64,000 bases of DNA from a virus, in IMG/VR virus record IMGVR_UViG_3300007734_000761, positions 32,001-96,000 of that record, one strand, 5' to 3'. The position numbers and the translations under genes are program-made. The notes beneath the pieces are model-generated. The model worked only from the letters and a program-made list of their open reading frames with translations. It had not been told where the DNA came from and made no database searches. Below are positions 1-64,000 of the stretch, in pieces. Positions within the stretch are counted from its first letter, which is position 1, and each line of letters starts with the position of its first letter.

Positions 1-235
1 CTTTTTCTTTACAAAACTCAGCAAAAGCAATACCCCATAATCCTTTCCAAGCTCCTACTTCTAAAAAAGTAAGTTTAGATGGCTTCTTTTTCTCATAAAA
101 TTCTTTAATAAAATTCCATGCTTTGAAAAATTCACTTTGTCTTTGAGAACCATCAAATGAAGGAAAATTGTCGTTTGTGTAGTACTGTTTTGTGTGAACC
201 CATGAATAGGCCTCAATAATATTTAATTCTAACAT
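1..235 (-). CDS. Class I SAM-dependent methyltransferase, runs off the window (partial)
   Basis: Hand translation from ATG at 235: MLELNII...KLTFLEVGAWKGLWGIAF; FLEVGAWKG resembles SAM-binding motif I. Confidence 0.65.
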   Translation of the reverse strand, partial: MLELNIIEAYSWVHTKQYYTNDNFPSFDGSQRQSEFFKAWNFIKEFYEKKKPSKLTFLEVGAWKGLWGIAFAEFCKEK

Positions 236-237
236 AG

Positions 238-1032
238 TTAATATTTTACAGGTGCATTAAAATTTGATTGCATTATTATTCCTAAATAATTTTGAGCAAT
301 GTGTTGTGTTGTGTAACCTTGTTGTTTGTATTCTTCAATTTGTTGAGCATAGTGAAATACTTTAAATAGAGGTTCTACTGGGTAGATAGGAATAGATTTA
401 AAATGAAGTAATGATTCTCCATACCAGCTAAATTCACTTGGTGAAAATTCTAACATTTGTTCCCAAGTTAAGTTATTGGGTTTGATATAATTTTCTTCTA
501 AATCTTTCCATACTTTACTTGACCAAATAGTAGGAACAGGTCCAAAATCATAATGTTTTCCTTTTCTACCAAAAACACTCATAATCTTTTCTCTATCATT
601 AATATAAGAAATTTTTGGATCAAATCCAAGAATATGAGACTTATTTACAGTCCAAGTAAATAATTCTTTTTGTTCATGAATAACAGTAAATGGAGTTTCT
701 TCATCAAACATAAAATCAGACTTATAAAAATCTCTAATAAAATAAGCATCCGAGTCTATACAGACATAATTTTTTACTAAACCTAATTGCCAAAAATTAC
801 TTTTTACTATTTGTTGAGAAACCCAACCAGGAGCATCAGATTTATATATTGCTTCATCTTCAATAAGTCTTGTTTCAGGTAATGCGTTTTGAAACTTTTT
901 TAAATCTTTGTAAGGAGCACTAACATAAACAGGAATGTTATCAACATTGTGTTTATTTATACTTTCTACTAAGTTACTTACTAAATTTAAATCTCTGTCA
1001 AATGATTTACAATATAGTGCTATATTATCCAT
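238..1032 (-). CDS. Putative GT-A fold glycosyltransferase-like protein
   Basis: GWVSQQIVK then YVCIDSD (DxD); located in the glycosyltransferase cluster. Confidence 0.55.
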   Translation of the reverse strand: MDNIALYCKSFDRDLNLVSNLVESINKHNVDNIPVYVSAPYKDLKKFQNALPETRLIEDEAIYKSDAPGWVSQQIVKSNFWQLGLVKNYVCIDSDAYFIRDFYKSDFMFDEETPFTVIHEQKELFTWTVNKSHILGFDPKISYINDREKIMSVFGRKGKHYDFGPVPTIWSSKVWKDLEENYIKPNNLTWEQMLEFSPSEFSWYGESLLHFKSIPIYPVEPLFKVFHYAQQIEEYKQQGYTTQHIAQNYLGIIMQSNFNAPVKY

Positions 1033-1880
1033 TATTTTACTCCATTAACCATTCCATACTCATCAAATGTAGGCATTCCACCCCATTTATTGTAAAACTT
1101 CATAGCATTATCTCTTTCAGCTATAACTTGCCTTCTAGATGATTTACCATCATTTTCTTCTAATCTATGACTACCCCTTGCTCCAAAGTGCCAAACCATA
1201 GATTTACTTGTTAAAATAAATTGGTAACCTTCTTGTTTCATTCTTAAAAATAAATCCATGTCTTCCCAAGATGTAGGAGAAAACTGTGAGTCGTTTCCTC
1301 CTATTCTATCCCAATCTTCTTTTTTAATTAGTCCACTTACTCCTTCAGCTTTTGGAATAGTAAAATTATTTTGACTAGTAAAAATATCTATCCAATCTTC
1401 TAAAATTTCCTTATCTAAATCATAATAATAAGCACCAAAAGTATCTTTAGGAACAATAATTGTTCCTGGTCTGCTTGACCCATTTCCGAACATGTCTGGT
1501 TCTACTCTATGACTAAACACCCAAGTAGGAATACTATGTTTTTCTAATTCTTCAATGCAAGCTAAATCCCAAAAATGACCTACATAAAAATCACTGTGTA
1601 AAAACATTATATATTTTGTTTGTACTTTATCAGCACAAAAATTCATTCCTCCACCAATACCTTTAGGAACGTTATTTTTTTCTACATAATATTCAATATT
1701 ATACTGGTCTTTAGCATCACGTAGCCATTCATCAGTTCCATCATTACAATTTTCAGCATACACAATAAAAGGAGCATTTTTATAAAAACTGTTTTTTCTA
1801 ACAGATTCAACAGCCAATTTTAAATACTCTAAATTATTGTATGTGCTAATACAAAAAGTTAAAGGGCTAGATTGTGTCAT
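1032..1880 (-). CDS. Glycosyltransferase family 2
   Basis: ISTYNNLEYLKLAVESV N-terminus, FLHSD, IGGND...WEDMDL motifs. Confidence 0.85.
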   Translation of the reverse strand: MTQSSPLTFCISTYNNLEYLKLAVESVRKNSFYKNAPFIVYAENCNDGTDEWLRDAKDQYNIEYYVEKNNVPKGIGGGMNFCADKVQTKYIMFLHSDFYVGHFWDLACIEELEKHSIPTWVFSHRVEPDMFGNGSSRPGTIIVPKDTFGAYYYDLDKEILEDWIDIFTSQNNFTIPKAEGVSGLIKKEDWDRIGGNDSQFSPTSWEDMDLFLRMKQEGYQFILTSKSMVWHFGARGSHRLEENDGKSSRRQVIAERDNAMKFYNKWGGMPTFDEYGMVNGVK

Positions 1881-2526
1881 AAAGATTGTTTTGTTGTTCT
1901 TGTCTTTGAATAGTTTTATTATGTACTAATGCTAATACATCTTCAGCTGGTAGTAAAGTAGCATTTTTAAATCCTACTAACTTTTCATGTACTTTACCCT
2001 CCCAATAAACTTCAGGAATATTTTTACAAATTCTAAACTGATAGTCAGGCCAATTAATTCTTCCATTTTCTACTTTCCATCCCCATTTTTCAATATGGTA
2101 TGGTGTTAAACCGGACACTGTATTAATTCTAGGGACTAAAAAACAATCAAAATCAGGATTCATATTTAAAATCTCTCGAATTAAATGAATCTGATCTTGG
2201 CTTACTTCTTCATCTGCATCTATGAAAAAAATATAATCTCTTGTGCAATTTTTCTTAATATTGTTTTTAAATTCGGAAAAATCATTATTTAATGAACTAA
2301 ATATTTTTGTAACAGGAGTGATAACTTTCTTTTTTCTAGAAGTTAAAGGACTATAGATACCTTCAAAATCAGATACTATTTTAATCACTTCATCTGTTGT
2401 GTTATTATTGTCAACTTGAATAATAATTTCATCATCTTCTACAACACAACGTTCAAGTTGTTTTAGTAAACGTTTTAATTCATTCGCTTCATTACAAACT
2501 GTAATGGCAAAACTAATATTTGTCAT
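1867..2526 (-). CDS. Glycosyltransferase family 2
   Basis: ITVCNE, FIDADE (DxD), WEGKVHE. Confidence 0.85.
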   Translation of the reverse strand: MTNISFAITVCNEANELKRLLKQLERCVVEDDEIIIQVDNNNTTDEVIKIVSDFEGIYSPLTSRKKKVITPVTKIFSSLNNDFSEFKNNIKKNCTRDYIFFIDADEEVSQDQIHLIREILNMNPDFDCFLVPRINTVSGLTPYHIEKWGWKVENGRINWPDYQFRICKNIPEVYWEGKVHEKLVGFKNATLLPAEDVLALVHNKTIQRQEQQNNLYDTI

Positions 2527-2975
2527 ATAACCTCAATATAATTAAGGGCTTTTAAAAATCCCATCTTTCCGAAGTGTTCTAAAGTACTACTATCTGACTT
2601 ATAAGGAGGTACTTCTTTATTTTCGTTAATGTAAACTTGTTTTTCTTCTTCAGTTAAAGGTCTATTTTTAATAGCACCCCAACCCCAATTTTCTATACTA
2701 TTTCCATCAACAAAAACAATTCCAGTTTCGTTTTGAATTACTAATGGATACCAAACTCTTTTTTCATTATCTATATATTTAAGATCTTTATAGAGTTCAG
2801 GAAGAATTTCTTCAAATTGTTCCATATCAAATTCTCCTTCTTTAAGTAAATCATTAGCTGTAAATCCACACCCAGTGCAACTATAGCTCCAAGCTGTTTC
2901 ATTTATTTGAGTGGTGTAACACATGTCACTTCCACAATGTTCACATTTTGTTAATTTATCTTCCATATTAAGCAA
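2523..2975 (-). CDS. Zn-ribbon hypothetical protein
   Basis: CEHC and CTGC pairs. Confidence 0.5.
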   Translation of the reverse strand: MLNMEDKLTKCEHCGSDMCYTTQINETAWSYSCTGCGFTANDLLKEGEFDMEQFEEILPELYKDLKYIDNEKRVWYPLVIQNETGIVFVDGNSIENWGWGAIKNRPLTEEEKQVYINENKEVPPYKSDSSTLEHFGKMGFLKALNYIEVI

Positions 2976-4272
2976 TTTTATTTAATTTAGGTAATGTTGG
3001 TAAAACTAGTTTTGGTGTCTTTCTTACATTTTTATTATAATATTCTTTTAATGTTTCAACCATTTTTTCAAAACTGAAATTTGATTTAGCATAGTGGGTT
3101 TGACGTTTTGCATTAGCTTCATATTTTTTATAATTACTCCAAACATCTACCATCTTTTGAGAAGCAGAAACAAAATCTGCTTCAAACCAACTACTTTCTT
3201 TTACTAAAATATTTTCTACTACAGCAGATGGATGAATTGGTTGTAATCTTCCTTCAACCAAACTAACAAATTCACGATTTAGAAAATCTACGTGTCCTGA
3301 CCATCCACTAGCAATGATTGGTTTTTTAAACATACTAAACTCTAATAAAGGACGACCAAAACCTTCACCTTTGGTAAAATTAATCATAGCTTTTACTTTA
3401 GGATGGTTATAAAGATGATTCATATCTTCTTCTTCTAATTCTCCATGTATCAAGTAGATATTAGGTAACTTTTTAGCTTTTACTGTACTTTTAATACTAT
3501 TAATTTTATTTAATACTTCAGTACGATCCATAATACTTCCATTATGAATTGCTGTTTTTAAAATTAAAGCAGGGGCATTATGTTTATTTTTAAATGTTTC
3601 TAAAAATACTTTAATAGTTTGACCTACATTTTTTCTGTCTTGACCAAATTCCCCTTGTAACCAATGTCCTACAAATAAAAATGCGAAGTTCTCATCAATG
3701 TTGTCGAGAGATGTGATTAAATCTGTTTCTGGTAGGTCATTGTTATTTATTTCAAAATATGTATTTAAATCAACACCTTCAAACAAAACTTCTACTGGTT
3801 TTTGAATTTGAATTCTTCTTGTAACTTCTCCATTAGGATTTCTTTCTTCCGCTTGAGTTGCTTCAAATACTCTTTTAGCGTGTACTGAGCTAACTAAAGT
3901 TAAATCCATACGGTTAATTCCATCAATCCAACTAGGATGACATAATGTTGTTTCAATACCTGCTGTTACTCCAATGTTATAATTTCCGATAGGTTGAAAC
4001 TCATTTGGAATTGTAATTTGCATCCAAACATCAGGTTTTTGATTAAGAGGTTGTTGAAAAGGTAACATTTTTGGTTCTAACCATCCCCATTCTTCTTTAT
4101 GGTCTTGAATGTATCCCCAAGGTGTTTCACCCCAACGTTGAGGCATTACCCAAACATCCCATTCGTCTTTTTTAGCTTCAACAGTGGCTTTGACAAAATC
4201 ACGTGCTCGTGAACCATATCCACTATAGGTGTCAATAGGGCAACTAATAACTACATATTGTTTTTGTTCCAT
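2968..4272 (-). CDS. Glycosyltransferase, GT-B fold (GT4-like)
   Basis: SGYG N-terminus, DRKN, GEGFGRPLLE (ExF/G-x7-E) motif. Confidence 0.85.
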   Translation of the reverse strand: MEQKQYVVISCPIDTYSGYGSRARDFVKATVEAKKDEWDVWVMPQRWGETPWGYIQDHKEEWGWLEPKMLPFQQPLNQKPDVWMQITIPNEFQPIGNYNIGVTAGIETTLCHPSWIDGINRMDLTLVSSVHAKRVFEATQAEERNPNGEVTRRIQIQKPVEVLFEGVDLNTYFEINNNDLPETDLITSLDNIDENFAFLFVGHWLQGEFGQDRKNVGQTIKVFLETFKNKHNAPALILKTAIHNGSIMDRTEVLNKINSIKSTVKAKKLPNIYLIHGELEEEDMNHLYNHPKVKAMINFTKGEGFGRPLLEFSMFKKPIIASGWSGHVDFLNREFVSLVEGRLQPIHPSAVVENILVKESSWFEADFVSASQKMVDVWSNYKKYEANAKRQTHYAKSNFSFEKMVETLKEYYNKNVRKTPKLVLPTLPKLNKIA

Positions 4273-4275
4273 AAC

Positions 4276-5718
4276 TTAATATACTAATTTGTGTCTTAAT
4301 TTTTTCTTTGGTAATTCTTCTACTTTTGTAAACGTATAAGGTTTGCGAGGTTTAAAGTTAGCTAACGTTTCATTAATGCAATCTGCCATGTTTTTAGCCA
4401 TGTTTTCAGCTGTCATTAAAGCTTCATTACCTGTTACCCACTCACGAGCTAACATTCCTCTACGATTTCTTTCTTCTTTACTCATTTCAAATACTTGAAC
4501 TAATCCTTTAGCAGCATCTCTAAAATCACAACGATCATCAAAGATATAAGGAGTTGGTACTGAACCTTGAATACTCATACAAGATGGATATAAAGGAATT
4601 GCCCACTCACTATGAGTTTTGTAAGTTCCAAAATGATTTGAACAGAAATTATCGTCAAACTCAATCCAGTTTCCATTTTCATCTGTAAATCTCATTTGAT
4701 CTTGCATTCCTCCTGTTACGGTAGCCATAATCATTTTTCCACACATCATAGCTTCTGTAAGTGATAAGCCCCATCCTTCATTTGAAGACAACAAACTAGT
4801 CAAGTCAGACATGTTATACAGGAAGTTCATTTCTTGAGGAGAAACTATGTGATCCCAAAAAATAACATCTCCGTGTTTTTCTTCATCAATTAACAAGTCT
4901 TTTACAGCGCCTAAATTGGTTCCATTTTCATCAGAAACTTGAGTATGAAGTAAGAAACAACATTTTTTACTTTTTTCAGGGCCTATTGTTTCACAAAACT
5001 GGTTCCAAGCAGCAAACATGTCAGAAGGTTGTTTGCGGCGAATATTACGAGCATTATAATACCAAACAAAGTCATATTCTTTACCTCCAAAAACTTGTTT
5101 TTTATAAGACTGAAAATTTTTCCAATCTGGGTCTGATTCTGTTAATGGTCTAAACATTTCATGATCGATTCCATGAGGAACATATTTAATTACTTTGTTT
5201 TTAGCATCGTCACCTAAAACAATTCTATTGATGTTAGCGGTTTGTTTACTAATAGCAGCAAATCCATCACAAGATTTGTAATAGTCTTCATTGTAAAGGG
5301 GTGCTGGATAATCATCCCAAATATTTAAGTAAACAATAGGAATATGTTTTCTAACCTCATTTTCAATTTGAAATAACCAAATATAATAACGTGGATCAGT
5401 CATCATCATTAAAACATCTGGTTTTTCAAATTTAATCATGTCTCTAATTAATTGAGGACTACCATAACCATTAATAGGAATAAGAGTAATATCAGCATCT
5501 TCTATACCAAACTGGTCTTTTGTTGCTTGACTTAAATCAAACTTTTTACCTTGTTCTGGATGGTTAATAGCTCCTGCTAATTGGACCCAATTAAAATGAT
5601 TAGATGTTTTCGTAACGATTTCTCTCAACATAGTAGCCACACCACTATGCATTCTAAGATCGTCACCTAATAGTAAAATCTTTTTACGTTTGTTTTTTGG
5701 AATATAACTTGTTTTCAT
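4276..5718 (-). CDS. Glycosyltransferase, GT-B fold (GT4-like)
   Basis: VPHGID, RNIRRK, NEGWGLSLTEAM. Confidence 0.85.
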   Translation of the reverse strand: MKTSYIPKNKRKKILLLGDDLRMHSGVATMLREIVTKTSNHFNWVQLAGAINHPEQGKKFDLSQATKDQFGIEDADITLIPINGYGSPQLIRDMIKFEKPDVLMMMTDPRYYIWLFQIENEVRKHIPIVYLNIWDDYPAPLYNEDYYKSCDGFAAISKQTANINRIVLGDDAKNKVIKYVPHGIDHEMFRPLTESDPDWKNFQSYKKQVFGGKEYDFVWYYNARNIRRKQPSDMFAAWNQFCETIGPEKSKKCCFLLHTQVSDENGTNLGAVKDLLIDEEKHGDVIFWDHIVSPQEMNFLYNMSDLTSLLSSNEGWGLSLTEAMMCGKMIMATVTGGMQDQMRFTDENGNWIEFDDNFCSNHFGTYKTHSEWAIPLYPSCMSIQGSVPTPYIFDDRCDFRDAAKGLVQVFEMSKEERNRRGMLAREWVTGNEALMTAENMAKNMADCINETLANFKPRKPYTFTKVEELPKKKLRHKLVY

Positions 5719-5722
5719 TTAA

Positions 5723-5926
5723 TTAAATTGCGGAACCGGTAACTTCGTGTTTGTAATTGTGCATTAATTTTCTAAAGCTCTCGTCGTTATTATACAAATG
5801 CATTGCACGATCGACTAATTTAGATAAAGAAAATTTTGTTCTTACACACATAACTTTGAAATCATCAAATTCTTGGGGTTCTAGTTTTAAACTAGTAAGT
5901 GTTTTGTCTTTTGCTGGTGTTGCCAT
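5723..5926 (-). CDS. Small protein, possibly ribbon-helix-helix DNA-binding
   Basis: LTSLKL strand followed by two helices; own ATATTTAT motif upstream. Confidence 0.4.
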   Translation of the reverse strand: MATPAKDKTLTSLKLEPQEFDDFKVMCVRTKFSLSKLVDRAMHLYNNDESFRKLMHNYKHEVTGSAI

Positions 5927-5973
5927 AAATTTTATTATTTTGTTTAATAATAAATATATCCGTATTTATGTTT

Positions 5974-6924
5974 CTATGCAAAAAATGTAACTTTTTTTTC
6001 TCCTTTATTACAAAGTCCATTAGTACTAAAAGGACACCAAGTACAAGTGTCTTTACTTATGTTCATAGGATATTCTTTATCAAAAATATACTTTCCATCA
6101 TCTGTAAAACATTCATTTAGAAACTGTTGAAAATCATTTTCAGCTTGTTTCATTTTAGTTTTACCACTTGCTGGTGTAACGGTTTGAGTTCTAGGAACAA
6201 TAAAATCAGGACTGTCCCAAACTTTTCGTTTTACGACAATAAATTCAACATGAATTTTGTCTTTATCTACCCCATACAATTCACTGTAGAATTTTTTATA
6301 GAGTAGGATTTGTTGCATTTTAGTTTGATTTTTCTTTTCTTTATCACCCCAACCTCTAGTACTGGTTTTAATATCATAAATGTAATACCGATCATATTTT
6401 TCATCATATAAAACAAGATCAATGTAACCTTTCATGAATAAGTTACTTTTTTTAGCTATTGGGTAAATAATAGGAACTTCACATCCAATTAGTCTCCAAC
6501 CTCTTAAACCAAACCACTTTATTCTGTCTTTTTTAAATGCTTTAATAATTTCACAACCATCTTCGTAAAATTCTCTTAGTTCATCTGGTGTGGAATATTG
6601 TTGGTTATTGTTTTGGACGAGACCTCTTTTGTATTCTTCCGTAAGTTGAGTTTTGAAATAACTTTCCAAATCAATTTCATCAGCCTTTTTACCAGAAACA
6701 TTGAAGATGTAATCAATGTAATACTGAAGAGTATTATGGATGGCAGTACCAAATACAGTATGAATGCTTTGGCTATAAACAGCATTATTTTGCGCATATG
6801 CTAAGTACCACTGATAATTACAAGCTCTCCAAGTAGCATATTGACTATAGGATACAGTTTTGTCAGTGGCATAATTAACTTCATGCAGCTTAATTTTACT
6901 TATTGGGTTCTTCCACTTTGCCAT
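5974..6924 (-). CDS. PD-(D/E)XK nuclease, Cas4/AddB-like with Fe-S cysteines
   Basis: SYSQ..C, FGTAIH, GYID...DIKT, C-terminal CTWCPF....LC. Confidence 0.8.
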   Translation of the reverse strand: MAKWKNPISKIKLHEVNYATDKTVSYSQYATWRACNYQWYLAYAQNNAVYSQSIHTVFGTAIHNTLQYYIDYIFNVSGKKADEIDLESYFKTQLTEEYKRGLVQNNNQQYSTPDELREFYEDGCEIIKAFKKDRIKWFGLRGWRLIGCEVPIIYPIAKKSNLFMKGYIDLVLYDEKYDRYYIYDIKTSTRGWGDKEKKNQTKMQQILLYKKFYSELYGVDKDKIHVEFIVVKRKVWDSPDFIVPRTQTVTPASGKTKMKQAENDFQQFLNECFTDDGKYIFDKEYPMNISKDTCTWCPFSTNGLCNKGEKKVTFFA

Positions 6925-7171
6925 TCAAAACCTGTTTTAATTTTTCTAAATAAAGAATACCATCATGCAACTCATCTTGAATGTGTTGAATCCAATCTAC
7001 TACACTCAAATCAGTTCTGTCTAAATCAGTACCATATTTTTTTCGTCCAAAAGCCGCTCTTGATTCAAATCTATCAATAATAGTTTGAACAACACTATCT
7101 ACTTTAGGTTTTTCACTTTGGCTACTATGTGTTTCTATTGTTACGTTGTACACGTCGCTTCTTTTTGTCAT
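6896..7171 (-). CDS. Small helical protein, possibly all-alpha NTP pyrophosphatase-like
   Basis: GRKKYGTDLDR...WIQHIQDELHDGILY. Confidence 0.45.
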   Translation of the reverse strand: MTKRSDVYNVTIETHSSQSEKPKVDSVVQTIIDRFESRAAFGRKKYGTDLDRTDLSVVDWIQHIQDELHDGILYLEKLKQVLNGKVEEPNK

Positions 7172-7550
7172 CTTTCAAACCTTTAACTTCTAATAGTATA
7201 ATATCTTTAACTTGAGAATCCAAAAGATTTACTATGTCTTTTGATTCACGTTGGCTACACTCAAAGTACTCACTAATAAATTTAAGTTCTTCTTCATCAT
7301 AAACTACTTGACCTTTTACCCACTTACTCCAAATTGGTTTTTTGGGAATGACGTCTCTGTAAAATTCATATAATTTTTGAGGAGGCATAGGATATACCAT
7401 AGCCATTTCAACAATTTGAATGTAGTCTTTATTAAAGCTAAGTGCTTTATTTACAATAAATGGATTGAAATTATTTTGTTCTTCTTCAGTAAAACTGTCC
7501 CATTCACGTTTTTCAACTGTGATTTGTTTTACCCAATCAAATGGAGTCAT
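7125..7550 (-). CDS. Putative clamp loader small subunit (T4 gp62-like)
   Basis: PFDW...FNPFIVNKALS...KWVK pattern; near the clamp loader ATPase. Confidence 0.6.
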   Translation of the reverse strand: MTPFDWVKQITVEKREWDSFTEEEQNNFNPFIVNKALSFNKDYIQIVEMAMVYPMPPQKLYEFYRDVIPKKPIWSKWVKGQVVYDEEELKFISEYFECSQRESKDIVNLLDSQVKDIILLEVKGLKDDKKKRRVQRNNRNT

Positions 7551-7770
7551 TTGTTTTCTTTAATTCAGCAGGCATAAACTCATCATTTACATGTCCACAA
7601 CTTGTACAACAGAAAATAGGAATTGGGACTAAACCATCTACTGATTGTCCTGTCAAAAATCTACTTACTTTTCTTAAAATAACAGCTTCTGAAAATGTTT
7701 GATTCTCACATTTTTCACATACGATTGGAACTGTTTTGTCTAGCGATACGTTTAATTTAGGGGTATTCAT
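7537..7770 (-). CDS. Zn-ribbon protein
   Basis: CEKC...CTSCGH. Confidence 0.5.
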   Translation of the reverse strand: MNTPKLNVSLDKTVPIVCEKCENQTFSEAVILRKVSRFLTGQSVDGLVPIPIFCCTSCGHVNDEFMPAELKKTNDSI

Positions 7771-7776
7771 ATTAAT

Positions 7777-7965
7777 TTATTTTTTATGTTCTTTCCATTC
7801 TAAGTAAAAACCATAGGCTACTAGTAGATTCATACCTACAGAAGACCAAAGTTCCATTACATCTTCATATACATTCATTGTAAGATGAACATGACCTACC
7901 ATCCAAAAAGGAATTGATAAGTTTCCAGCAATCCATCTAATTAAAAAATGTGTAAATTGTTTCAT
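7777..7965 (-). CDS. Small membrane protein
   Basis: Two hydrophobic segments; ATGA overlap with the upstream gene. Confidence 0.45.
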   Translation of the reverse strand: MKQFTHFLIRWIAGNLSIPFWMVGHVHLTMNVYEDVMELWSSVGMNLLVAYGFYLEWKEHKK

Positions 7966-8849
7966 AACAGTTTACTGATAGTAGCCATAAATGTAATTTC
8001 ACGATCAGGTGAATTTACACTATTATGTATTCCTTCAGCGATAATAATTATTTGTTGAGCATTAGAAGTAGCATCATATAAAGCTCTATAAATTTCAGTA
8101 AAGTCTTTAACTCCATTGTCTGCTACAATTTGTCTTACTTTTTGAAATGAGTCTTTGTTTTTGTTAAACACTAAGTCAACAATTTCTTTAACATAATTTG
8201 ACTTTGTAAAACTTTTACCCTCAATACTTAACTTTAAATCTCTAATACATGCTTGAACATTGTTTAATACTTTACGAATGTCTGGATAAAAGGTTTTAAC
8301 AATGTGTGCTAATTCTTTGTCTATAAATACAACGTTTTCCTCTTGTAAAATACCCACCATTCTATCGTATACTTGGCGAGGAGTAGGCGATATTAACGCG
8401 TAACTAGCTAGTCTCGACTGGAGTGGTGAAATAATTCTTTCTACGAAATTACACGTGAAGATAAAACGAGTATGTAAACTGAAGGTTTCAATAATATTAC
8501 GTAATGCTGCTTGAGCATTCAACGTCAAAAAGTCAGCTTCATCTAAAATAACAACTTTTAACTTTTTAAAGGTAGCAGCTGAGGCAAATTGTCTTACTTT
8601 ATCTCGAATAGCATCAATTCCATTTTCGTCACTACAATTTAGATATAAGTAGTCACAGTCAATGCTATTAATAATCAGTTTTGCTGCTGTTGTTTTACCT
8701 GTACCTGGTCCTCCATGTAATAATAAATTAGGAAAGTCTTGATTTTTAATCCATTCTTCTAAGTCTTTAATAAAAGACTCATTTCCTAAGTAACCATCAA
8801 GTGTAGATGGTCTGTATTTTTCAACGAATAAAGTGTGTTTCTTTGACAT
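7962..8849 (-). CDS. Clamp loader AAA+ ATPase (RFC / T4 gp44-like)
   Basis: VEKYRP, GGPGTGKT, ILDEAD, LQSR. Confidence 0.93.
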   Translation of the reverse strand: MSKKHTLFVEKYRPSTLDGYLGNESFIKDLEEWIKNQDFPNLLLHGGPGTGKTTAAKLIINSIDCDYLYLNCSDENGIDAIRDKVRQFASAATFKKLKVVILDEADFLTLNAQAALRNIIETFSLHTRFIFTCNFVERIISPLQSRLASYALISPTPRQVYDRMVGILQEENVVFIDKELAHIVKTFYPDIRKVLNNVQACIRDLKLSIEGKSFTKSNYVKEIVDLVFNKNKDSFQKVRQIVADNGVKDFTEIYRALYDATSNAQQIIIIAEGIHNSVNSPDREITFMATISKLL

Positions 8850-8939
8850 AATTTACTTATATAGTATAATAAAAAAAGACTTTAAAAACTAATTGTAAAA
8901 AAATAAAAAAGTTTAATATTTATAGTCAAACTAATAACT

Positions 8940-9401
8940 ATGGCACAATACGCAATCGCATATGCACCTAATCTTTCTGGAGGACAACCCGCTAGTACTC
9001 AAAAAACAGGAAGTTTTTACATTGGTAACCTTGCTCAAGGAAAAACTTGGAACCAAGCTGTTCCTCAAACTACTACTAATACTTTATTTTTTGCTAGTCC
9101 TTTAGCTAATAATAACAATGCACAACCATATGTTATAGCTATTCCTAATCCAAACAAACCAGCTCCTTTTACAGGTCTAGATCAACCACAATTTTTCTAT
9201 TCACAAACTGGAGGTGCATTTTCTCAAACAGATGGAGCTTTTATTGCTACTTGTGATTATATTTTAAAAACATATAAAACTGATGGTTCTGTAGGTCAAC
9301 CTTCTGCTAATCCAGCTGGATGTAATAGTGTACCTAACTGTCAATCAGCATTAACAACTGCTGGTTTCTTTCAATCATATGGTTTTAATGCTCCTGCTTA
9401 A
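8940..9401 (+). CDS. Hypothetical protein, the only convincing plus-strand gene
   Basis: 153-aa ORF filling the gap between flanking genes; ATATTTAT in sense orientation at 8916-8923. Confidence 0.6.
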   Translation: MAQYAIAYAPNLSGGQPASTQKTGSFYIGNLAQGKTWNQAVPQTTTNTLFFASPLANNNNAQPYVIAIPNPNKPAPFTGLDQPQFFYSQTGGAFSQTDGAFIATCDYILKTYKTDGSVGQPSANPAGCNSVPNCQSALTTAGFFQSYGFNAPA

Positions 9402-9404
9402 TAA

Positions 9405-10100
9405 TTAAAAAGGTAATTTAATATCAACATTACCATTTTCTAAAAAATAAAGATAGTTACTTCTTAAAGAAGCCATAAAATCCATTTTTTTAGTAAACAC
9501 TCCATAATTTTTACAAAGTAAATCAATCAAATCATCTTTGTGTTTGTTCTTTTTATGGTAATGTTCTGTAAAAGCATACAATGCTTTATGTGAAATAGCA
9601 ATTTTAGGATGTTGAACATAAATAACATATGGATCATCATTATCTAGTGTAACTACAGGTATTAAATTAACTAAATTATCAGTAACTTGTTCTGTAAAAA
9701 TGTCTATAATAATTTCGTCTGGTGTAGCCTGTTTATAAATAAAACTAATCAATTTACCTTTCAATAAAGTAATATTACTGTCATCTGTAATATATCCATT
9801 TCTGTCTAGTACTTTTAAATCAAAAAATCCTTTTAAAAAGTCAATGTCTTCTGAAGTTATAGGTTCAGTTAAGGCAAAATCTAAGTCTGGTTTTCTTTGA
9901 TGGAAATCATAACTTTCAATTCCTAAAACATGAAATGACAGTTGTCCTGTTAATACAAGTTTAGGGCAAATAGTAGTAATACTATTAATAAAATCTGTGT
10001 ATTTTTGTGGCATGTTAGGCCATGTAGTAGAACAATAACTGAACTTGCTTTTAATTGAGGGTACTTGTTCTCTAATGTCGTTTTCTTTTGTAAGTTTCAT
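9405..10100 (-). CDS. Nucleotidyltransferase-fold (Pol beta superfamily) protein
   Basis: LVLTGQLS...KPDLDF plus a later IDIF; start moved to ATG 10100, downstream of the promoter at 10117-10145. Confidence 0.55.
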   Translation of the reverse strand: MKLTKENDIREQVPSIKSKFSYCSTTWPNMPQKYTDFINSITTICPKLVLTGQLSFHVLGIESYDFHQRKPDLDFALTEPITSEDIDFLKGFFDLKVLDRNGYITDDSNITLLKGKLISFIYKQATPDEIIIDIFTEQVTDNLVNLIPVVTLDNDDPYVIYVQHPKIAISHKALYAFTEHYHKKNKHKDDLIDLLCKNYGVFTKKMDFMASLRSNYLYFLENGNVDIKLPF

Positions 10101-10116
10101 AACCTTATTTTTATGT

Positions 10117-10149
10117 AGTATAACAAAAAAAGCTTGGTAAACCAAGCTT
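10117..10149 (-). terminator. Terminator hairpin overlapping a TTGG-N19-TATACT promoter
   Basis: AAGCTTGG-TTTA-CCAAGCTT plus T run, then TATACT. Confidence 0.75.
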
Positions 10150-10154
10150 CTTTA

Positions 10155-10895
10155 TTAAGGTTTAAAAGCGTCTTTAAACGTAAATAAGGTTTTATAAATT
10201 TTAGAAGTTTGAGGAATTATTTTATTACCATATGGGATTTTTTCTCCTGTTAATGGATCTTTAGTATTATTTTTATCACGATTAACAGCATCAAAGTCAG
10301 CTTTAAGTGAATCAGGTAAACCAGAAGCCATTAATGACTGGAATGCGTATGGAGAATACATTATAGTTCCATCTTCTTCGTAGTACTGTAAATTATCATT
10401 AGAAAATAAATCATTTGCTAAGCTACGTAAGTCTTTTACTTTAACCTTACCTGGCATGACAGGGGCAATTTGAGGAGAAGATTTAGCAGCAACTGATGCT
10501 CCTTTATTTTTAAATGAATTTATGTCAGCCTTAGCTGTTTCACGTTTTATTTTTTCAGCTTCTGCTTTAGGTACAGGATTAGGTGTTAATTTAGTAACAG
10601 TAAAAAGTTTTTGTATAGCTTGGTTGTTGTTTGCTAATTCATCAGATAACTTTAAAATGTATCTATACATGTAACCATCATTACTAGTATCTGTTGTTGG
10701 AATAACTTTACCACGTTTTTTAAGATCAATAATTTTAGAAATAAGTGAACCTAATACTTGTGATTCAGGAAGGATATTTACTGTGTATCCATTCATGTCT
10801 AAGTCGTTTGCATGTACACGATAAGTATTCCACAACGGATCTTTAGGATTAGAAACTCTAGCAGCTTCTGGTAATAAAGATGATAATGTTATCAT
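10155..10895 (-). CDS. Hypothetical protein, possibly virion-internal
   Basis: MITLSSLLPEA leader; ATATTTAT motif at 10900-10907. Confidence 0.55.
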   Translation of the reverse strand: MITLSSLLPEAARVSNPKDPLWNTYRVHANDLDMNGYTVNILPESQVLGSLISKIIDLKKRGKVIPTTDTSNDGYMYRYILKLSDELANNNQAIQKLFTVTKLTPNPVPKAEAEKIKRETAKADINSFKNKGASVAAKSSPQIAPVMPGKVKVKDLRSLANDLFSNDNLQYYEEDGTIMYSPYAFQSLMASGLPDSLKADFDAVNRDKNNTKDPLTGEKIPYGNKIIPQTSKIYKTLFTFKDAFKP

Positions 10896-10909
10896 ATTAA
10901 TAAATATTG

Positions 10910-10984
10910 TGGACCCTGTAGGGTTTGAACCTACGACCCCCTGATTATGAGTCAGGTGCTACTGACCAACTGAGCTAAGGGTCC
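10910..10984 (-). tRNA. tRNA with CAT anticodon (Ile2-like, or Met)
   Basis: GGACCCT acceptor, CCTGA-CTCATAA-TCAGG arm, GGTTCAAA T-loop; body resembles Ile2 tRNAs. Confidence 0.85.
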
Positions 10985-10990
10985 ATTTAG

Positions 10991-11064
10991 TGATTCCGAC
11001 AGGATTCGAACCTGTGACCTACAGCTTAGAAGGCTGTTGCTCTATCCAGCTGAGCTACGAAACC
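10991..11064 (-). tRNA. tRNA-Arg(TCT)
   Basis: ACAGC-CTTCTAA-GCTGT arm; GGTTCGAATCC. Confidence 0.92.
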
Positions 11065-11069
11065 ATTTG

Positions 11070-11143
11070 CTCCCCGAGCTGGACTCGAACCAGCGACCTA
11101 ATGATTAACAGTCATTTGCTCTAACCTACTGAGCTATCGAGGA
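11070..11143 (-). tRNA. tRNA-Asn(GTT)
   Basis: AATGA-CTGTTAA-TCATT arm; TCCTCGA acceptor. Confidence 0.92.
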
Positions 11144-11160
11144 ATCTGTCTTCAGCGGCG

Positions 11161-11231
11161 TTACCCCCCAGAGATTCGAACTCCAATTAACTGGACCAAA
11201 ACCAGTTGTCCTGCCGTTAGACGAGAGGGTA
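11161..11231 (-). tRNA. tRNA-Gln(TTG)
   Basis: ACTGG-TTTTGGT-CCAGT arm. Confidence 0.88.
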
Positions 11232-11343
11232 ATATTTGCTAGGTCACCACCTCCACCTAGCATGAGGAGATTTAACGTGATTTCTTTCTTGCACTAGAAG
11301 AACAGGCCTCCTTTGTTCACGAACCCGAATTGGTATTAAGGTG

Positions 11344-11430
11344 CGGAAGATGTAGGATTCGAACCTACGGAACCTTTTAAAGTTCAACAGTTTTCAAGAC
11401 TGCCGCGATCGACCACTCTGCCAATCTTCC
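11344..11430 (-). tRNA. tRNA-Ser(TGA)
   Basis: GCAGT-CTTGAAA-ACTGT arm; long variable arm. Confidence 0.92.
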
Positions 11431-11434
11431 GTAT

Positions 11435-11505
11435 AGTGGAGCGTCACTTATTTCTAAGTTATCCACTTCGGTTACGTTATCTTGCGATAAGAGGCTTTAC
11501 CGAGC
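11435..11505 (-). ncRNA. Candidate structured RNA with two GNRA-capped hairpins
   Basis: TTATC-GCAA-GATAA inside TCGGT/ACCGA; ACTTA-GAAA-TAAGT inside AGTGGA/TCCACT. Confidence 0.5.
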
Positions 11506-11511
11506 CCAAGG

Positions 11512-11583
11512 TAGTCAGGACAGGATTCGAACCTGTATTTGCAGACCCTTTCGAGCCCGTGGTTACCATTCCGCCACCTGACT
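11512..11583 (-). ncRNA. tRNA-like element without an anticodon loop
   Basis: AGTCAGG/CCTGACT acceptor and ACAGG-TTCGAAT-CCTGT T-arm, but the middle arm is CGGGCTC-GAAA-GGGTCTG. Confidence 0.65.
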
Positions 11584-11732
11584 AAAAAACCCTAGCAGTT
11601 TCTGTTGATCAGGCAGGCTTACTAGGGGTTGTTACTGGTTATACCCGAAAGCTTTCCCAGTAACTCGAAGACCATCGGGCAGATCTTACGGGATGCTGGA
11701 TGGTACATTGCCTACAGATACTATCTATAGGG
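11584..11732 (-). ncRNA. Candidate four-hairpin structured RNA
   Basis: CTATAGAT/ATCTGTAG, ACCATC/GATGGT, GTTACTGG/CCAGTAAC, CCCTAG/CTAGGG stems; GC-rich relative to the genome. Confidence 0.5.
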
Positions 11733-11733
11733 G

Positions 11734-11807
11734 TGGTTGCGGACGACAGACTCGAACTGCCAATTTAAGGTTATGAGCCTTATGTGTTACCATTACACTA
11801 ATCCACA
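11734..11807 (-). tRNA. tRNA-Met(CAT), CCA encoded
   Basis: TAAGG-CTCATAA-CCTTA arm; ends ACCA. Confidence 0.82.
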
Positions 11808-11814
11808 ATATTTG

Positions 11815-11887
11815 AGCCACCTGTAGAAATCGAATCCACAACCTACTGAGTACAAATCAGTTGCTCTACCAGTTGAGCTAAGGTGGC
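11815..11887 (-). tRNA. tRNA-Thr(TGT)
   Basis: ACTGA-TTTGTAC-TCAGT arm; GCCACCT/AGGTGGC acceptor. Confidence 0.88.
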
Positions 11888-11901
11888 TTGTAAAAGAACT
11901 A

Positions 11902-12096
11902 TTACTTCTTTAACTCTACGATTTCTGTATGAAGTGAATCAGCGTGAGCATTAGCACTCTCAATAAGAGAATCAATATTCATAGAATCAGAACAAGTTGA
12001 GTCAGCACATTTCAAAGTGTCAACATTAGAAGTAGAGGTTTCGTTTGAGCAAGAAGCCAAAGTAACCAAGGCAGCGATAAATAATACTTTTTTCAT
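11902..12096 (-). CDS. Small lipoprotein
   Basis: MKKVLFIAALVTLASC lipobox; ATATTTAT at 12102-12109. Confidence 0.75.
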   Translation of the reverse strand: MKKVLFIAALVTLASCSNETSTSNVDTLKCADSTCSDSMNIDSLIESANAHADSLHTEIVELKK

Positions 12097-12123
12097 TTGA
12101 TATAAATATATAGTTTTTTAATT

Positions 12124-12531
12124 TTATTTGTTTTTACCCGTATATGTTTCTGTTTGTGAGTGACAGTTTGGACATAAGAATCTTAAATTTTCAATTCTAT
12201 GATCCCAACTCTTCCCATTTATGTGGTCTAAATGAAGAGATATTGGTTTATTATTCCATTCATTTAACCCACAATTACAACATACATATGATAACAAGTT
12301 CTCTTTTAGAATCCTATTTTTAATACCTCTTCTAGATTGTATTTCTGAAATATCCTTTTTATCAGGAATAGGTTTCGATTTTGTTCTCCAACCTTTTTCA
12401 GGATTATACAATCCTTCTTTTTGAGCTCTTGTTTTAAATGTATTAAAATGCCATCCTAACTTTGAACAAGCTTCTTGCATTGAATCTGATGATTCAATTG
12501 CTTCTTTAAGTTTATCTACATCGTAATTCAT
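12124..12531 (-). CDS. HNH endonuclease with N-terminal HTH (free-standing, homing-type)
   Basis: CCNC...HLDHING...NLRFLCPNCH; inside the tRNA array. Confidence 0.88.
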   Translation of the reverse strand: MNYDVDKLKEAIESSDSMQEACSKLGWHFNTFKTRAQKEGLYNPEKGWRTKSKPIPDKKDISEIQSRRGIKNRILKENLLSYVCCNCGLNEWNNKPISLHLDHINGKSWDHRIENLRFLCPNCHSQTETYTGKNK

Positions 12532-12535
12532 TTAG

Positions 12536-12619
12536 TACTGTAGGTGAGACTCGAACTCACACAACCCTGCGGGTTACTGCCTCTTAAGGGCAGCGCGTCT
12601 ACCATTCCGCCACTACAGC
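12536..12619 (-). tRNA. tRNA-Leu(TAA)
   Basis: CTGCC-CTTAAGA-GGCAG arm; long variable arm. Confidence 0.92.
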
Positions 12620-12646
12620 ATTTTTTTATTCTTATCTTATGACCAT

Positions 12647-12680
12647 ATTATAAAAAAAGGTTTGGTAAAAACCAAACCTT
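12647..12680 (-). promoter_or_regulatory. Terminator hairpin plus TTGG-N19-TATAAT promoter ahead of the tRNA array
   Basis: AAGGTTTGG-TTTTTA-CCAAACCTT, T run, TATAAT. Confidence 0.75.
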
Positions 12681-12691
12681 CTTTAAAGACT

Positions 12692-13069
12692 TTATCCTAT
12701 TTCATCGTCTAGGTGGTCTGGTATTCCGTCTCCATCTACATCCGAGATTTCTTTATAACCAAAAGCAGCCATAAATTTAGCTACACGGTTTTTTAAGTCT
12801 CCATCTGTGTCTTCAAACCAATCTTCTTTTAATTGGTCGTGGTCTAAAATGTGAGTCAAAGCATTATACATTTTTTCTACATCATCAACTAAGTAAATAT
12901 CTGGTGTATGAAAATCTAAACTAAAAGCATAATCATCTATTTGGGGAATAGTTAATAAAGAATCTGTTTTACCAATTTTCTTTTCAGTTGGAATGTCTTT
13001 TCCAAATTTATGAAAGTATTCTCCAACATAAATGTATCCTTGTCCGGGTTGTAATTGAAATTCACTCAT
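12692..13069 (-). CDS. GIY-YIG/T5orf172-like protein with C-terminal DxDGDG motif
   Basis: GYIYV...KKIGKT...EDWF; DVDGDGIPDHLD. Confidence 0.45.
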   Translation of the reverse strand: MSEFQLQPGQGYIYVGEYFHKFGKDIPTEKKIGKTDSLLTIPQIDDYAFSLDFHTPDIYLVDDVEKMYNALTHILDHDQLKEDWFEDTDGDLKNRVAKFMAAFGYKEISDVDGDGIPDHLDDEIG

Positions 13070-13070
13070 G

Positions 13071-13646
13071 TTATTTTAATAAATATTTTGTATAATCACT
13101 TTGTGTAGGCACAATATTTGGAAAATAGTATAATTCCTTTTTGTTACCAATCCAAATAGTTTTATAAAAACCATCTGGTACTGTAGCTCCTGAAGGTAAT
13201 ACTTGTGAACGAGAAGAATAAACCATTCTAATTTCAACTTTAATAGTTGCTGCTTTAGCTAAATCTCTTTCGTGTGCTTCTAATATTCTCCAAACACCTC
13301 TATTCAATCGTTCATGTTGTAAAACACAATTTACATATGAAAATGTTTTAAATAACATTTCTTTAGTACAATTGAAATCGGCAGCAGGTGCGCAATGTCC
13401 TTTATCCCAAACGTTATTTATATAATCATTGTTATCTGATGTAATAATACCCGGAACCGTGTAAAAATCCATACCTGTGCGAGGTGCTGTACCTGTTGGA
13501 CATTGAACTGTGTACCACACCCGTTTTGGTTGTTGTAATACTTCTGAGTAAACGGCTTCGTAAACATCTGTTTTTACATAAACAGAATCACGTTGAGCTA
13601 ATAAAGATAAAGGAAGTAAAAATAATCCTAATAATAATTTTTTCAT
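13071..13646 (-). CDS. Secreted DNA/RNA non-specific endonuclease
   Basis: Signal peptide; WDKGHCAPAAD, LNRGVWRILE, VPDGFYK. Confidence 0.88.
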   Translation of the reverse strand: MKKLLLGLFLLPLSLLAQRDSVYVKTDVYEAVYSEVLQQPKRVWYTVQCPTGTAPRTGMDFYTVPGIITSDNNDYINNVWDKGHCAPAADFNCTKEMLFKTFSYVNCVLQHERLNRGVWRILEAHERDLAKAATIKVEIRMVYSSRSQVLPSGATVPDGFYKTIWIGNKKELYYFPNIVPTQSDYTKYLLK

Positions 13647-14491
13647 TTTAATAAATTATAATATTCGTTAAAATGTTTAATACGATCAGGTAAACCAATA
13701 GTTCCACCATTTACTCTTTTTGTAACAGCAGTTACAGTTCCTTGATCAGCTCCTTTATCACAAATAGCCCACAAACCATTCTTATTAAAGAACCAAGCAG
13801 CAGACATTAAAGGATACTTTGTAGCAACCAAATCAGGATTAGCTAAAATATCTTCAGGAACAAACTTATCAAAAGCCGAGTAATTATCTTTTCCAGTTAA
13901 CTGGATATAACCACGGCCTCTAAATTTATATCCATCTTGAGTAGGTTCAGCACCATTACCCATTCTACCTCCGTAAACACGAGAGGCAATAGCAATAGGT
14001 TTACGAGCATATTGTTCTGCTAATTGTAAAGTAGGAAAGTATTTTTTAAAAATACCCATTAAACCCTTAGAAGAATAATTTAAATTTTCTGAAGTTGCTC
14101 TCCAACCTCCTGATTCATGACCACATTGAGCTAAGAAATGAGCTAATCTTAAAGGATTAGTAATATTAAATTTAGCTGCTGTGTCAGGAATTTGTGCAAG
14201 CACCGCGTCTGGAATGTGTCCTTTTAATGCACCTAACTTGAATGAGCTAGCAGGAATTGTTGCGCTCACCTGAGTTGGGGCAGCAGGAGTTGGTGTACTC
14301 ACCTGAGTTGGAGGAAATAATTTATTCCAAGTTCCATCACCTACAATTCCATCTGCTGTTAAACCGTTAGTTGATTGGAATTTTTTAACTGCTTCTTCAG
14401 TTTTAGGACCAAAAGTTCCAATTGCTTCTACTCCAAGTCTAACTTGAAGTTTTTTAACGTTTTCGTTGTTGTCGCCTCTTTTCAGTAACAT
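13643..14491 (-). CDS. Endolysin: peptidoglycan-binding domain plus GH19 catalytic domain
   Basis: LKRGD...GLTADGIVG; AHFLAQCGHES, FRGRGYIQLTG, VNGG. Confidence 0.92.
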   Translation of the reverse strand: MLLKRGDNNENVKKLQVRLGVEAIGTFGPKTEEAVKKFQSTNGLTADGIVGDGTWNKLFPPTQVSTPTPAAPTQVSATIPASSFKLGALKGHIPDAVLAQIPDTAAKFNITNPLRLAHFLAQCGHESGGWRATSENLNYSSKGLMGIFKKYFPTLQLAEQYARKPIAIASRVYGGRMGNGAEPTQDGYKFRGRGYIQLTGKDNYSAFDKFVPEDILANPDLVATKYPLMSAAWFFNKNGLWAICDKGADQGTVTAVTKRVNGGTIGLPDRIKHFNEYYNLLK

Positions 14492-14492
14492 A

Positions 14493-14759
14493 TTAACCTA
14501 ATTCTTCGTCTTTTTCTTCAGTTTTAGATCCTTTTCTAGCATTGATAAATTTATCAACACTTCCAATTCCGAAGCTACCTAAAACAATTACCATAAATCC
14601 ATCAAAAATGAATTCATTGATTAATAGTTCTTTACCTAAGTAGCCTGTTACTAAATCAACAGCTAAGGCAATTACCATCATCATAAATGCAATGAAACCA
14701 ACTACTGATTTTTCGTTGATTGTGTTGTTGTCGTCAAATAATTCTCTAAAAAATTTCAT
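14493..14759 (-). CDS. Putative holin
   Basis: Two TM segments, charged tail, directly upstream of the endolysin. Confidence 0.6.
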   Translation of the reverse strand: MKFFRELFDDNNTINEKSVVGFIAFMMMVIALAVDLVTGYLGKELLINEFIFDGFMVIVLGSFGIGSVDKFINARKGSKTEEKDEELG

Positions 14760-14760
14760 G

Positions 14761-15219
14761 TTATTCGTTGTTAATGTTGTGTTTGAGGGTCATAGCATCT
14801 TCTAAAGACTTTTGAAGTGCTTTCGAAAACGCTTTTTTGTTTAGTGGAACCTCATTATTTTCAACATTAAGGAAAGCAGCAAACACATATGTTTGTCTTT
14901 TTGCTATTCCTTTAAAACAACCAGTGCCTATGCACACTTGTGTCGTAACAATATAGTCTTTTTTTAGCCATTGAAGGCCTATGATATTAAGTATTCTTTG
15001 TGGACTAGAAATTTCATCTAAACTTACACTTACATCCATTCCGTTTGAGTCTAAACTATATCCTTGGTCAACTAAAATTTCTTCCAGTGTTTCTTTTATA
15101 CCAAAAACAACCGGTCTGTCTCCTATTTTTTCAATAGGAGTACTGTTACTTACATTACTTACCTTAACTGAAATGGGAGGTTGAATTGATAACAATATAG
15201 AAGCTAAAACACTTAACAT
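14761..15219 (-). CDS. Secreted protein, possibly a short CsgG-like fold
   Basis: Hydrophobic N-terminus; FGIKETLEEIL and FSKALQKSLEDA echo LGFAESVLDYL and VGKATRKSLETA in 18444..19139. Confidence 0.4.
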   Translation of the reverse strand: MLSVLASILLSIQPPISVKVSNVSNSTPIEKIGDRPVVFGIKETLEEILVDQGYSLDSNGMDVSVSLDEISSPQRILNIIGLQWLKKDYIVTTQVCIGTGCFKGIAKRQTYVFAAFLNVENNEVPLNKKAFSKALQKSLEDAMTLKHNINNE

Positions 15220-15231
15220 CAGTAATAAATA

Positions 15232-16434
15232 TTAATAAGTTACAGAACCTGCATATCCTGGAGCAATGATATATAGATTTAATGTTCCACCTGATGTTAA
15301 AGTACCTGTTGTATGGTTAGTTACTCCTGGATAAGTTGCTCTAACGTTAGTAGTAGATGCTACAATAGCATTGTATTGAGATGTTGTAAAAATCCTAACA
15401 TCAGGAGCTGTTCTCCACTTAGAAAAAATTCCTGCCTTCCTCGCAGCAACATAATACTTATCTGCAATTGAAATTACTCCATCGTCATTAACATCAAATC
15501 TATGAAACGATAAGCCATTCCTAACTACTTTTCCTAAAATAATATTTGATACTCCTTGAATGTCTGAAGTTGTGTAAGCTTGAATTCTTGTTGGAGCATC
15601 TATTTGAATTGTAAATTGATCTCCAGCAACAGTGGTTCTTGAGAAAGAATAGTAACCTGATGAGTTGGTATTAACTGTAGCATCTAAAGAAGTAGAAGAA
15701 CTTGTTGTAGTTGATGTAGTATTTATTTCCCAACTCGTACTAGCAAAAGTACCTGCTGTAATAAATGAACTAGCCATCCAGGCACTGCCTGTTGATATAC
15801 CCATCACCTCTTGGTTTGAACCGTCGGCAGTAAATGTTCTCCAGACTACTATTTGTTTTGAGGCTTGGTTTTTAATAAAATATAAATCCCAAACATAGTT
15901 AATTCCAGTCTGATTGTATTTGCAGTTACCCTCGTATCTAACTCTAAACACATCTCCGTAAGTTCCGTCTGTGTAACTTTCAGTTGAAACAAAAGAAACG
16001 TTGTTATCTGTAGAACCATTATCTACTGATCCAATATGAATAGTAGGTTGATTAGGATTAGTAGCATTTCCGTTATATCCTGAACTAGAACTTGTACCAA
16101 AAGTAAACCATGAGTTAGCATTTACGTGACCTGAAGAATAGCTGGTGCCTGCATAAGAAGGACTAAACCCAGAAGGGAATGTAATAGCAACAGATGCTTC
16201 GTCTGAATTAGCTGTTGAGAATAATACAGAAGTTCCTCTTCCTCTATCTGAGGGAATGCCAGATGTTATTTTAGTTAATGTTCCTGATTTAGTAGTAGCT
16301 CCAGCTGCACTTTTATAAAGTTTAACAGGAACATTACTAGCACCAGATCCGTTTGCATTATAAAGATATCCTGAATAGGTAAATTGGCCTAGTAATGAAT
16401 TTGTTAATAATAAAAATACAAGTAATAATCTCAT
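15232..16434 (-). CDS. Secreted dockerin-like domain protein
   Basis: Signal peptide; TTSDIQGVSNIILG...FDVNDDGVISIADK; no T9SS sorting domain. Confidence 0.7.
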   Translation of the reverse strand: MRLLLVFLLLTNSLLGQFTYSGYLYNANGSGASNVPVKLYKSAAGATTKSGTLTKITSGIPSDRGRGTSVLFSTANSDEASVAITFPSGFSPSYAGTSYSSGHVNANSWFTFGTSSSSGYNGNATNPNQPTIHIGSVDNGSTDNNVSFVSTESYTDGTYGDVFRVRYEGNCKYNQTGINYVWDLYFIKNQASKQIVVWRTFTADGSNQEVMGISTGSAWMASSFITAGTFASTSWEINTTSTTTSSSTSLDATVNTNSSGYYSFSRTTVAGDQFTIQIDAPTRIQAYTTSDIQGVSNIILGKVVRNGLSFHRFDVNDDGVISIADKYYVAARKAGIFSKWRTAPDVRIFTTSQYNAIVASTTNVRATYPGVTNHTTGTLTSGGTLNLYIIAPGYAGSVTY

Positions 16435-17774
16435 AACAGTAATTTGGCTCCCATTAATATTTGATAGTTAAGTACACTCTGAGTAGCAATATAAGTACCA
16501 CCGCCGGTTAATCCAACTCCAAATGTTTTAGTCAGTTTATAATTAAAGTTAAAGAAGGGAATAACGATTGGCTTTGATTCAAATAAAGACTCTGTGTAGT
16601 ACTTAGTATAAGGGGAATACACACAGGCAGCAATAATAGTAGCATCTAAAGCTTTTGCTAACTTACCTTTATACATAAACCCTCCAATTGCTAAAGTTGA
16701 AATCATTTCTTCTCCGTAAAGATTTCCATAAGTTCCAGCTCCTCCATAAAGTGCTGTAAAGTTCTTAACTGAGTTTACTCTTACAAATAAAGCTGTATTA
16801 GACCAAGATTTAGGTAAAATACCAAAAGCATCTGAAACGACGTTAATGTGTTTGTTACCTTTCTTATTTATTCCAATCCAAGATCTCATTACTGAAAGGT
16901 TTCCAATTCGAGCATTAACCATGTAATCAGCTGAAAATCCTAATGAGGCTGTTCCATCTCCTTTTACTCGAGTAAATGACATAGTTCCTCTAGCATCTCT
17001 AGAACCATCGTCTGCTTTTTGTACTCCAACAATATCCCCGGTAACTAAGATTGCAGGCTTGGCAACCTCTGCTTTTGCCTTTGAGGTTGATTTAGCTGTT
17101 GAATTAGAAGACTCTTTTTGAGTTTCGGTTTTTTGTTCCTCTACTTGTTGTTCAGTTGATTTATCTTCTGTTTTTGGTTCTTCTGTTTTACCTTGCCCCG
17201 ACCCTGAACCGGATCCGCTGCCATTGCCACTGCTACCAGAAGAGGAACCACTGTTACCACTAGAATTGCCACTGTTTGAATTATTACTTCCATCGGGGTT
17301 CTGGTTCGTATTCGACTGAGGATTTCCATCTTCTTGTTTATTATCTGAGGTACTAACCGATCCTGAACCCGTTGAAGTTGCTCCGCCTACATTTGTTCCC
17401 ACTGACGTGAATGACCCGACGTTTGCAATAGCATTTAAATTCATTACACTATTAACAACATTCGAAGCCAAGTTAGTCGATGTGGTTGTTGTAGTTGTAG
17501 CTACAGCCCCTTGACATGGAGAGGTTGACTTGTATTTGTTATAAATATCATTCAACCATATGTCAAATGTACCATCTTGTAATTCTGTGTAGTTAAATGT
17601 CTTTACTTGTCCATAATAAACAATTACTATAGGACTGTTCATATCAGCTGTTATAAACTTGCTTTCTTTCGTGCAGGGATCAATATAACTAAATAAAAAA
17701 GATTGAGAATAACTAAGTTTTGATATACATAACAATATCAATAATAAGAGTGTTTTATATAAACTTCCACCCAT
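16431..17774 (-). CDS. Secreted protein with S/G/N linker and putative C-terminal beta-barrel
   Basis: Signal peptide after ATG 17774; low-complexity linker; amphipathic strands ending NYQILMGAKLLL. Confidence 0.55.
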   Translation of the reverse strand: MGGSLYKTLLLLILLCISKLSYSQSFLFSYIDPCTKESKFITADMNSPIVIVYYGQVKTFNYTELQDGTFDIWLNDIYNKYKSTSPCQGAVATTTTTTSTNLASNVVNSVMNLNAIANVGSFTSVGTNVGGATSTGSGSVSTSDNKQEDGNPQSNTNQNPDGSNNSNSGNSSGNSGSSSGSSGNGSGSGSGSGQGKTEEPKTEDKSTEQQVEEQKTETQKESSNSTAKSTSKAKAEVAKPAILVTGDIVGVQKADDGSRDARGTMSFTRVKGDGTASLGFSADYMVNARIGNLSVMRSWIGINKKGNKHINVVSDAFGILPKSWSNTALFVRVNSVKNFTALYGGAGTYGNLYGEEMISTLAIGGFMYKGKLAKALDATIIAACVYSPYTKYYTESLFESKPIVIPFFNFNYKLTKTFGVGLTGGGTYIATQSVLNYQILMGAKLLL

Positions 17775-18354
17775 ATCCTTTAATAGTTTTACAAAGTCCT
17801 CTACAACACATAGAAATATTTCCATTGGGTATATTGTAATATAGTGTAGGTTCTTTTAATGAATCCCATATTTTTATTAAATTTCCATTTAAATCAAACT
17901 GGCCTACTTTTTTATATTTTTTCTTATTTTCTTCAGTTCTGTCTCTTTCTTTTTGTATTTTACTTATTTTAGATAAACCTTCTGGTGTGTGAAAGTTTAC
18001 CCCTAAATGAGTTTCTCTCATTCTTTGTTTATTATACTCACTTTGTTTTTTACCTTTCATTGGAGATACTCTACCAACATAAAGGTTACTTCTATATTGT
18101 TTTTCTTTATCATTCATTATTTGTCTACCTCCACCACCATTGTTTTTATTTTCTAAAACATAACCCCAATTTTTAAATAAACTAATATAATAACCCTCCC
18201 AAAAAACCCATTCATTATCATTTACAGTATCAATAATAAAATAACTTGTTGGTTGTTTTTTATTTTTATGTTGACCTATTCTACTAGAAGTATTTTTTGA
18301 TTTTCCAATATAAAAAGGAATATTATTTTTTTCTAAAACATATATATCTATCAT
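17755..18354 (-). mobile_element. GIY-YIG-type homing endonuclease with NUMOD3/NUMOD1-like tail
   Basis: IYVL...FYIGKS...R; SPMKGKKQSE; VGQFDLNGNLIKIWDS...GYGWKF. Confidence 0.85.
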
Positions 18355-18367
18355 ACATGTATAAATA

Positions 18368-18460
18368 TTAGAGGTCTATGTAGGAATACATGAAGGACTG
18401 CCCGTTTAAAGACAGTCCTACCATAAATAAAAATAATAATATTTTAGTTTTTAAAGACAC
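18368..18460 (-). pseudogene. Orphaned original 5' end of the 16431 gene
   Basis: GTG-started 30 aa MSLKTKILLFLFMVGLSLNGQSFMYSYIDL* matches KTLLLLILLCISKLSYSQSFLFSYIDP downstream of the endonuclease. Confidence 0.75.
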
Positions 18461-19139
18461 CGTTTCTGATTAAGCTTTCAATTACTTTAGTTGTAGCTGT
18501 CTCTAAAGACTTACGAGTTGCTTTACCTACTGTACTCTGTGAAAACTTCATATCAAGACTTTTCAAAAACGATTCTCCTACTTTAGTTGATTCACCTTCG
18601 CCTGATCCAATGTAAACTTGACCGGTCATGGCATCAACGAACCTAACTTGGAGACGTATGAAAGTAGTGACAACAACTTTGCTTTTGCCTTTTTCAACGG
18701 TCTCATCTTCATCAACAGCAAAATCGGCCACAGTAACATAAACAAAGTAACGAGCAGCTTTAATCTTGCCCTTTCCATCAATGGGCTCTTCAAATACTCC
18801 TTTTTTAGAGGCTTTAAATTGGGTAACCATCCGTTCTTTAATTTCGGATTTTTCTTCGGTAAATATAAATCTTCCTGTTTCATCTAAATAATCTAGTACT
18901 GATTCGGCAAAACCTAAACCAACATTTTTTTCTTGAAGGTCTGGGTATAAAGCAAGAACCTTAGTCATGTCAACATTGATTACTTGCACAGCATATTTTA
19001 AACTGTCTGTGTAATTAGACACTGTTGAAATGTCTTTAGTTTCAATAACATCCTGCTCGGTAGTAGTCTTCATAGAACCACAACCAGCTAATGTCATAAC
19101 CACTAAGGTCATAAACTTATTGAACCATTTTTTTACCAT
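18444..19139 (-). CDS. CsgG/HfaB-family lipoprotein
   Basis: LAGC lipobox; LDETGRFIFTEE, AARYFVYVTVADF, LQVRFVDAMTGQV pattern. Confidence 0.75.
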   Translation of the reverse strand: MVKKWFNKFMTLVVMTLAGCGSMKTTTEQDVIETKDISTVSNYTDSLKYAVQVINVDMTKVLALYPDLQEKNVGLGFAESVLDYLDETGRFIFTEEKSEIKERMVTQFKASKKGVFEEPIDGKGKIKAARYFVYVTVADFAVDEDETVEKGKSKVVVTTFIRLQVRFVDAMTGQVYIGSGEGESTKVGESFLKSLDMKFSQSTVGKATRKSLETATTKVIESLIRNGVFKN

Positions 19140-19456
19140 GGATCTTCTTCTTTAGGTTCAGGTTTAGCAGCAGGAGCAGGAGTAGCAGCAGCTGGTTTTT
19201 CAATTACACGTTCTTTAATAACCGTGTTGGTACCACCGCTTGACTGTTTCTGTTGGTTAGTGTTGTTGTTTTGTAAGTTAATCACAACAGGTGCACCAGG
19301 TGCTGTCTGTTCTGTTTTAGCTTCTTCTTTAGGCTCTTCTCCACCGCCTAAGTGGGTTGCAAACCAGGCTCCGCCGGCTGTAACTGCTGTAGTGATAGCA
19401 CCAATAATTGCTTTCTTGGTAGCTGACATTACGCTTTCTTCTTTTTCTTCTGACAT
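19133..19456 (-). CDS. Membrane-anchored low-complexity protein
   Basis: One N-terminal TM segment; N/Q-rich then P/A-rich tail. Confidence 0.55.
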   Translation of the reverse strand: MSEEKEESVMSATKKAIIGAITTAVTAGGAWFATHLGGGEEPKEEAKTEQTAPGAPVVINLQNNNTNQQKQSSGGTNTVIKERVIEKPAAATPAPAAKPEPKEEDPW

Positions 19457-19458
19457 GT

Positions 19459-19803
19459 TTATTCGTTATTTAAAGTGTTTGATATTGCTATTCCATCTTC
19501 TTCATCAACTTTTTGAACTAACATTTTATCTCGGTCTTCTGAATTAAACCAGTAATCAATTACTTTGTTTAAGTTACCTACGAAAGCACCTAATAAAATA
19601 AGTAACATTTCTTTCCAAGATTCAATAATTTCAATCTTAGCAAAAATAGCTACGTTAATTCCCAAAACAATAAAAAAGAATAATCCTAATACAATTGCTG
19701 TAATCTTCCAACGATTAACTTGCATTTGTTGTAACATGTAATAGAAACGATTTTTATCGTCTACTTTTACATAATCTGATTTGAATAAATTTCCTAATTT
19801 CAT
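19459..19803 (-). CDS. Two-TM membrane protein
   Basis: Two hydrophobic helices, then IDYWFNS. Confidence 0.6.
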   Translation of the reverse strand: MKLGNLFKSDYVKVDDKNRFYYMLQQMQVNRWKITAIVLGLFFFIVLGINVAIFAKIEIIESWKEMLLILLGAFVGNLNKVIDYWFNSEDRDKMLVQKVDEEDGIAISNTLNNE

Positions 19804-21689
19804 TTATTTATAATTATTTTAGAAGTTGAAATTTTAGTATCTGTTTTTACTGATAAAAAGTAAAAACCATCTTCAAGTTTAGTTAAATTAACAACATACT
19901 TATATTCACCAACAGGCATTTTAGTGTTGATAACTTCCATAACTTTTCTGCCTACTAAGTCACTAACTGCAACTTCTGTTTGAGATTCTTGATCTACTCT
20001 GAATTGAAGAGTAATTTCACCACTATTTGGATTAGGGAATACAATAAGATCTTCTAATTCGGTTAATTTAACAGGCTTATTAATTCTTCTTACTTCAATT
20101 ACTCCCATTGCTGGAGTAATGTTCATGTCTCTTGCATCATTACCTCCAACAAACTTAGGTCCGGTCCAAATAGCAGCACTTGACCATTCTTCTTGTGGTT
20201 TTTTGGCGATAAATTGCATTACTAAAATTTGTTCACCGTCGTTGATTAACTGATTTCCTTTTAAGTCAGCTGCACCGAAAGCAACCACTCCGTCAGAAGG
20301 GTTAGTATATGAAGTCCAGTTCATCATTTTTTCAGTCAAATCGATTTTCTTGAACTCAAGTAATGCTGTGTCGTATTTTAACTCTAATTGAACTGCCCCT
20401 AATTGTTTTCCGTTAGTAAGCATTTTAACAGGAACGTTAACTAAGTTACCTTCGTCAACTTTAACTTTAGGCATATTAACCTCAATAGTCTCAGTTACAT
20501 TATCGTATTGAACTGTGTTGTCGATGATGTAGTTTTTAGCATTAACGGGGTTAATAATCTTAATAGGAGTCAAACGAGCCATTTTAAAGCCTGTATTATT
20601 TGCATCACCCTTAACTGCTACATAGTAAGTAATAGAATCTTTACCATCAATTGAGTAATTAAAGTTATTAATAGTAGCGTAAGTACCTGTTAAGTTAGTA
20701 GCTGATCCGTTGATTGCATTGTATTCGGCAACTGTGAAGAACATTACATCCTTCTTGCCATTAGGCCAAGCCGTGAATCTACCTGCCAATCTTCCATATA
20801 CTGAATAAACGTCTGCAATACTAATTGAACCATCAGTGTTGTTTACATCCATTGTATAATAATCAAAGCCTGAAGGAGTGTATTGTGCTAAGATAGACTG
20901 GTTAATCTTTTGAGCGTCTGCAGTTGAAATAACAGATCCAGGAGTCATTGTATCTCCTTTAACCACCATTCTAACATCCCAGTAAGTAGTATCTAAGAAT
21001 TTTCTAAATACAACATGACCTAATGAGTTAGTTGCTTTAGCTTCTACTTGAGTCCAAGATCCACCTGGTGCTTTCTTTTCTAAAGACACCCACAAGTTTT
21101 TAGCATCTGAACCAGTAACGTTCTTAAACTTAGCAGCAAAGCGTAATACTTTTTGATTGAAACGACCACCGTAAGAATAAACTACTAAAGTAGTATCGTT
21201 ACCAAAGTTAGTAGCTGCTTTGTTTGCGAATGATTTAACACCTGCAACTTTCAAAGTCTTAATAGAATCTAAATTGTTCCATACCGAGCTTCCGGCATGA
21301 GTAAAAGTCAAATCAAAAGTAGCACCGTTTGAATAATTAAATGTTGAACTAGTTCCTGTGTAAACTAGAGTAACAGTTAAGAATCCTTGAGCATTACTAT
21401 CCACATATTGAAGATATTGGTCAGTAGCAGAAATCTTTAATGAAGGAACAACTGCTGTAAATGCAGTGTTGTCATAAAATACTCTGTACTGCATACCAGT
21501 GATCTTTTCAGATGTAGAAGTATTGTAGAAGTGTAAAGGGGCAACAGTTTGCCCGGCAGTAGTAGTTGCTACTTGATAACCAGAATCAATTACCACCCAG
21601 TGCCCTGTTCCAGGTGATGTTGCTGACGATTGTGCTGATGCTTCGAAAATGGCTAAAGCCGTTAATAAGAATGCGATTATTTTTTTCAT
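19800..21689 (-). CDS. Cohesin + dockerin-like protein with T9SS type A sorting domain
   Basis: Signal peptide; ITGMQYRVFYD; STADAQKI...DVNNTDGSISIADV; VNVPVKM...LGAVQLELKYDTALLEF; VFPNPNSG...DLVGRKV...DGFYFL...KIII. Confidence 0.85.
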   Translation of the reverse strand: MKKIIAFLLTALAIFEASAQSSATSPGTGHWVVIDSGYQVATTTAGQTVAPLHFYNTSTSEKITGMQYRVFYDNTAFTAVVPSLKISATDQYLQYVDSNAQGFLTVTLVYTGTSSTFNYSNGATFDLTFTHAGSSVWNNLDSIKTLKVAGVKSFANKAATNFGNDTTLVVYSYGGRFNQKVLRFAAKFKNVTGSDAKNLWVSLEKKAPGGSWTQVEAKATNSLGHVVFRKFLDTTYWDVRMVVKGDTMTPGSVISTADAQKINQSILAQYTPSGFDYYTMDVNNTDGSISIADVYSVYGRLAGRFTAWPNGKKDVMFFTVAEYNAINGSATNLTGTYATINNFNYSIDGKDSITYYVAVKGDANNTGFKMARLTPIKIINPVNAKNYIIDNTVQYDNVTETIEVNMPKVKVDEGNLVNVPVKMLTNGKQLGAVQLELKYDTALLEFKKIDLTEKMMNWTSYTNPSDGVVAFGAADLKGNQLINDGEQILVMQFIAKKPQEEWSSAAIWTGPKFVGGNDARDMNITPAMGVIEVRRINKPVKLTELEDLIVFPNPNSGEITLQFRVDQESQTEVAVSDLVGRKVMEVINTKMPVGEYKYVVNLTKLEDGFYFLSVKTDTKISTSKIIINK

Positions 21690-22147
21690 TTCTGTATGTT
21701 AATTAGTTGAGTTATTGCATGTTCTTTCAACCAAGGTTCAGGATTAGATAACTTGTTAATAAAATCAAGCTCATACCTGTAACACCATGCTTCCTCTTGT
21801 TCAGGAATTATAATGTACCCTTTTTGCAAAACATGTAAATGTAAACTCTCATGAACTAACACTACAGCGAGGTTGTTAATTGAATTTAACTGTACATCTT
21901 TAACAGAAATTAAGATTGTTCCTTTCTCTCCATACTTTCCTTCGTTAGAAGAAAATCCAGAAATCCAGAAATCTACTTTTTCACAAACACTGTCGATTAA
22001 TTGATATTTTTCAATATCAGTTTTTTTAATCAACAATAATGCAGAGTCTACTTGTCTGTTCCATCCATCTCCTACTTTACTCACTTCAATTTGAGCGTAA
22101 GTAAAACAAGTTAGTGAAAAACTAACAAGTAAGACTAGCATTTTCAT
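21686..22147 (-). CDS. Secreted HExxH putative metallopeptidase
   Basis: Signal peptide; LVHESLH...EEAWCY. Confidence 0.6.
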   Translation of the reverse strand: MKMLVLLVSFSLTCFTYAQIEVSKVGDGWNRQVDSALLLIKKTDIEKYQLIDSVCEKVDFWISGFSSNEGKYGEKGTILISVKDVQLNSINNLAVVLVHESLHLHVLQKGYIIIPEQEEAWCYRYELDFINKLSNPEPWLKEHAITQLINIQK

Positions 22148-22165
22148 CAAGAATAAATATGTAAT

Positions 22166-22321
22166 TTAATCTTTATTTTTGAGATTCTTGTAAATAACTA
22201 CAAGATTAGCTATAATAGCAACACAAATAGAAATTATTGTAAGGGTTGTTACTGGGTTCATCATAGCTAAACCAGTCGCTCCTAAAGTAAAAGTATTACT
22301 TACTAAGGTGTCTTTATCCAT
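22166..22321 (-). CDS. 51-aa membrane protein (missing from the ORF track)
   Basis: MDKDTLVSNTFTLGATGLAMMNPVTTLTIISICVAIIANLVVIYKNLKNKD; ATATTTAT at 22326-22333. Confidence 0.6.
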   Translation of the reverse strand: MDKDTLVSNTFTLGATGLAMMNPVTTLTIISICVAIIANLVVIYKNLKNKD

Positions 22322-22344
22322 GAGGATAAATATGAGATTCTATA

Positions 22345-23946
22345 TTAGAACCCCATATTCATCTCAGGACTTTCTTCTCTTTTTTCGTCAAATACTACCG
22401 ACTCACTAGTCAAAATAGTACTTGCTACAGAAAGAGCATTTTCAAGAGCTACTCTTGTTACTTTCACTGGATCTAACAATCCACTTTCATATGCGTCTAC
22501 AATAACTCCTGTTTTAGCATTATACGTGTTGTTAGGTGATTCAATTAACTTTTCAATCATACTATCAGTTAAATTTAATCCAGCATTAGACAAGATTTTC
22601 TTAAAAGGAGAACTGATACTTGACTTAACAATATCTTCTCCTAAAGTAACTCCTTCTAATTCAGCAGCAATGTTATACAAAGGCCATCCACCACCTGGAA
22701 TTACTCCTTCTGCAATAGCTGCTTTAGTAGCATACAAAGCATCTTCTACTCTGTCTCTTTTTTCTTTAATTTCAAGATCACTATTACCTCCTACACTAAT
22801 AATAGCAACACCACCACTCAAACGACCTAAACGTTCTTGTAACTTTTCACGTTCAAACATTGATTGGGCGGCATCGATTTGGACTTTCAATTCTTCAGCG
22901 CGAGATTCTAAGTCTTCTGCATTACCTTTACCGTCTACAATGGTTGTAGTGTCTTTAGTTACTGTAATCATACGACAACTTCCTAATGCTTGGTTCAACG
23001 CTTCACCACTAATTTTTTCTAGTTTATGACCTTTTTTAGGACTCAAAACAACACCACCAGTCAAAATAGCCATGTCTTCAAGAAGCAAAGTTCTGCGATC
23101 ACCATAATCAGGAGCTTTAACAGCACATACTTTAATTGTGCCTCTTGCTTTGTTTAACAACATCACAGCTAAAGCTTCTTCACCAAACTCTTCAGCAATA
23201 ATAACTGCAGGTCTATTTTCACCACTAGCTTTTTGTAATACAGGAACTAAATCGGCAGCAGCGGCAATAACACCATCATACAACAAAATCATAGGACTTT
23301 CCAAAACAGCTTTCATTGTATTGTTGTCTGTAACAAAGTAAGGTGACTTATAGCCTCTGTCAAACTGCATACCTTCTACAATGTCCAATACAGTTTCGCC
23401 TGTTTTACTAGACTCAATAGTTACAATTCCTTCATAACCTACTTCTTTAATAGCTTCACTAATTAAATAACCAATTTCTTCATCGTTGTTACCTGAAATT
23501 GTAGCAACATACTTAATTTGGTCGTCACTTGTAACTGGTTGGGCTAAATCTTTAAGTTTTTCAATTACATTTGAAACTGTAGATTCCATTTGTTTTTTTA
23601 CTTCTACTACATTTACTCCTTTATTGATTAAATTAATTCCTTCTTCAATCATGGTAGTAGCAAGAAGTGTACTAGTAGTTGTACCATCTCCAGCTTCGTT
23701 AGCTGATTTAATACTAACTTGTTTTACAAGTTGTGCTCCGATGTTTTCAATATCATCGTCTAATTTATGAAAGCTTTTTGCAACAGTTACACCGTCTTTA
23801 GTTGCTGTAATAGTACCGTCTTCTTTTTGAATCAATACGTTTCTACCACCAGGTCCTAAAGTTGAACTAACACTGTTGTTAAGTTTTTTAATTCCGTCAA
23901 GTAATTTACCTTTTAATTCGTCTCCAAATAATGTTTTTGTGCTCAT
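22345..23946 (-). CDS. groEL: Chaperonin GroEL
   Basis: TLGPGGRN, TKDGVTVAK, AGDGTTT, EGMQFDRGY. Confidence 0.97.
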   Translation of the reverse strand: MSTKTLFGDELKGKLLDGIKKLNNSVSSTLGPGGRNVLIQKEDGTITATKDGVTVAKSFHKLDDDIENIGAQLVKQVSIKSANEAGDGTTTSTLLATTMIEEGINLINKGVNVVEVKKQMESTVSNVIEKLKDLAQPVTSDDQIKYVATISGNNDEEIGYLISEAIKEVGYEGIVTIESSKTGETVLDIVEGMQFDRGYKSPYFVTDNNTMKAVLESPMILLYDGVIAAAADLVPVLQKASGENRPAVIIAEEFGEEALAVMLLNKARGTIKVCAVKAPDYGDRRTLLLEDMAILTGGVVLSPKKGHKLEKISGEALNQALGSCRMITVTKDTTTIVDGKGNAEDLESRAEELKVQIDAAQSMFEREKLQERLGRLSGGVAIISVGGNSDLEIKEKRDRVEDALYATKAAIAEGVIPGGGWPLYNIAAELEGVTLGEDIVKSSISSPFKKILSNAGLNLTDSMIEKLIESPNNTYNAKTGVIVDAYESGLLDPVKVTRVALENALSVASTILTSESVVFDEKREESPEMNMGF

Positions 23947-23947
23947 G

Positions 23948-24250
23948 TTATTTTACAATTCCTATAATATCTGTTTCTTTACATACAATAAAATCTTCAC
24001 CATCTACTGAAATAGTTTGTGAACCCATGCGAGGTACAATACATAAATCACCTATACTTACTTCTGATGATTTATAAGCTCCTTGATGGTAATTAAAGGT
24101 TTCACTTACATCTATTACTTCAGCAATAAGACTTTTTTCTTTACCTAAATCAGGTAAGAAAATATTTCCTACCATTTGTTCACTTTCTTCCACCTGTTTC
24201 AAAACAATATGTCCATTGACAGGTTTAATTATTCTTAATTCTGTAATCAT
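23948..24250 (-). CDS. groES: Co-chaperonin GroES
   Basis: IKPVNGHIVL...GNIFLPD...ETDIIGIV; adjacent to groEL. Confidence 0.88.
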   Translation of the reverse strand: MITELRIIKPVNGHIVLKQVEESEQMVGNIFLPDLGKEKSLIAEVIDVSETFNYHQGAYKSSEVSIGDLCIVPRMGSQTISVDGEDFIVCKETDIIGIVK

Positions 24251-24534
24251 ATCTTAAATTTTTCATTAATTTTTTCCATAATTTCATTATAACGTTTTAA
24301 AAAGTCTGAAATTGTAGTTGTTTTTTGTTCATTTACAAGCATTTTAGCAACACTTTTTAAAGCACCATCTAACTGAGTATGGTAAGTCAAATTTTCATCT
24401 TGACCTTTTTCTTTAGGTTTCACTACTGTGTAGCTAAAACCATCAAAATAAATTACATAAGGATTAATAGCCTCATCTTCTATTTTTGTTTGAGATTCTT
24501 CTCTAGACTGTTTTCGGAATTTATTTTCATTCAT
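24247..24534 (-). CDS. Hypothetical protein
   Basis: ORF downstream of the promoter at 24541-24569. Confidence 0.55.
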   Translation of the reverse strand: MNENKFRKQSREESQTKIEDEAINPYVIYFDGFSYTVVKPKEKGQDENLTYHTQLDGALKSVAKMLVNEQKTTTISDFLKRYNEIMEKINEKFKI

Positions 24535-24551
24535 AACTATAGTATAATAAA

Positions 24552-24767
24552 TTAATTTGAAAAATCCAATTTATGTTGGATATCTGGAACTATTACTGCT
24601 TCCTGTACTTCATTCACAAACCAATAATTACCTTGAGCTTTAAAAACATGGTCGGTACCTAGTTTATATTTAAACCACTTTGGGTCTATTTGAGTGTACT
24701 CAGGAATGGTTCTAACTACGGAATAAAGTTTATTGTTATTTTTAACTAGTTTGGGGAGGGTTATCAT
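24552..24767 (-). CDS. Hypothetical protein
   Basis: ORF in gene-dense run. Confidence 0.45.
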   Translation of the reverse strand: MITLPKLVKNNNKLYSVVRTIPEYTQIDPKWFKYKLGTDHVFKAQGNYWFVNEVQEAVIVPDIQHKLDFSN

Positions 24768-25095
24768 AACTTTTTGGTGTTTGCGGAACTGGATTGTATG
24801 TTGGTTTTTCTACTTTTATAAATGGAGATTCTTGTACTTTAAATTTACGAACTCCTTTTATATTTTCAATATCTTTTATAACTTGGTTATGTACATCTGG
24901 TGTAAATTTACCTCCTAAAGGATTTGGATTTACTTTTGCTACTATAGCTATTTTATCTTTATCTAAAGAACGAGTATTTAATGTAACTATACCTTCGATT
25001 GCACGAATATCATCATAAATTTCTCCATGAGTTTTTTCTGTGTTACTTGTACTTGTAAATAAAAGTCCTTTAATACTAGATAGTTGCCTAGCCAT
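24742..25095 (-). CDS. Hypothetical protein
   Basis: Internal repeat DIRAIEGI / DIENIKGV; ATATTTAT at 25101-25108. Confidence 0.5.
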   Translation of the reverse strand: MARQLSSIKGLLFTSTSNTEKTHGEIYDDIRAIEGIVTLNTRSLDKDKIAIVAKVNPNPLGGKFTPDVHNQVIKDIENIKGVRKFKVQESPFIKVEKPTYNPVPQTPKSYDNPPQTS

Positions 25096-25109
25096 ATATG
25101 ATAAATATA

Positions 25110-25841
25110 TTACTCACTTAGTTTTACTAAAAAATAAGTACCTACTGTTTCATCTTCTGTAAAGATTATTTTTAATAGGCCTTGTTCATTAATTTTTGCT
25201 TTCCCTGTTGCTAATTTATTTACACTAAGTATTTCTCTAAATACGTTAGCACTAAATGGCATTTTATCAACACCAAAAGTAAAATCTGCATTTTGTCTAA
25301 GTTTAATTTTATTAGCATAACTAGCACTATCTCCTACACATAATTCAATGTATTTTTCTTCATTTTCAACTTTACATTCTATTGTAAAGTAATTAGGTTT
25401 ATCTAAAGCATTGTGGGCTTTAATAAAGTTTTTAATAAAATCCTCATCAATGTCAAATTCTACATCATATTGTTCAGGCTCATTAATATTTGGGGCAGTT
25501 GGAATTAAATCTTCACTAGACAAATAATATGTAAGATCAAAATCGTTGTCTTTTATGCTTAATTGATATGGAATATTTTGACTACCCGTTACAACATCTG
25601 CGGTCATAAAAGTATCCATAACACTAAGAATTTTATTAAACTGTGAAGTTGAGTAAATACAAATGTCGTGTTTACCAAAACCAAGATTTTGTGTGGTTTT
25701 AATAGTTCCTGCACAATCTTTAGTTTGAGTAACAAATTTTACTGAACATCCATCCTTTTCTGTGCTGTTCCATTTAACTGATTCTACTAAACCATTAAGA
25801 TGATACTTGTCTATAAATTGAGTAAGGTATTTCTTCTCCAT
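25110..25841 (-). CDS. Putative sliding clamp (gp45-like)
   Basis: 243 aa, acidic, two-domain beta-rich pattern ending YFLV; PolB and clamp loader present in the window. Confidence 0.6.
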   Translation of the reverse strand: MEKKYLTQFIDKYHLNGLVESVKWNSTEKDGCSVKFVTQTKDCAGTIKTTQNLGFGKHDICIYSTSQFNKILSVMDTFMTADVVTGSQNIPYQLSIKDNDFDLTYYLSSEDLIPTAPNINEPEQYDVEFDIDEDFIKNFIKAHNALDKPNYFTIECKVENEEKYIELCVGDSASYANKIKLRQNADFTFGVDKMPFSANVFREILSVNKLATGKAKINEQGLLKIIFTEDETVGTYFLVKLSE

Positions 25842-25878
25842 ACTAATATTATAATAAAACCTTTATTAAAAAACAATT

Positions 25879-27303
25879 TTAAGAAATAACTTTACCAGCA
25901 GTTCCAGGAGGTACTCTGTCAATTTTTGTTCCTCTGATGTCTAGTGTTCCTCCTACTTTTAAACCAGGAGGTAAAGTTAAATCAGGGTTATTAGAAATGT
26001 TGAAGTCACCTGTTATAGTTAAATTGCTAGGAAGTGTTTTAACACCTGTTGATGAAATGTTAGCATTACCTTGAATAGTAGGTCTAGCGGTTTCAGGAAT
26101 ATTAATGTTTCCTAAAATTCTAATCATTAGCCAGTTTTTGTAAGCTTCTCCAGGTAAAGTTTCTTTACTAAGAAGACTATTACCTTCATTGTCTTTTTTA
26201 TTTGCTAAAAATTTCATTAAAGAAATGTAAGGGAATTTTAACGCTTGTTTAGCTCCAGCTTCTGTACCATCACTAGTTTTCAATAAACCTGTGTTAGAAT
26301 CGTAATAAACTAAATTGTTACTTTGATCAGCTCCTGTTTTGGCATCTATGTAATATGCAGGTCCCACTTTATAAATAGGGAAACCATCAACTACGTCTTC
26401 TTTAAATTTACTTAAGTCTAAGTCAAAAGCCATTGATTTGGAAGGTATTCTACCTTCTTTATCTAATAAGAATTGTAAAAATTCTTTTTGAACAGGACTA
26501 TTATAAGATCTAATTTCTGAATCAGATTCATCTTTTAACTGACCTGACTCATAGTGTAATTGATATTGTCTTCTTGTATTCCAGTTTTTAAATAAGTAGT
26601 AAGGACCATTAGATAAGTAACTATTGAACATACCTGTGTTTCTAGTACACCAAGTTACTCTATATCCTGATTTAGGTGCTTCTTCTTTTTCTTTACTAGG
26701 AGTAAATCGTTGTTCTTGGTCTCCACATCCTGTTATTTCTAAGTATTTTCTATAACAAGCCTCGTCTCCTTTACATTTTTGTGGAACTTTATAAACTGTA
26801 AAACCTGAAGGTGTTTGTCCTAAAATAGTAATAGGAGCAATAAAAGCTCCTCTAAGTTTTTCAGGTCCAGCTTGAACTTCTTCAGCACCACCTTCAATTT
26901 TTGCTTTGGCAACACCTATAATGTTTTCAAAGTCTCTTAAAGTCTTATAAAGGTTAATGTCTGGTTGAAAACCATCTACATTTAATTTTTTAATTCTTTG
27001 TTTGTTTTTATCAAAGAATGGCAACAATAATTTTACTTCTTCATTGTGACCATCATCAAAGAATCTTTTTCTTTCAGTACGATCTAACTTTACATAGCGA
27101 GGTATTAACCAGTTTAAGTAAGTTCCGTTAGGTGTTTCATCAATGTCTACTAATGCTTTAAACTCTTTTTCACTGATTTTATTTGGATCCATAGAACCCA
27201 TTCCCTTAGGAGCGTCTTTGTCCACTTGTTGAACAAACTTAGTTTTTAACGCTGCTTCTTTTTCAGCCGATAACGCTTCTGCAAGTAAGTCTAGTAATCG
27301 CAT
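25879..27303 (-). CDS. Large hypothetical protein with C-terminal LRR-like repeats
   Basis: MRLLDLLAEA leader; TWCT...YQLHYESGQ region; LPSNLTITGDFNI / LPPGLKVGGTLDI repeats. Confidence 0.6.
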   Translation of the reverse strand: MRLLDLLAEALSAEKEAALKTKFVQQVDKDAPKGMGSMDPNKISEKEFKALVDIDETPNGTYLNWLIPRYVKLDRTERKRFFDDGHNEEVKLLLPFFDKNKQRIKKLNVDGFQPDINLYKTLRDFENIIGVAKAKIEGGAEEVQAGPEKLRGAFIAPITILGQTPSGFTVYKVPQKCKGDEACYRKYLEITGCGDQEQRFTPSKEKEEAPKSGYRVTWCTRNTGMFNSYLSNGPYYLFKNWNTRRQYQLHYESGQLKDESDSEIRSYNSPVQKEFLQFLLDKEGRIPSKSMAFDLDLSKFKEDVVDGFPIYKVGPAYYIDAKTGADQSNNLVYYDSNTGLLKTSDGTEAGAKQALKFPYISLMKFLANKKDNEGNSLLSKETLPGEAYKNWLMIRILGNINIPETARPTIQGNANISSTGVKTLPSNLTITGDFNISNNPDLTLPPGLKVGGTLDIRGTKIDRVPPGTAGKVIS

Positions 27304-27397
27304 ATAGTATAAATATGTTTTTAAGAATTTAAATCATTTATTAAAGTTTGCATTTCTTTATCCGCAGGTCCACCATAACTAAAAGTGTATGTTCCTT

Positions 27398-27856
27398 TTA
27401 AAAATTCACTATAATAATATTGTTAATACCTGGAAGTTGATTTTCTAACTCTTCTTTATCAAATTTTTTAGAATTTAAAACTAAATTTCCATTAACTATT
27501 AAATCATCAGGAAAAGATGTGAGATTTTTACAATTAAGAAGATCTAAATCTCCTCTCACTATTAGTCCTTTTGGAAGAGAATTAATTTTAGTGTTAGATA
27601 AACTCAAATAACCATCAATTTCTAAATAATCAGGAAGAATAGTTACATTACTTCTAGATAGATCTAAATACCCATCAATGTATTCTACATTTGCTAGTAA
27701 TTCATTAACATTTGGTGCTTTAGTCAATTTATACCCAGAACTAAATTCTGAATTTCCTTTTTTATAAGGTTTTAATTGAGAATTTTCTTCATTTAAACGA
27801 GATTGGAAAGTGATTTTATTCTCTACTAAGAATTTTTTTAGGTCAAAATTGTCCAT
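27398..27856 (-). CDS. LRR-like repeat protein
   Basis: Tandem LP..L.(I/V).G.L.L repeats of about 21 aa; MDNFDLKKFLVENK leader. Confidence 0.65.
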   Translation of the reverse strand: MDNFDLKKFLVENKITFQSRLNEENSQLKPYKKGNSEFSSGYKLTKAPNVNELLANVEYIDGYLDLSRSNVTILPDYLEIDGYLSLSNTKINSLPKGLIVRGDLDLLNCKNLTSFPDDLIVNGNLVLNSKKFDKEELENQLPGINNIIIVNF

Positions 27857-27880
27857 ATCTTTTTATTTGTTATAAATATG

Positions 27881-28600
27881 TTATTTTTTATATTTCCAGA
27901 GATAGCCACCAGCTTGTTTTTGTTTACCTGCTAAGCATCCTGCTATATCTCCTTTTCCTAACCACTTTTCAGCTTCTTTTCTACTAGGCCAATCTTGAAT
28001 AAAGTTACCTTCTAAATCATACTGAGTGATTGGTTTATTATTTCTTGTTTTTCCTATGCTTTTATTAAGTCTTTTTTGTATATGTTCTTGAGATTGAGGT
28101 CCTTTTGGTTTTCTCATTTTTTGTTTAGTTTCTTCAGTTCTTGGTTGACCCTTAGGATAGCCATTTTTTCCAATCATATTTTTTCTATTTTCTTCAGTTC
28201 TTGGTTGACCTTTAGGATAGCCATTAGTTCCAGTTTTACTAATACTCTGTTTTATAGCCATTGTATTTTTTTCTTCTTCACTTCTTTCATCCCACATTTG
28301 TTTAGCTTGTAAACTTTTATTATGTTTTTGTTCTTCAGTCCAACTTTCCATTCCTCCCCCTCCTTCTTTTCTTGGATTTACAACATCAAAACCCCAACCA
28401 ATAAAACTTTGTATCCACATTGTTTCTATTGGTCTCCATTTTTTTCTATCTAAAGAATCTACTTGGTCAATAATAATATAATCCTCACTACCATAAGTTC
28501 TTTTATGGTCATTTTTTCTTTTGTTAGGATTTTTAGTTTTTCCTATATAAACTTTATTAGAATCTCCATAACAGTTTTCAACTAAATAAATGTAAGTCAT
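27881..28600 (-). mobile_element. GIY-YIG homing endonuclease downstream of polB
   Basis: YIYLVE...VYIGKT...R; duplicated NGYPKGQPRTEE; ITQYDLEGNFI...GGYLWKY. Confidence 0.85.
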
Positions 28601-28614
28601 TCACATATAAATAT

Positions 28615-31194
28615 TTAAAAGTTAAAAAATTTTGAAACATTCTCATTGAGTGAAGGGAACTGATTAGGTCCATAGATATCTTCATAAATGCCTTGAAGTT
28701 TATTTAGTAAGACGTTGTTGAATCCACTATCTGTATCAGCATATTTGTCTAAGAACTCTAATATAAATGGAGGTGAATCATTAGTAAATGCAAGAACTTC
28801 AATACCATATGGGTTTTTCTTTAAGGGGATAAACTTGATTTTGCTTCCCTCAGTAATAAGGGGATATTCTTTGTCTAAACCTTTAAACTTGATTAGATCA
28901 TTTGTGTAAATAGCACTCTTTGTGTTAATAGGACACTTGTTTCCTAATTTACTAAAAATTTGACCTGCTGCTGGAGGAGATGCTATATAGCTTTTTATTT
29001 GTTTTACTCCTGTTGGTTTAGCTAACTTTGAATAGTGAGTTAATTTTACTTCTTTTCTAAAGTCTTGAATCTTCTTATCGATTTCTTTTTTAGGCTTACC
29101 ATACATAATGTCCATTAATAATCCTTTACCAAAAGTAGCATACATTGGAGTCATGTTACTTTTCATAATGTCCATTCCTTTAATGTCTAATTCTTCAGTT
29201 GGAACACCTTCTTTATTTACAATAAATTGAGCATATCTTCTTTTACCAGCAAAATAACCTCGTTCAAGAATAACTTCTTGTTTCAACTCAAAATATTCGT
29301 TGTCACAGTTGAACTGTGTTTTACATAAGTTTTGTAAAAATGGTTTTGTTTTTTCTTGATATTCAGCTGTGATTTCTAATGCTACAGGAACTACTTGTTC
29401 TCTTGATTTAATGTCTACTGTTGGATTTCTGTGAGCAATCAAGTCTTTCATTTCAAAAAATAATGAGTCTGTGTCAGCAGTAACAACATAATCTTTATTA
29501 GTACCTAACTCTTGATTGATTTCTTTATTTACAAACTTAATTGATTCTTGGTCTAATCGTTGACCAGTTAAAGTAATAGCTTTACTAATAAACAAGTTAC
29601 CATCACTGTATCTCCAACCATTTTGAGCATAACAACCATACAAGTCATTAAGTTTAATCTTCATTGCGTGTTGTCTTTTATTGTAAAATTCACCAAGTTC
29701 AGGATCTTTTAATACTTTGTAAGCTTCCTTCATTTTGTTTTTGTAAGCTTTACGTTTGTCGAACCAATCATTTAAAACGTCTGCTACAATACTATTTTTG
29801 TCTGTTCTAAACACAGTACCATTAGCAGCAATAATCATTTTCTTTGATTCAATAAACTCAATAAATACACTAACTATCATTTCTATTTCTTGAACCTTAC
29901 GGTCTGCTGTTACTCTTTCAAGATAAAGTGTTTGGTGTGGTGGAAGTTGTTTTAAGTCTTCTAAACCCCACTGATTATCGTATTTGTCTCTGTTTTTAAT
30001 TCTACAAACTAAAGTTTCAATTCCCATATTTAAGTTACGAATAATTGAAGGATACAAAGAAGTAAAATCTAAGTCACTAACCCACTCATATAAGCCTGGA
30101 ACTGGGTCCTTTAAATAACCACCGGCATATTCTTCATTTGCACCTTTTAATGCGGGATTCATTGTAGTCGGCTTATTCGGTGAAACAATATCTTTACGGC
30201 GCAAATATGTGAGAATAGCGCCCTCATTTAATGCAGTTGAATAATATATGTTCTCGTAAGATGTATGACACAAGTGACAAATATTTTTTGTTAATTCAAT
30301 AAACTGAAGCTTGTTGTCTAGAGCAATTAAAATTTCAACGTCTCGTAAGTTATATTCAATAAATTTATTTACATCTTCTTGAAATAACCTGTCTAATGAT
30401 CCTTCATATTCAATCTTACCTAACTTTACATATTTTTCACCAATAGCAGCAAGTGCATAACTTGGTTCTTGAGACATAATAAACTTCTTATGAAGCAACA
30501 TATAGTCAAGATGATTGATTCCACTGATTTTAATTGTTTCTTCATCACCGTATCCTGTTGGTTTACAACGTTTTAGTGGACTCAATCTATTAGCGTGATC
30601 ATTTCCCAACACATTACACATTCTGTAATACAAGTAAGGAATATCGAAAAACTCACTATTCCATCCACTTATGATTGTTGGATCACATTCTTCCCATTTA
30701 CTTAAGAATCCTTTTAATAAGTCTTTTTCTGTACTATAAGGAATAATTTCTTTACCTTCTTCTTCTACTCTGTTGAGTTGTTTTTTTTCGTCAAGAATTA
30801 AACAGTAGTATTTTTTTAAAGTTGAATCATAAAGAGCAATTGAAGTAATTTTCATTGGTGCTCTCTTAATGTATTCTATTGTCAATGCTCCACCAATTTC
30901 ACACTCAATGTCTAAAAATACTACATTGTGCCATTTTGGTGTGTCATCACTTTCTTTATAAATGTCTACTAAAGCATTAGTTTCTGTTGGAATATCTATT
31001 TCATAAAATTTAGTTGGTTGGGTCTTGTCCATTTCGTGAGTTGGACTTACTCTTTTACCATCTAAAGTAAAAAATTCCCCATTATCATCTAACTTGTAAT
31101 ATGTTGGTTTGTAGTCTATTTCTTGCCATCCTAACTCATCATCTCTAATAATAACCTTTTTTGTATAATAATTATAATCTATAACTTGGTACAT
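28615..31194 (-). CDS. Family B DNA polymerase (T4 gp43-like)
   Basis: DIEC exo I, GWNSEFFD exo II, DFTSLYPS, KIKLNDLYG, ADTDS. Confidence 0.97.
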   Translation of the reverse strand: MYQVIDYNYYTKKVIIRDDELGWQEIDYKPTYYKLDDNGEFFTLDGKRVSPTHEMDKTQPTKFYEIDIPTETNALVDIYKESDDTPKWHNVVFLDIECEIGGALTIEYIKRAPMKITSIALYDSTLKKYYCLILDEKKQLNRVEEEGKEIIPYSTEKDLLKGFLSKWEECDPTIISGWNSEFFDIPYLYYRMCNVLGNDHANRLSPLKRCKPTGYGDEETIKISGINHLDYMLLHKKFIMSQEPSYALAAIGEKYVKLGKIEYEGSLDRLFQEDVNKFIEYNLRDVEILIALDNKLQFIELTKNICHLCHTSYENIYYSTALNEGAILTYLRRKDIVSPNKPTTMNPALKGANEEYAGGYLKDPVPGLYEWVSDLDFTSLYPSIIRNLNMGIETLVCRIKNRDKYDNQWGLEDLKQLPPHQTLYLERVTADRKVQEIEMIVSVFIEFIESKKMIIAANGTVFRTDKNSIVADVLNDWFDKRKAYKNKMKEAYKVLKDPELGEFYNKRQHAMKIKLNDLYGCYAQNGWRYSDGNLFISKAITLTGQRLDQESIKFVNKEINQELGTNKDYVVTADTDSLFFEMKDLIAHRNPTVDIKSREQVVPVALEITAEYQEKTKPFLQNLCKTQFNCDNEYFELKQEVILERGYFAGKRRYAQFIVNKEGVPTEELDIKGMDIMKSNMTPMYATFGKGLLMDIMYGKPKKEIDKKIQDFRKEVKLTHYSKLAKPTGVKQIKSYIASPPAAGQIFSKLGNKCPINTKSAIYTNDLIKFKGLDKEYPLITEGSKIKFIPLKKNPYGIEVLAFTNDSPPFILEFLDKYADTDSGFNNVLLNKLQGIYEDIYGPNQFPSLNENVSKFFNF

Positions 31195-31200
31195 ATTAAT

Positions 31201-31232
31201 AATATAAAAAAAGGCTTGGTAAATACCAAGCC
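31201..31232 (-). promoter_or_regulatory. Terminator hairpin plus TTGG-N19-TATATT promoter for polB
   Basis: GGCTTGGTA-TT-TACCAAGCC, T7, ATATT. Confidence 0.75.
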
Positions 31233-31256
31233 CTTTTACTTTTATATTTTTTAAAA

Positions 31257-31871
31257 TTAACCTTTAAATACCATTAAATATTTTGAACCACTTGCTGAAC
31301 CTGCACCACTTCCAGATAACCATAAAGAGCCTGTTACTAAAGGTTCTGTGGTAGGTAATCCTACTAACCTAATTGGAGATCCTGTTACAAAAAGTGAACC
31401 AGAAATAATAACAGTTTGAACTAAAGGACTAACAGATGAAGCTGTTTGAGCTGTTGCTACATAAGAAGCTGTATTTGCTGTTACTACATAAGAAGCAGTA
31501 CTAGCATTAGTAGCCCAAGAAGCAGTGCCAAATAAAGATCCAGTAACATTTCCTGTAATAGTACCTGCTCCAATTGTTAATCCACCATTTAATGTAACGG
31601 TTCCTGCTGCAGTTAAATTAGTTACGTTTAATGTACTAACAGTAGCTGTACCAATGTTAGAACTTGAAATACTTGCTGACCAAAATGATTGTGAAGTTCC
31701 AGACATATACACGTTACTTGATCCTGTGTATGCTGCTTCTTTAATTACATTAATAACACTGTCAATTGAGGCAGTTAAGTTACCAAAGTTAGTGTCCATT
31801 TGGGTATAGGTTAACGCTGAACCAGTAGATAACCTAGACGTGATTGTTGGGTTCGATGGAAAAGTAGGCAT
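31257..31871 (-). CDS. Fibre-like virion protein
   Basis: S/T/G-rich; GTASWA, TASYV repeats; N-terminus similar to 31927..33105. Confidence 0.55.
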   Translation of the reverse strand: MPTFPSNPTITSRLSTGSALTYTQMDTNFGNLTASIDSVINVIKEAAYTGSSNVYMSGTSQSFWSASISSSNIGTATVSTLNVTNLTAAGTVTLNGGLTIGAGTITGNVTGSLFGTASWATNASTASYVVTANTASYVATAQTASSVSPLVQTVIISGSLFVTGSPIRLVGLPTTEPLVTGSLWLSGSGAGSASGSKYLMVFKG

Positions 31872-31926
31872 TTTATTAAATTTTTATCAGTAATAAATAT
31901 GTAATATTTTTTAAAAAATGAAAGAA

Positions 31927-33105
31927 TTATTTAATTTGGGTTACTGTGGCAATAATAGAAGGTACTCCAACGTTTCCATTTCCTCCTGATCCTGGGGTTG
32001 GTGCTTCAGTTAATGCCTGTACGTTGCCTCCATTAGCATACATAAACAATTCTAAATAATCTCCAGCTGTTAAATTAACTACAAAATTCCAAGCAGCAAC
32101 GTGTTTATCGTTAGCATTTTGTAAATATACACCAGTGTTGGTATAAGTTTGATTTACTCCATTCTTAGCTATCCATAAATAAGCTGTACGTGATCCTCCA
32201 CCTGAAGCTGCTACTTGAACCGAGAATTGAAAATTATACGTTCCTGTTCTAGTTACAGTCATCCTAGAATTGTTAGGTGCAATACCTAAAGTAACTCCAT
32301 CTGTAATATCAGTGGTATTAAAAGTTAATGATCCAGAAGTATTTTGAGCAATTGTTTGAGTAGTTCTATCAGAAAATGCCCCAACAGACAAATTTGAAAC
32401 TCCGTTGCTTGCATAAGAAGCTGTTATAGCATAACTAGCTGATGTGGCATATGATGCAGTTCCATTTAAACTACCAGATAATGATCCTGTAATTGATGTA
32501 AATACTCCTTTTGAAGCAGATAATGTCAAACTAATTCCATGTAATATATTTGTTGATGGGTTGTAGTAAGGACCATTAGAATCATCTGCTGCTAATTGAT
32601 AATAATTATTTAAAGCACCACTTGAATTTTTAAATACTAAATTATAATCGGTATTTGTAGAACTATTTTGAGCTACATAAATGTAACTAGCAGAAGTTGA
32701 AGCAGAAGCATAACTAGCTGAAATTGAACTAGTAGTAACATAAATAGAAGATGTAATAGCATTAGCTGCCCAAGAAGCTGTTCCTAAAAATCCAACTCCA
32801 GGATAACTTGATATTACTTGGCCACTAAAATTAGCCATACTACCTGTTAAACTTCCAGAAATTCCTACATTAGACGTAAATGTTTGTGGTTGAGTGAAAG
32901 TATTAGTTGAACCTGTGTAAGCAGCTCCTTTAATTACTTCTATAGTTTGATAACTGGCTGAGTTTAAACCATACCAGTTGTAGTCCATATTGCTGAAGGT
33001 TAATTGTCCATCAGAACCACTACCGGGTGCGTTAAAGCCATTATACCAAGGACTTATTTCTTGTCTAAAAAGTAAACTTGCTGTATTTGGGAAAGAAACT
33101 GACAT
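31927..33105 (-). CDS. Fibre-like virion protein with C1q/BclA-like C-terminal domain
   Basis: ASYA repeats; TGTYNFQFSVQ...NLTAGDYLEL. Confidence 0.6.
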   Translation of the reverse strand: MSVSFPNTASLLFRQEISPWYNGFNAPGSGSDGQLTFSNMDYNWYGLNSASYQTIEVIKGAAYTGSTNTFTQPQTFTSNVGISGSLTGSMANFSGQVISSYPGVGFLGTASWAANAITSSIYVTTSSISASYASASTSASYIYVAQNSSTNTDYNLVFKNSSGALNNYYQLAADDSNGPYYNPSTNILHGISLTLSASKGVFTSITGSLSGSLNGTASYATSASYAITASYASNGVSNLSVGAFSDRTTQTIAQNTSGSLTFNTTDITDGVTLGIAPNNSRMTVTRTGTYNFQFSVQVAASGGGSRTAYLWIAKNGVNQTYTNTGVYLQNANDKHVAAWNFVVNLTAGDYLELFMYANGGNVQALTEAPTPGSGGNGNVGVPSIIATVTQIK

Positions 33106-33120
33106 AATATAGTATAAATA

Positions 33121-34167
33121 TTACACTATTAGTAGTTTCTCTACTTCTTTTATAGCTTGTTGTTTTGTTGTTTTAATTATTGTTTCTTCAATAATACCTG
33201 TGGCAATACAAAACTCATAAAATTCATCTACTTGTTCTTCATTAATATTAATATTATTAATTTTTATTAAAGATAATATTTGATTTTTATGAGGTATTGT
33301 GCTTCCTTTTTTACGATTATTATAAACAAAATTTAATAGCTTATATCTAGTTTCTATTGAAGGCTTATCATGTAAAAGATACTTCATTTCCATGTAACTA
33401 CCTATAATAAAATATCCGTGAAAACCAACACCAATTAAAATAATAAATTCTAAGAAAAATGTCATAAACACAAAAGCCATATCATTTTCTTTATTTTTAC
33501 TTAACTGAGTGTCTTGTTTAGCTCCTAATTTAATTTGGAGTGAGCTATCAACTAATTTTATTTTTTGGTCTCTTTCGTTTTCTAATTGTTTAATTTGTAA
33601 TTCATATTTACTAATAAGTTTTCTCTGTGCTCTATTATAAGTACCATTAGTGTCTGATTTTGTTAAAACCTTATCTAACTGTGATTGGTAAACCACTATT
33701 TTTTTATTGTATGGTTGAGCGATTGAGTCTAATGTTAATGACTGTTTAGTTTCAGTAGTAGATGTGATTGATTCTGTATTATCTATCAATCGATGAGCTC
33801 CATTTAAACTTAAATAAAAACTACCTGCTATTAAACCTATACAAACTAAAGCACCTAAAAATGTATTTACGGTTGGTTTTTTAGCTTTTAATACAGCAAT
33901 TACTAACTGTTCTAAAGCATATCGTTTAAACAATTCATATCCTGTTAAAAATAAAGCAACAAAAATTCCAAAGAATAAAGTTTGATTTGAAAACAATGGA
34001 GGAATTGAATCTGTTACATTCTTGATAAAGAAAAATCCAAATAAAATAAGAAAAATATTGCCTAAGAAGCTAAAATAATACAATACCTCTTTTAAGGTAT
34101 TAAAACTACTTTGAAAGGGTTGAATTTCTAGTTGATTTTTAAGTTTAAAGTATTTACTTAACTTCAT
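33121..34167 (-). CDS. Multi-pass membrane protein with coiled coil
   Basis: Three N-terminal TMs, coiled-coil loop, fourth TM. Confidence 0.6.
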   Translation of the reverse strand: MKLSKYFKLKNQLEIQPFQSSFNTLKEVLYYFSFLGNIFLILFGFFFIKNVTDSIPPLFSNQTLFFGIFVALFLTGYELFKRYALEQLVIAVLKAKKPTVNTFLGALVCIGLIAGSFYLSLNGAHRLIDNTESITSTTETKQSLTLDSIAQPYNKKIVVYQSQLDKVLTKSDTNGTYNRAQRKLISKYELQIKQLENERDQKIKLVDSSLQIKLGAKQDTQLSKNKENDMAFVFMTFFLEFIILIGVGFHGYFIIGSYMEMKYLLHDKPSIETRYKLLNFVYNNRKKGSTIPHKNQILSLIKINNININEEQVDEFYEFCIATGIIEETIIKTTKQQAIKEVEKLLIV

Positions 34168-34340
34168 TTAAATTTGAATTTTTTATTTAGGTTCTTTTTT
34201 CTACGTGTGCACCCACAATCACGTTTTAAAATCTTAGTAAAAAACCAGTTTGTTAGAAGGTCTAGTTTAGTGTAAAAAGTAATCATAGCAATAAAATCAC
34301 CTAAACCTTCTAACTTTTGACCTGGTTTGTACCGTTCCAT
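34164..34340 (-). CDS. 58-aa basic protein with GLGD...DCGC motif (missing from the ORF track)
   Basis: MERYKPGQKLEGLGDFIAMIT...KRDCGCTRRKKNLN; ATATTTAT at 34347-34354; ATGA overlap with the next gene. Confidence 0.65.
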   Translation of the reverse strand: MERYKPGQKLEGLGDFIAMITFYTKLDLLTNWFFTKILKRDCGCTRRKKNLNKKFKFK

Positions 34341-34353
34341 TTTGTGATAAATA

Positions 34354-34848
34354 TCAATAATTTGTCACTCCTTGGAACTGACCGTTGTACAGCTCATCTG
34401 GGATTGGGTTTTTGATCATATAAAATTGACCAACTCGAGCGTTTTGTTCGATAAGAATCATGTCTGAATCTACGAACATGGTAGTTCCCATTACATCGGT
34501 TTCGAATCCTGGGTCCCAGATGGGGCTATTGATTTTGGCTCCACCTCGATAAATCGAGGAACGAGATGTAATAAATCCAGTAGCATTTTCTGGAATTTTT
34601 ACTCCCTCGTTAAAAGTAAGGGCATAAACACCTTTGGGGAGGCGATAAAAATCCTTACCATCAATTTTAGTTGTTTTTACTTCTTCAAAGTTATTAGGGT
34701 CTACAACAGTTTTGTCTTTGTAAACTACAACTCCTCCAAAGATTCGCTCAACTTTAGCGACTGACAAATCTACACCTACCTGATTAATTTTGTGATAATC
34801 AGTTGTCAGTTTTAGGTGTGGTTCTATTTGTTTTCCTGTAAGCAACAT
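34354..34848 (-). CDS. Trimeric dUTPase / dCTP deaminase family protein
   Basis: GVDL, SRSS, WDPGF, RVGQ, YNGQFQ; likely start MLLTG at 34848. Confidence 0.85.
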   Translation of the reverse strand: MLLTGKQIEPHLKLTTDYHKINQVGVDLSVAKVERIFGGVVVYKDKTVVDPNNFEEVKTTKIDGKDFYRLPKGVYALTFNEGVKIPENATGFITSRSSIYRGGAKINSPIWDPGFETDVMGTTMFVDSDMILIEQNARVGQFYMIKNPIPDELYNGQFQGVTNY

Positions 34849-34852
34849 ATTC

Positions 34853-35545
34853 TTAGATTTGGTGTCCTCCGTTATTGATTTTAATTGAATCGAAGAACTC
34901 TTTACGTGCTTGATTAGCATTATCCATAAACACTCCACTTGCTTTAGTAGTAACCATAGAAGCACCTTGGTGTTTAACACCTCTACATGATACACAGTTG
35001 TGGCTCGCAACAATTGTTACAATAACACCACGATTACCTTCACAAATTTTGTCTACTGCTTGGTGAATTGCTGCAGTAAGTTGTTCTTGAATAGCACCTC
35101 TACGTCCGAAATGTTCTACAATGCGGTTCAATTTACTCAAACCAATAACACTTCCACCTTCACCTACTACATAACCAATATGAACTACACCTCCAATTGT
35201 TTGGTGGTGATGTGAACACATTGAAGTAAGAGGAATGTTACGTTCAATAACAATACCATCATAACCATCACTAGGAAAAGCTGTAATATCTGTCATGCTA
35301 TCGTAACGTCCTTTCCACAAGTCAAACACGTAAGCTTTAGCTACACGACGAGGTGTGTCTTGTGAGTTTGGATCATTACGCCAATCACATTTTAAAGCAT
35401 CAAGAAATTTACCATATGCTTCTGCTGCTTCATCTACCATTGACCATTTTTCTTTTTCGGTAAATGGATAACCTGGGGCAACTCCATTGGCATAACCCAT
35501 TTTTACAACTTCTAAATTTAATCGTAAACCTTCTTTATTTATCAT
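34853..35545 (-). CDS. folE: GTP cyclohydrolase I
   Basis: TPRRVAK, SMCSHH, IGLSKLNR, HNCVSCRG. Confidence 0.95.
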   Translation of the reverse strand: MINKEGLRLNLEVVKMGYANGVAPGYPFTEKEKWSMVDEAAEAYGKFLDALKCDWRNDPNSQDTPRRVAKAYVFDLWKGRYDSMTDITAFPSDGYDGIVIERNIPLTSMCSHHHQTIGGVVHIGYVVGEGGSVIGLSKLNRIVEHFGRRGAIQEQLTAAIHQAVDKICEGNRGVIVTIVASHNCVSCRGVKHQGASMVTTKASGVFMDNANQARKEFFDSIKINNGGHQI

Positions 35546-35720
35546 TGTCTTTATTTTTTTCTTCTAATTTTATAAATTGTTTAGCGGTTGCAGAAGCAAC
35601 TACTGCTATCTGTAACCAAACTGCTTTTATTTCATCTTGTAACTTATTAATAGTATAATGAAGATAAGCTATTGAACCAAGTAAAATAATTCCTATTAAT
35701 ACTAAAATTTCTTCTGTCAT
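35535..35720 (-). CDS. Small membrane protein
   Basis: N-terminal TM segment. Confidence 0.45.
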   Translation of the reverse strand: MTEEILVLIGIILLGSIAYLHYTINKLQDEIKAVWLQIAVVASATAKQFIKLEEKNKDNDK

Positions 35721-36118
35721 AATTTTGATTCTGGGGTTTTAAACATTCTTTTTACTTGTTCTGAAATTGGAATAGGCATACCTTCCTCATCTACTCTTAC
35801 AAATGTCATATTGGTTGCAAGTAATACACTTTCATCTCCTCTAAATACGTTATATGCTCTTGCTTCAACATTAAATGTTGCTGATGTATTTCCTATTTTT
35901 ATCATTTTAGCATAAATTTTTACTAATTGTTTTTCTTTAGCAGGTTTTTTAAATACACATTGATCAAGAGCAATTGTAATCATATTTTGTGATCTGCAAT
36001 TTTCCATTGCGTAAGCGGCTAAAGCGGCATCTACCCAGCTAAGCAATTTGCCGCCGAATAGATTGCCGTGAAAGCCTAAATCTGATTTTTTAACTGGGTG
36101 TGTTACAAGTAAGTCCAT
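35717..36118 (-). CDS. Hotdog-fold acyl-CoA thioesterase
   Basis: HGNLFGGKLLSWVD...IGNTS...TFVRVD. Confidence 0.88.
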   Translation of the reverse strand: MDLLVTHPVKKSDLGFHGNLFGGKLLSWVDAALAAYAMENCRSQNMITIALDQCVFKKPAKEKQLVKIYAKMIKIGNTSATFNVEARAYNVFRGDESVLLATNMTFVRVDEEGMPIPISEQVKRMFKTPESKL

Positions 36119-36909
36119 CAGACAGCACGCTTTTGATCATAGGCAATGATGTGATCACGACCTGTCCAATTATATCCTTCTCTCATACACATTTCAATTG
36201 AAATAGGATACATTTCAATTAATGTTTCTCTTGTATCACCAGCAGGCATAACCCAAGTTTTTGACTTTGGAATTTCTAACGCTAATCTGAATTTTTCAAT
36301 TTCTTTCAAATTTTCTTCAGTACCATCCCAAACTGGTTTAAAATGGTAATCACTATGATAGTCAATCATTTGTTTAATTGCTACGTAATCTAACCTGTGT
36401 TTATTGTGTTGATCAATCATTTTTTGATCTACTAATTTTCCCATAGGCGTTTCAACTCCAATTTTAGGAACACTATTACTAAATTTAGGACTTAAACTAA
36501 TCAAACCAATAGGATAATCAGTTGCTACAAAGTGACTACCTTCAGTTTCAATAGTAATAAAAATACCTCTTTCATTAGCAAAATGTGTAAGTTCGTTACA
36601 CAAATCAGGTTGCATAGTAGGTGAACCACCAGTCAACATCATTTCTTTAATGTGTGGATTTTCATCATACATTTTAATAATGTCATTGAAACAATAAATA
36701 CCTTTTTCAGGGTGAATACTTGTGTACCAAGAATCACACCATCCACCTTCACCAAACCAACATCTGTGAGTGCAGCCTGTTGTGCGAATAGCAATTGTTG
36801 GTCTTCCTTGTCTACTACCCTCGCTTTGAACGCAAGGATAAATTTCTAACAAAGGTAATTTTTTACTATAATCAGTAATACGTCCTGGTTTTTTAAAATC
36901 TGTTGCCAT
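36118..36909 (-). CDS. queE: 7-carboxy-7-deazaguanine synthase (radical SAM)
   Basis: QSEG, IRTTGC...C...WCDS, LTGG, TIET, SLSPK. Confidence 0.9.
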   Translation of the reverse strand: MATDFKKPGRITDYSKKLPLLEIYPCVQSEGSRQGRPTIAIRTTGCTHRCWFGEGGWCDSWYTSIHPEKGIYCFNDIIKMYDENPHIKEMMLTGGSPTMQPDLCNELTHFANERGIFITIETEGSHFVATDYPIGLISLSPKFSNSVPKIGVETPMGKLVDQKMIDQHNKHRLDYVAIKQMIDYHSDYHFKPVWDGTEENLKEIEKFRLALEIPKSKTWVMPAGDTRETLIEMYPISIEMCMREGYNWTGRDHIIAYDQKRAV

Positions 36910-37421
36910 TAAAATTCGTAATTTGAGTTTGATTTGTATTCAAGTGATTGGTAATCTTTTTCTTCAAAGCTAGCTGAGTTACGTTCGTGTTCGTAAACTT
37001 CTACTTTACTTGCTTTTACTCGACCACCTGTTTCTTCTCTTAAGAATCTATTGATTTTGTAATACAAGAATTCAGCAAATCGTTCACAACCTACAGCAGG
37101 AACAATACGCAATTGAATTACTCCATCTTCATCCATTTTTTTAAATGTTTCCATGTATGGATCATCCATAGCTACAATTGTTGTGTGATCTAGCAACCAA
37201 GCAAAGTAATCTTTAGGCATTAATCCATCAATAGTATGAGTTGCTCGTTTCATTCCACCAAAATCCCAAACCCAGTTTCTATGATCTAATTCACCTTCAA
37301 ACCATACTCTAAAACTAACTGCATATCCATGCAAGAACCTACAATGAGTTCCTTCTGCTTTCCATTGACGGAAACAAGCTGAGTATCCATCAAATAATTT
37401 CGTTGATTTAAATATTTTCAT
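36909..37421 (-). CDS. queD: 6-carboxytetrahydropterin synthase
   Basis: CRFLHGY, WVWDFG, LDHT, VYEH. Confidence 0.9.
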   Translation of the reverse strand: MKIFKSTKLFDGYSACFRQWKAEGTHCRFLHGYAVSFRVWFEGELDHRNWVWDFGGMKRATHTIDGLMPKDYFAWLLDHTTIVAMDDPYMETFKKMDEDGVIQLRIVPAVGCERFAEFLYYKINRFLREETGGRVKASKVEVYEHERNSASFEEKDYQSLEYKSNSNYEF

Positions 37422-37445
37422 GTTAATAATATAATAAAAATTTTA

Positions 37446-38063
37446 TTAAAGCCCAAAAGCTTCAATTGTGTATTTAAATGGATTACCTTCAATATTTTTT
37501 ACTAAGTCTAACATTTGTTGTGCTAATTCTCTTACTTCAACTTGAGCATGTTCGCTGTTTCTTAATTGTTGAAAGTGCGCGAAACTACGCCAGTTAAACA
37601 TTACATCCATAGTAATTTGACTATTGAATGTTTTGAAAAAACGGGCAGATTCTTTCGCGCGCTTCCTACCTAATATAGGTGTAAGTTCTTCTAACGCTTG
37701 ATGGTAATATTGATTTGCTTGTTCTGTAAATGATATTAGCTTGTCAATCCAATCTTGTGGCCAGTCTTGTGGAATAAAAGTTTTATCTTCTTTTAGTTCT
37801 TTATATCGAGCACTTTCACCATTAATTGATACTCCAATTCTGTGTTTTAACAAATGAATGTGAGTTGCTTGATCTACATTTACTAAAAAATGTAAGCTAC
37901 TTTTTTCAAAGGGGGTGTGATGTCCTTCTGTTGCTAACATTGTTAATAACTTAGGAATACGGTCAATTTTTTCTTGTGATAAGTTTCGTGATGTTGAAGT
38001 CCACGCACTGCTAGCGTGGACTGAGTCATCACCATAATATCCTAATAATTCTACTTGGTTCAT
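37446..38063 (-). CDS. thyX: Flavin-dependent thymidylate synthase
   Basis: HHTPFE, KHR...SARY, NWRS, AQVEVR. Confidence 0.92.
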   Translation of the reverse strand: MNQVELLGYYGDDSVHASSAWTSTSRNLSQEKIDRIPKLLTMLATEGHHTPFEKSSLHFLVNVDQATHIHLLKHRIGVSINGESARYKELKEDKTFIPQDWPQDWIDKLISFTEQANQYYHQALEELTPILGRKRAKESARFFKTFNSQITMDVMFNWRSFAHFQQLRNSEHAQVEVRELAQQMLDLVKNIEGNPFKYTIEAFGL

Positions 38064-38563
38064 TTGTAATAAATTGCTTTTTGATGTCTATTTCCTCCAT
38101 TTTCGTCATCCATACCGTAGCCTATGTACCAATAATCTTCATTAGAAACAGTCATGACACACATTTCGTCTTTGTATTTTTCGTTGTATTTTTTTAAAGC
38201 AAAAATACCTTCTACTGATTTTGCACCTTTATATTCATAATGAACTTTTAAGTACTCATAAGTAATACCTGTATCTAAAATATCATCAATTAAATACACA
38301 TGACGATCTTTTACGTCTACTCTACTGTCTAACAACATTTTAAAGCCTGTGTTTTCTGTGCCTGTATAAGATTTACAGTTTACAAAATCACAAATTATAT
38401 TCATGTTTTGAAGTTCTTCAAGTAAATCAGTATAAAACATAAATCCACCTCTCATTACTCCAATCATTATTAGAGGCTCTTGAGTAGAGTGACGAGTCAT
38501 AAGCTTTTCAGCTATCTTCATCACTCCCGCTCGTATTTGGTAAGGGGTAAGTAAAGTTTTCAT
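38060..38563 (-). CDS. Purine phosphoribosyltransferase (HPRT-like)
   Basis: GVMRGG, LIDDILDTGIT PRPP motif, IGYGMD. Confidence 0.88.
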   Translation of the reverse strand: MKTLLTPYQIRAGVMKIAEKLMTRHSTQEPLIMIGVMRGGFMFYTDLLEELQNMNIICDFVNCKSYTGTENTGFKMLLDSRVDVKDRHVYLIDDILDTGITYEYLKVHYEYKGAKSVEGIFALKKYNEKYKDEMCVMTVSNEDYWYIGYGMDDENGGNRHQKAIYYK

Positions 38564-38715
38564 ACTAATTCTTCCCAAATTCCAATTGCTTCGCTTGCAA
38601 TTAGAGTAAGTGCTGCTACTTCAACATCCCAGAACAAAAAGATATAACCTAATATTCTGACTGCTGATTTAATAAAACTAATTTGTTGATGTTTAATTGG
38701 ATCTGGATGTTTCAT
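38560..38715 (-). CDS. 51-aa membrane protein (missing from the ORF track)
   Basis: MKHPDPIKHQQISFIKSAVRILGYIFLFWDVEVAALTLIASEAIGIWEELV; ATGA-coupled to the PRTase. Confidence 0.6.
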   Translation of the reverse strand: MKHPDPIKHQQISFIKSAVRILGYIFLFWDVEVAALTLIASEAIGIWEELV

Positions 38716-39571
38716 GTTCTTCTAATATTTGTTTTACGTATTCTACAACATAGTCCCAACCTACAGGGCCAAATTCATCTGCATAATTAACAGGATCTCT
38801 ACGACCTAACTTCATAAAAGCTTCAACACGTTCTACTGATGAAGCAGACTTATAATCGCTAAACCATTCTGTAGATGACAAAGTTTCACCACTCTTATCT
38901 TCCCAATAAATTGTATGTTGAATAGGCTTGTAAGATGTGTTTGTTCTTGAGTACACTTTATCAAAATTCAAGTGTAAAAATTCACAGCACCTCAAACCAT
39001 CTTTTAAAATACCAGCTTTATCATCATTAAGATAAGGAGTATAATACTTGACACGATTAGCATCCCAGTTACCAGCACAAAAAGCATCGTAATCAATATC
39101 TCGAAACTCCTGACGACAGTCCGGATAAATGGCATGATCCCCTGCATGGATGCCCATAGCGATTTCAACTTCTGTATTTTTTTCATTTGCTATACTTAAT
39201 GCTACTGATTGGATAATTGAACTAAAAATTTTGTTTCTGTTAGGTACTACTGTTGCTTTCATGTTTTCTTCAGCATAGTGACCTTCAGGAACTTCTGCTC
39301 CTCCGGTTACAAGTGCTGAACTAATTAATTGGCTTAAACCATCAAGTTTAATTACTTGATATTTAACTTTTGGATAATAGTACTCATCTTCATATCGAGA
39401 ATGAGAATTAATGTAGTTGACTAGTGCTTGAGCACGTTCAAGTTCAACTCTATGTTTTTGTCCATAATCAAAAGACAGTGCTGTTACTTCATAGCTCTCG
39501 GCAAGTAGATGGAGTAACAATGTGGAGCTGTCCATTCCTCCACTTAGTGATAAAACTGCTTGTTTATTCAT
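38693..39571 (-). CDS. queC: 7-cyano-7-deazaguanine (preQ0) synthase
   Basis: SGGMDS, FDYGQKH, VVPNRN, YPDCR. Confidence 0.93.
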   Translation of the reverse strand: MNKQAVLSLSGGMDSSTLLLHLLAESYEVTALSFDYGQKHRVELERAQALVNYINSHSRYEDEYYYPKVKYQVIKLDGLSQLISSALVTGGAEVPEGHYAEENMKATVVPNRNKIFSSIIQSVALSIANEKNTEVEIAMGIHAGDHAIYPDCRQEFRDIDYDAFCAGNWDANRVKYYTPYLNDDKAGILKDGLRCCEFLHLNFDKVYSRTNTSYKPIQHTIYWEDKSGETLSSTEWFSDYKSASSVERVEAFMKLGRRDPVNYADEFGPVGWDYVVEYVKQILEEHETSRSN

Positions 39572-40002
39572 TATAATCTTATTGTTCTTAATGTTTTAAT
39601 AATAATATCTTCAGGTTCCAATTCACTTACTTCTGGATCTTTACTAGCGGCATAATCAATGCTTCCTTGTGTTTTTGTTTCAACCCAAAATACTTTTACC
39701 ATTTTACTTTTAATGATTGATCCTTCGTCGTTTCTTATAACTTTGATTACTGCTACTTCATGCTGGAATGTTTTTCCTTCTGATTCACTGTAGTCATGAG
39801 TTAGTGGAATATCTGTAAATTTTACTTTTGCTGGTTCAGGTTGAATATAACTTGAGGTACCTGGTGTTGATTGCCAGGGATTTATTTGTGTTAATGAATT
39901 GCCATTTATCCAACAAGCACCTGTTGTTGTAATACCAATGTTTCCTCCTGTTGTAGTAATTTGTCCTATTGGTGGATTTGGTGTTGTTAATGATGTTGCC
40001 AT
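39571..40002 (-). CDS. Hypothetical protein
   Basis: ORF coupled to queC; T/G-rich N-terminus. Confidence 0.5.
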   Translation of the reverse strand: MATSLTTPNPPIGQITTTGGNIGITTTGACWINGNSLTQINPWQSTPGTSSYIQPEPAKVKFTDIPLTHDYSESEGKTFQHEVAVIKVIRNDEGSIIKSKMVKVFWVETKTQGSIDYAASKDPEVSELEPEDIIIKTLRTIRL

Positions 40003-40003
40003 T

Positions 40004-40255
40004 TTAAATTCGATTTGCTTTACTTAAAAGACTAAAATACATGTGAACTATTTTACCTTTACCTGGTGAAGGTTCTGTTGAGCGTCCTAAAAACTCATTC
40101 ATAAGATTTTCAAAACTAGACATTTGATCTTTATTAGTATAATCAACATTTTCTAACATTCCAAGTGCTAGTTTTCTACTTTCTACATCTGGTGATATCA
40201 ACATTGACATCAAGGTGTCCCACATGTCTTCATCAAAGATTGTTCTGTTCTCCAT
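40004..40255 (-). CDS. Hypothetical protein
   Basis: ORF in operon. Confidence 0.5.
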   Translation of the reverse strand: MENRTIFDEDMWDTLMSMLISPDVESRKLALGMLENVDYTNKDQMSSFENLMNEFLGRSTEPSPGKGKIVHMYFSLLSKANRI

Positions 40256-40439
40256 CGTTAAAATACTTGTCTAAAAAACTTTTTGGGTACATCATAATTT
40301 TTCCCTTGTATTTAGGGTTACTAACTTCTTTCATTACAACTGGTATTTTATTTGTTTTAGCAAGGTTATTTACTGCTGCTCCAAGTTCTCTGCCAGCTGC
40401 TTTTCCTAAATAATCGTATAGACTTAACATTTCTTCCAT
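40233..40439 (-). CDS. Hypothetical protein
   Basis: Start reset to MEEML, downstream of the promoter at 40446-40474. Confidence 0.55.
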   Translation of the reverse strand: MEEMLSLYDYLGKAAGRELGAAVNNLAKTNKIPVVMKEVSNPKYKGKIMMYPKSFLDKYFNDGEQNNL

Positions 40440-40445
40440 ACACAT

Positions 40446-40477
40446 AGTGTAAAAAAAGGGTTGGTAAAAACCAACCC
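40446..40477 (-). promoter_or_regulatory. Terminator hairpin plus TTGG-N19-TACACT promoter ahead of the que operon
   Basis: GGGTTGG-TTTTTA-CCAACCC, T7, ACACT. Confidence 0.72.
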
Positions 40478-40500
40478 CTTTAAGTCGAACCAAAGTTAAT

Positions 40501-40695
40501 TTAGAAACCTTTAGTAGCTGTACCTGCTTCAATAGCTGCTAATGCTTTAGCTTCAGACAAAATAGTTGACATTTTGTTTCCGCTTGCATTTACACCTTTA
40601 GCAATGTATCCACCACGCTTGGTTTTTTCAATTGTAACTTCTGTGAAGGGAACATCCTTTTGTTTAGCCTTCAAATCATATGCTGTAAGAATCAT
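40501..40695 (-). CDS. Small basic hypothetical protein
   Basis: 64-aa ORF ending just before a terminator. Confidence 0.55.
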   Translation of the reverse strand: MILTAYDLKAKQKDVPFTEVTIEKTKRGGYIAKGVNASGNKMSTILSEAKALAAIEAGTATKGF

Positions 40696-40698
40696 ATT

Positions 40699-41478
40699 CT
40701 AAGATAAAAATTGTTTAAATGTGTTAATATTTTTTTCTGCTAACCAGAGTTTTCCTCTGTCTGTGCTAGTAAATATATCTTCTACTTTTACTTTTGGTTT
40801 AGTAAGAATATTTCTGTGTTTTTCGTAATCAATTCCTTCAAATGCACATGTTATTGGGTTTGATGTATCACAAGTTTTTATTTCAGGAAAAATTACACTA
40901 GGATAATATTTAAATTCTTCTGCTTGGTTACAACCCAACAAATGATGATGAACGTCTTTATCTAATTTACCTGTTTCTTTTAAGTAACTAATAAATTCTA
41001 ATCGACCTAATGTTTTTCTAGTTTCAAAATGTGCGTGAGTTGAAAAGTCATCATAAAATTGACCTAAATGATTAAAACCTATGTATTTTATTTCGTCTTT
41101 TGACAAAGTTTCATATAAATCTTCAGCTTCAAACATGTCTTTAGCTTGGAGTACAACCATAATTTTATTTGGATCAACTTTTGTTTTCCACTTTTGGTAG
41201 TTATCAAACGTAATATCACTGTCATTCCAACTATCAGGTGTAATAAAAATATCGGGTTGAATCGTTTCATAATAATACAACAATGTTGATTCATCTTTTA
41301 GATCATTTTCAAAAAGACCATTGTCCATAATAATAAATCTACCCTTTTTTCTTGCCTCAATAAAATGATTTAAATACTGTTCGTTTGTAGCGAATGTAGG
41401 TAAAAAATAATCGTAATCATTAAATTCAAAACTTTTTTCTAGCATAGCTAGAGGTACTTCGTGAGAAACTTTAATCAT
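40699..41478 (-). CDS. TGT-fold protein, putative DpdA-like deazaguanine insertion enzyme
   Basis: IMDNG, HHLLG and CDTS align with TGT/DpdA DSG, H(L)FG and DS motifs; beside the que genes. Confidence 0.7.
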   Translation of the reverse strand: MIKVSHEVPLAMLEKSFEFNDYDYFLPTFATNEQYLNHFIEARKKGRFIIMDNGLFENDLKDESTLLYYYETIQPDIFITPDSWNDSDITFDNYQKWKTKVDPNKIMVVLQAKDMFEAEDLYETLSKDEIKYIGFNHLGQFYDDFSTHAHFETRKTLGRLEFISYLKETGKLDKDVHHHLLGCNQAEEFKYYPSVIFPEIKTCDTSNPITCAFEGIDYEKHRNILTKPKVKVEDIFTSTDRGKLWLAEKNINTFKQFLS

Positions 41479-41513
41479 AACTATATTATAATAAAATTTA
41501 TTTAAGTATCCAA

Positions 41514-41792
41514 TTAACTAAAAATGTAAGAAGGAGCATTAGCTGAACCTGAGTATACTATAGCTATACCTGATGATTGAGTTACTTGAGTAATGTTCCC
41601 ATAAACCCCTACTCCCGCAGTATAAGTGACAGATCCAAGAGAACCACTTAAATTACTAACTTTAACGTTTGCTACAGTAGCTGTTATTGGATAATACCAA
41701 AAACAGTCAACAGATGCTGACACAGACCCACTTAAAATTGCTCCACCACCTAAACCATAGGGATGTTTTGAAATATCTATTTGTGATTGCAT
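41514..41792 (-). CDS. Small S/G-rich putative virion protein
   Basis: Beta-rich composition; ATATTTAT at 41810-41817. Confidence 0.45.
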   Translation of the reverse strand: MQSQIDISKHPYGLGGGAILSGSVSASVDCFWYYPITATVANVKVSNLSGSLGSVTYTAGVGVYGNITQVTQSSGIAIVYSGSANAPSYIFS

Positions 41793-41865
41793 TTTAATTA
41801 TTATTTAATATAAATATGAAAGGGAGCCAAACAATTGACTCCCCTTCTACATGGGTGCAAGGTAT

Positions 41866-42390
41866 TTATCGGTGTAATGTATTTTTTATAGTTCCCCAAG
41901 ACACATTATATTCTTTACTCAAATCACAAATACGATATCCTTGATCATATTTATGTTTTATTTCATTAGATTGAATATCTGATAGCATTTTATTGCGATT
42001 CCATTTATTTACTCTAGGTTTTCTCATTTTTTGTTTTTGTTCTTCGGTATACGTAAAATCTTTTGGCATTCCTGCTGCCCATGGAGCCTTTCTTCCTTTA
42101 TATTTTTGTGATTGTTTTATTTTTGATTCTTCTTTCCATTCACTACTTCCTCCCCCGCCATTTGGGTTTGGATTTACTATTTCAAAACCCCATTGTCTAA
42201 ACTGTTCAATCCAATATTTTTCTAGGGGTGTCCAATCTTCCTTTTTTATAGAGTTGATTTCATCAATAATAGTATAAGTAATGTGACCACCGTATGTTTT
42301 ACGGTGATCACTTACTCGTTTTGTAGGATTTTTTGTTTTACCTACATAAACTTTATTACTTTCTATTTCAACTAAATAAATATAAGTCAT
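41866..42390 (-). mobile_element. GIY-YIG homing endonuclease with C-terminal HTH, downstream of nrdJ
   Basis: MTYIYLVE...VYVGKTKNP..R; LSKEYNVSWGTI. Confidence 0.82.
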
Positions 42391-44240
42391 TATACTACTT
42401 CGCAGGCCCCACCACTACAAGCTTGCTGATCAACCAAACTTGTATTGTCACTCATTTCAACAACATTTCTTAAATCAATTGTGTGAAGATTTACTGATAA
42501 TTTTTCAAATTGTTCTTCGGTAATTGATTCAAAAGGAGCTTGTTTGTAAGTTCCTAAGTCTTCAGGTAAGAATGACATAGCATTGTATGTATCTCTGTTA
42601 TTCCATACCCATTGTCCTACTTGAGCCCACTCACCTTGTTTTACGTTGATTGTACAAGATACGTTATTGTAATTTTCTCCTTTTCTGTGTCCTGCTCTTA
42701 CCCATTCTAAATTAAATCGTTTTGTTCTTTCCAACAAATCAAATGTAGATTCAGCTCTTGTAATAGCACTTTCTGGAGAAGATTGAGGCACTGAAATGAC
42801 AGCTTGTTGAGTAGGTTTAAAAATATCATCTTCTACCAATTCTGGATGATAGATACTTAAATAAGTGTAAATTGCTTCGTTTTTACCAACTCTAATACGA
42901 CGAATATAATGATTATCGTGCCAAGCATGAATGCCACTTGAACAACCCAACACTAAACTACTAGTTCCACTAGGTTTTACTGTAGTAACACGAGCAGCTT
43001 TGTTAACATTAATTAATTTAGCTATTCTTTCATTTTCGTCTTTAGCAGCTTTTGCTCCTTGTTTCAAGTTAATTTTATCTAACTTTCCACTAGCAATACC
43101 TGTAATTCCTACTCCCAATAAAGCATCACGTTCTGTTGTTTTTTTCCAAATGTCACGTAAATAATGGAAATCAGTGTAACTAGCTTGTAATGTACCAATA
43201 AATGCAGCTGCTTTACTACGAGCATTAAAGTCGTCTTGGTCAACTACATCTGTAGCGTTAATTTCACACAAGTTACAGAATTGATAAGGTCTCAAAGCAA
43301 TTTCAGCACATGGGTTAGTTCCATAATCTTTATCGTTTGAAAATAAAAATCCTGGTTCACCAGCGTTACTTGCTTCTACTTTTTCCCACAATTTCATAAA
43401 TTCGTCTTCTGTGATTTTATGACGCATAACTACGGCTGAGTTATTAGCTCTACCACGTTGTGGACTGTTTTCCCACCAATTTCCAAATTTACATGTCAAC
43501 ATTTCTTCATCGTCAAAATCAAACAATGAAATCAATGCTGCTCTACGAATACCTCCTGACAATACAGCATCAGCTAAATGACAAAGAATATCGTGACATT
43601 CCAAAGGTGTCAATTTTTCACCTGATTGTTTGCGATCAAGGATTAATTGTACTTGAAACAATACTTCTTTTAAAGGTTCTGGTCCTGGTGCTTTACCTCC
43701 GGCGGTAACCAACTGTTCTCCTTTAGGACGAATGTCTCTAAAGTCAAAACGAGGACGAGCACCACCTTTTAAATAAGCTTTCATTAACATGTGAACAGCG
43801 TCTGCCCATCCTTCAATAGAGTCGTTAATTAAATAGCGCTTTTCGCGTGTTGGAATTTTAATTTCGGGCAACTTGTCAACATGATGACTTTGTACCGAAA
43901 ATCCAACACCACAACCGCTAAGAAGCAAAAACATTGCTTCACTAAAACTTCTAAAATCATCAACAGGTAAGAAGCTACAGTTAAACATCCTTGCGTTGTT
44001 GATTTCAGCAGGTTTACCAGCAAATTGTAAACTTCTCATTGAAGGAAGAACCTTTTTTGCGTAAACCATTTTATAGACTTCTTCAATTTCATCTTTTAAT
44101 TGAGGAAATTTTTGCAAATGCATTGATTTGTTTCGGTCTACTATTTCTTCCCAAGTCTCACGGCGAGACTTTTCGGGAATGTGACGAGCATACTTCATGT
44201 ATGTTGTAATGTCCGATAATATACTTTGTGATGTGTTCAT
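42390..44240 (-). CDS. nrdJ: Class II (B12-dependent) ribonucleotide reductase
   Basis: PSMR, FNC, TNPCAEI, TVKPSGT, C-terminal CSGGAC. Confidence 0.93.
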   Translation of the reverse strand: MNTSQSILSDITTYMKYARHIPEKSRRETWEEIVDRNKSMHLQKFPQLKDEIEEVYKMVYAKKVLPSMRSLQFAGKPAEINNARMFNCSFLPVDDFRSFSEAMFLLLSGCGVGFSVQSHHVDKLPEIKIPTREKRYLINDSIEGWADAVHMLMKAYLKGGARPRFDFRDIRPKGEQLVTAGGKAPGPEPLKEVLFQVQLILDRKQSGEKLTPLECHDILCHLADAVLSGGIRRAALISLFDFDDEEMLTCKFGNWWENSPQRGRANNSAVVMRHKITEDEFMKLWEKVEASNAGEPGFLFSNDKDYGTNPCAEIALRPYQFCNLCEINATDVVDQDDFNARSKAAAFIGTLQASYTDFHYLRDIWKKTTERDALLGVGITGIASGKLDKINLKQGAKAAKDENERIAKLINVNKAARVTTVKPSGTSSLVLGCSSGIHAWHDNHYIRRIRVGKNEAIYTYLSIYHPELVEDDIFKPTQQAVISVPQSSPESAITRAESTFDLLERTKRFNLEWVRAGHRKGENYNNVSCTINVKQGEWAQVGQWVWNNRDTYNAMSFLPEDLGTYKQAPFESITEEQFEKLSVNLHTIDLRNVVEMSDNTSLVDQQACSGGACEVV

Positions 44241-44273
44241 AATCTTATTTTTGGGTCAATAAATATCTTTAAA

Positions 44274-45650
44274 TTAAATTGAATCTGAGAAGTCTGAAAG
44301 TTTATTTCTAAGTTTTTGAATGTCTGAATTGTCCCAGTCACTTGATTTAGTAGACTGGTTAAAAGTTTTGGTTGGTGCAATGTCTACTCCTTCATTGTTA
44401 TCATCTAAATCAACGTGTCCAGTAGTTGTGTCTACTTTTGCATTGTAAGTAAGACCATCCATTCCATAACGATTTTTCATTACGTGGAGCCTTCCAGTTC
44501 CATTTACTTTATCTTCTTTTTTTCTTGATAAAGACAAACAAAAATCTGAAATCATAATTTTGTCATAACTACCTGCTGCTTTGTCACCTTGAATAATATC
44601 ATCTTGAGCTCCAGCTCTATTTACTTGACTTACACTCCAAATAGGAATATTTAAGTCTCTTGCTAAACCTTTTGTAGCTACATAAACATCATCGATTTCA
44701 TCTTTTCTGTCAAAGCTTCTTTTTGGAGATCTTAATAAATCAATATAATCAATAATAACTAAGTCTGGTTTTAAGTCCATGTCATTAAGTTTTTGAATGT
44801 GGGATTCTAAAGTTTGAATTGTTGCTTTTCCCATACTAAACTCTTTTACTACTAACTTACCTTCCAGTCTATTGATCTCATTTTCAATTTTCTTTCTATG
44901 TAAATGAATTTGGTTTACAGGCTCATTAGCAAAAAATGCATCAAATCTCTTACCTACATAAACCTCACCTAATTCTAATGTATAATATACAACATTAAAA
45001 CCTAATTTTACAGCATGTCCTGCTACAGCTACCATCATCCAACTTTTACCTCCACCAGGATTACCAAATACTAGACCTAAATCTCCACCTCCTAAACCTC
45101 CCATAAGAAGTTTATTGATGTCTTCCCAAGGTGTAGGAACGATTTGTCTAGCATCTGGTCTGTATCTGGATTCTACATCTTTACTGTACTCGTGACCGAT
45201 GTTTTTATCCATTCCTGCTTTCAAAGCACTATCAATTAAAGATCTAATGTCATCATACATTCCTGAATTGAGTAGATCTACACTAGTAAGAAGTGCTTTT
45301 TTAAGTTGTTGGTTTTTACAAAAATTACTAAACTCTTCTCTTACATATTCTACATCACTGTTTTCTATTCTGTAAGACTCACGTAATTGTTCAATAACAT
45401 TAGTTTTTAACAAGTCATTGTCTAACTTTTTTACTTCAATTTGTAAAGCTTCTAAAGTAGGACTTGTATGATAATGATCAAAATACTTTAAAGTTCTTGT
45501 TACAATCCATTGTAAAGATGAATTATCAAAATACTCTTCTTGAATTGTATCTCTAATGTTTAGTAAGAACTCTTTATTTGTTAAGAGTTGATTGATTACC
45601 TTGAGTTGAAAAGGTAACCCGTATTGCGATAACTTATTGAATGAAACCAT
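44274..45650 (-). CDS. Replicative DnaB-like helicase (gp41-like)
   Basis: GNPGGGKS, YTLEL, IIDYIDL, SQVNR, KNRYG. Confidence 0.92.
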   Translation of the reverse strand: MVSFNKLSQYGLPFQLKVINQLLTNKEFLLNIRDTIQEEYFDNSSLQWIVTRTLKYFDHYHTSPTLEALQIEVKKLDNDLLKTNVIEQLRESYRIENSDVEYVREEFSNFCKNQQLKKALLTSVDLLNSGMYDDIRSLIDSALKAGMDKNIGHEYSKDVESRYRPDARQIVPTPWEDINKLLMGGLGGGDLGLVFGNPGGGKSWMMVAVAGHAVKLGFNVVYYTLELGEVYVGKRFDAFFANEPVNQIHLHRKKIENEINRLEGKLVVKEFSMGKATIQTLESHIQKLNDMDLKPDLVIIDYIDLLRSPKRSFDRKDEIDDVYVATKGLARDLNIPIWSVSQVNRAGAQDDIIQGDKAAGSYDKIMISDFCLSLSRKKEDKVNGTGRLHVMKNRYGMDGLTYNAKVDTTTGHVDLDDNNEGVDIAPTKTFNQSTKSSDWDNSDIQKLRNKLSDFSDSI

Positions 45651-45672
45651 AACTTTTTTATATTATAATAAT

Positions 45673-46713
45673 TTATTTTTTAGAAGACATAAGATGAGTA
45701 AAAACATTTACTAACCAATTTTCTACATTTGGAATTGAATTACCTAATAAATCTTGTTGATACATTGTAAGAAACTTTGATTTATCCATTGTGTTTTTAG
45801 GTTGAGAAATTAAATCTTCTAATTCTAAAATCATCATTTCTGATAGATTTGGATTATGTAGATCCATTAGTCTTTCATTGATTTTTAGTTGATAACTAAA
45901 CATATCTACACTTTCATACATTGTTCCTTTTGTAGTTTTACTTTTTTCTAAAATATCTTTTAAATTAATTGTTTGTTCTCCTACTAATTCTGGGAAGTTT
46001 TTAATGAGTTTTTTAGGGCCTAACTTAGGAACACCAGGAACATTGTCACTTGAATCACCTAATAAGATTTTTACTTGAAGATAGTTTTGAGGTGGAACAC
46101 CATATTCTTCTTTTACTTTATTAGGATCATAAAACTTCTTTTTAGTAGGTGAGTAAACTGTAATTTTTGGACTTACTAACTGTAAAAAGTCTTGATCTGA
46201 AGACATAATTACTACATCGTGAGTAGGTGCAAATTTCGTGGCAAGATAAGCCATTGTATCGTCTGCTTCTGCTCTGTCAATGGCACACATATCTAAAGGA
46301 AGACATTGTAAATATTCCACGAGTCTTAACAACTGGTTTTCTATTGATTCTGACTCATCTTCTTGGCTTGAAAATCCATCAAAGTTAGTAATTCGTTTTA
46401 GTTTACGGGTTCCTTTATAATCCGGATACAAGTTTTTCTTGTTGAGAGTTGAACCTTCACCTTCAAACGCAATAATAACTCTCGTAGGGTTAGTATGTTT
46501 TATAGCATAACCTACTGATTTTAAGAAACCAGTGAGACCTCCAATGTGATTACCTTTAGGATTTATGTGATTAATAATAGCAAATGAACGTAAAAATGTA
46601 TTCATTGCATCAATAATAAGTACCTTAGGTTGCAAAACAGGACTATTGTCCTGTCTTGCTTTACTAAGTTTATTAATAATCGCTTGAAAATCTGGATCGA
46701 TATTATTCTCCAT
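45673..46713 (-). CDS. 5'-3' exonuclease / flap endonuclease (T4 RNase H-like)
   Basis: IIDAMN, YKGTR, EADD, SSDQD, GDSSDNVPGV..LGPK. Confidence 0.92.
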   Translation of the reverse strand: MENNIDPDFQAIINKLSKARQDNSPVLQPKVLIIDAMNTFLRSFAIINHINPKGNHIGGLTGFLKSVGYAIKHTNPTRVIIAFEGEGSTLNKKNLYPDYKGTRKLKRITNFDGFSSQEDESESIENQLLRLVEYLQCLPLDMCAIDRAEADDTMAYLATKFAPTHDVVIMSSDQDFLQLVSPKITVYSPTKKKFYDPNKVKEEYGVPPQNYLQVKILLGDSSDNVPGVPKLGPKKLIKNFPELVGEQTINLKDILEKSKTTKGTMYESVDMFSYQLKINERLMDLHNPNLSEMMILELEDLISQPKNTMDKSKFLTMYQQDLLGNSIPNVENWLVNVFTHLMSSKK

Positions 46714-47785
46714 CGTTTACGGCTAAAATACCATTTTTACTTTCATCCCACTCAGATAAGTCTTCTTTAATTTCAAAGTCACCTGCTCCTAATATTGTTA
46801 GCCACTCGTCTTTGTGTTCTTTTTTATATTGATCTACTGCCTTTGGATCATCATCAATAAAACCATGTACTGTTATTATAGTTGTTCCTTTAGTAGTTAC
46901 ACCAGTAACGTGATTTTTATCACACATAATACGAGTACGTTTAGCAAACTCAACGTCTTTACCATTTTTAGTAGCTTTCAACTTACTTGTTCCACTGTTT
47001 GTAACGTTTCCAAATGTTACAATCAAACTTGCGTCAAAAAACATTGTATCACCACCTTTATTTCTCATACGAGGTTGAGACATTGGAGTTTCTGCTGGTG
47101 ATACCCATATTTTATTTACTACTACCATTGTATTTGTATATGGTGTATTAGATTTTCTTGACAAAATGATTTTTTGGTTAATAAAGTTACCAAACTGTTG
47201 ACTCATTGCACCAGCATTCCACTGAGGGTTATTTGAGTTTTTTTCAATACTCATTGAACAAGGTATTGAACCAACTGAATCCCATAAAAATAACAAATCA
47301 TGTGGTAATCTTCCTTTAGCCTGTTCATCTAACAAATCAGCAATAAAACTAGCTACATCTTCAATAGTATTAAGTGAACTTCTGTCTACGTAAATAAAAT
47401 TACCTGTGTAATCTACAATTTCTCCAGTTTCTTCATCTATTACTTCTTCCATTTGGAAGCCCATTTGACGAGCATGATCCCAATTCCATTTCATTTCAGT
47501 AATAATGAACACAGGCAATACACCCATTTTTTGGGCTGATACAGCTGCTTCAATCAATGCTGTTGTTTTACCAGTATCACTATGGCCACGTAACAAGGTT
47601 ATATGGCCCATAGGAATACCGGGTAATGAAAGAACGTCTTGAAATGCTGCTGAAAGTGGAATCCAACGTTGATCTTTAAATGTTACTTGATTGTTACTCA
47701 AGTTTTTTGATTTTTTAAACGATTCAAGGTTAAAGTTTCCTTTGACAGCACCAGAAATAGCTTCTGTTAGTTTTTTCTTAGCCAT
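46703..47785 (-). CDS. RecA/UvsX-like recombinase
   Basis: GIPMG, GHSDTGKT, WDSVG, KGG. Confidence 0.88.
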   Translation of the reverse strand: MAKKKLTEAISGAVKGNFNLESFKKSKNLSNNQVTFKDQRWIPLSAAFQDVLSLPGIPMGHITLLRGHSDTGKTTALIEAAVSAQKMGVLPVFIITEMKWNWDHARQMGFQMEEVIDEETGEIVDYTGNFIYVDRSSLNTIEDVASFIADLLDEQAKGRLPHDLLFLWDSVGSIPCSMSIEKNSNNPQWNAGAMSQQFGNFINQKIILSRKSNTPYTNTMVVVNKIWVSPAETPMSQPRMRNKGGDTMFFDASLIVTFGNVTNSGTSKLKATKNGKDVEFAKRTRIMCDKNHVTGVTTKGTTIITVHGFIDDDPKAVDQYKKEHKDEWLTILGAGDFEIKEDLSEWDESKNGILAVNDGE

Positions 47786-47795
47786 TTTTTACAGA

Positions 47796-48644
47796 TTAGA
47801 AAGGTAAATCGTTGTCTTCATCGTCAAATTTAGATGGAGCTTTAGCGTCAGTAAATAAAGCATCAAACTCATCTTCATTAAACGAAGACTTTTTCTTAAC
47901 AGGAGTTGCATAACTTGTAACTACTGGGGTTGTTGGTTGCTCAACTTCTTCTGTTTCTGATTCTTCACCATCTGCTTCGGGATTCAACCAAGTCAACAAA
48001 ATACCTTTCATTTCATCATACTCGTACTTTTTGTACAGAGCTAAAATTTCAGGTTGTTCATTCATCCACGTTTTAGCTTGTGCACTGTTATCACTCAAAG
48101 GAGTAATTTTAGTACGAGGACGTACTGTAGATTTATTGTACTTAGTACCAGTTACTTCAGGTCCCACAGTTTCAATAGTCAAATCACGACCTTCATAAAT
48201 GTCAGAAAAGTCTCCGATGTCTTCGTCAGCAACCATGCTTAACAATTCAAGGTAAGTTTCTTTACCAAATTCCCACAAACGAACACCTTTTTCTTCTTCA
48301 CCCCTAACAATAACTGGAGCAAATACTCGCATTTTAGGTTCGATTTTCTTAGCTAACTGCCAATTTTCTTTTTCTGATGACTTACGAAGTTGACTTGCAA
48401 ATTCTACAATAGGATCTTTTTCACCAAAGTTAGTCAAAGCAATCATTGAACGATTAGCTACACCATAGTGAAAATAAACCTCTTTAAAAGGATTTGATTT
48501 GTCAAACTTACTAGGAACGACACGAATAATTTGTTTACCTACAGCAGGTTTCCAGAAATTTTTTGCTCTTTCTTCTTTGTTTTGAGAGCCCCCTTTCTTG
48601 TTTTGAAGGGAATTCAAGCGATTTTTGATTTGATTAATATCCAT
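47796..48644 (-). CDS. Single-stranded DNA-binding protein (gp32-like)
   Basis: FWKP, DPIVE, LWEFGK, GRDL; acidic tail DDEDNDLPF. Confidence 0.85.
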   Translation of the reverse strand: MDINQIKNRLNSLQNKKGGSQNKEERAKNFWKPAVGKQIIRVVPSKFDKSNPFKEVYFHYGVANRSMIALTNFGEKDPIVEFASQLRKSSEKENWQLAKKIEPKMRVFAPVIVRGEEEKGVRLWEFGKETYLELLSMVADEDIGDFSDIYEGRDLTIETVGPEVTGTKYNKSTVRPRTKITPLSDNSAQAKTWMNEQPEILALYKKYEYDEMKGILLTWLNPEADGEESETEEVEQPTTPVVTSYATPVKKKSSFNEDEFDALFTDAKAPSKFDDEDNDLPF

Positions 48645-48696
48645 AACAATTTTATTATTTCTCTATTAATATAACAAATAAAAGACTAAAAGCCAA

Positions 48697-49086
48697 TTAT
48701 ATATTAATAATCTTGTAAATTTTTGTGTTTAGAATGCGGAGATCAGGACCTTGAGTTAATAATATACTATTTTGATAGTCACTCCAGTTTATTCTAAATT
48801 GATTATCTAACATACCATTATTTAGTTCTTTAATTAAAGTATTTAAAGCATTAATAGTATATAAAGTATTTGATTCTTTTTTTCTATGTAACAAAATAGT
48901 ATTTTCAGGTATTTCGTTAACTGAATTTTCTGTATCTATGTTGTAAGTTATAATATATTCAGTTGTTTGTGGACTTTCTAATACAAACATTTTATCATAT
49001 AATATAGCGTAACGTGAAGTTATACCAGCAATGGTATCTAATAAACGATTTTGGGCTGTAAACGAACACAGTAACTTATTCTTCAT
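48697..49086 (-). CDS. Hypothetical protein
   Basis: Start reset to MKNKLLC, downstream of ATATTTAT at 49106-49113. Confidence 0.6.
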   Translation of the reverse strand: MKNKLLCSFTAQNRLLDTIAGITSRYAILYDKMFVLESPQTTEYIITYNIDTENSVNEIPENTILLHRKKESNTLYTINALNTLIKELNNGMLDNQFRINWSDYQNSILLTQGPDLRILNTKIYKIINI

Positions 49087-49123
49087 GTCAAATGGAATAC
49101 TGTTAATAAATATCGAAGAAATA

Positions 49124-50410
49124 TCATAAACCATAGTCTAGTCCTTTCTTCATCTTTGTTGTATAGCCTGTACTTTCTAACAATTCTTTTATTTTAGTTA
49201 CTGTTTCAATTCCGTCTTCTTTACTAAAGTCTATAAGTATAGAATCATATGTGTAAAGAATTATTTTACTCTTTTTAGTTTCTAAAAAGTCTAATACTTT
49301 TCCAACTAATTCTACATTACTTTTAGTTTCTAAACTTTGAATGTAATAATTAAATATTTTAGTTGGACTTAATTCATCAGACTTATGTAAAATTCTACCA
49401 GTTGCCAATTTTACTCGGTTTTCTTGATTGTAAATTAACCACATTTTTTTAATTAGTCCATTGACTTGTCCAAAGTATACTTTATTTCTGTGTTCTTCTT
49501 TAATTCCTCCATAAAGATTTTTGAACGTAATTTCCTTCGCTTCTTCTTTTGATACTCCAAGTATTTCTGATATATCAGCATAGGGATCACTACTGAATTT
49601 AAAATTAAAAAGGGAACCAATAAGGGAAGGATGGTAAGCAGAGAAGTCATATTCTATTAAGTAATCGTTGTTGGGGATAAATACATTTCTCGCGCCGTTT
49701 TCTTTGGGAAGTGCGGCGAAATTAATGTTGTTAAATGCGTTGCTCGGTCTTGTAGTAATGTTGTAAAGATTGTACGAAGTATGTATTTTATTTTTATTGA
49801 TACTGTAGTCTTCAAATGTAGGTTCAAAAAAGTGATTGAATTTAGTTGGACTAATTTTAATGCCTTCTTGTTCAATTCTTTTAAAAACACTAGTATATTC
49901 TTTATCAAACCAAACATTTGGTCTGTAATTCATGTGTTGTTTAATTTGATTAAAAACATGGTCCCATTTTTCTAAGTGTTTAGTAACGGGGATTATACTA
50001 TTGATATTGTTTCTAAAATAGTGTTCTCTGTAAAAATGTGTGTGAGCTGGTGTATCATACTCATCTGCTTTAAAAACTTTATTGGTTTTATTTAAAATGT
50101 TGAATTGAATGTCTGTTGTTTCTAAAGTAGAAGGTAAAAAGTAATCGTGAAACTTTTTGTCTAAAACATAAATAAGTTTGTGTTTATTTAAAAAGTCTAA
50201 CACATCTGACCAGTCTAAATTAAATGTTTCACTGTGATTAATAGGAAAAATGTAGCCTTTACTATTTAAACAGTGATAATAAACAGCTACTATGTTGTTA
50301 AATTTAGGATGAAAACAATCATTGCCTGGAATGATTTGAACAAAACAAGAATCTTCACAGTATTCTTGTAGTCTTTCTAATTGTAGTTTTGTTTCAATAA
50401 TTGCATGCAT
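49124..50410 (-). CDS. Compact family A DNA polymerase-like protein
   Basis: TTRPSN, EYDFSAYH (motif A), AKEITFKNLYG (motif B), NYYIQS, YTYDS (motif C). Confidence 0.8.
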   Translation of the reverse strand: MHAIIETKLQLERLQEYCEDSCFVQIIPGNDCFHPKFNNIVAVYYHCLNSKGYIFPINHSETFNLDWSDVLDFLNKHKLIYVLDKKFHDYFLPSTLETTDIQFNILNKTNKVFKADEYDTPAHTHFYREHYFRNNINSIIPVTKHLEKWDHVFNQIKQHMNYRPNVWFDKEYTSVFKRIEQEGIKISPTKFNHFFEPTFEDYSINKNKIHTSYNLYNITTRPSNAFNNINFAALPKENGARNVFIPNNDYLIEYDFSAYHPSLIGSLFNFKFSSDPYADISEILGVSKEEAKEITFKNLYGGIKEEHRNKVYFGQVNGLIKKMWLIYNQENRVKLATGRILHKSDELSPTKIFNYYIQSLETKSNVELVGKVLDFLETKKSKIILYTYDSILIDFSKEDGIETVTKIKELLESTGYTTKMKKGLDYGL

Positions 50411-50423
50411 AACCTTTATTAAT

Positions 50424-50456
50424 AATATAAAAAAAGGCTTGGTAAAAACCAAGCCT
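50424..50456 (-). promoter_or_regulatory. Terminator hairpin plus TTGG-N19-TATATT promoter ahead of the replication genes
   Basis: AGGCTTGG-TTTTTA-CCAAGCCT, T run, ATATT. Confidence 0.75.
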
Positions 50457-50461
50457 CTCTA

Positions 50462-52195
50462 TTATTCTATAATTCCTGCTAATTTTTGTAAGCGCTGAAT
50501 TTCTTCTTTTGTTATAGTGTATGTTATATTTCCTACATTAGGACTAGTAGTACTTACACTAGGAGAAAGTGACTTACTTGGATTTACTTTTGGGTCTAAC
50601 ACATCTTTAGGATCATCAATAGGAGGATGAGCCATTTTTTCTTGTGAAGACTTATCTTTATTTTGTTTTTCCCATTCAATAAATGTTTTTTGCCATCTGT
50701 TTCTTGCTTTAAAGAAAGCTGATTTAATAGCATTTTTATTTTTCTTAAAGTCTTCTGGGAGTAAAGGAACTATTACTCTTACTAACAATTCAGTCCACTC
50801 TTTTTCATTATTTACTTTTAATAAAGCTTGTTTTAATGAACTATTTTGATTAATAATTTTCATTAAAAGAGCAATATCGTTTGGAATATTTACTTCTTTA
50901 ATTAAATTAGAAGTTCTAGTTAATCCTCTATTAATGTTAGATCCTCCACTAGACACTTGGAATTCAGGATTTACAGTTCCTACTAAAGCTAAAAGTAAAG
51001 CTTCTAATTCAGTTTCATTATCTATGTTTCCTATTATGTTTTTTAAACTAGTGTCTGTTTTAACTCTATCAGCTACAGATTGTATATCGGGATTATCTGC
51101 TTTTTCTCTTCCAGGTTCAGTGCCTGTAGAAGATGGAGTATCTCCTCCTGGCATTTTAGGCAATCCCATGTCTTTTACATAAGTTTGCCAAACTGCTGTT
51201 GCTTTTTCAGGAGTACCAGGTACTACTTTAGTTTTTACTACAGTTCCTTGATCAACATCACCTGTTTTATTTGGTTTACCTACTTCTTTAGCAGTGTCAG
51301 AGGTAATTTTTACAGTGTGGGTACCTTTTTCAGTTTTAATTTTTACTAAGTCACCTTCTTCTGTTACTTTATATCCTCTTGATTCTGCTTCTTTTTTAAT
51401 GTCTTCTTTAGCTACTGCTTTAAAACTATTTGCTCTAGCGTCATCTAATTTTTTACCATCTACTGCTTTATTTTCATTATCTGGATCAGAGGGTTGATGG
51501 CTATAAGTAGAAGTTGCATTTACTTCTACGTCATTTCCATCATCGACAACGTCTACAACATTATCAGCAAATTGTTTTGTGTCTTGTCTTTCTTGACCCT
51601 TAATAGCATATCCTGATGTTTTATATGAAATATGCATAGCCTCTTCTCCATCTCCAGGATCATCTAATGAAGGATTTAGGTTTGTTGCTTTTTGTATATT
51701 ACCAGCATCATTAAAATCAGCAGTATTTAATTTATCTAATTTATTTTGAGCTTGTTGGACTTGTGTTGTATTTTGTTTAATATTATTATCATTTTTAAAA
51801 GCAGTAACAATAGGTCCATATAATGAATTAGCGGCAATTATTAAAGCCAAAGCACCAGTTACAATTCTTTTCCAAAGAGGTGTTTTTACTAATTTATTGT
51901 TTGGTGCTAAATTAGCTACTTTATCATCAAATTGATCTTTAGTTAAATTTAAATCAGCTGGGGTGAGTTTTTGAGCTACCTTACCAGCAGCATTTTTTTC
52001 TTGGTCAGATAAAGTGTTCCAATAATCTGCTGCTTCTTCTCCTGTGTCTTCTTCAGCTTCATTTAATTGAAATAAAATTTCTTTTAAAGTTAAATGAGAT
52101 TTTTGCTCTAGAAAAATTTCGAATTTATGTTTATCAGGTGCTAATCCTGCTAAAACTTGCATTCTCTGCGTTTCATTATTTGGTAAAGTACTCAT
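50462..52195 (-). CDS. Putative virion-internal protein with TM helix and OmpA-like region
   Basis: Terminal RMQVLAGL / RLQKLAGI motifs; hydrophobic helix; LDDARANSFK. Confidence 0.5.
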   Translation of the reverse strand: MSTLPNNETQRMQVLAGLAPDKHKFEIFLEQKSHLTLKEILFQLNEAEEDTGEEAADYWNTLSDQEKNAAGKVAQKLTPADLNLTKDQFDDKVANLAPNNKLVKTPLWKRIVTGALALIIAANSLYGPIVTAFKNDNNIKQNTTQVQQAQNKLDKLNTADFNDAGNIQKATNLNPSLDDPGDGEEAMHISYKTSGYAIKGQERQDTKQFADNVVDVVDDGNDVEVNATSTYSHQPSDPDNENKAVDGKKLDDARANSFKAVAKEDIKKEAESRGYKVTEEGDLVKIKTEKGTHTVKITSDTAKEVGKPNKTGDVDQGTVVKTKVVPGTPEKATAVWQTYVKDMGLPKMPGGDTPSSTGTEPGREKADNPDIQSVADRVKTDTSLKNIIGNIDNETELEALLLALVGTVNPEFQVSSGGSNINRGLTRTSNLIKEVNIPNDIALLMKIINQNSSLKQALLKVNNEKEWTELLVRVIVPLLPEDFKKNKNAIKSAFFKARNRWQKTFIEWEKQNKDKSSQEKMAHPPIDDPKDVLDPKVNPSKSLSPSVSTTSPNVGNITYTITKEEIQRLQKLAGIIE

Positions 52196-52213
52196 AATAA
52201 TATAATATAAATA

Positions 52214-52825
52214 TTACGGTCTATAATAAAGAATTAAATCAACTAAATAATTCTCAATACCTGGTATTAACTTTTTAGCTTCATTAATACTTCTTAAATT
52301 AGAATCTATAACTCCACCTTGCATTAATATACCATTTTCCTTTACATCATATAAAGGTCCACTAATTTTCCAAAGCACTTCAGCAAAATTAAAATACTTT
52401 GAGAAATTACTATTAAAATAATTATAAAATGTAGATTTATTAGTTTCTACAATATAAAGCTTACTGCTTAACTTATAGTCTAAAATGTACCTAGTGTAAT
52501 ATGTTTGAACATATTCTTCACTAGTAGGAGGTAAACTATCGTTAGTAGGAATACTTAACCCAATAGAACTTTGAGGATTTGTATTTAAATTATTATAAGA
52601 CGATGCTAATGTACTAATTCCTAAATCTGCTGGAACTGGGTTTGATTTATTAAAAGCTGGATTTAATTTTTGTGAATCATTAGTATGAGTTTTACCGGTG
52701 TATGCGTTTCCATATTTGTCTTTATGATAATACCCTACATAAAATGCCTGATTTGTAGCATAATAATACTCATTTCCATAAGTATAAAAAGTTTCTGGTA
52801 ATATGACACTAGGTGGTAAATACAT
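52214..52825 (-). CDS. Hypothetical protein in the baseplate module
   Basis: Position after baseplate genes; Y-rich YTYGNEY...YVGYYH. Confidence 0.5.
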   Translation of the reverse strand: MYLPPSVILPETFYTYGNEYYYATNQAFYVGYYHKDKYGNAYTGKTHTNDSQKLNPAFNKSNPVPADLGISTLASSYNNLNTNPQSSIGLSIPTNDSLPPTSEEYVQTYYTRYILDYKLSSKLYIVETNKSTFYNYFNSNFSKYFNFAEVLWKISGPLYDVKENGILMQGGVIDSNLRSINEAKKLIPGIENYLVDLILYYRP

Positions 52826-52831
52826 TTTATA

Positions 52832-55800
52832 TTATTTTCTGCGTTCTCCTCTTTCGTTATATAAAGTTTGATATTGTTTTTCAGTAACAGAATTTAATGG
52901 GTATGTTACATTCTTTTTAATAGCAAATGTGGTAACTGATGGTAAGTTCCCTACTTTTAATGTAGCTTGTCTAGTCCAAGGAATAGTACCTGCTAATGTT
53001 TGACCTATATTAAATCCGTTTTTCCACCAAGTATTACCTGCGGTTCCTTGTGTATTTTGAAACTCAGATCCAGCTCCTCCGGCAATAGCATCAACTATAT
53101 TAAAAGTAAAAGGCCCAACAACATTATCATCAATAGCATATGGATGTCCTAATGAAGTAGATTTACCATACATTGTTAAACCATTAAGAGGTATTAAATC
53201 ACTTAAACGAGTGTTAGCACTATTTTCAATAGGAATAGGATAATTCCATGCTATTTGTGCTTGATTCATTGAAGTTTTAGTTTTAATAAAACGATCTAAT
53301 CTTGATTTCAAAATAGGTAAATTAAATCCATTTGTAAGATCTTCTTGAGGATATATTCTAGTGTCGTTAGGTGAAACTGTATTTTCTGTAATTGTGATGT
53401 TTACTACAGGTATTGTCGAATTTATAACTGTATTTACTCTATCTTTTGATGGAGTATACAACAACACATCAAAATTTAAATTACCATTATCACCAGCATA
53501 AATAGATCTATCACTATTATTAGGCACAAAAACATCATAAGATGATAATAATTCTGCTTGAATACTATTTAAAAGATCTTCAAATTCTTGAGTATAACTT
53601 TGTTCTCCAACAGAAGAAACATTGCCTGCTAATTGGTCTAATAAATTTCCTAATGTTTGGTTATTAGCAATGACAGTGTTACTTCTAAGTGGGTATTCAC
53701 TTTTAAAAACTTGAACCCAATCTCTTACAAAATCTTTAAATTTATTTATTCCATATTTTGAATTTGCATTAGAAGAATCATAATCTAAAAAGAATTTTAC
53801 ATTATTAGTCCAATATTCTTGTACTGAGGTTTGATTATAATTTAAAAGAGTATTTTCTATTACTTCATTGAAAGTTCTCAATGGTTTATCAAATGTTAAG
53901 TTTCTTACAACTAAACTAGAAAAATTAGGATCTTCATATCTAGAGTAAGCATATCCAATAATAGCTCTTGTTGCTTGATATACTAAGAAATCTTGAAGTA
54001 TTGGGTAAATTAAAGCTTTTGCTTGTAAAGCAGCTACGTACTTACCAAATCCTTCTCTTTTTATATCAATAAAATCTTGGAATTCTTTTCTATCTTGGTC
54101 TAAAATACAAATTTGAGTTTCTAACTCAGTTTCCCAATCGTTTTTAGTAAGTCTATGATTAATTTGAGTAATTACAAATCCTAATTGTTTATCATAATAG
54201 TTTTTAGGTAATACATTTTGTTTTACTGTAAAAATTTGTCCTACTACAATTCCTCCAATTCCGTCTAATGTTATTCTTAATTTAAAAGGAATTAAAGCTT
54301 TAAAATTTAATTCACTATTATAACGCAACATAGATTGTTTTAAAATACTACTTGGATTTGCTTGACCTGTTGTATCTATTTTAATTTTATATTCATTACT
54401 ACTCCTTCCAGGAATTAGAGTACCAATTAAATAATCTCTAGCATAAAGCATAAAATTATATAACTTTTGATAAAAAACATCTTCTGGTTTTCCTTGGGGA
54501 TTATCAAATTCTTCTCCTTGCCATTTATTTAAAGCTATTCTGTCTTCTAAACCAGCATTTAAATAAACTTGACTTGAATTATACACATCTGCTAAGTTAG
54601 CTCTACTTTGAGCAGCTATAGCTACAATAGTACTTTGGTTTTCAAATATTTGACTTTGAATACTTACGTTTCTACAAATACTTCCTAAACCTAATAAATC
54701 AAATTGGTATTTTTGATCAGATTTACTATCAGGTCCATTTTCTAAGTAATAATAATCTACTACCTTCATAGTACCTTGAGTTTTACCTACAGTACTTAAT
54801 CCAAAGTTATTTAAACCTCCTAAACTATTTGATATTTTATTTAAAACGTTTTTTATGTAATCTAACATGATAACTCCTTCATCATTTGAAGAATTTTTCA
54901 TGTCTTTGTATGTTTGTAACAACATACTAATATTAACAAAAATATTTTTAATTTTTCCCGCTTTTAAAGTTTCGTCATAAAATTGGTATGTAGTAGGACC
55001 TATAATATATTTATCTCCATTTTCAAATTGATACATAGGAGGATTAATTCCGTTTACACGAGGATCAAAATCTCCTTCATATCCAATAAAAGACATTTCT
55101 ACTTTAAAGGCACCATTATTTTTAACTTGACAAATTCCGGGATTTACAGAAACTGTGTCTTTACAAGCTAAACATAAATCATTGTCTCCAGGTAATTGGA
55201 ATTTTACTAAAGGTACAGGGACAGTAGAACTTTTTTTACTGTCTGACTTTACATTGAAATAAGACATTACAATAGCTAACCAAACGTCTAAAGTTAAATA
55301 TTCATAGTATCTTCCAGTTTCTGAAGGTTCTTGGAATTCTACTTCTTGTACTTGTGGAGCTCCATCTATTTGATTAGCCTGATTTGGGTAATAAGTTTTA
55401 ACAGTTTGTTTAATAGTATCTTTTGAAACATAATTAGCATTATAGTCCCAATTTCCTCTATATTCATTTTCACCTAAAGCAGTACCTCCATCATAAGATT
55501 TACTATCTACTTCAGCTTTTAAACTTAACAAAACGTTTTCATAATCATCATATACATAAGTAGAAGGAGCCGTAGCATCAGCCAATATCGTACCTACCTT
55601 ATTATTTACATTTGATGACATTTTAATAGTATTAATAGCTTCACCCATTGAAATTAATGTAGTGGTACATTCATAACCACCATTAGTCATCATAGTCCAG
55701 TTAAAGTTTTTTACGTAACCTAACATCCCATCGTAATTATGACGATATTTCTTACGTAAAGCTTCTAACTTATCATACACATCTTGTTGACTTAAGTTTT

Positions 55801-56500
55801 CAAAAGGATTTATTGTGGTACCATTAAAAATAGTAGGATATATATCATCTTTAGTTAAATTACTACTTTTTCTTTTAGATGGAGTAAAGTTTTGAACAAA
55901 ATTATCATTATAGTCTATATATTGAGACCAACCCCATTCCAAAAGAACTGAGTATCCAGGTCTCATAAATAAAATTTCTAATTCATTTAATTGATTTGTG
56001 TCCCAAGCATAGAATTTTATTGTTGTTTCAAATAAACTACCATAAGCTCCTAAAGTTCTTAAGTTTACTTCAGTAATACCAGGCATTGGTCTAATACCAA
56101 ATGTTCTAAAATAGTCAGGATCAGGAGTATTATCTGCTCTTACGTCAATATTTCCTCCATATGCTGCTTGAGGGGTACCTACTCCATATCTTAAAATACC
56201 ATCTAAACCAGTTCCATTAGTTTTAGTATATAAAGTTCCTCCTTCTAAAATGTATTTTTTACTAAGTTGTTCATTAGTGTAATGATTATCAGGAACTACA
56301 CTTAATTTTCCTTTTCCATCAGTAGCAAGTTTATTTCCTGATGTGTAATTAACAAAACTAGTCATTCTTACCCAACTATTTTTACTTAAATACCAAGGTA
56401 ATAATTCATTTCTTCTGTTATTTTTACCACTTACAACTAAAGTTCTAGCTTGTAATTGGGTTTGTATAGAGTCTTCGAGAGTTTCTTTAAAAATTGACAT
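52832..56500 (-). CDS. Large baseplate hub-like protein
   Basis: 1222 aa in the tail module; PMPGI, RPGYSVLLEWG, ITLDGIGG...ITQINH...WET. Confidence 0.6.
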   Translation of the reverse strand: MSIFKETLEDSIQTQLQARTLVVSGKNNRRNELLPWYLSKNSWVRMTSFVNYTSGNKLATDGKGKLSVVPDNHYTNEQLSKKYILEGGTLYTKTNGTGLDGILRYGVGTPQAAYGGNIDVRADNTPDPDYFRTFGIRPMPGITEVNLRTLGAYGSLFETTIKFYAWDTNQLNELEILFMRPGYSVLLEWGWSQYIDYNDNFVQNFTPSKRKSSNLTKDDIYPTIFNGTTINPFENLSQQDVYDKLEALRKKYRHNYDGMLGYVKNFNWTMMTNGGYECTTTLISMGEAINTIKMSSNVNNKVGTILADATAPSTYVYDDYENVLLSLKAEVDSKSYDGGTALGENEYRGNWDYNANYVSKDTIKQTVKTYYPNQANQIDGAPQVQEVEFQEPSETGRYYEYLTLDVWLAIVMSYFNVKSDSKKSSTVPVPLVKFQLPGDNDLCLACKDTVSVNPGICQVKNNGAFKVEMSFIGYEGDFDPRVNGINPPMYQFENGDKYIIGPTTYQFYDETLKAGKIKNIFVNISMLLQTYKDMKNSSNDEGVIMLDYIKNVLNKISNSLGGLNNFGLSTVGKTQGTMKVVDYYYLENGPDSKSDQKYQFDLLGLGSICRNVSIQSQIFENQSTIVAIAAQSRANLADVYNSSQVYLNAGLEDRIALNKWQGEEFDNPQGKPEDVFYQKLYNFMLYARDYLIGTLIPGRSSNEYKIKIDTTGQANPSSILKQSMLRYNSELNFKALIPFKLRITLDGIGGIVVGQIFTVKQNVLPKNYYDKQLGFVITQINHRLTKNDWETELETQICILDQDRKEFQDFIDIKREGFGKYVAALQAKALIYPILQDFLVYQATRAIIGYAYSRYEDPNFSSLVVRNLTFDKPLRTFNEVIENTLLNYNQTSVQEYWTNNVKFFLDYDSSNANSKYGINKFKDFVRDWVQVFKSEYPLRSNTVIANNQTLGNLLDQLAGNVSSVGEQSYTQEFEDLLNSIQAELLSSYDVFVPNNSDRSIYAGDNGNLNFDVLLYTPSKDRVNTVINSTIPVVNITITENTVSPNDTRIYPQEDLTNGFNLPILKSRLDRFIKTKTSMNQAQIAWNYPIPIENSANTRLSDLIPLNGLTMYGKSTSLGHPYAIDDNVVGPFTFNIVDAIAGGAGSEFQNTQGTAGNTWWKNGFNIGQTLAGTIPWTRQATLKVGNLPSVTTFAIKKNVTYPLNSVTEKQYQTLYNERGERRK

Positions 56501-56508
56501 AACATTTT

Positions 56509-56805
56509 TTAACTATTTAAAGCATTAAAATCATCTAAAATTCGAGCAAGGTTTTGAGGTATTCTTATTTGAACACCAATTGGAGGATATAAAGAATCCC
56601 TATTTAAATTATTGGCTTGTTGAAGTATCCAATATAAAGTTGGATCTCCATAAAATTGAGCTGCTAAATTATCTAATCTATCTCCCTGCATAGATATAAT
56701 ATAAAAATCCTCAATGGTAAAGTCAATAGGAGGATACTTAGTAGAACCAAAATATCTTGGCCCACTAGTTTCTTTTCTTATTAATGTTGAAGGATATCTA
56801 TTCAT
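56509..56805 (-). CDS. LysM-like baseplate protein (gp53/tail X-like)
   Basis: GDRLDNLAAQFYGDPTLYWIL..AN...QIRIP. Confidence 0.8.
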   Translation of the reverse strand: MNRYPSTLIRKETSGPRYFGSTKYPPIDFTIEDFYIISMQGDRLDNLAAQFYGDPTLYWILQQANNLNRDSLYPPIGVQIRIPQNLARILDDFNALNS

Positions 56806-58805
56806 TAGTTTTGTACTATATTTCTAGGTTCAACTGTTATCATTGTAGAAGTTTGAACTTTATTTAAGAATGGTATAAATGGAGATTGGAGAGAGTTTTG
56901 TTGAGTTGGTGGGAATTGAACAGGTCCTATAGCTGGGTCGCCAACCGTTTGAACTCCTCCAGGTGAGTTGGTAATAACACTTTCTTGAGGTAAATAATAA
57001 TTAGGATGACCTATTTTAAAATTAGGAGTAACAAACGTAGCAGTATGTTCTTTATCTCTTTTATTTTTACGAGGTAAGAAATTATGAATAGGATTAAATA
57101 CCATACTAATTTTCATGTATGTTGGAATCTCATGTTGATAAGAATCTTTACCAGTAGTAACATTTGTTCCAGATCTTCCTGAATTTCTGAATTCAGGTTC
57201 ACTCAATTGAATTTCCCAAGGAGCAGCTCCATCACCCACTAAGTTAGTAATGTTCATACTTGTAAATACTCCAGGTTGTTGATAAATGTAATCTCCAATA
57301 GTTAAGTAAGCATAATTACCTCTCATTTGGTTTCTATCATTATAATCAGGAGCAAAACTAGACATTAAATAGTTTAATTTAGTGTAAATAGCAGGCATTT
57401 CATATTTTGAATGTGCCATTAATATAAAACTAAAATTTACAGTTCTTGCATAGTTTTCATAAGCATAAAACGGCTCACCTCTACCCATATAATTAAATGT
57501 CTTCCAGTTAGTTTTAAAATCGTCTGTAAGACTATCTAAATAAGCTCTGAATGCTAATACATCTGTATTTATAGTACTAGCAAATACAGGAAGGTCATTA
57601 TTTAATAATTCAATTCTAAATTTAACAATATCTCTACCATAATTTCCACCTGTTTTACTTTGTACTTCTTCTGGGGTATATAATCCACTATAAATTAAAT
57701 TACTATCTACTCCGTTTGTAGGATTTGTTGCAGGATTTGAGTTGCCATAAAATACTGATCTAGGAGTAATAGTTAAAACGTTTATTGAATCTACAGGAAA
57801 GCTAGGACCTACTGTATTTTTTGGATCAGCAGGTGTAGTCATTCCTATTCTTTGGTGAAGATTAAATCTTTGATAATCTTCAGCATTAGGATTTTCGTAT
57901 TGTTTTCTAAAATCTAAAGGATATCTAGCTTGATTTTTAATGTTAGAAGTAGCAGTACCTAAATTTGGGCTACTAACATTAAAATCTGCTACAGCTGGTG
58001 TAATTAAAGGATTTTTACTTTCAACACTTCCATAACTAGTAATTGTTTGATAATTCCAAGGTCTAAATCCTAAATTTTGTGCTGTTTCTGCTGGGTTATT
58101 TCCAAAAGGACTTTTATTAGTTACACCAGTGTTTAATCCAAAACTATCACTGTATGTTTCGTTTCTAGTTTTTCCTAAACCATAAAATGAATTTGGACCT
58201 CCATTATATTGAAATAAAGATATAGAACTATATGAATTTTCACCAGTTAAAGTTCCATAGTATTTATCTAGTCTACTTAAAAAATTACCACCATTACTAG
58301 TATTTAAACTAATATATCCTGTGTCATTTGTAGGACTTAAACCATGGCGAGTAAAATGTAAACCTAATGCGTTACCTGCTACTGATGCTAAAGTATTTGT
58401 TCCTATAGGATTGTAAATTCTAGGGCCGTTTAATTGAAACTGTTTAGGATCATAAGCTGTATCGGGATTTGATAATTGTAATCCAGATTGTTTAGCTAAC
58501 CATAATGGTCCATTAGGAATATCAGTAAAAAATGCTCCTATTCTAGCTGTGTCTCTAACAATTGCTAAACCAGTATTGTAAACTCCTGAAGGATCACCTT
58601 CTCTAAATTTAAGGTCATCAGGAAATCCACCTTCATATCCTAATCTTATGTAAGGAGACTTTGAGTTTAATTTTTTATTTGTGCCAGGATAAACAGGAAT
58701 TGATGTTTGATTAAAAGGAGACACATTAGTTCCACCACCAAAATAGGTGTATTCAACTTGACCCGTTTGTTGGGCCTTTTCAAATATCTCCTTTAAACTA
58801 GCCAT
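56805..58805 (-). CDS. Baseplate / tube-initiator-like protein
   Basis: FRAYL...YMGRGE.FY.Y...R...LTIGDY; follows the tape measure gene. Confidence 0.6.
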   Translation of the reverse strand: MASLKEIFEKAQQTGQVEYTYFGGGTNVSPFNQTSIPVYPGTNKKLNSKSPYIRLGYEGGFPDDLKFREGDPSGVYNTGLAIVRDTARIGAFFTDIPNGPLWLAKQSGLQLSNPDTAYDPKQFQLNGPRIYNPIGTNTLASVAGNALGLHFTRHGLSPTNDTGYISLNTSNGGNFLSRLDKYYGTLTGENSYSSISLFQYNGGPNSFYGLGKTRNETYSDSFGLNTGVTNKSPFGNNPAETAQNLGFRPWNYQTITSYGSVESKNPLITPAVADFNVSSPNLGTATSNIKNQARYPLDFRKQYENPNAEDYQRFNLHQRIGMTTPADPKNTVGPSFPVDSINVLTITPRSVFYGNSNPATNPTNGVDSNLIYSGLYTPEEVQSKTGGNYGRDIVKFRIELLNNDLPVFASTINTDVLAFRAYLDSLTDDFKTNWKTFNYMGRGEPFYAYENYARTVNFSFILMAHSKYEMPAIYTKLNYLMSSFAPDYNDRNQMRGNYAYLTIGDYIYQQPGVFTSMNITNLVGDGAAPWEIQLSEPEFRNSGRSGTNVTTGKDSYQHEIPTYMKISMVFNPIHNFLPRKNKRDKEHTATFVTPNFKIGHPNYYLPQESVITNSPGGVQTVGDPAIGPVQFPPTQQNSLQSPFIPFLNKVQTSTMITVEPRNIVQN

Positions 58806-59140
58806 TAATATCTTCCTTCAATCGGACCTTTACCTCCAGCATAGTTTCTTGAGTATGGACCCCAAGGAGCTATACGACCCTCATATCCAGGTTGAAAACT
58901 TACTGGAGGGTTAGAAGCAGGTTTGAAGTAAGGATAAAATGGAATTTGAGTAGATAAACGACCAGTAAGTAAGTCTTGTGATGCTAATAAAGTATTTGTT
59001 GGAGGTACTCCTACAAATGCTTGTATTCTTGATGTCATCATTTGACCCTCATTTTCAAACTCTGGTCCTTTGTTACCAGCTAATCCATAAACACTAGTTG
59101 TAATTGGATCTAATAATCTGTCTTTTAATGCAATTGCCAT
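58805..59140 (-). CDS. Hypothetical tail-module protein
   Basis: ATATTTAT at 59155-59162. Confidence 0.5.
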   Translation of the reverse strand: MAIALKDRLLDPITTSVYGLAGNKGPEFENEGQMMTSRIQAFVGVPPTNTLLASQDLLTGRLSTQIPFYPYFKPASNPPVSFQPGYEGRIAPWGPYSRNYAGGKGPIEGRY

Positions 59141-59165
59141 GGTTTTATTTTGGTATAAATATTAA

Positions 59166-61514
59166 TTAAGCTGTTCTTGTATTAATTTTCATTTGTGATT
59201 CTGTATTAAATCGAGACATTTGTTGGCCTCCTACATTCGTTGTATTTTCGTTTGTAAGAGTTATATTAATATTTCTGTCTCCTCTAGCTCCTGAGTTAGG
59301 GATATTAATCCCTCCACCACCTCCGGCTCCACTAACATTAGCTTCTCCATCAGATAAAGAATTAATAATAGCATATCCGGCGGCAGCGGCGGCGGCAGCA
59401 ACAACTAAACCTAATCCTCCAGTCAACACAGCATTCATAAATGTTGCTTCGGCTGCTAATGCTGCAAATTTAGGAATTGCTTTAGCAATACCTAATCCTA
59501 CATTATATATCCCAGTCACCATTTTTATTCCTATAATACCTGCTATACTACCTACTATAAATTTAAGAGTTCCTGCTTGACCTAACAATGTTGCCATTCT
59601 ATCAATTAAATCTCCAAAAGGTCCATTTACTGCATTAGCTACAGTTTCTGATAGTTTTTCAATAGCCAGTTGGAATTTAGTTTGATTATCTATTTGAGCT
59701 GCTTGTTTAGCTAATTCTTCTCCATTTGCTGCTCGAGCTAATTCGGCATTTAATTTAGTATAATCTCCAGTTCTAGCTGCTTCTCTCGCAACTTCCTCAA
59801 AAGCAGCTTGTGTTTCAAATGCTGTTCCTTTTAAAAGTTCTTGTTGTTTTAAAGAAGTTGCTAATTCATCTGTGGTTAAGCCAATAGCTGCTGCTAAACT
59901 CTTTTGTTGAAGAACGTTGAGTTGTTGATATTCTTCAATTCCTCCAACGTTATCCATTAATTCTTTTGCAGCTTTAGCACTGTCTCCCATTAAAGCGTAG
60001 TATCTAGCTTGTTCTAAGTTAAGAGCTTTACCTGTTAATAATTCTGCTTCTAATTCTTTACTTAAACTTCCTGCAAAATCATCAACTAAACTACTTCCCA
60101 TTTTTGCAGTTTGTTCTAAAGTTAAGCCTAAAAGTTGAGCTTGAGTAACAGCTTCAGCTAAAAGTGTTGGGTTATTTTTATATTGAGCGGCTAACTGACC
60201 TCCTATTTTAGCTACATCTGATAAAACTTTTCTGTAGTCTAATGTTATTCCTGTTGCTTTTCTAGTGTTTACTACTTGATCACCAATAGCTACTGCTGTT
60301 TGGTGAGCAGTCATGTTATTTAACTTGCCTATACCATAAATTTTAGCACCTTCTTCACCTTGAAGACCCATGCCTTTTACAATTTCTATTTGGTCAATTC
60401 GACTTTGAGCAGTAAATAATGCTCCTGTTCCTAAACTTTTATTTAATTCGTTGTTAGCTTCTATTTGATTTTTAATACTAGCTTGAGTACTAGAAACGTT
60501 TTTATTTATTTGTGATGCTTCGAAGCTGGTTTCTTGAAAGCTATCTGCTAAAATTCTAGCTCCTTCTTTACTTACTTGTACAGACTTACCAAATTCAGTT
60601 AAAGTTTTATCTAAAGCTAAAACATTTTTTAATATAGCATTAAAACTAATTCCAATAGCATCAAGTTGTGTATTAATAAAATTAAGACTAGCTTGTATTC
60701 CGGGGAATTCTTTGATTTTATTAATGTAAAGTAAAGTATAAGATACTATTTTTTGGAAAAAAGTAAGTTGTTGTTTTAAAATATCTAATTCATCTTGGTG
60801 GTTTCTAACAGTATTACGAGAAATGTCCATTTGTTTTTGAGCTAAAGCAAATGCTTGTAATTGTGCTATTTCTTCTTGTGATAAGTTTTTAAGTAATTGT
60901 CCTTTACCAGTATTGATCTGGTTGACAACTTCCATTTGTTTTTTGAGCTCTCTTACTACTAGTCCAGCGTTTAAATATTCTTTTCTTGCTGCTTCTATTT
61001 TTTGTGGATCAGTTCCTGTTCTTCTAACGTCATCGTAAGCTAATCTTTTTTCAGTTAATTCATTTATTTTTTCGTCTATTTTATATCTAGCAGTTAAACC
61101 GTTTATATACTGTTGAGCTAACTTTTGTGCTTTAGTTGCTTCGGTGCTGTTAATGTCACCTAATTTTTTTTCAATATCAATTGATTTTTGTTTATTTTCT
61201 GCAAATTCCTTTCCAGCTTTTTTAATTTTGTCATTTAATTCAGCATATCTTGTAGAATATTCATTAGTTTTCTTTAAAGCTTCTAACTGGTCTTTAATAG
61301 CCTCAGATAAAGATTGAGCTTCATCTTTAGCACTTTTAAATGCATCAGAAATAGATTTTAATTTATCAACTTGAGTACTATATCTTTGATTTAAACGTTC
61401 AGCAAGATTTTCTTGATCTTTTAATTCATCTGTTAACTTTTGGGAATAACCCAACTGTTGTCTAGATTTATCTACACTGTCATTTTGTAACTGATCAATT
61501 GTGCCTGTCGCCAT
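59166..61514 (-). CDS. Tape measure protein
   Basis: Long A/Q/L/K-rich helical protein with hydrophobic C-terminal segments, downstream of the tube and chaperone genes. Confidence 0.75.
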   Translation of the reverse strand: MATGTIDQLQNDSVDKSRQQLGYSQKLTDELKDQENLAERLNQRYSTQVDKLKSISDAFKSAKDEAQSLSEAIKDQLEALKKTNEYSTRYAELNDKIKKAGKEFAENKQKSIDIEKKLGDINSTEATKAQKLAQQYINGLTARYKIDEKINELTEKRLAYDDVRRTGTDPQKIEAARKEYLNAGLVVRELKKQMEVVNQINTGKGQLLKNLSQEEIAQLQAFALAQKQMDISRNTVRNHQDELDILKQQLTFFQKIVSYTLLYINKIKEFPGIQASLNFINTQLDAIGISFNAILKNVLALDKTLTEFGKSVQVSKEGARILADSFQETSFEASQINKNVSSTQASIKNQIEANNELNKSLGTGALFTAQSRIDQIEIVKGMGLQGEEGAKIYGIGKLNNMTAHQTAVAIGDQVVNTRKATGITLDYRKVLSDVAKIGGQLAAQYKNNPTLLAEAVTQAQLLGLTLEQTAKMGSSLVDDFAGSLSKELEAELLTGKALNLEQARYYALMGDSAKAAKELMDNVGGIEEYQQLNVLQQKSLAAAIGLTTDELATSLKQQELLKGTAFETQAAFEEVAREAARTGDYTKLNAELARAANGEELAKQAAQIDNQTKFQLAIEKLSETVANAVNGPFGDLIDRMATLLGQAGTLKFIVGSIAGIIGIKMVTGIYNVGLGIAKAIPKFAALAAEATFMNAVLTGGLGLVVAAAAAAAGYAIINSLSDGEANVSGAGGGGGINIPNSGARGDRNINITLTNENTTNVGGQQMSRFNTESQMKINTRTA

Positions 61515-61531
61515 GTTAATAAATATTTACG

Positions 61532-61765
61532 TTATGATTTTTTTACCTTACTTATAAAATCAGGAACATTTGTAGATTTAGCATATGATTTAGCATCCAT
61601 AGTATTAGATCCTTTCATTGCTTTTTCTTCAGCTTCAGCCTTTTTCTGTAGAAATTCGTTGATTTTCTTGATGTGATAACGACGAGTCATAATAGGCATT
61701 TGCCAAACTTCACTGTAAATAAAACCACCGCCTCCATGATAAGTTAAATCATGAACTTCGGTCAT
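61532..61765 (-). CDS. Small tail assembly protein, possible frameshift extension of the upstream gene
   Basis: Frame is open back to about 61804; VWQMPIMTR motif. Confidence 0.55.
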   Translation of the reverse strand: MTEVHDLTYHGGGGFIYSEVWQMPIMTRRYHIKKINEFLQKKAEAEEKAMKGSNTMDAKSYAKSTNVPDFISKVKKS

Positions 61766-61775
61766 AAAAGTAGAC

Positions 61776-62534
61776 CTATAAGCTGGCGTCAGGCCAAAGA
61801 AAGTTTAGATTCATAGGTACAGAGACACCCTCCACAATGTCTCCTTTACTGTCTTCATAGTTAAAAACCATGTCTAAGTCAGGTGTAATTTCATTTATAT
61901 GTTTGCGAAAAGCGCGTGAATCTTGCAACAACATATTATCCACGAATAAACGAATTTTTTCTGCGTTAGAGTCACCGTTTACCGCGATAATTTGGTATTT
62001 TAAACGTGTGGTTACATCAAAACTTTCTTGAGGATACAACTTCTTTAAACCTCTAAGTTCTTCTTCAATTTTACTTTCATCACCGTGAGTTAAAAGTTTA
62101 AAAGTAACTGTTACTTTACTTTGAGGAAGATTAAAATTAAATTCATTTTTTCCTTTAATAAATAAAGTTTCGTTAATTTTCTTGTCTTTTAATTCACTTA
62201 AATTAATAGTTGTTGAAATTTTCTTTCCGTATTTGTCTGTTACTTCTACTGGGTATTCTGCTCCATAACCTAAAATACGTGCTGCTACTAAAATAGCATT
62301 TTTGTCTCCTAAAATCAATTCACTGTAATCAATTTTACTTACAATCATACTTTGTAAAAGTTTGTCAACTACAATTCCTTTTTCAAGAAAATTTTGGTTA
62401 GTTAGAATGTCTTCTTCTTTAGCAGACATGTACTTTAGTTCAATAGTTCCTGAACTTAATGGACTAGATTCTGGATAAACTAAACCTTTACTAGGTAAGT
62501 CAATAACTTCTGTTGGAAATTTAAATTCGCTCAT
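61776..62534 (-). CDS. Tail/baseplate assembly chaperone (gp26-like)
   Basis: LPSKG, MSAKEEDIL, GDKNAIL..AR..GYG, FLWP. Confidence 0.7.
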   Translation of the reverse strand: MSEFKFPTEVIDLPSKGLVYPESSPLSSGTIELKYMSAKEEDILTNQNFLEKGIVVDKLLQSMIVSKIDYSELILGDKNAILVAARILGYGAEYPVEVTDKYGKKISTTINLSELKDKKINETLFIKGKNEFNFNLPQSKVTVTFKLLTHGDESKIEEELRGLKKLYPQESFDVTTRLKYQIIAVNGDSNAEKIRLFVDNMLLQDSRAFRKHINEITPDLDMVFNYEDSKGDIVEGVSVPMNLNFLWPDASL

Positions 62535-62565
62535 AATAACTTATTTATAATAAATATATACAAAC

Positions 62566-62592
62566 AAAAAAAGTCTGGCAAAAGCCAGACTT
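62566..62592 (-). terminator. Intrinsic terminator after the tail tube gene
   Basis: AAGTCTGGC-TTTT-GCCAGACTT plus T run. Confidence 0.8.
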
Positions 62593-62617
62593 CCTTTGTA
62601 TCTTTTGAGTATATATT

Positions 62618-63106
62618 TTAGTAGTTCAGGATGCAATAATCCATAGCAAGAGTCAAAGTAATGTCTTTCAACGATTCACCTTGACTCCAATCACCTTCAC
62701 CGAAATTGGCTTGTTTGATAAATGCACCTTTAATGATCCACTCACCTACAACATCACCAACAGGACCTAATTCACTCAATGTAATATCTTTTTTATAGAA
62801 ATCTGAGTAACCATCACGGCCTGTTACTGATTCGTGTGATAAACGAATCCATTCCATTACTACCTGTTCACCTGAAGGTGTTACAGGATCGTAAAGGTTC
62901 ATTGTCATGTCCTGCCATTCAGCTTTTCCCTTAATTTTACGATATACGTTAATATGGTCAACTTTAATTGAGTTTAAGTTAACTTCAGGGAATTTTACTT
63001 TATGAACTAAGTAAGCAGGAACACCTTGAATAGTCATTAAAAAGCGGTTTTGAACTTTTGGTTCAAAAGCTGTAAACATTATTTCGTTAGGGTTTAATAC
63101 TGGCAT
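62618..63106 (-). CDS. Tail tube protein (gp19-like)
   Basis: NRF, W...T...YD, YKKDI.L, W.IKGAF, LAMDY. Confidence 0.85.
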   Translation of the reverse strand: MPVLNPNEIMFTAFEPKVQNRFLMTIQGVPAYLVHKVKFPEVNLNSIKVDHINVYRKIKGKAEWQDMTMNLYDPVTPSGEQVVMEWIRLSHESVTGRDGYSDFYKKDITLSELGPVGDVVGEWIIKGAFIKQANFGEGDWSQGESLKDITLTLAMDYCILNY

Positions 63107-63137
63107 TGTCTTATGTTTTTATCTTGTTATAAATATG

Positions 63138-64000
63138 TTAAGCTCCAAAAGTTACACCAGTTGGGGTAATGTTAAAGGTAATGTAGATAAATTCAACTGT
63201 TTTAGCAGGTTGAATGTAAATAGCTCCTACCAATTGGTTTCTGTCAATTACATCAGGAGTGTTGTTACTATCATCCATTACTACCTTATATGCATAAAGA
63301 CCTTGTCTTTGTTGCACTGATTCCATGTATGGGTTAACTTGTGAAACGAAGTTATTTCTTGTAGTTAAAGTATTTTGTTCGAACAACAAGCTTTCTGCAA
63401 CTGCTCTAACATATCTCTTTAAGTTGATCAACAAACGACGAACGTTTACGCGATCCAAAGCACTAGCTTTAGTTTGTAATGTTTTCTGACCGTAAGCTAC
63501 CAAACCAACACCAGGGAAACTAGCAATTGGGTTAACTTTATTTTGGTATAAAGTATCGCGATCGTTTGTGCCTAATTTTCTTTCAGCTTGTAAAGCACCT
63601 CCAACACCACCTCTGTTCAAACCAGCAGGAGCGAACCACTCAGCACTTACTCTATCGTTAAATGCATAAACACCAGGCATTACTGTTGAAGCTGGAACCC
63701 AAACTAATTTACCTGTAGCAGCACTTAATACTTGAACCCAAGGCCAATAAGCCGCTGCATAGTTAGTATTTAATTGGTTAGCTAAAACACCAGGAGTGTT
63801 AATTGTAGCTCCATATCCTACTAAGTCGGCAATATAAAAACAATCACCTCTTTCTTCAGCCATAGTAATATATTGAGATACTACTGTTGATTGATATTGT
63901 TGTGTAATACCAGGAGCTGAAAGTAATGAGAAGTTGTATTCGTCTGGGTTAGCTAAGATATCATCAACTATAGTGTAATCTGAAGCTACTAATCCTTGAG
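63138..64000 (-). CDS. Tail sheath protein (gp18-like), 5' part outside the window
   Basis: YWPW, WFAPAG.NRG, VNPI, GQKT, RVNVRRL, FEQN, IQP..EFI; frame stays open to the window edge. Confidence 0.95.
   Translation of the reverse strand, partial: QGLVASDYTIVDDILANPDEYNFSLLSAPGITQQYQSTVVSQYITMAEERGDCFYIADLVGYGATINTPGVLANQLNTNYAAAYWPWVQVLSAATGKLVWVPASTVMPGVYAFNDRVSAEWFAPAGLNRGGVGGALQAERKLGTNDRDTLYQNKVNPIASFPGVGLVAYGQKTLQTKASALDRVNVRRLLINLKRYVRAVAESLLFEQNTLTTRNNFVSQVNPYMESVQQRQGLYAYKVVMDDSNNTPDVIDRNQLVGAIYIQPAKTVEFIYITFNITPTGVTFGA

Follow-up and report, generated by a model that had tools for sequence, protein, structure and literature searches.

A homing endonuclease cassette with a replacement gene head

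We found a GIY-YIG homing endonuclease gene (HEG) that very probably travels as a 695-nt cassette and has settled inside the coding region of a gene for a predicted secreted phage protein, together with a replacement 5′ end (head) for that gene. The locus lies in the window, i.e., the 64,000-nt stretch of an uncultured IMG/VR genome analyzed here; all genes of the locus are on the (−) strand, coordinates are window positions, and WIN denotes the window's own locus. An earlier note on this DNA had described an endonuclease inserted within a gene that it repairs with a recoded copy of the lost end; that observation is confirmed, and the interpretation offered with it is supported. All genomes used for comparison are likewise uncultured metagenomic assemblies.

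The upstream neighbor is an ORF for a 231-aa CsgG/LpoB-like lipoprotein (18444..19139, − strand), which is 78–99% identical across related loci and had no match in a Pfam search. The label is a lead only, from language-model neighbors that include CsgG and LpoB clusters at 0.94–0.95. In HEG-free relatives, the native start of the target gene falls inside the last 17 nt of the CsgG-like gene. With the GTG overlapping the CsgG-like stop there is no intergenic space, and any insertion must therefore supply a new start. In the window, the hybrid target gene (16431..17774, − strand) is present in a single copy in the genome and joins a cassette-derived head to the native body, giving an ORF of 447 aa. 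It is an intact ORF in all HEG-bearing (HEG+) lineages, from which its expression and function are predicted. The predicted protein, probably secreted, has an N-domain, a T/S/G/N-rich linker, and a C-terminal β-barrel-like domain. Its atlas neighbors are phage-only clusters, and a weak resemblance to porin/autotransporter β-barrels is a lead only. A dN/dS value for the target gene in WIN versus L172 was dropped, as the dN of 0.87 is implausible and the low-complexity linker was probably misaligned. A blastn search of region 16400–19200 against GenBank phages gave 0 matches.

The endonuclease and its cassette

The endonuclease gene (17755..18354, − strand) is free-standing and encodes 199 aa, with an N-terminal GIY-YIG catalytic domain, a NUMOD-type linker, and a C-terminal DNA-binding module. 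The protein matched Pfam PF01541 (E = 1e-4; 23.0 bits, cut-off 22.6) and the PHROG family phrog_314 "homing endonuclease" (E = 1e-7). Among seven close relatives, six had a GIY-YIG match and four an I-HmuI_NUMOD-like match, and NUMOD1, NUMOD3, and I-HmuI_NUMOD-like domains occur among endonuclease relatives. Residues Y5, Y15, G17, R25, H29, E53, and N69 are invariant across 48 homologues. A PDB sequence profile search returned 0 matches, and Foldseek found nothing in the PDB at E ≤0.001 for the modeled structure; a second-look aligner superposed modeled residues 1–73 on the catalytic domain of I-TevI (1ln0_B; Z 8.1, rmsd 2.5 Å, 71 residues) and modeled residues 135–199 on the DNA-binding part of I-HmuI (1u3e_M; Z 7.4, rmsd 3.1 Å, 64 residues), which suggests shared folds. 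Catalytic domain and residues, a linker-joined DNA-binding module, and a polymorphic site together fit a GIY-YIG homing endonuclease of the I-TevI/Seg type, which would cut the HEG-free allele site-specifically.

The cassette (17679..18373, − strand) interrupts a conserved phage gene nine codons beyond the signal-peptide cleavage site, between GAC and CCC of the native junction of SYID with PCTKE, its boundary ambiguous by one C. It is made up of a 13-nt leader, the endonuclease ORF, a new ATG, a new signal peptide, and the segment QSFLFSYID. Its leader holds a gene-start motif, ATATTTAT (18361..18368, − strand), a putative promoter element that is separated by 6 nt from the ATG of the endonuclease and, reading from 18368 to 18361, shares the last A of the TAA that closes the preceding stub. 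This motif occurs 28 times in the window (12.7 expected); 21 of its 25 copies on the (−) strand are followed, 2–23 nt downstream, by the start of an ORF encoding ≥60 aa, and it also precedes the endonuclease in L087 and L090.

Empty sites in related genomes

We compared the junction with 72 related viral loci fetched from IMG/VR, none of which (0/72) carries the endonuclease and 59 of which have a readable junction. The earlier note had proposed as a check that the empty allele should join the stub directly to PCTKE, and this was borne out in 58 of the 59 readable HEG-free loci, the exception, L011, being frameshifted. Their heads read V/M-SLKTKIL..GLSLNG-QSFxYSYID straight into PCTKE and overlap the CsgG-like stop as the stub does. 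HEG-free alleles contain a single copy of the QSFxYSYID segment with no insertion scar, and a downstream-type N-terminus was found in none of them. The native start has thus been orphaned in the window, as the note had claimed, given that HEG-free homologues use the stub-type N-terminus. An IMG/VR pattern search for a cassette-type head without the endonuclease ("hit and run") found none. A search with the replacement head only (residues 1–45) recovered native-type heads only; it was insensitive, missed known HEG+ alleles, and is no evidence of uniqueness.

Distribution and mobility of the cassette

The endonuclease occurs at the same junction in 12 further metagenomic loci from independent samples, which fall into four lineages at 66–99% protein identity (99, 97, 85, 73, and 66%); in all 12, a cassette-type head overlaps the endonuclease 3′ end. 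The junction is thus occupied in 13 loci, window included, and HEG-free in 72. These close relatives were found only in a 5.8-billion-protein index; in IMG/VR and JGI metagenome contigs, endonuclease relatives were at most 47% identical, all at other sites. In L176, an unrelated HNH/NUMOD3 endonuclease occupies the same junction with the same overlap-start arrangement.

An assembly chimera or metagenomic mis-join would have to be considered for a window taken from an uncultured IMG/VR genome, but it is hardly conceivable here, as identical junctions came from independent samples and assemblers (JGI, ENA, Logan) in L171–L173, L087–L089, and L090–L092.

Among WIN, L171, L172, and L173, the cassette is 96–99% identical (25 variable sites in 692 nt) and the flanks 72–94% (stub, 89–93%; CsgG-like gene, 90–94%; first 60 nt to the right, 72–83%). 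The last variable site of the left flank is 18378 and dense variation resumes from 17676, i.e., within 5 nt of the junctions, which places the insertion between SYID and P, where the earlier note had put it. Between WIN and L171, dS was 0.048 for the endonuclease, 0.357 for the CsgG-like gene, and 0.453 for the cohesin gene. This low divergence of the cassette relative to its neighbors argues for a recently mobile unit. HEG+ and HEG-free genomes are also interleaved, the nearest CsgG-like genes pairing WIN with HEG-free L011, L087 with HEG-free L010, and L090 with HEG-free L018/L019.

The same data bear on the reading that the endonuclease is an old vertical resident that has lost its mobility, HEG-free genomes having lost it or recombined with HEG-free relatives. 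Endonuclease identity (85, 73, and 66%) drops roughly with flank divergence, and the cassette and flanks of WIN and L087 are similarly diverged (85–92%), so part of the distribution in the more distant lineages may be vertical. As a general account, vertical residence is nevertheless unlikely in view of the nearly uniform WIN-type cassette amid diverged neighbors, of HEG-free alleles that lack both a scar and a cassette-type head, and of an endonuclease dN/dS of 0.15–0.33, which indicates that the ORF has been maintained.

No sign of splicing

GIY-YIG endonucleases often sit in group I introns of T4-like phages (PMC2988022), and the insert could in principle be removed at the RNA or protein level, as a group I intron, an intein, or a ribosomal bypass, leaving the stub as the real start. 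An Rfam search of 17400–18700 gave no family at E ≤1; the weaker matches listed, five at E ≤10 (CRISPR repeats, sRNAs, and a frameshift element), score far below the respective gathering thresholds and include no intron. Among these matches there is thus no ribozyme core as expected of an intron-encoded endonuclease, and the sequence outside the endonuclease ORF amounts to 13 nt upstream and 66 nt downstream (79 nt) and is coding. The stub is closed by a stop codon and reads in a different frame from the endonuclease; an in-frame start, a signal peptide, and a nine-codon duplicate would be pointless if the insert were spliced out; and in the L090 and L174 types little of the stub is left while the gene remains intact. 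Splicing therefore appears unlikely from the sequence, and removal of the insert by any of these routes is very improbable.

The replacement head

The replacement head (17679..17774, − strand) spans 32 codons and comprises the ATG, an n-region, a new hydrophobic core, TLLLLILLCISKLSYS, and the re-spelled QSFLFSYID. From its ATG at 17774, which is within the endonuclease 3′ end as previously noted, there are 17 nt to the endonuclease stop, so that the two ORFs overlap by 20 nt; the target ORF reads MGGSLYKTLLLLILLCISKLSYSQSFLFSYIDPCTKE... from there and ends at 16431. The earlier note had the element bringing its own start and signal peptide. Both are present in the cassette, with the refinement that the ATG and the n-region MGGSLYK do not stand beside the endonuclease gene but are overprinted on it, occupying in the +1 frame the codons with which it encodes GYGWKFI and stop; these C-terminal codons are conserved (GY-x-WKFI). 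Translation probably starts at 17774. An alternative in-frame ATG at 17825 is also within the endonuclease gene, and the L090 and L093/L174 lineages lack an ATG at the WIN position, where the start must be further upstream. Gene callers disagree on the start, calling 415 aa in L090 and 460 aa in L091 from identical sequence.

The note had also stated that every aligned codon differs between the two copies. This holds against the stub, where 9/9 codons and 12/27 nt differ (CAG TCC TTC ATG TAT TCC TAC ATA GAC in the stub versus CAA TCT TTT TTA TTT AGT TAT ATT GAT in the cassette), but the last three cassette codons, TAT ATT GAT, are the commonest spelling among HEG-free alleles, and cassette-specific re-spelling is thus confined to QSFLFS (10–27 nt upstream of the insertion point) and the signal peptide. 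At −30 to −10, the replacement head has 10/21 mismatches to the native consensus, compared with a maximum of 8 and a median of 3 among HEG-free alleles (n = 48), and all GIY-YIG HEG+ heads have 10–12/21; at −9 to −1 and +1 to +21, HEG+ heads stay within the natural range of HEG-free alleles. The four HEG lineages carry homologous replacement heads that are distinct from every native head, and all four lack the otherwise near-invariant GGGCAGTCC. A search by eye found no I-TevI-type CNNNG cleavage motif at −23 to −27 of the native site.

Cleavage resistance of the re-spelled copy appears logically required. At −9 to +21, the new copy differs hardly at all from the native site, so immunity would have to rest on the re-spelling at −10 to −30 and on the separation of the two half-sites. 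The arrangement could also be real and its re-coding not adaptive, the head being a diverged allele of an AT-richer donor or having drifted in situ, with immunity due solely to physical disruption of the target. We regard this as a serious contender, although on balance doubtful. All synonymous changes in the cassette copy go toward A/T, with GC contents of 24% in the cassette, 21% in the head, and 32% in the genome; CAA and AGT occur naturally in distant HEG-free clades (e.g., L022 and L024); and the last three codons have the commonest native spelling. The recreation of −9 to +21 speaks against it, as the HEG+ genome could escape cutting only if some determinant farther upstream than −9 were different, as does the finding that four HEG lineages independently lack GGGCAGTCC and exceed the HEG-free maximum of mismatches at −30 to −10.

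The stub and its conserved hairpin

The stub (18368..18460, − strand; MSLKTKILLFLFMVGLSLNGQSFMYSYIDL) is the orphaned native 5′ end and has 30 codons, with a GTG start, the native signal peptide, and QSFMYSYID. Its GTG at 18460 is 17 nt within the CsgG-like gene, overlapping the stop as the earlier note had read it; 29 native codons (18460..18374) are followed by cassette-supplied CTC TAA, with the stop at 18370–18368. At 62–97% identity to the true N-terminus of the target gene in HEG-free relatives, the stub is, by this match, a genuine gene remnant and not a chance ORF, and next to the insert it is probably unused. Stub and junction recur in L171–L173 and L087–L089. Left junctions are of three kinds, keeping 29 stub codons (WIN type), 13 (L090), or about 7 (L174).

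Within the stub, covariation and folding revealed a conserved hairpin (18395..18418, − strand) formed by GGACTGTCT, the loop TTAAAC, and GGGCAGTCC. In an ungapped alignment fixed at the insertion point, 333/333 cells were paired over 37 distinct alleles, with compensatory changes in five of nine pairs (matched by 0/500 shuffles); the folding energy was −18.3 kcal/mol (z −6.1), compared with −0.4 kcal/mol for the replacement head, which lacks the hairpin. Every HEG-free allele has the hairpin in the coding sequence of its native 5′ end, where it is terminator-like; it scored as such in L002 but not in the window, which has a weaker T tail. Scanning this region of the window for sigma-70 promoters and terminators gave promoter-like sites no more often than in shuffles and 0 terminators.

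A possible route of insertion

The endonuclease would cut HEG-free alleles, and repair off a HEG+ genome would copy the cassette with very short co-conversion tracts. Tracts of <10 nt are shorter than those usually described for T4 homing. The native head would be left behind as the 30-codon stub, closed by the stop that the cassette supplies and retaining the terminator-like hairpin, while the new ATG would yield a full-length pre-protein whose mature form may differ from the native one by 2 residues. Self-immunity would reside in the re-spelled block at −10 to −30 and in the separation of the two half-sites.

More broadly, we tentatively propose, at somewhat less than an even chance, that HEGs can colonize overlapping, translationally coupled gene junctions by means of a portable "gene head," with a start and signal-peptide n-region overprinted on conserved G-(Y/F)-x-W-K-F codons, a solution reached at one junction by two unrelated families (GIY-YIG, and HNH/NUMOD3 in L176). 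Were this true, the re-spelled −10 to −30 block would mark the cleavage determinant, the stub would be kept for a functional attenuator/terminator hairpin for which other cassette lineages substitute a canonical terminator, and the element would rewire transcription and translation of its target gene besides preserving the product.

The cassette would represent a third route into coding DNA, beside gene splitting and introns/inteins, namely replacement of the head including the start and export signal. The loci form a natural series of an empty site, four HEG lineages, three left-junction types, and a second endonuclease family, which permits study of the cassette's origin, the seat of immunity, and the minimum co-conversion tract length. 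For annotation, short orphan signal-peptide ORFs beside endonuclease genes may be relics of native heads.

Comparison with known systems

Replacement gene ends are known from fungal mitochondria and partly from T4; none is known for a gene head with an export signal. Mitochondrial mobile ORFs (mORFs) bearing a foreign gene C-terminus have been described for Glomus atp6, atp9, cox2, and nad3 (Beaudet et al. 2013, PMC3630166) and, in the citing source, for atp6 of Allomyces macrogynus (Paquin et al. 1994, cited in PMC3630166). As in these mORFs, a free-standing endonuclease gene (LAGLIDADG or GIY-YIG in mORFs) lies within a coding region, a diverged duplicate of the displaced gene end keeps the ORF whole, and the native end stays behind, in the phage probably without use, the copies differing mostly synonymously; in the window, QSFMYSYID of the stub is duplicated as QSFLFSYID in frame with PCTKE, and the remnant end persists. 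Unlike the mORFs, the phage cassette replaces the 5′ end rather than the 3′ end, so it has to bring a start codon and a signal peptide and provide for the initiation of translation; it also overprints the start and n-region on the endonuclease 3′ codons and resides in a large phage.

A close phage parallel is the T4 MobA/gene 60 element, which, as outlined in a later preprint, has a new N-terminal extension and a homologous replacement region (Bonocora et al. 2011, via bioRxiv 10.1101/2022.08.31.505936). By that outline, both are phage HEG cassettes in a coding region that give the part of the gene beyond them a new start and an N-terminal extension; a "homologous region" with diverged spelling stands in for deleted target codons; immunity is tied to carried sequence, as appears to be the case here; and close insert-free phages exist. 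In the same outline, MobA is an HNH enzyme that splits a topoisomerase into two reassembling polypeptides and needs a 50-nt translational bypass for immunity, whereas here a GIY-YIG enzyme leaves one intact polypeptide with no bypass and orphans only a dispensable signal-peptide stub.

Free-standing HEGs also split T4-like genes, with mobE in Aeh1 nrdA and a seg gene in gene 43 of Aeromonas phage 25 (PMC2988022). In these cases, as predicted here, a free-standing HEG lies inside a T4-like coding region with gene function retained, but their insertions yield two functional fragments and are described without a duplicated or re-spelled segment. As in I-TevI/Seg enzymes, the modeled protein has a GIY-YIG catalytic domain, a linker, and a C-terminal DNA-binding module, and the I-TevI cleavage distance of 23–25 nt upstream of the insertion site (PMC2988022) is where the phage head is re-spelled. 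Unlike I-TevI, the protein is only 16% identical to 1ln0, and its gene is neither intron-borne nor intergenic, the latter being where free-standing HEGs are described as lying (PMC2988022).

Arrangement of the insertion locus

The source genome is that of a 176,311-bp uncultured IMG/VR virus (GC 32%), of which the window covers bases 32001-96000, and it encodes a T4-type DNA polymerase and a ribonucleotide reductase. Every gene surrounding the insertion lies on the minus strand. Specifically, ORF reading placed a 231-aa lipoprotein gene (19139..18444) upstream of a 30-codon stub, MSLKTKILLFLFMVGLSLNGQSFMYSYIDL-stop, whose GTG (18460) lies 17 nt inside the lipoprotein gene and whose TAA occupies 18370-18368. 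The motif ATATTTAT (18368-18361) separates the stub from a 199-aa endonuclease ORF (start 18354, stop 17755), which begins thirteen nucleotides beyond the stub stop. The 447-aa target ORF, reading MGGSLYKTLLLLILLCISKLSYSQSFLFSYIDPCTKE..., starts at an ATG (17774) within the final endonuclease codons, and its replacement head differs from the stub at 9/9 aligned codons (12/27 nt). The earlier note had described the stub, the GIY-YIG gene, the internal ATG and the nine differing codons, all accurately on a minus-strand reading.

The insert encodes a GIY-YIG homing endonuclease, which matched Pfam GIY-YIG, narrowly over the cut-off, and PHROG 314 'homing endonuclease' (E 1e-7), while six of its seven close relatives matched GIY-YIG and several matched NUMOD1, NUMOD3 or I-HmuI_NUMOD-like. 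Among 48 homologues, Y5, Y15, G17, R25, H29, E53 and N69 were invariant. In an AlphaFold model (mean pLDDT 85), residues 1-73 resembled the I-TevI catalytic domain (Z 8.1, rmsd 2.5 A) and residues 135-199 the DNA-binding part of I-HmuI (Z 7.4); the Foldseek E-values, taken alone, were weak. Two further GIY-YIG genes in the window (27881-28600 and 41866-42390, both minus strand) immediately follow the DNA polymerase and ribonucleotide reductase genes and look like ordinary intergenic insertions that do not overlap the start of the next gene.

The empty site in endonuclease-free relatives

A search with the 447-aa target protein returned 72 related viral loci, none of which encodes the endonuclease. 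Among the 59 that contain the end of the lipoprotein gene, 58 have a homologue whose GTG or ATG start overlaps the lipoprotein gene's stop and which reads (V/M)SLKTKIL..GLSLNG QSFxYSYID PCTKE without interruption. Since these homologues run unbroken from head to PCTKE, the stub is the orphaned native head, and native sequence resumes at CCC TGC (17678). This is the empty allele that the earlier note had predicted, a stub-type head joined directly to PCTKE; the opposite outcome, a downstream-type head, was not seen among the endonuclease-free loci, and a pattern search of IMG/VR found no cassette-type head without an endonuclease. The one exception among the 59 (L011:4060-4280) appears frameshifted in its N-terminal domain, giving two tblastn segments and an ORF restart at 4241; it would be a pseudogene unless the assembly is in error.

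Four lineages and another endonuclease at this junction

A large protein index contained relatives of the endonuclease at 85, 73 and 66% identity, plus members at 90% or more, all placed between the lipoprotein and target genes on contigs from independent samples. Three left-junction types were distinguished in total. Loci of the window's type (the window, L171-L173) share an identical left junction with a full stub and a leader with ATATTTAT upstream of the endonuclease, and the 85% type (L087-L089) has the same stub, ending IDL-stop, with ATATTTAT preceding the probable true endonuclease start. In the 73% type (L090-L092), the stub is reduced to 13 codons (L090:3935-3967), followed by a canonical terminator hairpin and ATATTTAT; in the 66% type (L093, L174, L175), MKSLKTK-stop alone is left (about 7 codons; L174:398-424), followed by a terminator hairpin and a leader homologous to that of the window.

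All four lineages carry a distinct cassette-type target head, ..(L/S)(Y/H)(K/N)-hydrophobic-(Y/F)S|QSF.., which matches no native head and overlaps the endonuclease 3′ end. Its n-region is read in the +1 frame of the conserved K-G-(Y/F)-x-W-K-F-(I/T)-stop codons, with the ATG supplied by GGA TAT GNN in the window's and 85% types. That ATG is absent from the F-containing lineages, in which translation would have to begin 12-17 codons upstream of this position; the +1 frame is open there in all four lineages. Gene callers disagreed on one target-gene sequence present in two assemblies (L090:4554-5936 and L091:4554-5936), making it 415 aa and 460 aa, so the true start of this head is not obvious without the window-type ATG.

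At another locus (L176), the lipoprotein and target genes flank a different coding sequence (370-981, plus strand), whose 203-aa product has an H-N-H motif and NUMOD3 (Pfam NUMOD3 over cut-off, HNH sub-threshold). Here the target gene (960-2285) has its ATG inside ..NGWHFSKK-stop; the resulting MAFFKK leads into the native hydrophobic core IILLFLFMVGLSLNG, and the native hairpin is kept as well. The junction is therefore a hotspot, and the overlapping-start solution arose in two endonuclease families.

Mobility of the cassette

The segment 18370..17679 is 96-99% identical among the window and L171-L173 (25 variable sites in 692 nt), compared with 89-93% for the stub, 90-94% for the lipoprotein gene and 72-83% for the first 60 nt rightward. 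The last variable site of the left flank is 18378, and dense variation restarts at 17676. Between the window and L171, dS was 0.048 for the endonuclease, 0.357 for the lipoprotein gene and 0.453 for the cohesin gene. Together with an endonuclease dN/dS of 0.15-0.33 across lineages and the interleaving of genomes with and without the endonuclease, this low divergence relative to the flanks indicates a discrete, recently mobile unit that would be active and spread by homing, with very short tracts of co-conversion. Between the window and the 85%, 73% and 66% types, endonuclease divergence is comparable to flank divergence, and vertical descent therefore contributes too.

Re-spelling of the target and putative self-immunity

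Window-private substitutions were concentrated in the first 18 nt of QSFLFS (8/18) and then fell to background level. Compared with the consensus of 48 distinct endonuclease-free alleles, and counted from the insertion point, every GIY-YIG-associated head has 10-12 mismatches in the 21 positions from -30 to -10 (endonuclease-free alleles: median 3, maximum 8), and positions -9 to -1 and +1 to +21 fall inside the natural range of endonuclease-free alleles. Since native sequence is present again in the new copy from -9 onward, self-immunity would have to rest on the upstream differences. I-TevI cleaves DNA 23-25 nt upstream of the point of insertion (PMC2988022), a distance that coincides with the region re-spelled here; by eye, no CNNNG motif is evident at this native site. 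The spelling may instead come from a diverged donor allele rich in A/T, as the cassette has a GC content of 24%, the synonymous changes are all towards A/T, and CAA and AGT are found in distant native alleles.

A conserved hairpin in the native head

The near-invariant native GGGCAGTCC forms the 3′ arm of a 9-bp hairpin, GGACTGTCT-N6-GGGCAGTCC, which covers the cleavage codons and lies in the part of the native target gene encoding the signal peptide. It is found in the window's stub (18418..18395, minus strand) and, in a gap-free alignment anchored on the insertion point, at the same place in all endonuclease-free loci (e.g., L002:5033-5058). Pairing holds in 333/333 cells across 37 distinct alleles, with compensatory double changes at five of nine pairs (e.g., GGATTG/CAATCC, GCTCTG/CAGAGC, AGTCTG/CAGACT and GGTTTG/CAAACC), certain of which alter the amino acid. 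This covariation was reached by 0/500 shuffles, and slid controls were 35-55% paired; folding energies were -16 to -21 kcal/mol (z -4 to -7.5). A T-rich tail follows the hairpin, which a simple scan scored as terminator-like in L002. One allele (L012:2815-2906) has two codons inserted before QSF (..STGWAQSF) and, by eye, a 10-bp hairpin in a shifted position (GGGTCTGTCC / GGATGGGCCC), which gives the impression of a re-created structure.

The stub hairpin is kept in the window's and 85% types; in the 73% and 66% types it is gone, and the canonical terminator hairpin stands at the same place. The cassette-type head is unstructured (-0.4 kcal/mol). These patterns suggest that function would require a hairpin downstream of the lipoprotein gene, as an attenuator, terminator or 3′-end stabiliser, which may be the reason for stub retention; an endonuclease determinant is another candidate role.

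Gene-start motif and translational context

The window contains 28 copies of ATATTTAT (12.7 expected). Of the 25 copies on the minus strand (e.g., 10907, 15232, 25108, 27316, 28614 and 61526), 21 are followed within 2-23 nt by an ORF start, so the motif probably serves as a phage promoter or gene-start element with very short leaders. It precedes two of the three endonuclease ORFs (18354, 28600); the copy at 42383 is just within the annotated start of the third (42390) and may indicate that this ORF truly begins further downstream. With its native start, the target gene overlaps the lipoprotein gene by 17 nt; with the new start, it overlaps the endonuclease gene by 20 nt, so translational coupling has plausibly been rebuilt.

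Target protein and known systems

The target, a secreted protein specific to phages, consists of an N-domain, a low-complexity linker and a C-terminal domain that weakly resembles outer-membrane beta-barrels; this resemblance, like that of the upstream lipoprotein to CsgG and LpoB by language-model features, is a lead only. Because the protein is secreted, the signal peptide is indispensable, and this dictates what the cassette has to carry. The gene lies within a run of exported-protein genes (14761-22321, minus strand). This run, with its cohesin and T9SS sorting-domain protein (19800-21689, minus strand; Pfam Cohesin, Por_Secre_tail) and CsgG/LpoB-like lipoprotein, points to a host among the Bacteroidota and to a module directed at the envelope.

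The interpretation first proposed, a cassette inserted in a gene and replacing its 5′ end, is supported by the empty sites, the same junction in other loci and the discrete mobile unit. In the literature searched, of which coverage was incomplete, we found no phage case of gene-head replacement like this, and the cassette should interest specialists in mobile elements and phage evolution. The same logic is seen in mitochondrial mobile ORFs, which carry the C-terminus of a foreign gene while the native C-terminus persists as a remnant (PMC3630166), and in the T4 MobA element, from which gene 60 gains a new N-terminal extension together with a 'homologous region' of diverged sequence (bioRxiv 10.1101/2022.08.31.505936). 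Unlike in those systems, the 5′ end is replaced here, start and export signal included, and the replacement head is overprinted on the endonuclease gene; moreover, the predicted product is a single intact polypeptide, in contrast to the split genes in the cases reviewed in PMC2988022.
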